DNA from: Guillardia theta CCMP2712
Taxonomy: Eukaryota; Protista; Cryptophyta
Direction of reading: 5' to 3'
DNA: 64,000 nt
NCBI RefSeq assembly: GCF_000315625.1
Contig: NW_005434461.1
Coordinates: forward strand, 5,196-69,195
Shown here: piece by piece, positions 1 through 64,000 of the stretch
How the letters are laid out: every line of letters starts with the position of its first letter
Position numbering within the stretch: the stretch's first letter is position 1
Program-made: the position numbers and the translations under genes
Notes under the pieces: model-generated
Databases searched by the model: none
What the model was told of the DNA's origin: nothing
What the model saw: only the letters and a program-made list of their open reading frames with translations

Positions 1-653
1 GATGTACGTAAAATTCGTTACAAACCGTTTCAAATTAACTTCACTGAACCGGCTGAGTCCCGCCGGGCCGGCCGCCAGGACCGGAGGCTGATGAGTGGTG
101 GGAGGTGTAGCGGGGGAGTAGGAGGGGTAGTAAGTCTAAAATCGTGAGGGGAGGAGGGAAAGGAGGGGGTACTCAAAGGTAATCAGAGGGGTGTAATAAA
201 TGAGTCGGGGTGAGTGGGGTTGCCAAGAGGTCCCGACTCAAGTGGAGGTTTGCAAGGCAATAATTTTAATGCTGCGACGCTTTTAAAAGCCTGACTGGGA
301 GGAGGCGGCGGGAGGCGGCGGGAGGGTGGGGAGGAGGAGGAGATGAGTAAGAAGTGGGAGTGAGAAACATGCCGAGGATGAGGGGCAGACGACATGCTTA
401 CCGTGGCAATGTTATCTCAAAGATCGTCTTCGGATCTAGTCGCTGTGTCCGGAAGTTCCGTCGAGAGGATAAGTCGTTGGGGTAAACGTCAGTAGAGAGA
501 AGAGATTTTATCTAGGATGTCGATATGATGTTATTTGTTCGTTTCCAACATGATCTTACACAGAGGATCTACAAAGAGGGTAAGGCGCTGACGCCTATGG
601 TGCCAGGCTCCCATTTCCTCGCGTTTGCTTCGTCGACAGACCTTCATGCAGCC

Positions 654-2286
654 ATGAGTGTCGTAACTTATTTCAAGGTCCATATTATCAATGTGACAGC
701 TACCAACATCTTCAACAAGAAGGTATTCTGAGAGAAATGCGAGTGTGCGGAAGACAGGGGAGGGAGAGGGAGAGGGAGAGGGAGATGGAGATGGACGTGA
801 AGCGAGCAAGAGCTGAGTGAAGGGAGGGCTTCAAAGCTGAACTTGCCTCCTCAGGGGAAGGTTCCAGACGCATACTTGAAGCTGGCATGGGACAAGGAGT
901 TCAAGACAGTGGAGACAGAGACGGGGAAGGTAGACGGGAGCGGCAGGACGAGCTGGGAGAAAACGTTTGGGAAGGGAGGCCTGAACTTCAAGTACGAGAC
1001 CAAGTACGCTGGTCAACTGATGAGCAAGAGGTTTGTGATAGAGTGCTGGGACAAGAACTTCTTCTCCGACGAGTTCATCGGGAAGGCTGAGCTCGACCTG
1101 CACACCATGGCCACAGGGCCAAGGAGGGTCAAGATGGTGATCAAGAAGCCTGACGGGATGCCGGGGGGGAACTTAGACGTGCTTGCCAACGTGATGCACA
1201 CTACGTACGTGAAGATCGAGCTCGCAGACGTGCAGGTCGACCTGAGGATGAAGGAGAGCTTCAGCATGCAGTACTTCTGCAGCCTGACCAGCACGCGGGC
1301 CAAGACGACAGCATCCCACATGCCCCCGCCTATGAGGTGGAAGAGACTAGAGGATATCACCATCTTCGCGTCCTTGGAGGAGCTGTGCGAGAGCTTCGTG
1401 GTGTTTGAGTTCTCCATTGAGGGGGTTGTGCATGCGGTGGGGCAGGTGGCTCTTGTTAGGATCCTGGCGGGGATAGAGGAGTACAGCGAGAGCGTGCAGT
1501 ACCCGTTCACGGAGGCGGTGAGGGACTTCGGGGAGAGCAGGGGGCAGCGGGTGGTTGGGAGCATCTCGGGGAAGATTGTGCTCAGCAACCTTCCTTTCTT
1601 CTCCCAGCTGACGGAGGATGCGATGCTTGACGATGCTGGGAACGTGGTGGGAGGGCTCAGACTACTTCCTTTCTCGCCTCTCCCGGCTGTGCTGAGCAAG
1701 AGCGGAGCGAGGGTCGTTGCGCGCTTCAGCAAGGAGAGGTTGCGGAAGAAGGAGGAGAAGAAAGAGGAGAGAGATGAAGATATCCTTGCTAAAGGTAAAA
1801 GTCGACCTGCTGCTCTGAGAGATTTTCTCGTGATTTCGTTTTCGGATTCTCGTGATTTCGTCGATCCGTACTTGTTCTGTGCCTGCTGTGCCTGTTACAC
1901 TTGTACCTTGCGCTCGGTGCTTGTGAGGTGGTACATGTTGATTGTAATCTTGTACATCGTGTCTTCTTCACCTTTGACCTGTGCTTGTACCCCTTACCTT
2001 GTATCGAAGTACCTTGCTCACCATGTACAACATACATGTAACAGCGTGCCTTGTGTCTTTTGTCTTTACTCTGATCTTGTTCGGTTGTTCGGTGAACTTG
2101 TTAGCAGAGGTGAGCGCTATCGGAATCGATGGGTGGAACCCGCATCATTCGCCTGATGAGACAGTAGGCGAGTCCCTGCTCGACCGAGCCAACTCGGCAC
2201 ATGGAAGCGAGAGGGGGGACAACAGCAACACTCATGACAGCAACACGTTCAACAGCAGCAGCAACAACAACAACAACAACAATACT

Positions 2287-2331
<45 letters not shown>

Positions 2332-4250
2332 CTCATGACAGCAACACGTACAACAACACTTACAACAACAACAACAATGGAGACAACGGAGACAACACGT
2401 ACCTCGTCCATGGATACAACACCCATAACAGTGATGCTGCGCCCCAATGGAATCAACAAGTGACAAATCCTCATGGAGTCATGCCAGGTGAAATTTGATT
2501 GTGTTCCTCCTCAAACTAAACTCCCTCCCTCCCCTCCCTCCCCTCCCCTCCCCTCCCTCCCTCCCTCCNNNNNNNNNNNNNNNNNNNNNNNNNNNNNNNN
2601 NNNNNNNNNNNNNNNNNNNNNNNNNNNNNNNNNNNNNNNNNNNNNNNNNNNNNNNNNNNNNNNNNNNNCCTCCCTCCCTCCCTCCCTCCCTCGATCCATC
2701 TCGTTGTTCCTCCAATTCCCTCTTCTGACGTCTTGGCAGTCTACGATGCTCCTCCCGCCGCGTTCAGGCAGGTCAGCGAGGAGGCCGGAGGCTGCAGTAG
2801 ACGATTTCTCTCACAGGCCGTGCAGGACGACCTGTCAAACCTTGTCAGCTTCACTCCCAACATGCACCATGAGCACAACATGAGGTAGAGGAGAGAGGAG
2901 AGGAGGAGGAGGGAGAAGAGGGGGAACAAGAGTGGGAGGACAGGAGGAGGGTGGGGGCGAGGATAGGGAGGAGGAGGGAGAAGAGGAGGAGGGAGACGAG
3001 GAGGAGGGCAAGGGAGGGGGAGGGGGAGGAAGGGGAGGGAGAGGGAGAGGAAGCAGCGACTGATCCATGCACGCCAGCAGGAGCGAGGTGAAGGTTGATG
3101 GGTTTGACGTCGGCAATGCAAGCAACGTGAGAGTTTGTGCTGGGGTGTGAAGGAGGAGGGAGGTGAAGCTGATGGGGAGGAAATGCTAGGAGGAGGAAGC
3201 GGAACTAAGCTGAACAGGAGGGAGGGGAGGATAGAAGGTCAATAGGAGGAGAGCAGGAGAATAGAATGCCAAGGAGATGATGGAAGGAGGAGAGGTGAGG
3301 AGGAGGAAGTGAACTTGTTTCAGGTATTTAATCCTCGACAAGACACACCTAACTCGAACCTCGTCTCCGCCCTTGGTCACCATCCTTACTTCCCCTCTCC
3401 CCTACGTTGCTTGCCCCCTTCCCGTGTCACCCTCCTCTTCCTCTGGCGTCCTCTCCTCTCCTCTCCTCCTCTTCTCTTCTCTCTTCCTCCTCACCTCATC
3501 CTCCTTCTCCCTCCCCTTCTCTCATCCTCCATCGTCGAGTCCTCGGCTCACTCGTATCAGGTCAAGTTCTCCCTACTTGGCGGGTCTGCTACGATGCAGG
3601 GGGGAGAAGGTGAGCGGACCGAGGGGAAGGAGAAGTGCAAGAAGGGAAGAAAAGAGGAAGGAGAGGAAGGGAGAGGAGTCGATGCAGAGTAGGGCAGGGC
3701 AGGGAGGAAGAAAAGCGGATAGGAGGGGAGGGAAGGGGAGGAAGGAGCCATCCGGAGGTTGAACAAGAGAGGAAAATGGTGCGATTTTGAGACGAGGACG
3801 AAGAAGCAAGAGAATGAGAAAGCAGGGGGAGGAAAAGAAAGAGAAGGCGGGAGCAGGAGGAGGGAGCAGGAGCAGGAGCAGGAGTAGCCGGACTAACTCT
3901 GAATCAGATTTTCGTCAACGATGTCACGCGAGTGACGACTTGGGAATATCCGACTGCTGCTCGTCTCCCTGCTGGTAGAGAACGTGACTGGAGGAATGAG
4001 GAGGGAGGGCGAGAAAGAAGAGGAGGAGGGGAAAAGGGAAGAGGAGGAGGCAGGGGGAAGAGGAGGAGGGAGAAGGACGAGGAGGGGGAGGGGGAAGGAC
4101 GAGGAAGGGGGGGGAGGAAGGACGACGACGAAGATGAAGGAGGACGATGTCAAGTAGAGGAGTGACATTGTGAATAATTCAGGTTGGGAAGAGAAGACAG
4201 ATACCGCGAATCGAGTCTACTACGTGAATCACATGACTAGAACAACACAA
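654..4250 (+). CDS. C2-domain protein with C-terminal tandem WW domains (multi-exon; 3' end unresolved near the N gap)
   Basis: Exon 654-722 (MSVVTYFKVHIINVTATNIFNKK) splices via GT723..AG854 in frame to GKVPDAYLKL...VIECWDKNFFSDEFIGKAELDL, a C2 signature. Later exons give IFVNDVTRVTTWEYP (3908-3973), which joins to GWEEKTDTANRVYYVNHMTRTTQ (4182-4250), both WW motifs. The middle exons are uncertain. Confidence 0.75.
2264..2330. repeat. (CAA)n microsatellite
   Basis: Direct observation. Confidence 0.95.
2569..2668. other. Assembly gap (100 N)
   Basis: Run of N flanked by CCCT low-complexity sequence. Confidence 1.
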
Positions 4251-4449
4251 GTCAGCTCCTTCCTCCATGTTCTCCTCCTCCTCCCCTTCTTCCCTTCTTT
4301 GCTCCCTCCTTCTCCTCCCTCTCTCCCTCCTTCTCCTCCCTCTCCCCCTCCTTCTTCTCCTCCCTCTCTCCCTCCTTCTTCTCCTCTCTCTCCCCCTCCT
4401 TCTTCTCCTCCCTCTCTCCCTCCTTCTTCTCCTCCCTCTCTCCCTCCTT

Positions 4450-4549
4450 NNNNNNNNNNNNNNNNNNNNNNNNNNNNNNNNNNNNNNNNNNNNNNNNNNN
4501 NNNNNNNNNNNNNNNNNNNNNNNNNNNNNNNNNNNNNNNNNNNNNNNNN
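4450..4549. other. Assembly gap (100 N)
   Basis: Run of N after a CT-rich minisatellite. Confidence 1.
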
Positions 4550-4907
4550 TCCTCCTGCTCCTCCTTTGTTTGCATCAGATCAGTCTGAGAGATTGATGCC
4601 CTTCTCCCTAGCATACTTCCTTACTTCCTCCTGCCATGAGTGTGAGGAGGAGGAGGCGGCGGGAAGGGGGTGCAGCGAAAGGACGAGACAAGTAGGTAGA
4701 GGACAAGAGGAAAGAAAACAGGACAGGACCAGAGGAAGGGAGTGGGGGGAGGTAAACGACAAGTTGCAGCTGCTGCTAGGGCCTTACTACAGGGAAGAGA
4801 GGAAGGACGGGGAGCGGAAGGAAAGGAAGGGGAGGAGGAGGAGGAGGAGGAGGAGGGGGCAGAAGGGAGAAGGGAGGAGGGAGAAGGGAGGGAGGAGTAG
4901 TGGGATA

Positions 4908-7900
4908 TCATGTGACCTTGTTGAGCTGGACCAGGGAAGGCAGGAGGAAGTCGCTCACGGCCCTGGCACATCTCGCTCCTGCTCTCAACGCGCCGTTGAT
5001 GGAAGCGGTTTCAACGTGATCCCCGGCGAGGAAAAGATGCTCCTTCCTCCTGACGCTCTGCCGGCGCTCTCTCTCAGCCTCAAGGCAAGGAGGAGAAGAG
5101 AAGAGAGAGGAAGCAAGGAAGAGGAGTGGAGAGGAAGCAAGGAGGAGGGAGAGGAGAGGAGAGGAGAGGAGAGGAGAGGAGGAGGCGAGGAGGAGGAGGA
5201 GGAGCGATGAAGGGCAAGGAGAATGGGAGAGTGGAAAGAGAAAGGATGACAGAGAAGGAGAAGGCAGGAAAAGAGAGGAAGGAGGCGGAGCAGAGAGAAG
5301 AGGAGGAAGGAGAGAGAAGAAGAGAGGGAATGAAGTTGAAAAGGAAGAGGATGAAGAGGAGGAGGTACCTGCTCGCGTTCGAACGGAGGTTCCTGTGACG
5401 GCTGCAGAGAGATGAGAATGAAGAAGAGGAAGAGAGGGGAAAGAAAAAGGCGGCGAGGAGAGGCCAGGAGGAGGAGGAGGAGGAGGAAGAGAGAAAAGAG
5501 AAAACGAGAAGAAGAAAGGAGAGCGATAAGGAGGAGGGGAAGGGGAGGGGGGAGCGACGGGAGGGATGAAATTAGAGGAGAAACCTGACTGAAGGGAATA
5601 CGATACGTTCGCAACGGCTTCCACTGCAATGACAAATTAAAGCAAGAACTGATGAGGAGGATGGGGACAAGGGAGGAGGAGGAGGAGGAGGAGGAGGAGG
5701 ATAAAAATTAAGAAGCAAAGAAGGGAATGATGGAGGTAGCGGAGAAGAGGAGGAGGAAGATGAAGGAGAAGAAGGCGAACGAGGAGGAGGAGCAGGTGGA
5801 GCAGGATGAACCTCGTTGGCAGAAGGACCGAACCAGCTGACGAGCTGCTTCTTGACCTGAGGATGGAAAGTCAGGGCGACATCGCAGAAGTGAGAGGAGA
5901 AGAGACGAGAGAAGCTTCTGTGATGTGCCATCGGTAGGGCAAGAAGAGTTGATGAGGAGAGGAGAGAGGGGTAAGAGAGGAGGAGGAAGAGAGAGGAGGA
6001 CGAGGAGGACGAGGAGGGCGAGAGCAGGACGAGGAGGACGAGGAGGACGAGGAGGACGAGGAGGACGAGGAGGACGAGGAGGACGAGGAGATATTCGGGT
6101 TCATACGTCTGCTACAAGTTGATCTTCTTGCTGATCGGGAATGCCGACGAGAGAAACGCATGCAAGAGACTGCAAAGAAGATGAGAGGAGGAGAGAAGAG
6201 AGAGGAAGAGAGAGCAAAGGAAGGAAGAGAGAGCAAGAGCAGAGTAGAGCCGAGAGAAAGAGCGAGGAGGAGGAGGCGAACGACAACGGTAGGGGGGCAG
6301 GAAACATCAAACTGTCAGACAACTCCCCATCAATGCAACGCAAGGCAAGAAACATTCAACGTGGGTTCGCATGACATGTGCTTGTGTCAGGTTCTTCCTT
6401 TCCTCACCTTTCCCTCTGGCGCATACGAAGAAGCGACCATGCTCGGGAAGCAGACGTTGTTGATAGTGGAGGTGCCTTGGGCGTCCTTGACGCCATCGCC
6501 GTTGAGGAAGACTGTCTGTTTTTCTCGTTCAAACGTCTCCTCGCCCTCTTCTGCTTTCCATCCCCGATTCTCTTCCTCCCCTCCCCTCCATCCCTCCATC
6601 CCTCCATCCCTCCATCCCTCCATCCCTCCGTCCCTCCATCCTCCTCCTCCTACCGGAACGTCAGCAGGCGGTTTGCCGTCAATCGCGAAGTAGAGACAAG
6701 TTGTTTTCTTGGGCTCCTGCATCTCCGACACTGAAAGGGAGAAAACAAGAGAAATCAGAAATGAGATGAAAAAGATTCAGACAACTTGCTAGTATACAAG
6801 TATCATCATCGTAACCACCATCTCAACCATCTACATCTTCATCTTCTGAACACTGTTGCGTTCTCCTTCTATCTCCTCCTATCTCCTCCTATCTCCTCCT
6901 ATCTCCTCCTATCTCCTCCTATCTCCTCCTCTTCTTACCGACGTCAGGAACAAGCTGACTTGCCATCTTTCCGCACGTTGCAACAACAACACACGACGCC
7001 TGATCGCCACGTTATTTCCTCCCTCCCCTTCTCTTTCTCAGCTCACAGCAACAAACTCTCCCGAGCTGAGGGTAACACCCTTGCCGTCTTCCTTGATTGA
7101 CTTCACCTGAGACATCATAAGTCATCGTCTCTCCTTGCCGTCCTAGTACCACTACTACTACTACTACGACGACGACCACTGTGCTACTGCTACTACTACT
7201 GTGCTACTACTACTACAACTACTACTGTGCTACTACTACTACTGTGCTACTACTGTGCTACTACTACTACTGTGCTACTACTACTACTACTACTACTACT
7301 ACGGTGCTACTACTTCTACTACTACTGTGCTACTACTACTACTGTTGCTGCTCCACCTGTTTGTTCTGCTCCACCTGTTTCTCCTCGTCCTCCTCCTCCT
7401 GATCTTCCTCCTCCTCCTGATCTTCCTGCTCCTCCTGATCTTCCTCCTCCTCCTCTTCCATCCATTTCTCAACTCCCCCTCACATACTCGAATGTTCACC
7501 GCCTTGTACTTGTCCATCACAATATCCACTTCATCTCTACTTCTCTTGCTTTGCCCTTCCTCCCACCAACCTGAGTGTTGAGTCGAACAGAGTCTGCAGG
7601 CAGCAGAGACTTCAAATAGTTTGGAATTTTCTGCATCCCCTCCTGCCATGATCGTCAATCCCTCTCCTCCTCCTCCTCCTCTCCTCGCAACTCCTCCTCC
7701 TCGCTCATCCTCGCTCATCCTCGCTCCTATATCCTCGTCCTCCTGCTCCTCTTTCACCTCTGGTAGACAATTTTCTCCTATTGAAAGCATGCGGATGACA
7801 AATTCAAACTCCCTGCAAGCCCAATCACCATCTCAAACATCATCACCACCACCTCCTCCCGCTTACCGAGCGCTGGTCTTCAGCTTCGTGTCAAAAAAGA

Positions 7901-9734
7901 TTCCTCCGAGGAAAGGACGGAAGAATCTGAAGAAAATTCTTCACCTTTGTTTTCAACAATCAAACAGTAGATCACTTGTCAATGAACTCCTCGGAGAAAC
8001 CAGCACCAAAGAATACATCTCTTGACAATCGCTGGCAAACAAACTAACATCATTGTCCTCACACTTTAACAACTGGGCTCACATCATAGATTGAAATGTC
8101 GGGCCTCGTGTATATCTCCTCCTCGCTCGCTAGAGTGGCTTGCAACCTCAACACAGCAAATAGAAGCTGAACAAAAAGATAGCAATCAGTTCCTCTCCTT
8201 TTTCTTCCTCCTCCTCCTCCTCATCATCATCATCATCTCCATCGTCGTCGTCGTCGTCATCATCATCATCATAATCATCATAATATATCAATATAACCAT
8301 CATCATGACTCATCACCTTGTCAACAAGAGTTCCGACGGTATGAGATGGCGATAACATTGCAAGGGCATCCAGGGGTCGACTGCATAAAGCAAACTCAAC
8401 CCCCTCCTCCTCCTCCCTACTACCTCCTCCTCCCTACTACCTCCACGTCCCTAGAACCTCCTCCGCACTATGACCTCCTAGAAGCTATGATCTGCTGTAG
8501 GAACGCCTTGTTTGAACAACATCAAGGCATCTGGTGTTACTGATGCGTCGGGGAAACCATGATTGTACAGGAAAACGTTCTGACAAGCCTGATCGCTCTC
8601 TACATTCTTCTCCAGTCTTGTGAGGATCAAGTCTTGAACCTTCACGATCTCCATCTTTGAGCTCAGGTGGCTGAGAGGCGAGCAACGAGCACACTTGCGG
8701 TATTCACTCAAGAGTGCGGATCGAGCTCGCAACGGCGACGAAAGCGAAGAAACCAACACCAAGACAAGTCGGAGCGATGAAGGCAGGCANNNNNNNNNNN
8801 NNNNNNNNNNNNNNNNNNNNNNNNNNNNNNNNNNNNNNNNNNNNNNNNNNNNNNNNNNNNNNNNNNNNNNNNNNNNNNNNNNNNNNNNNCTCTCCCCTCT
8901 CCCCTCTCCCCTCTCCCCCTCCCCCTCCCCCTCCCCCTCCCTTTTCCCTTCTCCCGCCTTCTCCCCCTTCCCCTCCTCCCTTCTCCTTCCTCTCACCGGA
9001 GAGGGTCGGTAAAGAGATGGAAAGTATCAGCATGGCGCACCATGGCACCTACAACAATGTGAGTGAATAACTCCCTAGGGTCGAGCTCTACCAGGATAAA
9101 AAGGTTGGAGCTGGAGCTGCTTATAGTCGAAGAAGCGAAGACATTCAGGATAGGACGTTAGAAAGATCTGGAAACTAAAGCAAAGTCATCGTTCTCCTCT
9201 CCACCACCACCACCACCACCACCACCACCACCACCACCACCACCACCTCTTCCTCCTCCTCTCCGCTCCTCAGGTCCTCACCCTCGATCCAGGAGGAATC
9301 CGTCCACTTTGTCCGTTCTTATCCTTCCCCCCACCTCCTCGCTCTCCTCCAGGATCTTCAACGCGTCAGAACGTCATCAACATGGCGGCAGAGCTCACCA
9401 CAAATGGGATCCCGCGCTCCTGCAGCTCCACTGCACAGGCAAGCCCTGAAATCCCTCCTCCTACTATCACCACCCTCTCCTCTCCTGCCGCAGCCTTGCA
9501 CTGCAGGGCGGTCGCTCCCCTCCCTCTCCTTGGCGCACTTGCCGCATGGCGTAGGTTAGACGCTGTCCGGCCTCCTCCTGTACATCTTGAGCGCGTTTGG
9601 AGTCGGACAGGAACGGGGAGGAACAGGAAGGCAGTGACGGACTGCAGGGACAGCAGCAGCAGGACGAAGGCGTTGCGAGACGCTGAGAGAATCTGGTGAG
9701 GGAACGGCGATACGCAATGAAGGGACGAACCCAT
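4908..9734 (-). CDS. FAD-dependent oxidoreductase, amine oxidase/phytoene dehydrogenase-like, with bipartite plastid presequence (many exons)
   Basis: Spliced exons read VVIVGGGISGLACA (GxGxxG), ILEESEEVGGRIRTDKVDGFLLDRG, FQIFLTSYPE, FTDPLR, GFSEEFIDK, FFRPFLGGIFFDTKLKTSAR, EFEFVIRMLSIGENCLPE, TTCLYFAIDG, INNVCFPSMVASSYAPEGK, WKPLRTYRIPFSQ and FLAGDHVETASINGALRAG. The exact last exon is uncertain. Confidence 0.9.
7150..7345. repeat. (CTA)n/CTGTG compound microsatellite in an intron
   Basis: Direct observation. Confidence 0.95.
8790..8889. other. Assembly gap (100 N) inside an oxidoreductase intron
   Basis: Run of N. Confidence 1.
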
Positions 9735-10519
9735 CGGAGATCGCTGCTAAAGAGCTGGCAAAAGGAAGCTGCGAGCGAGCGCGAGGAGGAGGAGGAGGAG
9801 GAGGAGGAGGAGGTAGGCCTGCATGACAACGAGAGTCAAAACAGCACTGGGCCTGACATGAAGCTCTCTGCTTCCATCACTCACTCACTCACTCACTCCT
9901 CTCTTTATCATCTCGTTCCCTCCCCTCCCCTCCCTTGCAACCTCCTCTCCTCCCTTCCCCGACCATCCTCCTCCCCCGCAGTGTCGTCGGATCTCTCAGG
10001 ACATATAAAGGAGATCTATCCAGTAGAACGCAAAAATAAATGTGACCACCCACCTCGGTAAGAATAATAAAAGCTGTGGAAATTCAAGGGTGAATGACGG
10101 AATTTTATACCTCTGGTTATGGATGTTATCATGTTTTTCAAAGACAGCCCGGCCGGAGTCAGCTGCGCCGGGCACACTGTTCACTGAGGAGCCTGAGTCG
10201 AGGAGGCCAGGGCCGCCTGACCCCGGCAGGTCCTTCTCCTTCACCCAGACACTACGGATCACAATTACTTCACTCACTTCGGCCCACTGGGCCAGAAAGC
10301 CTGGGGTGGCCAGTGGCTTGCAGTGAGTGCCAAGACCGTTTAAGATCAAGATGGCAAGGCTGACACTGATGGCGACGAGTCTAGAGGCCTCTGACAAGTC
10401 TAGAGGCCTCAGGCCTCTGACAGTGCCGAGTCTGCCATCTGGGCCGCCTGCCACGTCCCAAGTTTCGAAGCCGAGAGACCATCTACGGTTGTAGTTTCTC
10501 TGTTCGCATCCGCCGGCCA

Positions 10520-11200
10520 CTAAACTCGGAAAACACAGCGTACAGTCCTACAGGAGGCCACCAGTGCTGATAAGTAATGATGGGGGAGGAAAGACTGCTG
10601 GGCTGCTACAGTTGCGGTTGGGCTCCGTTGCCAGGTGGGTACGAACTCAAGCAAGAAATGAGAAGTTTTGTGAAGAGATCCACAAAATTTGTTTATTGCA
10701 GCACTCAGTGTCGTTAAATCAGTTTGTTCACTCGAACATGAAGCCTCGTACAACTCTCCACATGCTCTAAGGCTTCCTGGAACCAATCCTGCGTTGTGAA
10801 GCTGCCCTGGAGCAACGATTCTTCTTGGTGCTTGTGACCCTGCAGGGATTTCTCTGGGCTCGGCAGCGAGGGGACTAACACAGTGGGAGGATACTTGCAG
10901 CCTGTCAGCTCTGGGCTGATACTTGAGTTGTGCTGTACATTGAAAATTTTTGGTCGGATTCGTGAGTAAGGCCACTTCTTGATTCCCAATCTTCTACAGA
11001 CATGCTTCATCGTCGTGGTAGAAAAGCCCTACATGAGGAATGAGTTTCAAACGAGACACAGATCATCAAAAGATGATTTTCACCAGCAAGTCACAAGCCT
11101 CCTTCTGCCTCATGACGAAGAGGCTGCGGACATCCTCCAAGGTCAAGTTTCTTGTCTTGTGGTTCTGACTTGCGCGTTTCTGTCCACTTACAGATGCCAT
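10520..11200 (-). CDS. RWP-RK domain transcription factor
   Basis: MASVSGQKRASQNHKTRNLTLEDVRSLFVMRQKEACDLL | GT-AG intron | GFSTTTMKHVCRRLGIKKWPYSR matches the RWP-RK consensus (LTLEDL..YF.....EAA..LG...T.LK..CR..GI.RWP.R). The 3' end (10714 or later) is uncertain. Confidence 0.9.
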
Positions 11201-11604
11201 TTCTGTTGTGTCTGCTTTTGCTTGCACTAGGTATATGTCGGGGACGATGATGAGCAGGTAGAGGCACAGGGGGTGAGACTGATCTTGATAACGTTGCTCA
11301 AGGGGGTGGAGGGCTCCAACTGTCAAGGGTAAGGGGAACAATGCGTAAAGCGATTGCTCCGAGTAAGTTGCCCATCATCTTGTACCCGGACGGGCAGTAA
11401 AGACCCGTATCTCATTGAAGCGGTGTGTTCCTGGCGTTGCTGTGTCCGGGGAGACGTAGTTAACCGACGTAAGTCAGCGATGTAATCAGTTGGATCATCG
11501 GATTACCCCGCGGGCCCGGGCCCGAGTGACCAGGCGGTTGCCGTGTCATAGAGTAAAATTACTTGTAGCGAATTCAGTAAAAATTAGGGTCGAAGAGGCC
11601 GCCA

Positions 11605-11646
11605 TCTTTTACTCAAAGTTAAGTTAAAAATCAGTACGGTACGAGG
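11605..11646 (-). repeat. Inverted copy of the ~36-bp motif CCTCGTACTGAT(C/T)TTTAACT(C/T)AACTTTGAGTAAAGA
   Basis: The reverse complement of 11605-11646 matches 13321-13356 and 15205-15240, apart from a 5-nt microduplication and a few small differences. The core also occurs at 24652-24683. Confidence 0.9.
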
Positions 11647-11958
11647 ACAGCAAGCGACCATGCCGCTACATCAACTCATAGTGTATACAGTATACCTCTG
11701 CTCCAGCTCAACTTGCCTTTGAGCCCGAGTAGTTTCACCTTGCGCCCCGGGACTGATATGACGATTAATAACCATGACGTTCGATGCTGTCACACCCCGA
11801 AGCTTTAGGGGTTTCAGACATCTACAGCGAATGCTCGGCAAGGCACCTTCGCTGGATCACATCATCAAGGTGTAGGGTAGAAGAAGCAGACCCTTCTAGC
11901 TTTGAAGGCTGATCCTTATATAGGCTAAAAGAAGCAAAACGGGTTAAGCCTCCATCGA

Positions 11959-14900
11959 AAGGAAGCATTGCTCTCTGCTTGACAAGATTCACACGTCCTC
12001 TTCAGCTTGTAAGCCACCACACGGGTACGCTCTTCCTGCGACGACGACCTCGAGAGAGGTCCTTTTCAGCAGATTCACACTGGAGTAGCGTATCCTGGGC
12101 TATCCAGGAGAAGTCAGCTTCGAACGCGAGTACCAGGTAGAAAACAACTGACCTTTCGTTTCGGTAAACCTCTGTCTGACTCGGGCGCGGATCCTATGAG
12201 CTCTGACACAACGGCAGAGCAGGTTCCGAGCTGTCACTGATGGCTGGCGTCACATCAGTCCCGAGGCTCAAGGTGAGATGGGTGGGCAGCAAAGACCCCG
12301 GGCAAGCTGAGATGGAGACACAACATGGGTATGCAAGCATTGCATTCGTCCTCTTACTCACATCCCGACACACCCTCTCTACCTCGGAGGAGTCGCCCTC
12401 GGCCGCAGCTTGGAGGAAGGTGCGGCCCGGCTGCACTGTACATAAGCGAGCTTCTGGCACTGACAAGAAGCAGGGGCATAGCGGACGAGAGGACGAGAGG
12501 ACGAGAGGACGAGAGGACGGGAGGACGGGAGGACGAGACGACCAGACGACGAGACGACCAGACGACCAGACGACGAGGATCACACGAGGCAAGCGCAGCC
12601 GTTGGCATGCCAAAGGACAGGAGGCGCTCTCTGCGGGGCTAAGGGATGGGCTCAATGCCGTCCACCAACCATGGCGGAAGGGAGCAATTCGGAGAGGTTC
12701 ATGGGGGACAGGGTGTAAGGGGCAAGGAGGGGTGGAATAGAGGTGATGAAACGGGGTGGGGGTATACCGCTATCTCCAATCACGACAGCAGCCGCAACTG
12801 GCAACCGACACTGATATCAAGTACTCTCAGCAGGGTGCGGAGGGGGGTGGGGGAGGGTGGGGAGTTGTCAAGTTTACTGGCACATATGCAAGGCTAGAGA
12901 TAGAGTAGGAGGGAGGCAGTGGTGGTATATCTGCAGTAGCAGGGGAGAGAGCGACAAGGTCGCTTGCAGCAAATCAAACACTCTTGCTGAAAAGAACTTG
13001 TGGCGATCTGCTCTCTCTGTTTTTACCTTGCTTGCCTTTTTGTTGCTGGGGGGGGGGGGGGGATAACCGCCTGAGTTCGAGCCCGGCGGACCCTGCCCGG
13101 CCCTGGTGGTGACCGTGCCACGACGGTGACACCACCCGGTGACCGGACCAGTCACGGCGCCCGCCGCGCCGCCACGCCTGACTCAGTGAGTCTGCGGCTC
13201 GAGTCGGCCCGGCCCGGGTGACGGACAGGGCCGGGCGGCCGCGCCCGGGGCACGCCCCACCCGGCCCAGTCCATCGGCCCAACATACTGGCCTGCGACTG
13301 CCCCGACTCTCCTGATTGGGCCTCGTACTGATCTTTAACTCAACTTTGAGTAAAGACTCTCACGGGCCCCACCAAGGCAGGTCACTGTGACATGATCATC
13401 GCCGTCGGACATGCGATGGATCACAACGGGCCCCCATCACACCCCGAGGCCGCAGTTTGCACGACGCCGCCGAACCTTCAGCGTAGCTCACCGCCGGGCC
13501 GTCAATGCGGCGGCAACAAGAACTTCGAAACTTGCCCTGGACTGTCTCTACTAAGAGGAAAGCAGTGTGACAGGAGGACATCTATCTCTCTTTATTCTTA
13601 CACCGTCACAACAAACAAGACAAGCCGACACACACTGGTGTGGCACTGGGGCAGCAAACAGACGTGGCTCACACACACGAGAGGGGAAGATGACCGCCTG
13701 GCCTTGACGACGATGGTTTCATAGCTTGGAAGAACGAGGTAGGAGTACCGTCTCTGGGCTGAAAGAAGTAGGGGTGTTGTCTCCTTGGAAGCTGACAAGT
13801 GGTCTCTCTCTCTCAGGCAAGAAGAGCCCCGTCCTCGCACGCAAGCAGGCAGCTTCCAACGGGTTGCACTTGACAAGATTCACACGTCCTCTTCAGCTTG
13901 TAAGCCACCACACGGGTACGCTCTTCCTGCGACGACGACCTCGAGAGAGGTCCTTTTCAGCAGATTCACACTGGAGTAGCGTATCCTGGGCTATCCAGGA
14001 GAAGTCAGCTTCGAACGCGAGTACCAGGTAGACAACTGTCCTTTCGTTTCGGTAAACCTCTGTCTGACTCGGGCGCGGATCCTATGAGCTCTGACACAAC
14101 GGCAGAGCAGGTTCCGAGCTGTCACTGATGGCTGGCGTCACATCAGTCCCGAGGCTCAAGGTGAGATGGGTGGGCAGCAAAGACCCCGGGCAAGCTGAGA
14201 TGGAGACACAACATGGGTATGCAAGCATTGCATTCGTCCTCTTACTCACATCCCGACACACCCTCTCTACCTCGGAGGAGTCGCCCTCGGCCGCAGCTTG
14301 GAGGAAGGTGCGGCCCGGCTGCACTGTACATAAGCGAGCTTCTGGCACTGACAAGAAGCAGGGGCATAGCGGACGAGAGGACGAGAGGACGAGAGGACGG
14401 GAGGACCAGACGACCAGACGACGAGACGACCAGACGACCAGACGACGAGGATCACACGAGGCAAGCGCAGCCGTTGGCATGCCAAAGGACAGGAGGCGCT
14501 CTTTGCGGTCAGACGCTAAGGGATGGGCTCAACGCCGTCCACCAACCATGGCGGAAGGGAGAAATTCGGAGAGGTTCATGGGGGACAGGGTGTAAGGGGC
14601 AAGGAGGGGTGGAATAGAGGTGATGAAACGGGGTGGGGGTATACCGCTATCTCCAATCACGACAGCAGCCGCAACTGGCAACCGACACTGATATCAAGTA
14701 CTCTCAGCAGGGTGCGGAGGGGGGTGGGGGAGGGTGGGGAGTTGTCAAGTTTACTGGCACATATGCAAGGCTAGAGATAGAGTAGGAGGGAGGCAGTGGT
14801 GGTATATGTGCAGTAGCAGGGGAGAGAGCGACAAGGTCGCTTGCAGCAAATCAAACACTCTTGCTGAAAAGAACTTGTGGCGATCTGCTCTCTCTGTTTT

Positions 14901-16678
14901 TACCTTGCTTGCCTTTTTGTTGCTGGGGGGGGGGGGGGGATAACCGCCTGAGTTCGAGCCCGGCGGACCCTGCCCGGCCCTGGTGGTGCCACCGTGCCAC
15001 GACGGTGACACCACCCGGTGACCGGACCAGTCACGGCGCCCGCCGCGCCGCCACGCCTGACTCAGTGAGTCTGCGGCTCGAGTCGGCCCGGCCCGGGTGA
15101 CGGACAGGGCCGGGCGGCCGCGCCCGGGGCACGCCCCACCCGGCCCGGCCCAGTCCATCGGCCCAACATACTGGCCTGCGACTGCCCCGACTCTCCTGAT
15201 TGGGCCTCGTACTGATCTTTAACTCAACTTTGAGTAAAGACTCTCACGGGCCCCACCAAGGCAGGTCACATGATCATCGCCGTCGGACATGCGATGGATC
15301 ACAACGCCGTGACGGGCCCCCATCACACCCCGAGGCCGCAGTTTGCACGACGCCGCCGAACCTTCAGCGTAGCTCACCGCCGGGCCGTCAATGCGGCGGC
15401 AACAAGAACTTCGAAACTTGCCCTGGACTGTCTCTACTAAGAGGAAAGCAGTGTGACAGGAGGACATCTATCTCTCTTTATTCTTACACCGTCACAACAA
15501 ACAAGACAAGCCGACACACACTGGTGTGGCACTGGGGCAGCAAACAGACGTGGCTCACACACACGAGAGGGGAAGATGACCGCCTGGCCTTGACGACGAT
15601 GGTTTCATAGCTTGGAAGAAGGAGGTAGGAGTACCGTCTCTGGGCTGAAAGAAGTAGGGGTGTTGTCTCCTTGGAAGCTGACAAGCTTCCCTCTTACTTA
15701 GAAGTTGAACACCCGATGAGAGCTTGGAGAGGAAGCCTTGCTCTCTCTCAGGCAAGAAGAGCCCCGTCCTCGCACGCAAGCAGGCAGCTTCCAACGGGTT
15801 GTGCTTGACAAGATTCACACGTCCTCTTCAGCTTGTAAGCCACCACAGGAGTAGCGTATCCTGGGCTATCCAGGAGAAGTCAGCTTCGAACGCGAGTACC
15901 AGGTAGACAACTGTCCTTTCGTTTCGGTAAACCTCTGTCTGACTCGGGCTCGGATCCTATGAGCTCTGACACAACGGCAGAGCAGGTTCCGAGCTGTCAC
16001 TGATGGCTGGCGTCACATCAGTCCCGAGGCTCAAGGTGAGATGGGTGGGCAGCAAAGACCCCGGGCAAGCTGAGATGGAGACACAACATGGGTATGCGAG
16101 CATTTCATACCCATGTTGTGGAGGAGTCGCCCTCGGCCGCAGCTTGGAAGAAGGTGCGGCCCGGCTGCACTGTACAGAAGCGAGCTGCTGGTACTGACAA
16201 GAAGCAGGGGCATAGCGGACGAGACGACCAGACGACCAGACGACGAGGACTACACGAGGCAAGCGCAGCCGTTGGCATGCCAAAGGACAGGAGGCGCTCT
16301 CTGCGGGGCTAAGGGATGGGCTCAATGCCGTCCACCAACCATGGCGGAAGGGAGCAATTCGGAGAGGTTCATGAGGGACAGGGTGTAAGGGGCAAGGAGG
16401 GGTGGAATAGAGGTGATGAAAGGGGGTGGGGGTATACCGCAATCTCCGATCACACTACTACTGACTACTGACAGCAGGGTGGGGGGCAGGGGGGGAACTC
16501 CGGAGAAGGGTGGCAGGGGTGGCAGTGGTGGTATATATACAGTAGCAGGGGGTAGGTTGACAAGGTCGCTTGCAGCAAACCCAACCTTCTGAGAAGAAAC
16601 CTTGGCGATCTGCTCTCTCTGTTTTTACCTTGCTTGCCTTTTTGTTGCTGGGGGGGATAACCGCCTGAGTTCGAGCCG
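11959..16678. repeat. Head-to-tail tandem array of a ~1.9-kb non-coding unit (~2.5 copies); possible non-autonomous mobile element
   Basis: The anchor CTTGACAAGATTCACACG occurs at 11978, 13869 and 15804 (periods 1891 and 1935). Units contain a variable GACGAGAG/GACCAGAC minisatellite, poly-G and a GC-rich palindromic island. No recognisable transposase or RT. Confidence 0.95.
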
Positions 16679-17543
16679 CACATAAAAATTTTGTTGACCG
16701 GGAAATTGATGATTGCCCGGAAATTGATGATTGCCCATTTCCAGGCTTCAGTCACTGAGCCTGTCGCGGCCCGGGACAGTGACAGTGTCGGAAGGGCCCC
16801 GAACTTGAAGCTATCGAAAAGGCAGAACTCTACGATCTACTCAGGGATTAGTAGATAGAGGAATAAGAGATAAGGGCAGAAATAAGAAAAGATCCGGCTC
16901 ATGGCGGGGGGGGGGGGAGGCCAGAAGCCAGTAAGGCGAAGGAGAATGGGGAGACGAGGCGGGATGATGATGATGATGATGATGATGACAATAGAGATGG
17001 AGGAGGAGTTGGTGGTGATGATTGAGATGATGATTGAGATGATGATGATGATTCAGATTATCATGATGATGCAAATGATGGAGACGATGATGAGACGGAG
17101 ACGGAGAGGCTTGACAGCAACTTGTGATGTACTTGAAGGCATGATTGCGATTCTCTTTGCCCTTTCCAATGATGTCCGGGTCTTTTGAGACCGATGATCT
17201 TGTTCTTGTCTTCATGATGGATCGTGGTTTCGATTACAAACATCAACTGATAGTGCCCAGGCCCGTTTATCTCTGCCGTCAGCTCTAGGTGCGATACTCT
17301 GAGATTGTTCCAGCCTCAAAAGGTGCGTGAATGGAGGAGGAGGTGGTGGTGGTGGAGTGGCGATGTAGATGATTAAGATAATGATGTTCGAGCTAATAAT
17401 GACGACGATGAAGGTAAGGATGAAGGTATGATGGGGATGGGATGGAGATGGAGATGAAAATGTGGAGATTACAAAGGAGATGACGATTCTCCGCAGTTTT
17501 AACCATGGCAAAACAGATCCGATGAAAACAGTTTCTTGACAGC

Positions 17544-19331
17544 ATGGCGATGGGTGTCAAGATATGGATCTGGTGTTTAAAAGCGATGATTGCTTTAGCT
17601 CTCTTTCCCTCGCATGACAACTCAAGAAGTTGCAACGTAGCGGGGAATTCAGAGGCGCCGCAAAGGTCGATTGAGCTAGCTCTTCATGGAGGGACGCGCC
17701 TATGGCTACGAGGCGGAAGACCAAGTCACGATGAGAGTGGCAATTCGGACACAGGGAGGAGATTGAAGAAGACAAGGACGAAGTCGAAGGGAAAGTCTGT
17801 GAAGACCTTGACGAGAGTGAAACACAGTGCCGCTCCGAGCTCCAACACAGAAGAGACTTCCATCTCAAAAACTCAAGAGATGCGCCTGCAGCGATTGCAG
17901 AAGGTTTCGGATCAGGCCGTTCCAAGTAGTATGAGCCCTCTGACTTCAGAGATGCACAGCAAGATCGATGTTCTCCGGTCAGCCATGCTCGCCAAGGACA
18001 AGAAGATTGTATCCAAAATCATGTCAGAGATCGGAGAATTAGCTCGCAAGCACTATGCAAAGAAGATATGGGACGTAAAACAGCTTACGACTGATGGGTT
18101 TGCGATAGGGGACAGCAGGAAGTTGAGGAAACTGCAGCATTCACTGACGGCTGTGAGCAAGAACACGATTCATTACAATGGGACGGGGTCAGTCATCAGG
18201 CAGATACGAGAGCAGGCGGAGGTAACAAGCGCCACTCCTCGATTCTCATGTGCTTGCATGGTATCAATGCGTTTCATGCTTGCAGGCTCTTTGCCTCCCG
18301 AATCCTACTGACCAAGTCTTGGGGATTGATGAGGTCGAGCAAGAAAGTGGAACTCTCTGCAAGATGTAAACTTTTCATGCAGTTTACTGAGATCCGATAC
18401 GCGCTGGAGCAAGCCAACGAGACAAGGTGCTGCCTCCCATACCCTTACTCCCTCCTCCAATCGTGAAAAATCAACAGAGAAGCTCCGCTCCATGTGAAGA
18501 CGAACAGAGAACTTGCCAAGTACTGCAAGGCAAGCTGCACACTGCCAACGACGTTCCCCCAGTGACCTCGACTGCAGACGAACATTGGAGATATGTTGGT
18601 CAGCGAAGACGTGGCCGTGAAGTGGTGGCTGGAGAAGAAGAGAGAGAAGAAGATGCAAGAGAAGGCAAAACAGGTCCTGTCACTCGTTCTCTTGTTGAGA
18701 TGTCTCATGGATACCATGGACCTCCAGGCTGCGATCAGGGAAGAGCTCATGACTGAGTATGCTACCGCGTACTACGTCATGTGCAAGCAGCTGGCAGATG
18801 CCAAGGGAAAGCCATTCGACCCGATCAAAGTCAGTCAAAGACTCCCCGACGCTCTGACGAGTTTCTTGACGTGACAGCCGTTGACAGGCTGAGGAGATGG
18901 CGATCACTCATGCCCGGCAAAAGTACGAGATCCAGGTAAAAAGGAGGAAGCTTCGGTTGGGATCTTTTCATCCTGACACTTGAGTTCCAGCCCTTGAAGC
19001 AGAGGAAGAGGGAAATCCACGAGGCAGCAACATCAGTGAGCTGCTTATGAAACTCCTCCCTCTCCCTCTCCCTCTCCCTCTCCCTCTCCCTCTCCCTCTC
19101 CCTCTCCCCTCTCTCCCTCCCTCCCTCCCTCCCTCCTTCATAACTGCTTCTTACCCTCTGCTGCAGAAAATCTGCACTCCCATGCTGGTGAAGCCCAAGG
19201 GCAGGAAGAGAGTGCGATACGCAAAGCGCAGAGGTAGGGAGATAGCGAGAAGGAGGCTGAGGGATGACAATGCGTGTGAAGGGCCAAGGAGAAAGCTGTA
19301 CAAGAAGCCCAAGAAGCGGGTGGTGGGTTGA
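17544..19331 (+). CDS. Hypothetical protein with N-terminal signal peptide, LWLRGG motif and basic C-terminus (multi-exon)
   Basis: 255-aa first exon beginning MAMGVKIWIWCLKAMIALALFPS. Further exons include MLVSEDVAVKWWLEKKREKKMQEKAKQ, AAIREELMTEYATAYYVMCKQL and KPKGRKRVRYAKRR...GPRRKLYKKPKKRVVG*. Confidence 0.6.
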
Positions 19332-19478
19332 CTGCTGCTGTGGTCACTTGCGCTGACTTCTTATGACAGTTGTCACGGCACAAGAAGAAGATCAAGGTTG
19401 CACGTATGTTGATGGAAGAGGAAAGACTGACAGCCCCACTCATAGAAACGGTGAAGATCGAGTCAAAATTAACTTTAA

Positions 19479-20132
19479 TCATGCTTCACTTCCATTCTGG
19501 TTGAACCCCGGAATTCGAGCGGGAGGAGAGGGCTTTCTATCGTGCATCCTCGTCAACGTGTCGCAGCGCCGGATGTTCTCAGCAAACATGATGTCTTCAG
19601 TCGTGTTATGATTGACAGAGTCTGTCTCCAGTCGTAGATGCTTTTCCCTCCTGTCTGTCAGCTGATTCGTTTGCGGTGGGCGGTTGTGCTTGCTGATCTC
19701 TAAGAAAGCGTCGAAAACAAATGCCTCGTCCTCCTTCTCACATCTCTGTATAGCATCCTCCAAGTACTTCTCAAGGCCAGCCTTCCTCTCATCTACCGTC
19801 GCTTCTGACATGCCTGAGAACCATCGTTTCGGAGGGAACTGCAAGTCGGCAAACGACTTCGGATTGATCTGGACGAGGCGGTCCCTGAACTCCCTGAACT
19901 CGTTGTAGCGATGCCAGACCTGCCACTTGAGACTCGGGTGCGACCCGTGGGCGGACAGCGAGCAGATCACCTCGTAGGCTACGAAGTGCTGCATCGCCTT
20001 TGTCCTCATGCAATGTGTCGATCGAGCTTCTGACTTGATGATGGCCACTTGCAGGCGATGGATGGTGTGTGGGTGACAGGTTTCTGTCGAAGAACGACTT
20101 GGAACAGCAGAACCTCCTTCTCTGTTCGGCAT
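19479..20132 (-). CDS. PX (phox homology) domain protein
   Basis: FVAYEVIC...WQVWHRYNEFREFRDRL...LQFPPKRWF...VDERKAGLEKYL...FDAFLEI carries the PX hallmarks (RYxEF, PPK, ERxxxLExYL). Termini may extend through introns. Confidence 0.9.
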   Translation of the reverse strand: MPNREGGSAVPSRSSTETCHPHTIHRLQVAIIKSEARSTHCMRTKAMQHFVAYEVICSLSAHGSHPSLKWQVWHRYNEFREFRDRLVQINPKSFADLQFPPKRWFSGMSEATVDERKAGLEKYLEDAIQRCEKEDEAFVFDAFLEISKHNRPPQTNQLTDRREKHLRLETDSVNHNTTEDIMFAENIRRCDTLTRMHDRKPSPPARIPGFNQNGSEA

Positions 20133-20948
20133 CCTCTACCGGATGTATCAGCAAAGAAAACTGCAAACACACAATGTCAACAAGTTACACCTTCATGACC
20201 ATTCACTGTGTCATCACTTGTCGCATAGAACTCATCGAAACCCACTGGGCAAACTTGAAAGAAGCTTACATGTATCATTCTCATGTCTTCCCTTGCAAGC
20301 TCTGTCGTGCGCTCCATGCCCCTCTCTCCCGCTAGCAAATCGTTTTCTGAGATGCTCCTCCTCCTTCAACCATCTTCAACTGATTACAGCATCGAGCTCC
20401 TCCTGGTACTCGAGATCTTCCTCCTACTTGTCCCTTCCCAAAAACTTCTATCCCTGACGCTAACCGCCTATTTCTTCATTGTCTTCCCCACGTGGTGCTA
20501 TCCTTCCTGTCGCAACCCTCTGCATAGTTGTCCCTTCCCCATCCACTTGAACTTGATCTGCCTCTCCCTCCCTCCCTCCCTCCCTCACCCCTTCGGCCTC
20601 TGGTTCCCTGCGACATTCGCTTCCCTCCCTCTCTCCCTGCCCTCCTGCCCCGCTTCCGATCCCGCTCCTCCTTGTCCCCACTCAATCTCTGCTCCCTCCC
20701 TCCCCCGCAACCGTCAACTCCCCCCCCATTCTATCTCTCTTTCGTCCCCTCTTCCCTTATGCTTCGAGTTCAGCTCCTTCTGAAAACATTCCAAAGGCAT
20801 CAGGGCGATGGAGGTTCTGTAGCTCGTTCGATGCCGCAGCTCGACTCTTGAGAGCAGCATACCTGAACCCTGATACCTTTGCACACGAGTACCTGATACC
20901 TGGTATCATCAACCCTAAGGCTTTGAGCTCCACCTCACCATCATCCCG

Positions 20949-22700
20949 ATGGCTTTCCGGGGAGGATGTATCATCCGCTCTACTCTGCCAACCCCGATAG
21001 ATCCCCCGAGCTTCGTGAGGCAGGAGGGCAGTGACGCGTCCTCGAGGATGAGAGTACACGTTGTCGCTGCTCCTCATGTCGAGGACTCTGCAGAGCAGAC
21101 ACAGGAGGTCATCAAGGGAACTTTCAGTGGCACCATGAAGAAACCCGCGATCCAAAGGGTCTGGCGGCGAAGACAGGAGGCAGTACATGCTAGTCAGGTT
21201 GACAAAGTAGACATCGAGGTTGAGAGCGAAAGCTCCCATGGTGCGAGCTCAACGTCAGCTGCAAAGGGCTATGCCGAGAGAAACAGGAACGTCACCTTGT
21301 GCTTCGAGGGCGGTTCTGACGGCTGCCAGTGTAGATGGGGGAAAGTCGGCGATGCGATCCGGCGAGCAAGAATCAGCGCAAGTACTTGAGGCCCGAGTCT
21401 ACTCCTCCTGCGCTGCCTTCTTCCATCTCCAAGGAGCTCGAAGTCAGTGGACCATCCATCACCTTCCTCCCTTCTCTTCTCTGAATGCTCCCCTAGCTTC
21501 TTCCTCCTCGTTTTGCTCCTCTCCTTTCCTTGGTCCTCCTCCCGTTCTCTGAATGCTAGGAGAGTGACCGTCGCAACAACAGATGCATCATGACGAGCAA
21601 GATGAACTTGCTCATGCGCGGACCACACAGACAGAAGTTTCAACGGTTTGCTTGGAAGATTTTGACTTTGCTACTTGGAGACATAGCCACAAGTCAGACG
21701 ACAGCACCTTGTCGGTTGAAAATCACCCAAGAAGCATGTCAGCCACCTTGAGTTTGGGGTATTGGTCGAAGAAGAAGAAGTCTTTCTACTTTCAACAGCC
21801 TAGATCAAGATCTGCAAACATCGAGAAGCAAACAAGGCAGAGCCTGCCGACAAGAAGAGCATCCATGGATGTAAAACTTGTCTTACAACTTTTAAGAAGC
21901 TGATCCTTGATCTCCAGAAATCGTCGAGCAAAATCTTCGAGGGTGAGCAAGCAAACTGTCATGAAACGATCGTCTCTAAAACTTTTCAGTGTCGGGGACG
22001 GAGTTGCGGATGAGGAACAAGCTCAAACTGGCCTCACGCGGTACTGAAACATCCTCTCTCGTGATTGAGAGAGTGACATGAAAGATTTCACAGTCGAGAC
22101 CGGAGCTGGGGCTGTGCACGAGCAAAAGGATATAAGTGTGAATGTAGAAAACTCAAGCAAGAGCAGGAAACACAGCATCACTTTGGACCTGACGAACAAC
22201 GAGGCGTTTGCATCAACTTCAGAGTTCTTCTTCGACGACGAGGTTCTTGATCTGTTGGGAGGGAATCAGTGGCCTTGTATTCACCCTTGACTTTAGGATG
22301 ATTACATCATCTTGCAACTCGAAGATGAGGTTTCAAGGTGAATCACTTGCCCTGTGCCAGTGAGTCAGAGACTCTGCTCAGGTACGACATGGAATCAGAG
22401 GCGAGGCATGAGGTCGAATCAGTGGACGACTCGGTCATCATGGTTGAAGAGCCGACGGAAGGCTCAAGTGCTCGAGGGTCGACCCTGACAGAAGATGACA
22501 AAGCTGATTGGGCATCGCTGCGCTCGCGAGTGTGTCAGATCGTCGTAGAGACTCTACGGCACCTGAGGAGCAGAAGGGACATGGCGGAATGTGGAGCAGA
22601 GGAGATGTAAGTAACGACAGCTACTTGATCCTTTCAGCCAGTTGAAGCGTGTGTTTGACAGAGACGAGGTAGCATCGAAGAAACAGCAGGAGGGGTGGAA
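20949..22700 (+). CDS. Hypothetical multi-exon protein, acidic/Ser-rich
   Basis: Series of coding-like + strand ORFs (20949, 21583, 22078, 22338) separated by GT-AG-bounded gaps. No domain recognised. Confidence 0.4.
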
Positions 22701-22968
22701 GGTGATCTGTTTTCTGAATTGGCATGGACACTTGGAGGGAAGGTGAGGGAGCTCTGTGGATAGATTCGTCCTGGAAAGACTGACATGTCTTTCTTTCCGC
22801 TCGGATAGTCGGAGACAAAGAGGCTTGACTTCAAGACTTATACTGAACCGATACACACAATCTCAAATGGATCAAAGAAAGACAATTGCTTTGAGAATAG
22901 CATCTCCTACTGTACACAAGTGATATAATACAATAAGGTCAAACTGACAGAGTTTCTCATCCCCAGAT

Positions 22969-24054
22969 CTACACGTTGATCAAGTACCCTGAGAGTGCCT
23001 CTTTCAGTTGTTCGTTGATTTTCTTCTGTTCGTCCAGTTCACTTTTCAACCTTTCCACCTCTTCATCCCTTGACTGCAGCTCAGCCTTACAGGACTCCAG
23101 CTGCTTGAAATATGACAACGTAAGCACCTTCTTGAGAACTGTAGCAGCTTCGGATATCCTGAATCTCAAATCATGCACTTCGGCCTTGAGGTTTGTGTTT
23201 TCCGTTTCCAACTTGGTCCTTTCCTTCTTCTCTACAATCAGCGATTTCTCCATGAGCCAGCGTTCCATCTCGAATTGTTTGCATTTCTGTCTCATGGCTT
23301 CTTGAACGTCATCGCACAGCTCATCGCATTTCGTGACGTCGTTCCATGCATGCCGTGGTGCAGGGCCGACTCAGTCGGAGTTGCGAGGAGCTGTAACGCG
23401 TCATCCCCGAAGAAGAAGACAGGTTGACGTTGGGTTGCATCAGCATCCCCATACCTCCTCGCTCCTTTCGTGTCCCTCACCTCGCTTTTGTCATCAGGTG
23501 AACATGCTGGGCGGACGACTTCCTGTGCTGAGTTGGTCGACCCCTCCTCGGCCTGCCGGCACGTTTCGTTCGGATGTGCGCTGTCGGGCCGATCGCTAAC
23601 CATCATCTCAGATGTTGTCGCGTCACTGAGATACTCGCTGTCATTGCACAGGGTCTCATCGGATGAGACACTCTTCATCGTTCCCTCTGTTGACCCAGAC
23701 GAATAGAGCATGTGAACGGCTCTACCTGAGAACAGAACGTTGGGTGCACAAGAAAGAGAGACAGGAGTGCTGAATTTCCTATGGACACGAAGACCATGGT
23801 GTATCATAAGATGAGGAGGAAGTTTGTCGAGGCCGAACGGAGACTGCAGTGAACACGTGAGCTCGGTGAGTGGTTTCATGGAAGAGGATGGGTCCCCAAG
23901 AGGCGGCGGAAGCGGAGTCATGGACGTAGACGTAGAGAGGCTGTGAGGAAGGGGAGAAGAGAAGGTAAATGCTCGAGATGCATCAGCAAGATGAGGACTC
24001 GTCTCCTCCTCGCTCGCTCGCCATGCGCTCGTTCCTATCGAAGGAGGCGGCATG
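22969..24054 (-). CDS. Hypothetical protein with C-terminal coiled coil
   Basis: Ser/Pro-rich N-terminal ORF followed by heptad-like KKERTKLETENTNLKAEVHDLRFRI...LQSRDEEVERLKSELDEQKKINEQLKEAL. Confidence 0.55.
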
Positions 24055-26369
24055 GCGACGGGGGAATGTAACACACATCAACTTGAACCTGGAATGGGGG
24101 TAGTTGACAGCCCAAATGGGGGGTAGTACGATAAATAGAGGAAAGAGGGGTAGGTGCCCCAGAACAAACAGCTGCGTGGGGTAGGGTACAGGAGGCGTCG
24201 TTGAGAAATGAGGTTCAAAATGGGGGGTAGGGTACCCGCAAAACCTGTGTGGGGTCACTGAACTCAGTACATATTTGGTGGAGCCTGGAGGGGGTGGGGG
24301 TACAAAGGGGAGGTTGACTTTTGTAGCCGGGTGGGGGGTGGGGTCACACTGGGCCCGTACAACAGAGGCAGATAATGGGCGCTTGCTGGGAGGGTCCCCT
24401 TGCTTTCCCTGATCCTCAAGGACCCTCCCAGAGTGCTGACCTTGGTGGTGGTTGAGCGGGGTACTCGAAGTAACCTTCAGTTTGTTCCGACTCGAAGGAT
24501 TGTCAGGGGTGGGTGGGTACCCGTACCCAGTGTGTCGGAGCAACGGTTGCCCGGGGGTACGGACAAAAAAAAGCCTGAGTGAACCACGGAGGCTGTACCG
24601 GGGACTTGAAAAAATTCGGGCCGCCGGTGGAGACTCCGAACGCCGCCGCACTATTTTTAACTTAACTTTGAGTAACGAAGACTGCCAGAAACGTGAACTC
24701 AGTGCCGACTGCCCGGCAGTCAGCGGCGACTCGGGCCCGACTGAGGCTCAGGCCGGTGACGCGGCCGGGCCGGAGGTTCCAGGCTAGCTCACCGAGGCTG
24801 AGTCAAGAGGACGTATAAAGTAGTGCTTTACAGTGAATCCGATATCTTCAACGTGCCGTTCCGAAAGTAACGTGACTATATCATTTATACCCAACATTAA
24901 GTTAAACTCATACGAGGACTAGGCTTTTTTTCGTGCAAATGTCAAAGCGAGTGATTTGGCGTCGGCCGATGTCCGGTTGGACCAAAGAGCGGGAGAGGAA
25001 GAGACGAGCACGAGGCCGAGGAGCTGGAGAGGGAGGAGGATGAAGATAGATGAGGTCGATGAGAGCGCAAGTGAGATGTGGTAGCTCAAGTTTCGGGTAA
25101 GCGAGAGGAAGGGGGAGGAGGAGAAAGAGGGGAGGAGGGGGGGGGGGGGGGGTTTTAAAAGGGTTCAAGAGGGATCGTAGGATAAAACTGAAGGATTGGA
25201 GATGGAGGCCTGAGGTGAAGGTGAAGGGAAAGCGGGGAAAGGAGGGAAAGGTGATTGAAGAAACAGCAAGAAGAGATAAGGTTCATTGGTTTGGGGTTGA
25301 TGGATACATACTCGAGGAGTAAGAGGATAAGAGGAGAACAGAGCGAAAAGTTTGTGACATAGTATGGTTGAGAAAAAGGGTGTTGGGAGGTGTTGGTGGC
25401 AGGGACAAACCCCAAAGCTCTGTTCGGTTTAGAAAGGAGGGATAGAAGTTCTCCTCGATGGTTTCAGGCAAGAGTTATCGGCGATGTAAACCAGAGCAGA
25501 GGAGGAGAATTCGCAAGACGCCCTTGATTAAGACATGGCTCGTCATGCCTTCCTCGTTCCCTTTGTAATTTCTGATTGCACTTGACACACGATTGGCACT
25601 TGAATTTGCAGATCTTTGATTTGACCCTTCCTCCCTTTCTATGTGTGGTGTTCGATCTTCTTCTTGCGAGGATTTGCGCTCATGTCTCTTGTCCTTTTAC
25701 TCTTCTAGCCTTGTTGCCCCGATTTCTCATCCGTTTCATTCCCTTGAAATCCTTCACGACCTCCCCTACCCCGCCCAATCCTCCTCCTTCACAACACTGT
25801 GAACACACCTTTCAGGCTGCCCTGCACGCATTTTTGCCAACACTCTCACTATCACCAGTTGCTCTCAATCATACCTCAATCAATCACTCTATCTCTCATC
25901 GCCTTATTGCCTGGCTGGTCTGTCCTATCTCTTCTCTCTTGTTCTCCTCATCTCTCCCGGATCCGCTCGTTCCCCATTCTTCGATCTCTCCCTTCCTTCC
26001 ACCCCAATATCCCCTGCTATTCTCACATCTCTCCTCCTCTCATCCTGCCTCTCCGTCCTGCCTCTTCACTCTCCTCTGCTCCCTTTCCTCTCCCCCTCCT
26101 CTCCTCTCAGGGCCTCTCCTCCCGCTCCCTCCAAAGTTGATCAGTACACCGTGGTCACTCGTGTTCTACACTTTGTCTCCGATACCTACCCCTCCCCTCC
26201 CTTTCCCTATTTAGGACCCCACCCTTCGGGGTTTTTTGCTCTTGTTTCTTGCAAGATTTGGTTCTCGCCCTTCCCTGGACCTGCTCGTGGAGCTCAGCAT
26301 GCCGCCGCCGCCGCCCTGTGCGTCTCTTGACCTGTCGATCTGATTGAGTTTCTCAGAGGCTCCTTGGCG

Positions 26370-27914
26370 ATGAGGGAGGTGGATCTCTCCGCTCTAGCCC
26401 TGCGCCTCCGTGCTCGCCATGCCCTCCTCGTCGCAGCCGGGACCTTTCTTGGCGTGAAGCTGCTGCGTATCGGGAGGTGGTTGGTGTACGGAAGTGGCCG
26501 GTGGCTCTGGTGGACTCCGAAGGGCATCACGCTGCCTCCCATCGTTCCCGTCTCAAGGTTCCATTCCTTTCGCCACATCAGCGTGCAGCGGCAGTTCCCT
26601 CTCTACGTAAGTGGTACGCTTCTCGTTGCGCAACTAACCATGGTCCTATGCCTCGCAGCAATACCAGTACTTCAAACAGTATGGCCCTGTCATCAGGATC
26701 CCCCTTTTCCAACTCGCGCCGTGGGTGTTCGTCTGCGACCCGTCGGTTGCCAAGTTGGTCACCGAGGGCGACCGGTCGCTGGTCCTGGAGGAGTCGCCGA
26801 AAGCGCCGTGGCTGTATTCGCTCTTCTCGAGCTTCACTGGAGGGCCCAACATGTTCTCGAGGCCGCTCACAACTCAAGGATCCATCCCTGGCTGTCTTGC
26901 GAGCCGCAAGGCAGTTGCTAGCGCCTTCTCCATGGCGCAGATGGATGGGATAATTCCGCACCTGAACAAGTACATGGAGAGTCTGGGGGAGGTCTTGGAC
27001 AGGATGGCGTCGTCGGAGCGAGACCTCGACGCCTGCGAGCTCTTTGTGAGTGCTTGCAGCTCAGGAGGGAGGAGGGAGGAGAGGGAGCGGAGGGAGGAGA
27101 GCTATGCTGATGCTATCCTTAGCTGCGGCTGAGTTTGGACTTCACCTGCGGGTCGTTGTTCGACTTCAAGTCAGACAGCATGAGGGATCTGACAAGGGCA
27201 AGTGACCGCGTACTGGAACGAGGGCTCGCTGACCTTGCTTCCTCCAGGAGGGAGGGGCAGAGAGGGAGAGTATGGGGAAGTCATTCTTGGAAAGCGTCAA
27301 CACGATTGTGAACGAGATATCAGTGATGAGAGTACGTTGCTACAGCCTCTGACTGCGCCTCCTGACTTCCGTCCGAAGGTCACAAACCCGCTGCGCAAGT
27401 ACATGTGGTGGGCTGAACACCAGAAGAAGTTCGACCGTTCAGGGCTGTTCCTTCGTGAGCTCGGGAGGGTGAGGAGGAGTTGAGGACCAGGAAAGCAGCA
27501 GGTTGAAACAGTCCTGCAGGACATTGTCAACAAATACAGGGCGTCTCACACAGATGAAGAGCTTGCTCGGGACTGCTCCGTGCTAGGTGAGCCTGAAACC
27601 TTGTCTGATTAGCCTCCTCATTATGTTCAAACCCTCAGGGCACCTGATGCGATCTCCGTACCCTTCGGACAAGTAGGAGACTTCACTGAGTCTGACGAGT
27701 CACAAAACTCAGCGTGTTGACTGTTGGTTTGCAGGGAGAGGATAGCAGATATTATTATCTTCCTGATAGCTGGACATGATACAACTGGATACACAGTGAT
27801 CTCTGACAGAATCCCCTCCTCCTTCTCACATCCTTTGATCAGCTTGCCTGGATTGTGATTGAAGTTGCAAAGAAACCGGAGATTGCGAGGAAGATACGGG
27901 TAGAAAAGATGCAA

Positions 27915-27959
<45 letters not shown>

Positions 27960-29242
27960 GCAAACAGGAGGAATTGGACAAAGCAAACCCTGAAAGAAAA
28001 CATTTCACAAGAGCACAACTGAGGTGCATCCCAGCCCCTCCTCCCTGCACCTTCTCCTTCCTCTCGTCCCCTCCTCACGTCCTCTTCCTCCCCTCTCATG
28101 TATGATGTTCTCCAGTTCTCTCGTTTACCTCAATTGGGTTATCAAGGAAGGATTGCGACTATGGCCGGTGAGGAGGAGGAGGAGGAGCAGGAGGAGGACG
28201 ACGAGGAACCTTACTCTTGTTGCTTCTTTACCAAAGTTGCCGCCACCTCTGCTATCAGACTGGCACAAAAAGATATCCCGTGCCCAGGAGGACGTGAGTT
28301 TGAAGATAGTTGTGTTGGAGGAGACAAAAGGACGAGGGATGACAAGGAGGAAACGGGAAGGAGGAGGAGGCAGGGGAGGGTGGGGGGGGGGGGCTGGGCT
28401 GGGAAGGGGTTCTGATCTGCCCATCTGCAGTTACCATCCCTGCGGGTAGCACAGTGAGCGTATCTAACTTTGCGATGCATCGAAGCGGTGAGAGCAAGGA
28501 TCAAAGAGAGAGAGAAGGACACTGCGTGAGAGGAGAGGAGAGGAGAGGAGAGGAGAGGAGAGGAGAGGAGGAGGGAGGAGTAGGAAGGAGGCATGGAAGT
28601 GGAGAGATTTCACACATGTGCGCTGCAGGCATTACTCGACCAGACGAGTTTGTTCCGGAGAGGTGAAAAAAGGAGGGGAGGATTGGAAGGCCCTGACGAG
28701 AGGAGCAGATGGGATGAGAAGAGCGAAGATCACGAGAGAGTAAGAGGAGGAGCTCGGAAACGATGGGTTGAAAATGAAGAGAGGGAGGAGTGGGTGGAGG
28801 AGGAGAAGATGAGGAAGAGAGGAGAGGACGGGGAGGAGGAGGAGCTGACCTGTTGGCAGCTAAAGACGATCTATCGTCCCTTCAGCACCGGGATGAGGAG
28901 ATGCGTGGGAGAGAATTTGGCGATGGTGGAACTGCGGCTGGTATGGCAACTCCTCCTGATCCTCCTCCTCCTCCTCCTCCTCTTCCTCCTCCTCCTGATC
29001 TTCCTCCTCCTCCTCCTGATTCTCCTCCCAACCCCCCCGTCTCCTCCTCCTGATCCTCCTCTTCCTCTTCCTTACTCCTTCTCATGAACATAATCCTCCC
29101 TGTCCTCCCTTGTGACTGTGTGCAGATACTGGCGACCCTGTTGCAGAGATACGAGTGGGAGAACTTAATGGAACCTCGTCCGCAGTTCTACCTGACGACG
29201 AAGCCGGAAGGTGCTGTTGTTAGGATGAGGATGAGAGCGTGA
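26370..29242 (+). CDS. Cytochrome P450 (multi-exon)
   Basis: N-terminal hydrophobic anchor plus Pro-rich hinge (LPPIVP), I-helix FLIAGHDTTGYT (27759-27795), K-helix VIKEGLRLWP, PDEFVPER, heme motif FSTGMRRCVG, and stop TGA at 29240-29242. Confidence 0.95.
27915..27958. repeat. (GAT)n microsatellite in a P450 intron
   Basis: Direct observation. Confidence 0.95.
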
Positions 29243-29548
29243 AGGGGATGGCTGGAGGCGACCGGAACGTCCTGTGGTATTCTCGGCCCTGATAGTTGAG
29301 GAGATTCTTGTTTTGTTACACTTGCGATCAATCTAGTTACTGAGCAAAAGATCCCTGGAGTTGTCTTGTCCATCTTCATGTCCTCTCATTTGCCCGCTAC
29401 CTCTACAACTTCTCTTCCGTGTTTTCTCTTCCATTGCTCTTCCTACAAATCGCTGCTTCACCGCTCTACCTCTCCCTCCTCTCCCTCCTCATCCTAATTT
29501 TCATGACATAAGATTGGCTCCTCCTCCTCGTCTCCTGCATCACAGACT

Positions 29549-31534
29549 TCACGAGCGCACTTGAAATCTCCCTGCCTTGGTCACGAATCTCACTCCCTTG
29601 TACGGCTTGTACCGCTCACCGCTGCCTCCCCGTCAGGCACAGCACAAGAGAGTCTCGGTTACCTCATCGTCAGTGCATCGATCTTGAGGCCAGAAGCGCT
29701 GAACATCACAATCTGCACTCCAAGTTAGGAGAGGGACGAGGGATGGCGAGGAAGGAGGGCGGGTGAAGCGGGTGAAGGGAACGCACGCGCAGTGACAGGA
29801 AGGAAGAGCGGGGAATGAAACTTGTGTGGCTGTGGTAGGAGGAAGACGAGGACAAGGAGGAGGTCGAGAGGGAGGAAAGTCGTGATGGTGGCAGGTAGAG
29901 GAGGACGAGGAGGACACGAGCAAGGAGGGTAGAGGAGAGTGGAGATGAACAACCTTGAAGTCAACGAGGATGGTTGGCCCGCTCTCTGGCGTCTCAGTCC
30001 CTGGCACCTGCTGGAGTCTCAGCATGCAAGAACGTCCGAGAGGCTGCGAGAGTGAAAAACAAGAGCCGGGAAGTTGTAAGAAGAAAGAGAGGATGAGGAC
30101 GGCGATAGGACGATAGAGGAACTAAGACGGGAAGGAGAAGGGAGAGGAGGAGGGGAGAAGGAGGAGGAGATTACGATGATGATGAGGAAAAGGGGGGGGA
30201 GGAGGAGGATACCAGAGAAACGGAGCCGTTGAGACATGGACTTTTCTCCTTGGGGACCTGCAGAACGACATCAGTCCAGCAGACGAAGAGGAAGAGGAAG
30301 CAATCATGGTAGCGTTAGAGGGAAGAGGAAGAAAAGGCTTACCTTGCCAATTTCCCACCGTAGGACCTTGGAAGCATCATCGAAGTGAGCAGTACCGTGA
30401 TTCACTGTATGCAAGTGTCATGCACTGAATGATGTCTCCCTCATCGCCTCAAAAGCATGATGATCTCCATCATCGTCATCATCATCATCGTCATGTCAAT
30501 CGTCATCAGCATCATCACCATCGCTCAGCATAACACAGCGCCTCTGCTCCTGTACCAGAGAGGTTGTTGGTGGCGATGTTCTTGGTGAAGGGGATGGTGA
30601 TCACAACGTCCTCGATTGTCCTCCCCGCGAGGTTCGACTTGGGTCCCACCATCACGTTGACGCGCCCCGACGTGCCGCTGAAGTGAATCTGCGGCTTCAC
30701 GTAGAGAGGGAGGGTGACAGCCTGCCCAGTCGTGTTGACGCTGTAGGAGGCGAGCTTGAACTTGCCGTCGGGGGGGACGAACGACATGACCTGGTCCCTC
30801 TCGTACCTCGAGAGCCTCACACAGGGATGGAAGTTGACGTCGTCGATGATGCTCGGGTTGGTGAAGGACAGAGTCATGTCCGGCATCCCAGACAACTTGC
30901 AGTTCACCAGGACCTCCCCCGACACGTCGCAAGTCACCATGAGCCCGTTGGTGTCGATGCTGCAGTCGATCTCCTCGATGATGTCCAGGTAGATCTCGTT
31001 GTTCGTGTACTTGACTCCCTTCCTCCTCCACCAGATGCTGCTCAGCATGCCCTCGGGCAGGTCGCTGTTCAGGTTGCTCTTGTCGCTGACCCCCATGCTC
31101 GTCGCCACACGCCCGAGGATGGTGGGAGGGACGATCATCGTCTTGAGGACGTTGGGTTCGGTTGTCATCGGGATCCCGTTGTCCATCATCTCGTCCATGA
31201 TCTGATACACAGTGATGAAGTTCTCCTTGATGCTCTCCTCGCTGACTTCGTTGAAGTAGTCCCTGAACACGTCCACCACCCGGTGAAGGAACTCAGTGAC
31301 GAGCAGCGGGATGACATCTCTCTGTACGACGGCGATGAAGAACATCCCGTATCGCTGCACGTGGATCACGTAGTACTTGGGTGTAACCATCACCGGCTTC
31401 ACCTCCGACGGGTTCGATGCCTGCTGTACCTCATTCCAGAACAACTCGCAGCAGGTCCTGCTGATGTATCCCCTGTAATGCTTCTCGATGATGACCTCTC
31501 CCGTAGGAGACATGACAAAGATCGAGTTGATCAT
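29549..31534 (-). CDS. AP3M: AP-3 adaptor complex mu subunit
   Basis: MINSIFVMSPTGEVIIEKHYR...IKENFITVYQIMDEMMDNGIPMTTEPNVLKTMI...WRRKGVKYTNNEIYLDIIEE...FHPCVR...SFVPPDGKFKL; the terminal exon is GERYKPYKGVRFVTKAGRFQVRS*. Confidence 0.95.
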
Positions 31535-32295
31535 GCTCGCTCCTTCTCACGCTTCTGCTGCCCGGCAGGCAGCTGCTCTCTCTCCACAAATCTTCTTCTG
31601 CAGACCAGACTGTTCGTGCACAAAACCCTGCGAGATCAAAAGTGTTCAGATGTTGCCATTGAGGAGGGGAAAATCGAATTTTTCAATATGCAGGAGAAAA
31701 TTACTCCTACTCCTTCTGGTGACATTCCTCTACCTCCGCTGAACTGTGCGTCTGAATGCATATATTTTTCCTGTCATCATAAGGCATTCTCGAGCCAATC
31801 GACTTCTGACCTCTCCACTCGGAACTATGTCTCTTGACTTTGTTTGTATCTCTGCCTCTGTCTTCATCAGTGCCTGCCTGCCTGCCTGCCTCTCCGCCTC
31901 TTCTCTTTGCCAATTTAACTGCTTTTCCGTGAGGTCCCACCTGCTACTCTTCCTGCCTCCTCCTGCAACTTATCTCAGTTCCTGACTCCTCCTCCCCTCC
32001 TGATCCTCCTCGTCCTCGTCCTCGTCCTCCTCCTCCTCCTCCTCCTCCTCCTCCTCCTCCTCCTCCTCCGCTCCTCCGCATTATCGCCGCGTGTCTGCTG
32101 CGTCACTCAACCATAAAAAGGCAGAAAATTTCAATTGAAAAAATGCTTTCAGAAATTTTACTGTCCCAAAATCTTTTTTTTGAGTTTTTCTTTTTCTGGC
32201 TTTTACAAAATGTTTTTTAACAGTAGGCCCGCTCAGCTTGCTTGGGTTGATGAACCATGCTGGAACCATGAAGACGGGTGGGGCAGGGAGGAGGG

Positions 32296-32383
32296 GGAGA
32301 GGAGAGAGGAGAGAGGAGAGAGGAGAGAGGAGAGAGGAGAGAGGAGAGAGGAGAGAGGAGAGAGGAGAGAGGAGAGAGGAGAG
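32296..32383. repeat. (GGAGAGA)n heptamer repeat
   Basis: About 12 copies visible. Confidence 0.95.
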
Positions 32384-32581
32384 GGGCCTGAAGGTCCTTC
32401 AGGGGATGATGCGATCGGACTCTCAATGGAGTGGGTTAAGAGGCGAAAGGATGATGATTACTCAGAGCAGAGAGGAGAGTGATGAGAGGGCTGGGAAACT
32501 CATGAGACAAGACGCGGCCGACCAGCCATCTGCAAACTTGCGCCGGAGAGGGTGACAGTCGATTGTGCTTTTCGGTTCAAG

Positions 32582-35500
32582 ATGGATAAGTTACGGAACG
32601 CCATCGATGGCAAGCAGGGGCAAGGGAACAAAGTGACAACTAAGAGCGGACACATCTCAGACGTGAAGTTCGAGCCGAACCTTCCCCTGCTCGAAGATGA
32701 CGACGTGCCTAGCGAGCAGTACGAGTTGGACAAACTCGATGAGGAGCTACAGAGGAGCAGGACGAAGAAGAGCCTGCTGGCAACACCGTCAGGGATGATG
32801 CGGGACAAGCTGGATTCGCTGCTGAACAAGAGGTTGGAGGAGAGGATCAACCAGCTGAGAATCTTTCGGACACAGATAGCAGAGATCCAACTGAAGAACA
32901 AGAGAGACCAGCTGGCGAAGTCGATCGAGATCAAAAAGGTCGTCGACAAACTCGCACGGACGAAACAGAGGCTGCAGGATGTGATGGAAGAGCTGAAGCA
33001 AGAGCGATCGGAGGAGCTGACCCAGCCAAGAGAGGTTTGCTTCCACCTCTACAACTCTTGTCCTCATGCCATGACAGGTCAGGCTGAGCGCTGCCAACGC
33101 GGTGCAGCATGTGAAGAGGACCTCTGTGCTACCAGCCAAGAGGCCCGACGCCTATCACTTTGTTGATGAGAGGAAGAGCGTCGTTGGGTCTCTGAGAAAC
33201 GAAGGGGAGGGGAACCAGTGGGGGATCGGCATCACAGGAAACAATGACGCGTCGCAGATTCCTGTGCGGTCAGTGTTCAGACCAAGACGAGGAGCTAACA
33301 TGAGGCTGGAGGCCAGAGACTGGAACGAGGAGTTTCAAACCAACATCAGGAGGATCAAGAGCAGATTCCTTGAGACAAAGTTCACAACCCTCGCCAAGAT
33401 CGGGAACATGCAGGAGCATTTCGTTCAGAATGTGCTGTCCATCGGGAAGAGGATCGTGGAGGAGATAGCGTTGCCCTACGTGCAGAAGAGCATCAAACCA
33501 ACAGCCATGCCTCTTGCTTTCAAAGTTCTCAGTGCGCTAGATCGCAATGACGTCCTCAAGGAGTTTGTGTACGATGCCGACGAGTGGCGCCCGATCTATT
33601 GCCACAGCAACATTGTGTTTCAAGTAGCGGCTGACGACTCTGATGTACATTGCTATCTGTTTGAATCGCTTGTTCTCACCCCTTGCTAGTTCTTCGGAGG
33701 TACTGAGGCAGCAAGCAAAGCCTTGTCAAACGAGTTCAGAGCCATCGAGTTCCTCTCGAAAGAATCGTACGAACACGATGTTTGCGTTCCCCTGTCAGCC
33801 TTGTTCTGCTACCTGGGACACAAGATTCTTGCCACTGCAGTGCTGCCTGGGATGGCTGACCCCAAGGACATGATGGATATATTTGCAAAAGAAGATGATC
33901 AAACAGAGACGGTTGCCACAGCTTGGGATAACGCAAAGGTAAAGCAAGTCGCCTTCCACAATATCACACGATGACGTTTGTATGGCAGGACTCTCTGCAA
34001 AGGAGCCTCCGCAAGCTGGGAATCTCTCTGAATCTCAAGCCGCATGTCATGATGGTGGATGGCGAGCAAGAGCATGTTCACCTCGTCGCTGACTTGCAGG
34101 CCTTCATCGGCAAAGACAAACGGAACTACCTCATGAGCTGCTCCCGAGTCCTCCCGCCAGAGCCCCCGACCTATCCGATCGATTCCGAGAGGTATCATCT
34201 GAGCAGGTTCATGCGGCCCGAGCTGCTTCAGCTGAGCTCCTCCCCCATCAATGCCGATTGCTTCTCGAGCTTCGTGGGCAAGGATGCGAGGAGAGACAAC
34301 GCAAACTGCAGAGAGCTCTTCAACTTCATGCGGAGAAACATCTGCCCCTTCGTTGCCAGCTACCTCGACTCTCACGGGTATGACTTCCCGGACTTGATCA
34401 AGTCTCTTGCCTCCATCCTCCATCGCAACGGGATCAACGTTCGCTTCCTGGGGATCGTGGGTTCCTACTGCAAGAACGAGAGGACTGTCTGCATGGTGGC
34501 GTCGGAGATGGTAGCGCGACTTGTCAAGAGCAAACTGAGAAAGGATTGGCGCAGCATGGTGGACGAGGGTAAGAATCAGCCCCTGGACTCTCGCAGCTGC
34601 ACTGCAGACGTTTACAGCTCCTTGTTCGAAGCGCAGGAGAAGGAGACTGAGTTCTGGTCCAACGTTGTTCAGAAGCGAATGAACGAAAAGTTCCCGGGGT
34701 CACTCGCGCTCGCTAGGAATCGACCATGGAGGACGCTTTGCGACATGAAGTTGGTCATCGACAGACTCTCCTCCATGACCGGCATCACCTTCCGTGAGGA
34801 TCCCTGGGAAATCTTCGGGAAGCGCGGGAGAATTCTAGCTCATGACGTCATCAAGACCGAAGAGAGGATCCGAGTCGTCAACCTCGTGCCCATCGAGTGC
34901 CTGAGCGGCTTCGAGCTCCTTGCTGAGGCCCTGCGGATCTCTGACTTTGACAACAAGAAGAAGCTTGCCGCCGATGCTGTTCGCGTCTTCGAGCAGGTGA
35001 GGTACAACCCCTCGAGCGCTTTGATTGATAGCCTTGACAGGCCATCCAACACAACAACGCGATGAACCTGCAAGCAGTCACGTGCTGTGCCGACGCAAAG
35101 ATGTTCCTCTCGCAGTTTCTCACCTTCTTCGACGCTCGTGCCTCGTTGGACGAGGCTGAAGAGCTCTACCGACGTTCCTTGTGCATCCGACCTCAGATCA
35201 CCGAGACGCTTCTCAGACTTGGCGACCTGCATGTCCAGCAGGCAAAGCTCTCGCGCATCGAGGAGACGGCGGCACGTTTGCGGGCAAGAGCAGGAGCAAG
35301 GTATCTGCAGGGGATGCTCTACCAGTGGGAGAGAGACTACGCGACGGCAAACAAGGTTGTGCACAAGCTCGATCACTTGTTTCAGTTGTCTCGATCAGAC
35401 TTCGCGGCCGTGAGCGTCGCGTCTAACAAGTTCTCGGACTTCAAGAACTTGAACTTCTCCTCCTCGCCGGACGTCGGGGCTAACGCGATCCGACGATCCA

Positions 35501-36786
35501 TCGGGAAGGTCCCTGTGGTGGAGGACATGTGCATGGCAAACTGCCAATACTGCGACGACTCCGTCCTCTCGTACATCATCCCCAAGTCAAAGCGAACATT
35601 GACAGCCCTAGACGTGAGCGGTTGCCCCGTGACAAGCGAGTCGATCATTGTGCTGGCGCAGCTGAAGAACTTGCAGAAGCTGGTGGTGGACAACTGCTTG
35701 CTGATCGAAGACAAGGCATTGATGGAGGTGTTTCAGAAATGTACAAACTTGCGGCACATCTCTCTTCGCTCTGTTCCCAAGGTCTCTAATCAGAGCGCAT
35801 TCTACATCCCCAAGTTCTGCCGGCAGCTCCAGTACTTTGACATGAGTCACAGCCCCCTCATCACCGGCGCCGCCCTCAATGAGATCGCGCAGGTGTGCAG
35901 TCAGATGGTGGAAGCCTTTGCCCAAGACTCCTACACCATGGACGACGTGCCCGTCATCAGCATCGGTAAGAACTGCCCTGCTGTCCGGACTCTCGACTTC
36001 CGCAACTGCGTCAAGTTGTCCAGCCTGTCAATCAAATCTTGGAAAGGACGGTTGAAGAAGCTAGAGACGCTGATACTGGAAGGATGCATCCGCCTTGATG
36101 ACGCGGCCCTGCTGGCCCTTGCAGATCACGAGGCCTTTCCCAGCTTGACCCACCTGGACCTGACGTCGTGCGACTTGATTTCAACTCACGGCCTGCAGGA
36201 GATCGTCCGGCAGCTGGTGGACCTCGAGGTCCTGCGAGTGGGCAGGTGCACCCAGATCGAAGAGCATGCGGTCAAAGCGATCGCCAAGAACTGCCGGCAG
36301 CTGCGCGAGCTGAGCTTGGAGTCTTGTGTGGGAGTGACAGTGGGAGCAAGCGTGAAGATCGTCTCCTCCTGCACTTGTCTAGAGAAGCTCTCTTTTGCTG
36401 GCTGCCACCTGGTGGATGACACGACAGTGAGCATGATGGCGACGAATTTGACAAGGCTCGTGGAGCTGGACGTGAGCGGCTGCGAGTCTCTGTCGGAGGG
36501 GCCGCTGGGGAATGTGATCATCAACAACACGAGCTTGACGGCTCTGAACCTCTACGCGTGTCGCAAGGTCGGGAACAAGACGCTGAGGAAGATCGGGGCT
36601 ACGTGCAGGAGGCTCGAGGCCCTGACCATCTCTCAGTCGAACAAGGTGAACGACAAGGGGATCATGCAGGTGGTGACAGGTTGCCCCTGCCTCAAGAGCC
36701 TGCACGCCACTAACTGCAAGAACATCTCCGACGACGCCAAGCAGCTGCTGAGCATTCAGACCCCCTGGGTCAATTTCGCATTTTAA
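32582..36786 (+). CDS. Coiled-coil + Clu (clustered-mitochondria) domain + TPR-like + cysteine-containing LRR protein
   Basis: Clu motifs RDWNEEFQ, NEFRAI, VPLSALFCYLGHKILATAVLP, LNLKPH, IGKDKRNYLMSCSRVLPP, MRPELL, LHRNGINVRFLG and EMVARLVK. A phase-0 intron at 34997-35040 joins in frame to TPR-like EAEELYRRSL and many LxxLxLxxCxxI LRRs. Confidence 0.85.
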
Positions 36787-36853
36787 TATCAACACGTCAG
36801 CGTCTCCTGCGCTCTCCCGCAAGCTCGCCTCAACATGGCTTGGTGGTCCCGCC

Positions 36854-39800
36854 TCACTCTGTCGACCACACCTTGAAGGTACGATCGTAGGAGGCGCTGC
36901 AGTCAAGTCATGCCTCTCTCTCCCAGCAGAACCCCAGCTCATACCTGACCACAAGATCTCCAGCTGGCGCGAAGTCAACGCACATGACCTGAGAAACGTC
37001 ACTGATCCTTCACTCTCCTCCTCTACCAACCTTCTCGTCGTGTCCTGACAAAGTCTTGATCGCTGTGAAGTTTCGGAGGTTCCAAATCTTTTGCCACGTG
37101 AGAGGCACGTGGAGCGGCAGCGAAAAGCTGTACCTTGCATGTCCTGTCGTAGGAGGAGGAGATGAGGAAATCTCCACAGCTGGAGTACTTGACAGCAGAC
37201 ACAAGACTGCGGCAGCGTCAGCCAACCCCTGCGACCTCCTTGCGCTCACTTTGGATGGGCCGGCATCGTGTAGTAGGCCTTTCGCTTCCTCAGGTCCCAC
37301 AGCCTGTACAGGGTCAGGACTCTCCTCGAGCCCTCGCACGACTCACTTGATGGTGTTGTCATCGCTGCCAGTCGCGATCTTGACGCCGTCCGGGTTGAAG
37401 TCAAGTCCCAAGATCTTGGCAGTCACCTCAGTCAACCGCATCCGTTTGACACTTGACAAGCACCTGCTTGACATGTCCCTGCAGCGTCATGATCGACCGT
37501 CCAGTTCGAAGATCCCAGACTCTGCAGATCGCATCCAACCCGGCAGAAGCCACCAGAGCTCCATCAACCTACTCACATGTCAAGGAGATTTCTTGTCATC
37601 CTCCTTCACCCTCCCCCCTTTCTCTTCCTCCTCTTCACCTGGAACGCGAGATTGTAGAGAGCACGCGAATGTCCCTCCTGGCACAGCAACTCTTGCTGCG
37701 TCTCCAAGTCCCACATTCTCCAAGTCTAAGGCAACAAGCATCAACTCCCTCCATGAGGCTTCTTGATGAGCTCCCCATCCCTCCCCTCTCCTTGCTCTCT
37801 CCTGCCTGTCTCCTTCCCTCTCTTCACCTTATCGAAGCTTGTTGTCCCCAAGTACCTCCCGGAGGGGTGGAAGCCGATCCTACAGACTCTCCCTGCATGC
37901 CCCTGCAGAGAGTGTGAGACGAGGAGAGGAGGAGGAAGATCGATACCTCCAGCGTCCCGATGTCCCTGAACGAGTCGTTGCTCCACAGTTTGACCTGATC
38001 ATCGACCTCATCGCCAGCAACAGCCTCCAACGATTTTACCTTGAGGTCTGCACTGCTGGTTGCAGCCGCCACAACCTTTCCCTTTCCTTCCGTGTTCCCT
38101 AGCACGACATTCATTTGCCGGCTCCTTCTGACAACTGCTGGACATACCTACTGCCGCCGAATCGAACTGAGGATGAAATTTTGCGTCTGAAGTGAACTCG
38201 TCAGCACAACGACAATCAGAAACAGACGTAGAACCAACACCTGTTAATCGCTCGGCATGCCCGTATAAGGTGAACTTCAAGTCGCATGATGGCATTGACC
38301 AAATCTTCGCCACTCCCGACCACGAACTTGTCGCAAGAAACTAAAAGACTGTCGGCAAGTTCGCAAGGAGCAACAGAGAAGCACCTGTCCATCAGGACTG
38401 AAGCTACATCCCGATATAGGTCGAGCATCCCCTTCAAAAGCAGTCAGCTCCAAGTTAGTCCAAGAAGAACTCTAAAACCAATCTGCGATGAAGACAAATC
38501 TAGATTTCGATACTGAGAGCACAACGTGTCATCCAAGTAGTGAAGTGGGCAAGCGACGACCTTTCCAGCCTTGTCCATGAATCTGTTGTGCTCCTGCTCT
38601 GTTTCATTGTCCTGCCGTAGAGTTAATCTTCAGGTCAGCCTGCAGTGAGAGATGATGTAGAGGAAGAGGAATAGAGGTGGAAAGGTGGAGAAGACGAGGA
38701 GTAGATGAGTTGACAACAAGCAGGATGAAGGGCAGAGAAGCACAAGTGGCAGGAGAGGACATAGAGGAGGAGAAGGGAAGTGAACGGGGAGGAGGCAGGA
38801 GAGGAGTCTAAGTTGAACTCGTGCCTCATCCATGCGGGTATCTTCGATGTCTTCCTCCGGTATTTCTCTCCCCTCTGTCATTCAGACGTCATCATCTCAC
38901 CACATGCCAGCTCCTCTCCTCACACCTTTGATCGCCGTTTCGTACTCCTTCAACTTGGCCTCTTTTTTCGCGATGTAAGTTTCGAGCTCGGCCTAAATAT
39001 CAAAGACAGGAATCAAATCTCGAGTTGAAATTTCAAATGAAATGTAGTGCAAAGTAGGATGAAGGATGAGAATTTTTCAAGGCTCGGCAACCTGCTTCCT
39101 CTTTGCTATCATCGTTCTGCTCTTCGCCCTTGGTAGCGAGTACTCAGCTATCCACAACCGAGCAGTTTTCAGCTCGTCAGGTCCCTCAGTATAGAAAGTC
39201 TGCGCAAACGATGTAAACAAACATAGAGATCATGCTGAGGGGACGATAGCTTTCGTCACAGACCTCCTTCACTTGTCCATCACGGAAGTCTCGATCGTCG
39301 TCTTCGCGAGCACCAGAAACAATCTGAAGAAAGGTTATGTTTTCGAGAGAGTCATTGAGAGGTGGTCGGTACATCGTTGGCTGATATTCCTTCTTCGACT
39401 TCCTTTCTTGCAAGAATGATCTTGAGACGATCACGACGTTCAGCTGGTTTTTAGACTCAGCATGACTCTAGTTGTTATCAGCTGCAATATCGTTGTTACC
39501 TGGCCCTTCCCCAAACAAGCAGATAGGCTCCCGAAATTTTCTGAGTTGCATCTTGACATCATGATCGTTCGTAGGAGCTGCGATGCCAAGTCACTCGTAT
39601 GCTGCCACAAGATCACTGCAACTGCACCAGCAACAGTCCTCGCACGCATTTCAATCTGAAATCTGTGTAATTGCCTATCAGTCGCATAGCGTTTTCAGGC
39701 ACGGATCGACTCACTTCCGAAGCATCTCATCATGCTTCTGCCTTGCTCGGAGAGTCTCCTCAGTCATTGGTACAAGAGAAGTCTTTCCTCCTGAGATCGA

Positions 39801-40379
39801 CGAGATCGGCTTCTCATCCCTCCTGCCTGTAGACATAACAGTGTAAGAAGGCACCAACTTCATGATCACGTCTGCCACATCCAAGTTGGACTTCCAATCT
39901 CTCATACATGATTTACAAGCTGTGATCATCCATGGGTGGCTATGAATAATCTCGTTTGTTATCGTTCAGCTATCCTCCACCCGCTCGATAGGTTGAGCAC
40001 AGCCTATTTCCCCTTGATCCTTCCTGCATCCTTGCCCGTCGCTGCTGCTCTCCCGCACTACAGGTACATACAAAGTCCCTTCTCCCTCACTGTCTGGCTC
40101 TTCAACGCAGCCTCGACTGACTTCAGTGAGAACCACCCAGAGGAAGACATGACTACACTCAACGCTCTTGCGATCGAGGTACCACACACTTCCTGTACGG
40201 TGAAAGCGCGCAGAGGAACAGGGGAGAAAAGCAGAGAACCCAAGAGGGTCGGCATAGAAACTATCTAGATCGACACAACCAGCATGTTTGTCCATTCCGC
40301 TGCTTCCCGTCGGCTCATCCTCTCCTCCTTCCTCACCTGCCAGGCCCTCCAAGCTGCCGTACTTGATCCGCTCCCCCAT
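36854..40379 (-). CDS. PRP4: U4/U6 snRNP protein PRP4 (WD40)
   Basis: N-terminal IKYGSLE, PRP4-motif region [14 protein letters not shown] and [22 protein letters not shown], and WD repeats [54 protein letters not shown] and [14 protein letters not shown]. Confidence 0.93.
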
Positions 40380-40666
40380 GCCGCGCGTGGCTGTCGAGGA
40401 GCAACGGTACGTAACGGGTGCATCAATAACCGTCTCAATGATTGCAACGGTCTGTAACGACCGAAAAGTCGCAAAGAAGCGATCAACCACAAAATGGAGG
40501 AAGGAAAGGAGGAGGGGGAACCTCAGCAAGGAAGGAGATCACAAGAGTAGAGTGAGAGCTGAAATGAATACGGAAAGATTCAGAAGACAACACGCAGGAG
40601 CGGGAAGGGGACGATGAAGATAGAAGAGCTTGCTTGTGACTTTTTCTGGAGCAGGTAGCTGTCACG

Positions 40667-42297
40667 ATGAATCGAGGACCGTTGCTAGAGCTCTTCGTCC
40701 TGTTGATCGTCGAGTTGTTGGGCGTGCAATCATTTCAGATGCATACGACCTTCACTGTATGAATCCCTTCCATCCTTTTCGATCAGTGCCAGGTAATGAC
40801 AAGACCTTTACTTGCAGAAGCTGGGTTCCGGAACATTTCGATCACGTGCGAACATTGTCAGGAGGCAATCATCGAGTACAATCACCATGAAAGATCCAAG
40901 CAGGTGGGCAAACCAGAGCGAGGGGAGAAACTTGCCTGAGCTAGTATGTCAAACTTCAGGATTGCCGTCATTGGGTCGGGTGCGGTAGGACTATATTACG
41001 GGGGAAGGTACAGCTCGTTCAATCCTCCTACAAACCTAACTCATGCAAGGTTGTTGGAAGCTGGGCATGACGTCACGTTCCTTGCGAGGAGAGACCTGGA
41101 TAGGTTGAATAAGGGTGAGGACGTGTGCGAAGGAAGAGCTCAAATCTGACAAAGAGCAGATGGCCTGCGAATCAAGTCTGTGGATGGAGATGTCAACTTT
41201 GCTCAAGTCAAGGCTGTCGGGGATGTCACAGAAATTGGAGAAGTCGACTGGGTTCTTCTGTCTGTAAAATCTTACGCTTTAGAAGCTTGCAAGGAACTCG
41301 TAAAGGGTTGCATGGGTCCGCAGACGAGAATATTGGCCGTGATCAACGGGTTCGGGATCGAGAGTTGCCTGGCCTCTGATTTTCCGCATGATAAGATCTT
41401 TGGAGGGATGGCCTTCACCTGCATCAATCGTGAGAGCGATGGAGAAGTGAATCACCTCAAGTCAGAAATCCTGACAGACTGCCACACTCTCACCTTCTGA
41501 TACAGGTACGGCACAATCACATTTGGGCACTACAAAGATGACAAGGATGAGCTCGCAAAAGTTGTGGACCTCTTTGAGGGCTCAAAGGTGAAGGTTACGA
41601 CTAGCGACTGTCTGCTCTATTCAAGATGGGAGAAGCTATGTTGGAATATTCCATTCAACGGTTGTCCTGCCATTGCTGTCTCGTCAGCTATTTACAGTAC
41701 TTGCAGGAATTGCGGTTAGACTTTAAGATTTCTTCTCCATGGAATTTCAGTCTTTGATCTGCCTTGAACGGACTCTGCACAGGTGGCGATGGGCGGAATC
41801 ACCACCGACATCATTGTAACTGTAAGGCGAAAACTGCACCTTCTGAGGATTGAGATCAGTGAAGGACCCAGACCTGCGACTGTTAGCTCGCAAGGTCATG
41901 GAAGACGTCGTGAAAGTTGGAAATGAAGATCTTGAGACCAGGAATATCTCTCCAGAGTATAGACTGAATGATGAGGTATGAATTCATTGCATGTCGTGAA
42001 CTCACAGGCGGTCTGTGTAACTGTGTTTTCTCAGACGATTGCGGCAATGTTTTCAAGGACAGACAATATGGGTGAAGCAAAGATCCTGAGAATCTGAGAA
42101 ACGAAGCTGACAATCTTGCTCTTCCAGGCCCCTACCGCCCGTCGACCATGATTGATCTTGTTGAGGGAAAGCAAATGGAGGTGGAGTACATGTTTGGAAA
42201 CCCATTGGAGAGAGCTCGAGCCTTGCAAGTGAGCTGCGGATATATGGAATCGGTCATCTCGATGATCAAAGGTATTCAACGTATCCGAAAGTTGTGA
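40667..42297 (+). CDS. panE: 2-dehydropantoate 2-reductase (ketopantoate reductase, PanE/ApbA family) with bipartite presequence
   Basis: IAVIGSGAVGLYYGGRL, DWVLLSVKSY, INGFG, RWEKLCWNIPFNG, PSTMIDLVEGKQMEVEYMFGNP. Upstream exons 40667-40756 and 40818-40903 splice in frame. Confidence 0.92.
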
Positions 42298-42369
42298 GAC
42301 TTTCTTCCAACGAAAAACAAACCTCAACCTCGCCCTCTGCAAACCATCACAACTTATTCGTTTATTATA

Positions 42370-43007
42370 CAAATGGTTTTAGTGATCGATGAATTCTTGG
42401 AGTCTCCATGGTCTCCTACATCACATCGAAGTTGATATCTTTATCTTTTTTGCAGCTTGCAGATGGAAATGAGGAACAAACATGTTCTCTTGCAAGTTTG
42501 GTGTAGTCCGTTGCTGAAAAATATTGAAACCATCCCCAAGTCCAAGAATCTATCTTTTGAATACTGAAAACAAATAAATTTCAGGGGGAAAACAAATGAG
42601 AGATGTTCGATTACATTCTCTGAGCAAGAGTTTCTCGTCGGGTTCGGCCTTCACTTCTCTTCCTCCACATTGCAGCATCAAGGTTGTCGATACGATCGTG
42701 TGATTTTTGGGCATGTGAATCCTTCACGCTTTCCTTCACAGCCTCGTCTCGTTTCCTTCCTGAAAGAGTGAATCAGCCAACCATAGACCGATTCTCCCAT
42801 GAGGGGTCGAAGTTTACCTGACATAACTACGTTCACTCCGTCATGGAGTGGAATCCCCTTGGAAGCCAGGAACTTAGAGCTGGATCTTGTTGAACTTGAT
42901 GTCTCCTCACTATCATCTACATCTTGCTGGGTGTAAGAAGCCATTGACAGATGCATCTGAGTGAGAAAAGCTGCGCAGCAAAGCAAGACCACTCTTCTAC
43001 TTCGCAT
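42370..43007 (-). CDS. Small hypothetical protein with signal peptide
   Basis: MRSRRVVLLCCAAFLTQMHLSMAS...; downstream exons give RKRDEAVKESVKDSHAQKSHDRIDNLDAAMWRK and IQKIDSWTWGWFQYFS. The 3' end is approximate. Confidence 0.5.
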
Positions 43008-43411
43008 TGTTGCTTGCTGGACGCCCACATCCCCCCTCCAAACGACTGCCATCAGGTGCGCCTCAGGATTGATGACGGGGGCGTGAACCTGGCGTGAACC
43101 GTTCTGAAGTTCCGAGCCTTTTAAAAGTTGGGAACTTGCCAGGCTTGTGCGGCCAGTGCCGGACTCGCCGAGTCGGAACCCGGCGAGAAGTTTAGTTCCC
43201 TCGTGTGACCGTCTCCCGGCAGGCCCGGCCCGGCTGGACCAGGAAATCGGACTCAAAGTTGAAAGTGAATTTAAAAAGGAGGCAAAGTGTTGTCAGTTTT
43301 GCTTTCAACGTTACATTTCAATTTAAAAAATTCCCACGCCTCTTAAACAACTATGGATCATTAGTATCATCCGCCATCACTTTCACATCGTGATAGCACA
43401 ACATAGCACCC

Positions 43412-44538
43412 TCAAGTGTCAGGTGCTTCCTTCAAGTCTTTCAAAGATGCTTTGGCAGCAAGCTCGTTCAGTGCCGGTCTCATCATCTCTGCCACTCTTT
43501 TGAATCTGCAGTGTTGTCAGCATAGGATCATCGAGTCGATGATTTCCAAGTCTTCTCAGTACCGAGAGATGGTGGATCTGCATTTCAAGATATCGTATCT
43601 CACGACCACTGGGACGTTCTGCAGGTCTGCAAGGGCGAAAGAGAGAAACTCTCGTCTTTCTCGTTCTCCTAATTTGAAGCCCATAGGTCCGAGTGGACCC
43701 ATCACCTGCCGCAAAGTAAGTGTTGGACAAAAAACAATAAATGATGCAATGCCTTCTGTTCGGTCCCAGGGCCACCAGGAGTGAAGCGCAGAATCTTTGA
43801 AGTCGCTTCCTCAACTCGTCGATGTCCTTCTTCATCATTATCACTCGTTAGCTTGCTTTCCAGACGGATAACCTACAAATGCCCACGATAAAGTCAACAC
43901 GAAGCATTCTCGATTGCCGTGTAGACCTCCTGTGCGGTCTCCATTGCGAGCTTTTCAACTGTCTCGAGCTTAGCTTCCTCTTCCTTAACCAGCTCATCTG
44001 CGAATAGCTGGACCCTCGCCACAGGAAACGGCTTCAATTGCTCAACTTCGAGGATCTTGAATCTTTGAACTCCAATGCAGGAACAGATTGCGATTTGTTC
44101 ATCCAGGTCCATGACATCTCCTTCCTCTTCTTCAGAGACTACGGAAGCCCAGTGCACGTTCTCTAGCAAAGCCATCGTTCCAACGGAAAACATTTCACCT
44201 GATTCATCGACTGTGCAGTATCCAAACAGGGGAAGCCTTTCTCCTTCAATGCTTCGCAAGGAAGAAAGCTCGTCCTCGCCGCTCACTTGGACGATCGCCT
44301 TGCATTCTGGAAACAAAACACCTCCTTCTGAAGGTGCAACTGGGAGCAATGGCAATCTCTGAAAGGCTTGTATCTTTAGATTTGCCGACAACCGTGCTAT
44401 GTTTGAATATTTCTTATGAGAAAACTTCGGGAAGAAAGGGAGTTTTTGTGACTGCAAATCGATACTTTTTTGATTTTGAAACAAGTATCCGGATGTTGAA
44501 AGGCAAAAAAATAACCTTATCACAGATGGAGATGCCAT
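43412..44538 (-). CDS. Lon protease N-terminal (substrate-binding) domain-only protein
   Basis: RLPLLP...VLFP...FG...VGTMA...CIGVQRFKILEVEQLKPFPVARV, then SFALAD and a terminal ELAAKASLKDL. No AAA+ or protease domain. Confidence 0.8.
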
Positions 44539-45290
44539 CAAATGGATTTCAGATTATGAAAAGAGTCCTTTTTCCAATTTTTCTGCTGCAGCAAAAGCGC
44601 AGTTAGTTCCTCTAAAAACACAACAACGCTGACAACCGTTCATACTTGCGCTATTCGTCTTATCTCATTTTTCGATCCCTGTAAACACCGCATTCTACTA
44701 ACTCATATCCACGCTCCCAGGCTTTCTGCTACCTTTCTGCTCCCTTTCTGTTCCATCCTCGCTCCCTTCCTGCTCCCTTCCTGCTCCCTCTCTCGGTCAT
44801 CGTTTCCATGCAACTTGCGACCCATCATGTCCTTGGCTCCATTCCGCCCCTCCGTTGCAGCAAATACCCTACCGTGTGTTTTATCTGTGATAACCCCACC
44901 CCCGTTTGACCCACTTGAAGTTCTACTACCCTTGCTTTCCCAGGCAAAAACCATCAATATACCGGTATATTCACAATATCTGGGAAGTAACCCCTGTCAA
45001 TTCTGACATGAGGGGTACATCCAATCTTTGACTAAACTTTGTAGGGGGACTGCAACCAGCAGAACTATGCTCAGAGGAGGGGTACATTTCCCTCTATTCA
45101 AAGGTCATGACAAGGGGTACAGGGCCAAAACTAGCTGGTGGGCCGGCCGGCGGCCCGGTGGTTTATCGTCCACAGGATCCTCAGTGACTCGAACTGGCAT
45201 ATAACACCCAGGGGTCTGGTATGAGGGGTCCGAAGATATGAAACTTCAGTTCTGAAGTGGGGTGGGGTAGTCGATTATACCTCAGCGAAA

Positions 45291-47080
45291 ATGGCTGGTG
45301 GTGGACATGAGCGGTGGTGGGAAAGCCTGAGGGAAGAAGAGGACATGATCTCACTTGAGCCTCTATGCCTCCTTCCTTATGAGCCTTTCGAACTTCCTGC
45401 GGATGAGAACGTGCAAACGATGAGATGGTTCGACGGCAAGGTGACGTAGTCTAATATGTGATTGCGCGCGTGTGAAAGTTTGTGGGCAGGTTCTGGCAAA
45501 TTATTTGTTGTCAACCTTGAACTTCAAGCACCCTGCGAATAGAAGAGACTTGTGCAGAGAGGAATGCGTGAGGTTGGACGATTATCTTGCTCGCTTGAAG
45601 CTAGATGAGCCCAGGGTTACACGTGCGTTTGACCTCCGTGCGGATATCCTTGCCCAACGTGCTTCAGAGGAGCAGAGAGAAGCCGCTAGGAGGATGCAGC
45701 ATGACGCTAGATCTATACTGAGTTCGTTTTACGGCTCCACAAGTTACAGGAGTCACCGTGGGAGACAGAGAGTGCAACACTTTGATGTCGAGAACCAGGA
45801 TGCTGGTCAAAGAGTGATCGACGACGACGAAGAAGGTTTTCACAGCGCGCAGACCTTTCGAGAGAGACAGCGGCTGGTTGACTTTCCCTTACTCATACCC
45901 CAGAGACAAGACGGTCATCACCAGATTCCAACGCAAATAGTCACTGGGAGAACATCGTTATCGTACGCTGATCGAGCGAAGCTCTCACCCAGCAGCACGC
46001 AAGCCTCCACTCACGCATCCAACAAAAGACAAGTCCCATCGATGACCAGAACCTGTCACAATCACAAGATTCTCTTTTCGAACGAGCAAGGCAATGACGT
46101 GAATCCTGCTGCCCTTGACGAATGTCCCTTTCCGTGGCAAAAACATCAAAACCCGTGCAGATGTGATGTCTTCCTTCCAGGTCAGCCCGACAGGCAGAAA
46201 GGTAATTGACTTGATCTACTTGTTGAGGTGATGAGTCCTTCGGAAGGAAGTGTTGCCAGAGAGGACATGGAGAAGCTCCTGCTGTGGTTCAATGCCGCAA
46301 CTCATGCCAGTGCGGACGCTCTGAGCCTCAAATTCCCACCAGCGCTATCGAACCATGAACGAATGCTTGTACATAAGTTTTCAGAAGCCAATGGATTATT
46401 CAGCGCGTCAGATGGGTAGGATATTCTTGTTTGCTTGCTTTGAAACAGTGACACTCAGTCTTACTTCAACCAGCTACGGGAAGGAAAGGTTCATCAAGAT
46501 TTTGGGCAGACGAAGGCAAAATGAACAGTGCGCGACCGCGCTGAGCTCAAAAGAGAAGAAGATTGTGGATCAACTCACATTGTGGGCAAACAGAGAATCT
46601 CAAGAACTCCGAGGGATCAGTAGAAACTCGGTCTGTCTCGTTTGCTGGCATGAAGAAAAGCTCACTCTGTGAACAGGTGGCAGAAATGATCCAGCAGAAC
46701 TCGCTGCATCCTGAGCTGAGAAAGATCAAGGCGAAGCACGAGAGAGCGGCTCTTCTGTGTGAAGCAATCCATCGAAAGAAGCTCGAGATGGTACTTGAGT
46801 CCTATCAACGCCTAGACTTGTGTTGAACGTTTCCCGTCAGGCAGAGACGATGTTGAGAGAGGACCCTTCTCTTGCTGAATGCGCCTGCAGCGAGACCGGT
46901 GAAATCCCTTATCATGCGGCAATGGCGACAGGATTGCTTCCGTTGGTGAAGCTGATGAAACAACTACTCAACGAATCCGCCGTCGAGGAGAAGGAACCGG
47001 CACATGACAGTCGATTTTGCTATGCCTTGATATCTTTACCGCACTTGACCAGACAGCTGGATTACCTGCTCAAGCCATGA
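45291..47080 (+). CDS. U-box-like + R3H + ankyrin-like protein
   Basis: Exon 1 EDMISLEPL...WFDGK splices to VLANYLLSTLNFKHPANRRDL. R3H: LKFPPALSNHERMLVHKFSEANGLFSASDG|YGKERFIKI. Ankyrin-like: LCEAIHRKKLEMAETMLREDP...GEIPYHAAMATGLLPLVKLM. Confidence 0.75.
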
Positions 47081-47747
47081 AGCAGACGAATGGTCCCCGG
47101 AGCATATCGCTAGACTCCCGAGCATCTCCGCTGCTTTGCCTAGAGCGAAGTTTACAGCTTCATGGTTCCTTGCTTGTTATTATCGTCATGCTCTTGTACA
47201 GCAAGCTTAGCCTCGCATAATGCGGTGTATGATCCACTTCCTGATGAATTGATAATCAAGTCACAAAGGAACAGGAGTCTATTTGTAACGTCCTCTTCTC
47301 GTCAGACAGTATCATAGAACCATTTCTCATCGTGAGGCTGAACGGTCTCTGACTCGGACTGAGCTGCAAGCAGTCAGTGCCGCTAGGCAGGAATGAGGGG
47401 GATGAGGGTCAGGAATGTTGAGCATGTTGTAAAAGGGCCTGGCTGTCAGTGCGAGTATGACCCATGTAGAGCAGTGGGCATCAACCAGCGTTGGAGGAAG
47501 GTTGATATACTTTCATTTACTTGTGTTTGCCATGTCAAGGATGATTCCGTGGCAAGGTCTGTATGAAGCCTTTATTCGATGATCCTGAGCACTGGAAGGT
47601 CCATGTACGGCAATCGAAGGGGAGAAACTCGGTCCGAGGACGGTATGGTCTTATCAGCTCTCTTCTTGTAACTACAAACTACTTTTGAGCACAGACGGTA
47701 GAAGCATCAGCTCCCAAATCCTTTTACAAACACGCACAGGCACGCAC

Positions 47748-47773
47748 TCACACACACACACACACACACACAC
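47748..47773. repeat. (CA)n microsatellite
   Basis: Direct observation. Confidence 0.95.
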
Positions 47774-47899
47774 GAGACGGTTCAGCTGCTCCAGCTGTCG
47801 GTGAGCAAGCTGCCATAGGTTGCTTCTTATCCCATCTTCTCCCGTCGTATCTCCATCTCGACGACATGGACGAGTGAGGTCGGGGGGACGCGAGAGTCT

Positions 47900-50800
47900 C
47901 TAGAAGAGCTTCAGGTGGCTCGCCATGTCCCTGCGTCAAAGTCAATAGCAAATCAGCAAACGAGTCAACTGAGTCACGAGGACGCACCAAGGGACGAAGA
48001 GCTTCTTCTTCTCGTCGTAGATGTAGCAGAAGGCGTCTCCAGCCAACGCGCACGCGTCGACGTAGCTACACACCCACACCTCGAGCTCGCGTCTGACCAT
48101 GAGCTGTCCGAGGCCTCCCATCTTGAAGGTGCTGTTATGAGTATCGAGGCTCGGAACGATGTCTTTCCAGGTGTGAAGCATCTGACAGTGAAGGTACTTG
48201 CTGCTCACAAACCAGTACTGCGACAGCGCGTTGCTCGAGATGTTTGCAGTCCACGTCATCGTGAAACCCTGATACGCCACGCTCTCGTCCGCCTCGAACA
48301 CAACCTCCAGCACCCGCGAGCTCGCCGTCACCGTCAGGCTGCCGGGCTTGTGCAGGCCCGTGAGCTTGGCGACCTCCGTCCTCCCGTAGCACTCCAGCGA
48401 CGCTCCCAGGAGGCCGATGCACTCGTTGATCGTGAGGAAGTCGTATCCCGGCTCGAGGGCGAAGGAGGTGAAGTTGAGGGAGATGGAGGAGGCGCCTGGA
48501 GGCTGGATGATCCACCGGCAGTTGCTCCCGTCCTCGTACAGGCTTGACAGTGCCGATCCGTCGGACATGGACCCTCTCGCCTCGTCAAACAGCTGGCACC
48601 GGCACTTGCCTGTGCAGGGCTTGAGAGCTGAGCTGCAGATGCTGTCCTGCAGCTCCTGACAGGCTAGCGCGTGCTCCCCGCTGTTGCAGACAGGGGTCGA
48701 GCAAGCCCTGCAGGAGGACCCGGAGACGTACTGGCCGGGAGCACAGCGAATCTTTTTGATGAGGATGCGAGTGTTCTGACAGTACTGGCCTGATGACAGC
48801 GCGTACAGCTCAGCGTCAGCTCGGATAGACTTGGTCAAGCCGTTGAGGGCCATGACGCGACCAGCAGTCACGTAGTTGTAGTTTGACGTGGCGTAGACTG
48901 TGCCGTCGGACACCACGAGCTGCTGGAGACCCCACGGGTAGCGTGCGATGACCTCAACAGTGTCCGTGTCGTTGGGAGCTACTTGCCAGCCGGCCGGCAG
49001 CTGGACCATGCCGCACTGAAGCCTCTGGTTGGAGCTCGATAAGGGCCCTTGCAGGGGGTCCCAAGGCTCCGTCATGTTGTCCATGAGCACGGCGTACTCG
49101 TCCCCGCTGCGAGAGGTGACGGCGAAGATCCAGCCGCACTGGTAGAGCATCGCATCGGGATAGTCCTGCCTGCACGACCTCGTGATGTTGCACCGCATGG
49201 AGGCTGGCCTCACGACGACGTCGCTCTCCGGTGACGGCGGGGGCTTGCAGGCGAGGCAACGCGTGCCTGACTGGAAGTATCCCGGCTGACAGCGCCAAGC
49301 GCACTCCTCGTCAGCGGCGTCGAGGAAGTAGGCGAAGTTGGGAGCGTTCATGCAGGGCACACAAGCGCCTTGACTGCGATAGTGACCCGTGCCGCATCGC
49401 CACTGGCAGACCTGACCGCTCGACCCGTCGGCTTCCACATAGAGAGCGTTGCTTGGCTTGGGATACCTCGGGTCGCACGACGCGCATCCCTCATACGCCT
49501 TGTAGTATCCTGCCCGACAGGTCCATCCGCACCCGCCTGGTCCCGAGGAGGCTACCGCGTTGGCCGGTAGGCTGCCCGAGCATGGCGTGCAGTCTTGATC
49601 GCCTCGGCCCACGTAGCCGTCATCACACTCTAGGCGCACAAGCAGCATCCGCAGGGCGTAGTATCCGTTGTCGCAGGACGAGAGGGCGTAGGAGTTGCCG
49701 CTGCTGTAGAGCATGTTGCTGAAGATGCGGGTGCCGGGCGTTTGGTAGCTCATGTAGTCCTGGTAAGGCTGCGCCGTCTGGTAAGCGACTCCGTTGGCGA
49801 GCACGATGGCTCGAGCTCCCCATGGGTACGACCCGACGACTCTCACAGCTTCCTCGCTCCATGGCGCCAGCGTCCAGCCCGCAGGAGGCTGCTGGTACCT
49901 GGAGCCGTCATGCTGGCAGCTGAGGTTGAGCGACGTGGGAGCGACGTCGTCGAAGGCTGCGTAGACCTTGCCGAGGTACCTCACCACGTGCGTCAAGCTG
50001 TTACTGACGTTACACGCCTCTCCATGGCTCTCGCCGCTCGCGCAGGCCCACTGGCATGAGTTGGGCTGGTCCAGCAGGCCCGGGGTAGAGTAGAAGGCGT
50101 AGGGGGGGATGGGGTTCGTGCAGGGGAAGCACACCATCCACTCGGAGCTCCGGTAGAAGCCGGCATTGCACTCCCAGGGACACTTGCTGTCCGCATATTG
50201 GCTGGGGCTGGAAGGAAGAGCATAGCTGGCGTTGGCAGGGATGGGGTTGGAGCAGGGGTAGCAGTAAGAGCCGGAGAGGTAGAACCCGGGAGCACAGAAG
50301 AGCGACATGAGAAGAATGTCGCTGCACGTGTTCCAAGATCGATACATACCGTCATATCCGATCAGTGAGTTGGATCCCCATCTATATGGGTAGTTACAGC
50401 ATTGACAGCTGCTGGTGTACCAGATAGAGCTGTCGGATAGCTGGAGGTAACATACTCCCCACCGCTGAGTCGCGATCGCCATCTGACTGTCCCAGGTGTT
50501 CGCAGCTATCGCCCAGCCGTCAGGGATGCTGCTGAAGGTCAATGGTGTGTTGCACTGGTAAGGTTCGTCAGGCCGGTGGCCTTGTAGGGTGGTGTAGTAT
50601 CGGTTGCCGTACTGGAACATCTCGCACTTGCTGGCGTTGACATTGCTCCCTCCCCCCTGAGATTGATAGTGACCGAAGTCACACGCCCAGCCGCATGCCG
50701 TCCCGTTGCTGCCCTCCCGCAGCCAGTGAGCCGCCCGCGGCTTCCTGCCCTCGCACGCGACGCACTGACCGTCCTTGAGGAGGTAGCCCGCGCTGCATCG

Positions 50801-53800
50801 CCACCCGCACTCTGTCCACGACCCGTTGACCCCTCCCGGCCCGTACGCTACGTACTCCGCGTGCTCCGGCGCCGTCTCGCACGCCTGACACGCCTCGCCT
50901 CGTCGCGTGTAGCCGGGCTCGCAGGCCCACGGGCAGACGCTGTCGGCGTAGCGGCTGGGGTCCTGCTGGGCGACGTAGAGGGCATGAGGGGGGATGGGGT
51001 TAGAGCAGTTGCCGCAGCTCGAGTCGTTACGGAGGTAGTAGCCCGCCGCGCAGTACTGCGACACGAGCAGGATCGACCCGCACGATTCTGACGACCTGTA
51101 CATGCCGTCGTATGACACCAGCGAGTAGCAGCAGGTAGACTGAGGCGACGACGACGAATAACACCGAGAGCTGTACCAGGTAGTGCTGTCAGACATCATT
51201 AGGGTGCAGGAGCGCCAAGGGTACATCCACGCTGTCATGCGGCTGTCCCAGGTGTTCGCAGCTATCGCCCAGCCTGCCGGGATCGCCTTCAGCCCTTGAT
51301 TGCAGTTGTAGTAGTAGTAGTAGTAGTCACTATTTTCCCAGTTCCATGGGGGAGAGCCGTCGAGGGCGGCGTAGTATCGGTTGCCGTACGAGCGCAGCGG
51401 CAGACAGTCTCCGTCTGCCGACGCGAAGTAGCCGAAGTCGCACGCCCAGCCGCATGCCGTCCCGCTGCTGCCCTCCCGCAGCCAGTGAGCCGCCCGCGGC
51501 TTCCTGTCCTCGCACGCGACGCACTGACCGTCCTTGAGGAGGTAGCCCGCGCTGCATCGCCATTGGCACTCGTACTCGATTTCGTGTCTCATCGTCAACT
51601 GGACATACTCAGCATGGGCTGGCAGCGTCGCTCGGTCACAAGCTACACAATGATCGGCTTGCTGCTTGTAGCCGGCGTTACACACATATGCACAGGTGGA
51701 GATGAGCTGGTTGTCTGCTGCTATAAGACTGCCATATGACGAGTTGGCAGGCAGCGCGTTACTGCAGGGCACACAGCTTGAGCCGCTCTTGAGATATCCC
51801 GGGGCACATTCAGTAGACCTCAGCAGAACTCCCTTGTCACAACCATTTGCCTTGTACATGCCGTTGTAGGAGCTCAGATATCCCCAGCAGCATTGCTGCG
51901 GACTGGTAGAGCTAGTGCTGCGAGCTGTGTACCACAGAGAGCCATCTGAAAACACCAAGTAGTTCGATCCCCAGGTGAAGTACCAAGTGACGTACTGACT
52001 GTCTTGGTCGTTGGGGGCGAGCTCCCATCCTGCCGGTACCGGCAAGTACGGATCGTCACGGCAGGTGTAGGGGTCGTTGGGAGCTCTGCCGCTCAGAGTC
52101 GTGTAGTATCTTCCGGCGTACTTGGTCCCGACGCACCTTCCGTTGCTCCTCACATACCCGAACCGACATGACCACTCGCACTGCCTCCCGCTGACTTCGC
52201 CTGCTGTGAAGTAGGCGAACTCTGGCAGACTCGTCTCGCAGGCTTTGCATGCCCCGTCTTGGAGGTAGTAGCCTGCATGGCACGTCCAGCTGCAGCTCTC
52301 TCCGGGCTCGCTCGTGGTGTACACAGCATTGGGAGGGGCTACCGAGCAGGCGACACAAGAGCTCCCGTAAGCATCCCTGTAATAGCCGGCGTCGCATCGC
52401 CAGTCGCAATTGTTCTTGTTTGCAGGCGAGCCGCTGCTGTTGTAGGTGGCGTGATTAGGCTTGTAGCTGCTGCACGGAATGCAGCGGGTCATGTTGGAGG
52501 GATCCCTGTAGTAGCCCGCGAGACAGTCCTCTGCTACCACCAGCACCGTCCCACAGCTGTCTCTTGACACGAACATCCCGTCGTAGCTGTACAGTCGCGA
52601 CGTACAGCACATGCCTCCGTATCCTGTGTTCCATGCCGTCCCGTCCTCCAGCACGACATTGCTGGCCCCCCACGGGTACTGAGATACCACAGAGATGCTG
52701 TCGCCTGTGTTGGGCGCTATCATCCACCCCTCCGGCAGAGCTCTCGCTACCTCCCAGCTGCAGGTCGAGCTGTCGTAGGGAGCCCTCCCTCCCAAGCTCG
52801 CATAGCGCTGTCCGTTGTATCCTACGGTGATGTCGTCGCAAGAGCTGCTCCCGCTCTGACGATAACCAAAGTCGCACGCCCACGAGCAGCCTGACCCCTC
52901 CCAGTGAGCATTGGGAGGCAGCGAAGACGCGCAGGCCTCGCATCGCCATCCGTCGACCTCGCGGTAGCCCGGCAAGCAGCTCCAAGCACAGCTGTCTGCC
53001 TTGCCCATCAGCCCGCCGCCCACGTAGACGGCAGCAGAAGGCTTGCCCGCACACTTGGAGCACGTCGAGCCTGACGGGTAGAAGCCAACCTGACAGCTCC
53101 ACCCGCAGCTGCTCGCCTCCTGAGGGTAGGGCGAGAGCACGTACTGTGCGCCGGAAGGGATGGTGTTGGAGCATGGGACACAGCGAGACGCGTTCGTCGA
53201 TCCGCTTGCAGAGGCTGCAGGAGCGACGGCCATGTAGCCCGATGCGCATACGGGAGCGAGGAGCAGAACTCGAGCTTCGCAATCTGACGAGCGATAGTAA
53301 ACTCTGTCATACGTCGAGAGATAGCCGCTACTGTAGTACGAGCCCGGGTATTGCCAGTAGTACCAATACCAATAATACCAGTTATCTCCTGACATGACGC
53401 TGTTGGTGAAGTAGCTCGAGCTGCTGTCCAGCACAAGCCGAAGAGCTCCCCAGTCGTACTTGGCGGTGACGTTGATGCTGATCTCGTTGTCCGGAGCGAT
53501 CGACCAGCCCGCAGGCAGCGGCAGGTACTCCTGCCATTCCGACACACAGCTCCACATGGAGTACTGCGACGTAGGACCGTACCCGCCAAGAGTCGAGAAC
53601 ACGTACCCCTCCTCTTCCACTACCTCCTGCCAGGCACAGGAGTCCGCCCCCTCCCCGCGCCCTGCCGACACAAACACAGCGTTGGCCGGCCTCTTGGTGC
53701 AGGGCATGCACATGCTCCCTGACTTGTAGAAGCCAACGTCGCACGTCCACCCGCAGAGCTCGTTGGAGTAGCTGGCGTTGCTGGGCTTCCCTTCGCACTC

Positions 53801-55400
53801 AGCGCAGCTCTCGCCTTTGAGGTGGAACCCGGGTTGGCATATCCAATCGCACGACTGCGATGCCGTAGAGAAGTCGGAGGAGTAGATGGAGTTGGGAGGG
53901 ATGGAGTTGTTGCACAGCACGCACGGCAAGTCAAGCATCACATACGGCGACGGCACACCAGAGACAAGCAGACGAGCCTCACGGTCGGGCATGGAGAAAG
54001 ACGTCAAAGTTGACCCCCTGCCGTCGCTCATCATGTACATGGTCGAGAAGTAGGTGTTCTGCAAGCCGATTGCGACCCGCAAGGTGTTGTTGGCAAAGAA
54101 AGTCACCTCGAAGATGAGATTCGGATGCCCCGGGAGCCCCGAGGTAGACGAGGTCCCCTCGAACCTCACCACGTATCCCCGCATGTCTCCCTCCCTGGTG
54201 GGGGTCCCGACGATCAGCTGGGCTGAAGTGTCTCCAGCTCCGACAAACAGAGTCGGGACGTAAGGATTGCTGGCTGACAGGGAGGTGTAGGTCGACCAGG
54301 CTTGTCCGAAGGTCAGGTAGCTATTGGACGATATGTACACCGATGATTGCACGTTGTTGCCTCCCACGCAGAAGGGAAACCCAAGGTCCGGCACTCTCCA
54401 GCTCCCGTCATCGACAGAGCTTGGCGAGAGGATGTAGGACCAATTTCTTCCTACCGCCAGGTCTGACTTGAGGTAGGACGTGTTGAGGATCGTCGCATTC
54501 GGAGGGCCTTGGAAGTGCGCAGGCGCTGGGTCGGCAGTCGCGGAGTCTCGATACCTCGTGGAGCAGAAGTCTGGGGTCTGACCTTGCGGGCATCCCACGT
54601 ACACGATCAGTATCCGCATGTTGCAAGACGCCGGCCAGTACAAGCCGTCGCTGCTGCGTAGAGAGGAGCCTCCATTGGAGCAATACCAGCAGTTTGTGCG
54701 ATAGTATGAGCCGCTTTCGACCAACATGTAATCGGTTCCCCAAGTGTACTGACTGATGACTTCTCTCGATAGCCAGTCATCCGGAGCGATGGCCCAGCCC
54801 TTCGGCAGCCGCAAGGCTTGTGTCTGGCAGTCTTCGTTGCTGCTTGTCCTCTCCGACATGTAGTATGTGCCGTCGAGGGTGGCAAACTTTCTGCCGCCGT
54901 ACATGACGCTAGGAAGATCGTCTCCGCGCCGCTCTCCATCATCCTCGGATATCTGATAAATGTAAGGTCAGCAGCTGATGCTTCAGAGATCGTCATGTTA
55001 CCACGGAGTTGTCGCGGAGCGAGTACTTGCTGTCCGCAGATCCCACAGATCGCTGGAGGTCGACATGAAGCGCTCTCAAGTGCGCATTTGATGATGCAAG
55101 CGAAGTAGAAACTCCTTTGCGATGAGCTCGATCGCCTTGACTCATCGGGCGCAGCTTGTCAGAAGCCGGCATCTTGCTTGAAGAGGAGCGCAGCTGACGG
55201 TCAAGAGAGTCCTCCTGAGCGATCAATTGCTGGATCTCCATCAGGCGTGAGGTGATGGGGGACGAGGCAGATCTCTGAGAGGGGCTGGTAGGCTGTTGAT
55301 GCAGAGCATCGTCTCCTGTGGCTGAAACAGAAGCAGAGACAGAGAAAACAAGAAGGAAAGCGAAAACAATCCCAAGACTCATCAGGCTGATGCGAGCCAT
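47900..55400 (-). CDS. Large secreted Cys/Tyr/Trp-rich mosaic protein (8x unassigned module, Cys-rich repeats, NIDO-like segment, CUB domain)
   Basis: Signal-peptide exon (MARISLMSLGIVFAFLLVFSVSASVSA) joins by a phase-0 intron at 55001-54953 to the 2320-aa ORF. It has repeated CxWxCxAGYY..CxxC units, LGFPFCVGG..SVYISSNSYLTFG (NIDO-like), and YEDGSNCRWIIQPP..LNFTSFALEPGYDFLTI..VFEADESVAYQGF (CUB). Confidence 0.9.
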
Positions 55401-56347
55401 GTCGCGAGAAAATTGAGACTGGAAGAAGAGATCGGTCAGAACACAATATATTTGCAGGGCTTTAAAAGCACGATTAAGTCACAAGATAGTGAGAATGGTC
55501 GAGTGTTGGCAAGGTTTGCAGTCAAAGAGCTATGATTGCACTGCGAAACATCGGACTAGAGCTGAGATATTCGAAGGGGACAACATGAAGTGAGGAGAGG
55601 ATGATTCATTTCTAGAGCGATTGAGGAGGAGAGCAAGGAAAGGAAGCATTTGGAGGGCACAGGAGAGCAGAAGCCGGGCAAGGCCATGGCCATGGGGAGC
55701 GGGAGGGATCAAGAGGATAAGTGCCAGCGATCAAATAAAGGATACTAGTCGTCTTTGAGTAAAGGAGTGAGTCGTCCACCCCCTTTCCTCTCGAGTTCTG
55801 CGTGACTACCCCGACCCTAATTGACTTAGGAAGTACCCCTCCCGTCGAAAGGCAATTAGTCAGCTACACACCCCTGTGATTAATGACCCACCCTAGCAAC
55901 GCAGACACGCCCGTGATCTTCTCTTCGACCACCGGTCCTGATGTCAACTTTGGTACTCGAGCAGTTGTGGAGCTAGTTGAATGTTCCCTCTTTCCACCCC
56001 ACCCTGCCCTACCGTACCCTGCCCTACCGTGCCGTACCCACCACCTCAACCGAAAATTGATTTTAGTTCCCCTACCCCTCCTCATGATGCTCAACTCACT
56101 TCTATTTGACATCCCTCTTGCTACGTCTCGTGGGCATACCCCTACTATGCCCTCCCACCCTACCCCTGTCTCTCGCTTAATTGCCCATTACTGAGATTCC
56201 ATGGGGTCGTGACCCTTGTCAGAGTCTTGTCAGTGACCCCCGGCCCATTTTAGAACAGTGTCCTCTGAGTCACTGAAACTCCGGCAGCCCCGGGCCCGGG
56301 CTGACTCCGGCAGCCCCGGACTTCGGCGGATCAGAGAGATCGGGCTC

Positions 56348-58459
56348 ATGGCGGGGGTAGAGGTCGCGCGGGCGGGAGGATATGAGCAGGGGGAGATGAT
56401 GGACTGGGAGGACGGGAACAGACGTTGTCTCGTCAGGTAGACTGATGTTCCTCCTCCTGTATCCCCTCCCATGTCTGCGCTCTCTGGCTCTTTCTCTCTT
56501 TCCCACTTGCTTGTCCTCCTCGGACTGCTGTTTGACGCTTGATCCTGGTAAGGTTTCGCCATGGCGAGGAGACATGCTGGATCAATGACAGTTTGATCCG
56601 TCTGATACCCGAAGAGCATGATCGCGCTGGGTTCAGTCCGTCTCCCGGGGATGTTGTCGAGGCAGCGTTGCCCGACGAGAATGGGAACTTGAGGTACTGG
56701 TGGGAAGGAGTAGTGAACGAGGCAAAAGGAAATTTCTTTGTCGTCGAGTTTCCCCATGAGCGACACTCGAAGAAGAAGGAAGTGGTAGAATTGGATCATC
56801 TCAGGCCAACTTACGGACACCCTACGTTGTGCATCGAAAAGAAGATGATCGAATTTCCTCCGAACATGCAAGCCTCCAATGAAAGAGTTGAGAAGTTCCT
56901 TGATTCCAAACTCAAGAACGTCATCGGCATTGTAAGCATGCATTGCTTTCTTCCTCCAATCCTTTATTAACTCTCCATTTCTAGAGAGGACTGATGACGT
57001 CGAAGCTGGATGTTGAGAACAGACATTTATGCTTGATAGGAACGGTTGTGACTCTGACCTTGCCTTGACGATTTCATATTGACTTCCCTATAGCTTCCTG
57101 CAGTGGAGGTTGCCTCAAATCTCGTGGATATAATCTTCACACAAGTATGCTGAAGATGAGACAAGTGGAACTCGATCTGACAGTCTTTCGAGGCCATACA
57201 CATGAATCTCGTGAACAATGCGCAGAAGAATACAGTGAGTAGCTTCCTGATTGTACATCGTTTGAAGTGAAGGTGTGAACAGGAATTTATCAACGTGGAG
57301 AAGAAATATGGTGACCTCGACTTTGCAGTTGCTCTTCGCTGGCTCTGACAAAGGTTGGCAGCATGCGTGAGCTTCCAAGTTGATCCCAGGTACCTGGGGC
57401 TCGTGATCGGACCCCAAGGAAGAAACTTGAAACCAGCCAAGGAGATTCAAGGTGAAACAAGTCGGATTGCTCTGCTCATTGTAATGAATGCGCGTGAAGG
57501 CATTCAGAGCATCGATGTGTATGCCAACGGACTTGTCAACATCTACGGGGACAATCAGAATGTGTGAATCTTATAGCACTGCTGCTATCTCGGTCTTGGT
57601 CTTTCCTGACACTCCTCTGCTTCATACCAGGTGGTGGAAGAAGCTCGGAAGGAGCTGGAGCTGGTGACAGAGAAGTAGGTCGGGTTTGAGAGTTGGAGTG
57701 ATGTTGATCGATGTGCTCGAAGCATTCCAATCCATCGGAATCAAGTTGGGCTGATCATAGGGAAGGGAGGATCCCAGGTAAGGAAAAGTTCTCCTTTGGA
57801 TTGAAGAATGTCGATGTGAGGTTGAGATTGTTAGATCATTGAGCTGCAAAAGTTTTCGTCCTCTCGAATGGTCGTCAAGCAGGTTGGACGATCAGCGAAT
57901 ATCCTTGTGTGGGAAATTTTGTTTTATCTTGTTTGCAGGTGGAGGATACTGAAGAAGCATATTACATCCAAATGTTTGGAACTCGGCATTCAATAGAGAC
58001 GGGGCAGGTGATTTTTCATCGCTTTCAAGCTGCGATAAGGTCAGCTGACGCTATCTTAGGCGCTTGTCAAATATTTGATCTCAACTTTCCAAGAGAAAGA
58101 GGAGAAGCAGGTCATTGATTGAAGCTTTCAGACTCTTCTCTCCTCTTCTCTACTGCCTCTTCCATTCCTCTCTCCTTCACCCGTCTCTCCTCTTTTCTCT
58201 TCTCCTTCTCTCCCTCCCTTTTCCCTCTCTCCCTCTGTCTGTTTTGCTTCGCTCCCTCCATCTTCATTTGCTCTTGCCCCCTTTCAATCCCGCTTGTTTC
58301 CTCGTCTCTGAGTGATTCTCCCCTTTCCAGGCTTTGATATCGAATCTTTCCGACGAGCTGAGAACCATGTCCCATCGCAAGCTCAGACCTGGACGGAGGA
58401 GGCAGGAGGGCGTCAATGATGTCGCAAGTTCCCAACAGAACCTTACGCCTTCAACTCAA

Positions 58460-58497
<38 letters not shown>

Positions 58498-59030
58498 CCA
58501 GCAACAGCACCAGCACCAGCACCAGCACCAGCACCAGCACCAGCACCAGCAGCAGAACTCAACAGAAATCTTTCAAGATGTGCAGGACCCAGCCGAGCTC
58601 AGGAAAATGGAGTCAACAGTTATTGCCAGCCACAAACCAGCGGCAGCAGAACCTGTTCCTTCCCAGCGAAGAAGAGTGAGTGAAGAAGAGAACGGTTGGA
58701 GAAGTACTGACGAGATTTCAGAGGAGAGATACGTCAGCTACGGAAGACAGCACTTCTTCGAACTCCTCTCCCTTCCTCTCCGACCATGCTCGGCTCGAAA
58801 CGTGGGGCGCTAGTACACATCAACCGCTCGCCTCTTCCAATTTCTCGACCCCCAGCACCAACGACTCGGACAAAAAGTCGATGGAGGGAGCGACGTCGAG
58901 GCTGGTGAGCTCGGGGAGGGACGAGCTCCTGCTAGGGCTCCAGCTCTTCCAGGAGGGTCAACGGAAGGCTGCAATGCAGGGACAGCAGGAGGGGCAGGAG
59001 CGTCGAGGTAAGGGAGGAAGAGTTCTCTGA
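56348..59030 (+). CDS. FMRP/FXR-like RNA-binding protein (tandem Agenet/Tudor + KH0 + KH1 + KH2), poly-Q/QH tail
   Basis: Agenet2: GDVVEAAL..WWEGVVNEAKGNFFVVEF..EVVELDHLRP. KH1: FQVDPRYLGLVIGPQGRNLKPAKEIQGIQSIDV..VNIYGDNQNVVEEARKELE. KH2: IPIHRNQVGLIIGKGGSQIIEL. Exons were joined by hand; the 3' end is approximate. Confidence 0.85.
58459..58555 (+). repeat. Coding (CAG CAA)n/(CAG CAC)n repeat encoding poly-Q then (QH)n
   Basis: Direct observation. Confidence 0.9.
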
Positions 59031-59339
59031 AGTTGCTGAGCCCTGGCAGGTCCTTACCATGTCGGGGAGGAGAAGGAGAGAGCAGCAGATGTGCGGGACT
59101 GGAGGTTCAGAGGGCGAGGACGACCTTCTCGTAAGCCTCGCAAGTAGCGGGACGAATGAAACGACTGAAATGAGGAGACCGATGTCTCTCGCTTGCTTCT
59201 CCCCGCATCTGAGTTTTGTTTCTTTGCTGCCCAGTAGACATGGCAAGAGTCCTTCTTGCATTGTGGGGGATGAGTTGAAGTCTAATCTAGGATTGATCAT
59301 GGTCTACAGAGAAGAGTCCTTTCAAGCAGCTTTTGATCG

Positions 59340-62300
59340 CTAACTGTCGTACCGACGTGTTGCTGCAGCTTCTTTCAAGGTTTTCTTCTAAATCTACATG
59401 TTTCTTTCAGCTTCGGCCGATAGATCTGCGATTGTTCTCACCAACACCGAGATACGCGACTGCAGTGATGAAAATTCAGATGATTTCACTTTGAATGGCA
59501 ACGGCAAACCTGCATATCAGCGCGGACATGTCGTTCTTTGTTGATCTTCCATGTCTTGAAAGCATTCATCAACAAGTTAACTGAGTTCAAAGCTTTCTTC
59601 TGCCGACAACTTCAACAGAGCGTGTGTTGCAGCAAAAAAACAAAGTCTTACCTGATACTCGCTGGGAATGTCCATCCTACATGTTTTCAAGGCAGTGTTG
59701 AGAACCAACGTCGGAGACTTCTCAATTGTCTTGCTCCGTAACAGCTCCCTCTCTCTCCTCAGTTTCTTCACCATCCACGTGTTGAACGCATGATTGATCA
59801 GGAGCTGGTCCTGCATGATCCGGGCGAAGAACTTGAGCCGTTGCTCCCTGCTGAAAGACGTCCACTTGTCCAAGGCTGTCCTGAGCAGCAGAGCTCGTCG
59901 TTGTGGTGCTGATAGAATCTCCGCCAAGTTCTCTACGGTCTGTCGGATGGACCTGGTCTTGATGGTGATCCCTTGGAGCCGCAGAAAAGCGCGGAGGAGG
60001 GTTTCAATGCGATCGAAGCAAACTCTCCTCTGCCGCACATCTCTTCCTCGCCTCCGCAGCTCGCACCTGTCGGCGAAGCGGCTGAAGTTCCTACGCTTGT
60101 CTTGCAGGACCCATCTTGACAAGAAGAACGTCGACAACTTGTCTCTTACATACTCCACCTGTCGGTCGTGCATCAGCAGGATGGTAGACCTTGACCTCAG
60201 CTCCCGCCATGAGCGTATGATCTGCCATACAACAAACTCTTGATTGACCCGCATGGCAGCCTTCAACTTGCGCCTTACGTGTAGCGACATTCTTGACAGC
60301 ATGTTCACTTCGTATCGGAAAGCCATGAAGGCCTTTCGGAGTAACAGTTGCTCCACTGCCACCTCCCGCACTCTTTCACCGATCCTCCGCACTCGCACAG
60401 AGAACACTTTGACGTAGAACAAAGTAAATGCAAATCTTAGAATCAACCTGCGGCATGTCCGGTAGTGCTCAACCTTACTTTGTTCCCACTGCTTCTTGAG
60501 TTGTATTTCTCTGTCCCTCTTCTTGGTGATGGCAAGGAAGCTAGAAGACTGTAAACTCAAAAGGATCTTGCTCGTTTCTTTTTCCAACAATCCCATTTGC
60601 AATCCACCTTCAATCACAACGAATTTGTTGCAGTGCAAGATCTCGAGTCTGCTGGTTTGTAATTCTTTAGAGAGATTGTTATCGACAACAAACTCTTGTG
60701 TTTCATCCTTTCTATGCACAAAAACAATAAGATTGTGCAAGTCCTCTGGAAACATTAGAACATTCACCATGTGTTTCGGCAGCTTCAGAAAAGAAGAGAT
60801 CCTCTCCTCTAATGTTCCGGTTAGTGAGGCATCGAAGGCAGAGATTGGAGGATCAAGTTTGCAATTCAGACAGATTGCTGAGGTAAGTTTCCGAGACCAA
60901 CCCTCATGACGACTGATGACACCTTGCAACTGAAAGATTTCTTCCTTCAAAACTTGAAACCGATTCTGATAAATCGATTCCTCATGCCATGATGTCCATC
61001 GATTGAAAGCTGAATACAGCGAGTGTTGATGCCATTTAGATTGAATGAGACGACAAACCTGCCACTCCCCATAGCTGCGAAAGCAAAAAACCTTCAACAT
61101 GTCAAAGAAGTATTTTTTGAGCTTGACACAAAATGTTCGAACAGCAATATGAAAGAACAAACGACGAGCCCGATAAAGCAGAAAGTTATTCAGAAAAGCA
61201 TTCAACACAAAAACAAGTGTTCGTTTGATTGATAGCTGAGCAAGGAAGTGCGATTGCTCCCATTCCTTACGTGACTCAGCCACGCCCTCTACCAGCCGCC
61301 GGAAAGCCTCGGCCGTGTGCCCCTGTATCCTCCGTGCTACGCTCTGTCGGGCCAGCTCCTCGAGCCTCTCCGTCCGATGACCCAGCTTGGCGCTCAGCTC
61401 CGAGCAAGCTTGCTCGAGCCCTCCTACACGTCTGGCCGCCCTCCCTGTCTCGGCATGGCCCAGCCACAGGTCGAAACCCTGGCTGAGCGCCCAAGCTCGG
61501 CGCCGCGCCTCCAGCCTGTCAGCCAGCAGGCACATCCTCCTCCTCCGTACTGCCGCGGCTCTCCAGGTCGCGAAGCTTGCTGCCTGCGTCCTATGCAGCC
61601 AGCGGCCCAGCACCCGACCGCACAGCTCGCGAGCTCGCTTCCGCCACGTCACCAGGTCCAAGTAAAAGTCGAAGGCTGCTGCCAGACGCGCGTGTATCAT
61701 GCGGCGGAGCACTCGCTCGCATAGAGCAAGCTGACGCCTGTCGCGCTGAGCTTGACGGAGCCTCTCGGATCTTGCCTTGTCGGCTTCTTCTGCCCACTTG
61801 TCGTATGCCCGCGACGCCAGCCCGGCCTGCCAGCGCTTGACGGCCCTCGTGCAAGCTTGTCTCCTGACGCGTGCGGCGGATGTCGCTGACCGCCAGCGCT
61901 CCAGCCCCTGCGACAGGTCTCTGCATCGCATCTTGCCCAAGGCCTTCCGGCAGATCTGACGCGCTCGCCGAGCCCGGCCCGTAGCCGACCTCAGCCCCTC
62001 GAACGCCGCTCGCGTCTCGTCGCTCGCGGCTTGACGATCCAGGCGAGCGTGCAACGACTGCTTGAGCGCGTCAAGGTGCTGAGCAAGCTCCTCGCTCCGC
62101 CTCTGCTCGCTCTGGAGCTGGCCCTCGAGCCGGCTGACCTCGCGGTCTTGATCCCGCAAGGCTCGATGCTCCGACACGGCGTCAGCGAAGGCTTCGAAGG
62201 CTCTCCCGAGACCCGTCAGCTCCCGTCTCGTCTGCGCGCGTCGGTCCAGCGCTCGACGCCTCCGTGACTCAGCCACGCCCTCTACCAGCCGCCGGAAAGC

Positions 62301-64000
62301 CTCGGCCGTGTGCCCCTGTATCCTCCGTGCTACGCTCTGTCGGGCCAGCTCCTCGAGCCTCTCCGTCCGATGACCCAGCTTGGCGCTCAGCTCCGAGCAA
62401 GCTTGCTCGAGCCCTCCTACACGTCTGGCCGCCCTCCCTGTCTCGGCATGGCCCAGCCACAGGTCGAAACCCTGGCTGAGCGCCCAAGCTCGGCGCCGCG
62501 CCTCCAGCCTGTCAGCCAGCAGGCACATCCTCCTCCTCCGTACCGCCGCGGCTCTCCAGGTCGCGAAGCTTGCTGCCTGCGTCCTATGCAGCCAGCGGCC
62601 CAGCACCCGACCGCACAGCTCGCGAGCTCGCTTCCGCCACGTCACCAGGTCCAAGTAAAAGTCGAAGGCTGCTGCCAGACGCGCGTGTATCATGCGGCGG
62701 AGCACTCGCTCGCATAGAGCAAGCTGACGCCTGTCGCGCTGAGCTTGACGGAGCCTCTCGGATCTTGCCTTGTCGGCTTCTTCTGCCCACTTGTCGTATG
62801 CCCGCGACGCCAGCCCGGCCTGCCAGCGCTTGACGGCCCTCGTGCAAGCTTGTCTCCTGACGCGTGCGGCGGATGTCGCTGACCGCCAGCGCTCCAGCCC
62901 CTGCGACAGGTCTCTGCATCGCATCTTGCCCAAGGCCTTCCGGCAGATCTGACGCGCTCGCCGAGCCCGGCCCGTAGCCGACCTCAGCCCCTCGAACGCC
63001 GCTCGCGTCTCGTCGCTCGCGGCTTGACGATCCAGGCGAGCGTGCAACGACTGCTTGAGCGCGTCAAGGTGCTGAGCAAGCTCCTCGCTCCGCCTCTGCT
63101 CGCTCTGGAGCTGGCCCTCGAGCCGGCTGACCTCGCGGTCTTGATCCCGCAAGGCTCGATGCTCCGACACGGCGTCAGCGAAGGCTTCGAAGGCTCTCCC
63201 GAGACCCGTCAGCTCCCGTCTCGTCTGCGCGCGTCGGTCCAGCGCTCGACGCCTCCGTGACTCAGCCACGCCCTCTACCAGCCGCCGGAAAGCCTCGGCC
63301 GTGTGCCCCTGTATCCTCCGTGCTACGCTCTGTCGGGCCAGCTCCTCGAGCCTCTCCGTCCGATGACCCAGCTTGGCGCTCAGCTCCGAGCAAGCTTGCT
63401 CGAGCCCTCCTACACGTCTGGCCGCCCTCCCTGTCTCGGCATGGCCCAGCCACAGGTCGAAACCCTGGCTGAGCGCCCAAGCTCGGCGCCGCGCCTCCAG
63501 CCTGTCAGCCAGCAGGCACATCCTCCTCCTCCGTACCGCCGCGGCTCTCCAGGTCGCGAAGCTTGCTGCCTGCGTCCTATGCAGCCAGCGGCCCAGCACC
63601 CGACCGCACAGCTCGCGAGCTCGCTTCCGCCACGTCACCAGGTCCAAGTAAAAGTCGAAGGCTGCTGCCAGACGCGCGTGTATCATGCGGCGGAGCACTC
63701 GCTCGCATAGAGCAAGCTGACGCCTGTCGCGCTGAGCTTGACGGAGCCTCTCGGATCTTGCCTTGTCGGCTTCTTCTGCCCACTTGTCGTATGCCCGCGA
63801 CGCCAGCCCGGCCTGCCAGCGCTTGACGGCCCTCGTGCAAGCTTGTCTCCTGACGCGTGCGGCGGATGTCGCTGACCGCCAGCGCTCCAGCCCCTGCGAC
63901 AGGTCTCTGCATCGCATCTTGCCCAAGGCCTTCCGGCAGATCTGACGCGCTCGCCGAGCCCGGCCCGTAGCCGACCTCAGCCCCTCGAACAGGCATATTC
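59340..64000 (-). CDS. Sfi1-like (putative centrin-binding) long helical repeat protein; 5' end beyond the window
   Basis: ORF of at least 1449 aa with L..(A/G)(F/L/Y)..W motifs, many ~33 aa apart (LSQGLERW, LASRAYDKW, QAASFATW, LSQGFDLW, LYSAFNRW, LRTALDKW, INHAFNTW). A further exon reads LLMNAFKTWK. Confidence 0.7.
61270..63990. repeat. Near-perfect in-frame 993-bp tandem repeat (2.7 copies, 331 aa each)
   Basis: Identical ORF sets recur at a 993-bp offset (61276/62269/63262). Only one substitution was seen (t at 61551 vs c in later copies). Confidence 0.97.

Follow-up and report, generated by a model that had tools for sequence, protein, structure and literature searches.

A divergent fragile-X (FXR)-family homologue in the nuclear genome of the cryptophyte Guillardia theta

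A 14-exon gene and its metagenomic orthologue

The window analysed here, a 64,000-nt stretch of contig NW_005434461.1 of the unicellular alga Guillardia theta CCMP2712, carries an intact nuclear gene with many short introns on the + strand at 56348–58813, perhaps extending to 59147. In the splice model, 14 exons separated by 13 GT-AG introns (116, 53, 49, 39, 48, 51, 48, 69, 48, 57, 56, 52 and 220 nt, 11 of the 13 within 39–69 nt) join into an open frame of 519 aa. The ATG at 56348 lines up with the N-termini of related proteins in the alignment, and the stop lies at 58811–58813 (minimal model). The exon placement of the preliminary description, drawn from the bare sequence, stood in this model, with clean GT-AG splicing and a 519-aa product, except that the KH0 exon at 56985–57044 had been missed.

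Exon 1 (56348–56436) encodes the initiator methionine and the first Agenet1 strands (MAGVEVARAGGYEQGEMMDWEDGNRRCLV) in the splice model and ends within a split Arg codon (phase 2), an intron position and phase common to a G. theta paralogue described below. Exon 2 (56553–56931), assigned by Pfam, PDB and AF2 comparisons, completes Agenet1, which ends near 56619, encodes Agenet2 (about 56620–56838, WWEGVVNEAKGNFFVVEF..EVVELDHLRP) and opens KH0 with the initial strand and helices. The KH0 beta strands follow in exon 3 (56985–57044, RGLMTSKLDVENRHLCLIGT), placed by the splice model and by its alignment to the family KH0, and the KH0 C-terminal helix in exon 4 (57094–57144, LPAVEVASNLVDIIFTQ; human counterpart ..KRAHMLIDMHFRS), placed by the splice model and the family profile and HMM. 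The long KH0-KH1 linker helix continues through exon 5 (57184–57234, SFEAIHMNLVNNAQKNT; splice model and family HMM), matching a helix at residues 175–217 of the AF2 model of the paralogue, and exon 6 (57283–57310, EFINVEKKY, ending in phase 1) completes the linker in the splice model. The first half of KH1 with an intact GxxG loop lies in exon 7 (57362–57451, FQVDPRYLGLVIGPQGRNLKPAKEIQG), which was recognised by the family HMM and by a partial Pfam KH_1 match (17.4 bits) and shares an intron position and phase with the paralogue. Exons 8–13 were placed by the splice model and the family HMM: the second half of KH1 (exon 8, 57500–57561, IQSIDVYANGLVNIYGDNQN); its C-terminal helix and the KH1-KH2 junction (exon 9, 57631–57674, VVEEARKELELVTE); the start of KH2 with an intact GxxG loop (exon 10, 57723–57777, NIPIHRNQVGLIIGKGGSQ, which has a human FMRP counterpart); helix 2 and a strand of KH2 (exon 11, 57835–57882, IIELQKFSSSRMVVKQ); its short variable loop and last strand (exon 12, 57939–58007, VEDTEEAYYIQMFGTRHSIETGQ); and the KH2 C-terminal helix running into a predicted coiled coil (exon 13, 58060–58110, ALVKYLISTFQEKEEKQ), matched in the paralogue model by a helix at residues 329–365. 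In the minimal model exon 14 (58331–58813) closes the coiled coil (ALISNLSDELRTM) and continues with a basic RKLRPGRRRQ stretch, a polyQ/QH tract and an acidic, Ser-rich tail.

The absence of an RGG box and the presence of a poly-Q/QH tail, both proposed in the preliminary description, were borne out in the 519-aa minimal model: a (CAA/CAG/CAC)n tract at 58457–58555 on the + strand translates into 33 Gln/His codons, and this tail occupies the place of the RGG-containing disordered region of animal FXR proteins. A GTGAGT donor at 58676 is a good alternative to reading exon 14 through and may be used instead of the stop at 58811–58813. Two possible further + strand exons (58722–59007 and 59050–59147, behind introns of 46 and 42 nt), with an open frame and GT-AG sites, would give a longer product of about 601 aa with RFRGRGRPSRKPRK at its C-terminus. 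A short RGRGR is confined to this unsupported alternative 3' end.

The exon model is supported by an orthologous metagenome contig (L001, 92% identical to the window region), because this contig keeps all 13 donors and the 12 internal acceptors, with every splice dinucleotide conserved, has no exon indels and gives dN/dS = 0.14 over 359 codons. In local DNA alignments covering 55700–58196 and 58237–59500, the exons were 95.2% identical with 0 gap columns, compared with 91.5% identity and 26 gap columns for non-exon sequence, and 35 of the 52 exon differences fell at codon position 3. Judged from these substitutions, purifying selection is acting on exactly the modelled exons. The interval between the two alignments, 58197–58236 in intron 13, is CT-rich. 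RNA-like contig runs contained about 0.4 of the sampled words, and DNA-like runs 0.57–0.91; the exon share computed by hand for a spliced transcript, about 0.44, is near the RNA-like value. An antisense ORF at 56230–56943 (237 aa) was dismissed as spurious: the observed substitutions follow the frame on the + strand. The gene is neighboured by a 2320-aa ORF.

FMRP-type modules in FMRP order

To score the individual modules, each segment of the spliced product was compared with a family HMM built without the window protein, alongside 200 shuffles. Agenet1, Agenet2, KH0, KH1 and KH2 scored 15.0, 59.0, 18.4, 56.8 and 28.9 bits, respectively; shuffle maxima across segments were 0.2–3.5 bits (Agenet1 1.3, Agenet2 0.2, KH0 3.5). 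Residues 9–373 of the product formed one collinear alignment with the same HMM (247.9 bits). The window protein has the tandem Agenet pair of the FMRP/FXR family. Exon 2 matched Pfam Agenet with 30.8 bits (cutoff 27), and its best PDB matches as a single sequence were the second Tudor domains of FXR2 (E = 0.017) and FXR1 (E = 0.053). The AF2 model of exon 2 is a five-strand barrel plus a helix, with the FMRP N-terminal domain as its best Foldseek match. Directly after Agenet2, residues 126–215 lack a GxxG motif and form a KH0 as judged from their sequence and from the fold of the paralogue, and the tandem KH1-KH2 follows with both GxxG loops, GPQG and GKGG, intact. The stretch that reads TYNEIV in Agenet2 of human FMRP, and that presumably carries a methyl-lysine cage tyrosine there, is KKKEVV in the window protein; ligand reading may therefore differ.

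Some results count against FXR membership. Compared as single sequences, window pieces resemble FXR weakly. The KH1 exon piece, read through a 48-nt intron, gave only generic KH matches in the PDB. An exhaustive HMMER search with exon 2 recovered 30 relatives at E ≤ 1e-3, mostly nameless, among which no animal FXR was recognised, and word-index searches with profile A3, P0031 and P0017 recovered hardly anything but the queries and no animal FXR sequence. The animal-trained Pfam models Tudor_FRX1 (PF18336), KH_9 (PF17904) and FXMRP1_C_core (PF12235) gave no match on the window pieces. Among the relatives scanned, which carry two Pfam Agenet and two KH_1 domains, the animal-trained KH_9 and FXMRP1_C_core models likewise matched none, and Tudor_FRX1, also animal-trained, reached 15.9 bits in P0017 and 14.6 bits in P0025, under its cutoff of 25.9.

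Profile comparison connected the family to FMRP. When a profile of the family was run against the PDB, human FMRP ranked above all else: KH1-KH2 (2qnd) matched at E = 5.8e-30, FMRP 1–213 including KH0 (4qw2/4qvz/4ova) at about 3e-27 over profile positions 4–201, running through the KH0 residues 126–203 of FMRP, and the FMRP/FXR Tudor pairs at 1e-22 to 1e-27. The best non-FXR chain reached 1.6e-10. Single full-length relatives had exclusively FXR proteins as top PDB matches in both halves, and the closest ESM Atlas clusters were FMR1/FXR. The AF2 model of the paralogue (P0031:1-375, pLDDT 84.8) contains at residues 127–217 the beta-alpha-alpha-beta-beta-alpha fold of KH0 and superposes on the entire FMRP Tudor-Tudor-KH0 crystal structure (4OVA); in Foldseek, 4ova ranked first (TM 0.70–0.73, all 199 residues), followed by 2qnd (TM 0.62) and then FXR1/2. 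Because the profile matches FMRP best and the paralogue model superposes on FMRP, we conclude that the window gene is a real FXR-family homologue and a divergent member of the family.

That the gene is FMRP/FXR-like, with the modules Agenet1-Agenet2-KH0-KH1-KH2 arranged as in FMRP, had been proposed in the preliminary description, and the HMM, the PDB profile and the paralogue model all agree with it. The human FMRP strings quoted there (WWLAKVRMIKGEFYVIEY..EIVTIERLR, AHMLIDMHF and the KH1-KH2 strings) match the PDB FMRP chains. For both halves the best solved-structure matches are FMRP, FXR1 and FXR2 and not TDRKH or another Tudor-KH protein, and KH0 is present in the paralogue model, with the corresponding window segment scoring above its shuffles.

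Human FMRP, FXR1 and FXR2 (4OVA, 4QVZ, 4QW2, 2QND, 3KUF, 3H8Z) share five modules with the window protein in the same order and spacing, namely Agenet1, Agenet2, a GxxG-less KH0 and the GxxG-bearing KH1 and KH2, together with a helix after KH2, and the alignment is unbroken across domains and linkers. Identity is about 22–25%. The window protein differs from the human proteins in its polyGln/His tail, which stands in place of an RGG box and a FXMRP1_C_core match, and in its short KH2 variable loop; its gene differs in being encoded by a cryptophyte with 39–69-nt introns.

Relatives in protists and a paralogue in the same genome

The window product aligns collinearly with single proteins from Hemiselmis, from the cercozoan Mataza, from metagenomes and from a second G. 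theta gene, with phmmer E-values of 6e-53 for Hemiselmis (P0009), 6e-38 for the cercozoan protein (P0017) and 4e-33 for a metagenomic one (P0025). The Hemiselmis and Mataza proteins are transcript-derived, and their collinearity with the window product suggests that its Agenet and KH parts belong to one transcript, as the preliminary description had supposed. The second gene, GUITHDRAFT_140530 (P0031) of G. theta CCMP2712, is annotated as a hypothetical 'K Homology domain-containing protein'. Its architecture is that of the window protein, it falls in the same well-supported clade (100/99) and, in a comparison covering its first nine introns, it has three intron positions and phases in common with the window gene; its annotated model is probably faulty beyond residue ~322. 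GUITHDRAFT_140530 shares only 31% identity with the window product but 48–49% with Hemiselmis P0009 and with further cryptophyte-type sequences, and is therefore the conserved copy of the two. It also has an RG-rich tail (..PTRGRGGAV..), which the window copy lacks.

In a tree of protist members alone, the window gene falls inside the cryptophyte-type clade on a long branch (1.36 substitutions per site); by this placement it is the more divergent of the two cryptophyte paralogues. FXR homology, as first proposed, stands, but the suggestion of a 'true ortholog' was too strong for a long-branch copy. The cercozoan P0017 (Mataza sp. D1) and the metagenomic P0025 and P0032 are full-length collinear homologues that form a separate clade (100/99) at 23–25% identity to the window product. 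FMRP-like ENNW and SYNEIV-type motifs are kept in P0017 and P0025, and in P0032 the coiled coil is followed by a canonical RGG box.

Proposed function and origin

We consider it probable (roughly 0.8) that this is an intact, divergent FXR-family gene, whose product would most likely regulate translation or other post-transcriptional steps, a function that would be carried over from animals across about 22–25% identity. The protein comprises, from its N-terminus, two Agenet/Tudor barrels and a GxxG-less KH0 joined by a long linker helix to two type-I KH domains, followed by a helix predicted to form a coiled coil and by a disordered tail. KH1 and KH2 would bind single-stranded RNA, the Agenet pair and KH0 would dock protein partners, the helix after KH2 could mediate self-association or pairing with the paralogue, and the Gln/His tail might drive mRNP granule assembly. 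Such a protein would act like an animal FXR protein, but without RGG-mediated G-quadruplex recognition.

The tandem Agenet fold is also found in the plant readers AGDP1, ADCP1 and AGDP3, and the protein might work as a reader at chromatin or R-loops instead of regulating translation in the cytoplasm, its Agenet pair reading methylated histone tails and its KH domains holding nascent RNA or single-stranded DNA. The paralogue model does match the plant H3K9me readers 7yta, 6ie4 and 5zwx (E = 1e-4 to 1e-3), an Atlas feature search using only exon 2 puts generic plant Agenet clusters first, although that result is non-discriminating, and published papers describe nuclear and chromatin roles of animal FMRP. 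Nevertheless, at the level of sequence as well as structure, the plant readers match several orders of magnitude less well than FXR proteins (against the paralogue model, 1e-9 to 1e-11 for FXR compared with 1e-4 for the plant proteins). The plant readers consist of repeated Agenet pairs and have no KH0, KH1 or KH2, whereas the window protein has these KH modules, and KKKEVV in place of TYNEIV does not favour a classical aromatic cage. We regard the chromatin-reader alternative as unlikely.

Far less probable is an unrelated Tudor-KH protein of the TDRKH/AKAP1 type, or a chance juxtaposition of common domains. Agenet/Tudor and KH domains are widespread, the FXR-specific Pfam models are silent, and single exon pieces yield generic matches only. 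Against this, TDRKH, with an extended Tudor domain and the order KH-KH-Tudor, differs from the Agenet-Agenet-KH0-KH-KH arrangement found here. The TDRKH KH chain 1we8 scored 1.7e-6 with the family profile and covered KH2 alone, compared with 1e-27 to 1e-30 for FMRP, the FMRP alignment continues without a break across the two Agenets, KH0 and the helices between domains, and 4OVA superposes over its full length on the paralogue model. The least credible reading is that the gene is a duplicate of GUITHDRAFT_140530 that is decaying or has no function, or that hand annotation produced a mis-spliced artefact: this reading could draw on the long branch, the 31% identity to the paralogue and the failure to find the product as an annotated protein in the collections searched, but the frame is open through 14 exons under a dN/dS of 0.14, the L001 orthologue conserves every splice site without exon indels, the GxxG loops are intact, and RNA-like runs contain an exon-sized share of words.

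The gene bears on the age of the family. A review dates the fragile-X family to the cnidarian-bilaterian ancestor and holds that organisms lacking a nervous system do not have it (PMC4216185, which cites Guduric-Fuchs 2004 and, for yeast, Currie & Brown 1999), and in the literature searched we found no paper describing a non-animal FXR-family member. A full-architecture homologue in a photosynthetic protist, under purifying selection, with a paralogue in the same genome and with cryptophyte and cercozoan relatives, makes the family look far older and wider than assumed, with an origin far below animals. The surprise is tempered by Perkinsozoa proteins that at least one automatic annotation labels 'Fmr1-b protein', so databases had partly seen non-animal FXR.

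The chances seem about even that the complete fragile-X architecture, with an ancestral RGG tail, predates animal nervous systems and was present in the Cryptista/SAR/opisthokont ancestor, near LECA, that it was lost many times, and that it was duplicated in cryptophytes, the window copy exchanging RGG for a Gln/His tail of condensate type. If so, these genes would amount to a natural experiment that separates ancestral from later parts of the FXR mechanism. They also offer unicellular systems for asking what the Agenet-KH0-KH core originally did. The SAR part of this ancient-origin reading consists of Cercozoa and perhaps Perkinsozoa.

Gene model and coding constraint

The region is eukaryotic, with a G+C content of about 50% and no long ORFs. 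Three-frame reading combined with splice-site tests on the + strand gave a gene that starts with the ATG at 56348 and contains 14 exons (56348–56436, 56553–56931, 56985–57044, 57094–57144, 57184–57234, 57283–57310, 57362–57451, 57500–57561, 57631–57674, 57723–57777, 57835–57882, 57939–58007, 58060–58110 and 58331–58813; + strand) in an open frame of 519 codons. All 13 introns have GT...AG borders, and 11 are 39–69 nt long; intron 1 is 116 nt. Intron 13 (58111–58330) is CT-rich and, at 220 nt, about four times as long as the gene's introns usually are. The exons listed in the preliminary description are all present in the spliced model, but 56985–57044, a small exon completing KH0, had been left out. 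An alternative 3' end would use a strong GTGAGT donor at 58676, together with two more GT-AG introns, for a 601-aa product ending RFRGRGRPSRKPRK; this candidate is drawn from open frames only. Short degenerate direct repeats (CCCTACCGTACCCTGCCCTACCGTGCC...) were observed at 55985–56045, some 300 nt ahead of the ATG.

The gene was compared with L001, a 2557-nt metagenome contig carrying its orthologue (92% identity over 56259–58194). In a global alignment, exons were 95.2% identical with 0 gap columns, and non-exon sequence was 91.5% identical with 26 gap columns. Exon differences fell at the third codon position in 35 of 52 cases, dN/dS was 0.14 over 359 codons, and L001 keeps 13/13 GT donors and 12/12 internal AG acceptors. 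These sequence comparisons indicate that the gene is intact and constrained. Putatively RNA-derived runs contained 0.25–0.43 of the sampled 31-mers and DNA-like runs 0.57–0.91, the share expected for a spliced transcript being ~0.44 (counted by hand). Indirect evidence for the reality of the 14-exon model is good. The gene was not found among the annotated proteins of either protein collection, whereas its same-genome paralogue P0031 was, and it may be absent from the reference annotation.

Relatives and the link to the fragile-X family

Exon 2 (126 aa), used as the query of an exhaustive search, returned 30 proteins at E ≤ 1e-3, among which no animal FXR protein was recognised. Three were near full length: P0009 (Hemiselmis rufescens transcriptome), P0017 (cercozoan Mataza sp. 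D1, a EukProt accession whose taxid resolves to Cercozoa) and P0025 (metagenome). The spliced window product aligned with each in one collinear stretch (E = 6e-53, 6e-38 and 4e-33, respectively). Since P0009 and P0017 both derive from transcript assemblies, this collinearity speaks for a single mRNA carrying the Agenet as well as the KH exons, as the earlier hand-splicing had joined them. A family-profile word search added P0031 (GUITHDRAFT_140530, Guillardia theta CCMP2712, 591 aa, annotated only as a K-homology-domain protein) and P0032 (Logan contig, 627 aa). P0032 carries a KH1 insertion of ~35 residues.

Against a family HMM built from six relatives with the window sequence excluded, the window product scored 247.9 bits over residues 9–373 in a single alignment running in the proposed FMRP order Agenet1-Agenet2-KH0-KH1-KH2. 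Every segment (15.0, 59.0, 18.4, 56.8 and 28.9 bits, in that order, and 7.1 bits for the helix after KH2) exceeded all 200 shuffles (maxima 0.2–3.5 bits). The predicted product has the FXR domain set and order, with intact GxxG loops.

Taken alone, the window pieces link only weakly to FXR. Pfam gave an Agenet match of 30.8 bits, above the cutoff of 27, and a partial match to KH_1; the best PDB matches of exon 2 were FXR2 (E = 0.017) and FXR1 (E = 0.053), and the KH1 piece matched only generic KH domains. FXR-specific Pfam models were below threshold on all protist members scanned. A family profile including the window pieces matched human FMRP KH1-KH2 (2qnd) at E = 5.8e-30 and FMRP 1–213 (4qw2, 4qvz, 4ova) at E ~ 3e-27, the latter alignment spanning Agenet1 to KH0; FUBP2 was the highest-ranked non-FXR chain (E = 1.6e-10, one KH only). 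Relatives queried singly also placed FXR proteins on top for both halves, each time. We take this family-level comparison as decisive for the FXR link.

Structural evidence agrees with FXR membership. The AlphaFold2 model of P0031 residues 1–375 (pLDDT 84.8) comprises two barrels, a beta-alpha-alpha-beta-beta-alpha module at 127–217, a long helix and a pair of KH folds, and ends in a further helix; the module at 127–217 indirectly supports the KH0 previously read in the window product. In Foldseek, FMRP Tudor-Tudor-KH0 crystal structures ranked first (TM 0.70–0.73 over the whole 199-residue chain), followed by FMRP KH1-KH2, FXR1/2 Tudor pairs and then plant Agenet readers. The exon 2 model (pLDDT 73.9) shows a barrel and following helix, with the FMRP N-terminal domain as best, though weak, match. 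The nearest ESM Atlas clusters were FMR1/FXR, and the commonest recorded phylum in one labelled 'Fmr1-b protein' was Perkinsozoa.

An old duplication and departures from animal FXR

Identity between the window product and P0031 is 31%; P0031 shares 48–49% identity with P0009 and another cryptophyte-type sequence. A maximum-likelihood tree built from 13 protist members (animal sequences absent, root arbitrary) places the window gene as a long early branch within a 100/99 clade with P0031, P0009 and kin; the other clade holds P0017, P0025, P0016 and P0032. The window gene and P0031 have three intron positions in common, with identical phase; introns at the P0031 locus are 42–57 nt, with one of 125 nt. 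From these identities, the tree position and the common introns, we infer that the window gene goes back to an old duplication in the cryptophyte-type lineage, of which it is the divergent copy. The 'true ortholog' of the preliminary description thus becomes a divergent paralogue, not 'the' orthologue of FMR1. On L002, the G. theta contig carrying the P0031 gene (JH993010.1:475147-481536, gene 1501–4890), the GUITHDRAFT_140530 reference model maps exactly only to ~residue 322. It lacks ~12 KH2 residues found in all relatives and is probably mis-spliced there.

In contrast to animal FXR proteins, the window product has a short KH2 variable loop and, as described earlier, no RGG box. Instead, its helix is followed by RKLRPGRRRQ, a 33-residue Gln/His tract (58457–58555) and an acidic/Ser-rich tail. 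In Agenet2, the human TYNEIV stretch, which presumably contains a cage tyrosine, corresponds to KKKEVV in the window product. P0032 has a canonical RGG box (GPGRGGGRGRGGGGRRNGG) directly after the coiled coil, which shows that RGG tails also occur outside the animal FXR proteins.

Predicted role, novelty and neighbouring features

By analogy with what is established for KH domains and FXR proteins, KH1 and KH2 would bind ssRNA. Similarly, the post-KH2 helix could mediate pairing, the Agenet pair and KH0 could dock partners, and the Gln/His tail might support granule assembly. FMRP-type G-quadruplex recognition is not expected, because the RGG box is absent. The main rival reading gives the window product a chromatin or R-loop role.

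Read as a cryptophyte FXR homologue, the gene is a real but moderate evolutionary surprise. A review (PMC4216185) places the origin of the fragile-X family in the cnidarian-bilaterian ancestor and states that pre-nervous-system organisms lack it; a second paper speaks of invertebrates only. No paper describing a non-animal member was found in the literature searched. The automatic 'Fmr1-b' label on the Perkinsozoa cluster indicates that databases have partly noticed such proteins.

Elsewhere in the window, a single 2320-aa ORF occupies 47942–54904 (minus strand), and the contig collection lists no gene encoding exactly this product. Towards the window end, G+C increases to 0.68. A 1449-aa ORF at 59577–63926 (minus strand) contains three letter-identical Arg/Ala-rich helical units of ~330 aa each (GKMRCRDLSQGLERWRSATSAARV...), which may reflect either a genuine tandem duplication or an artefact of the assembly.
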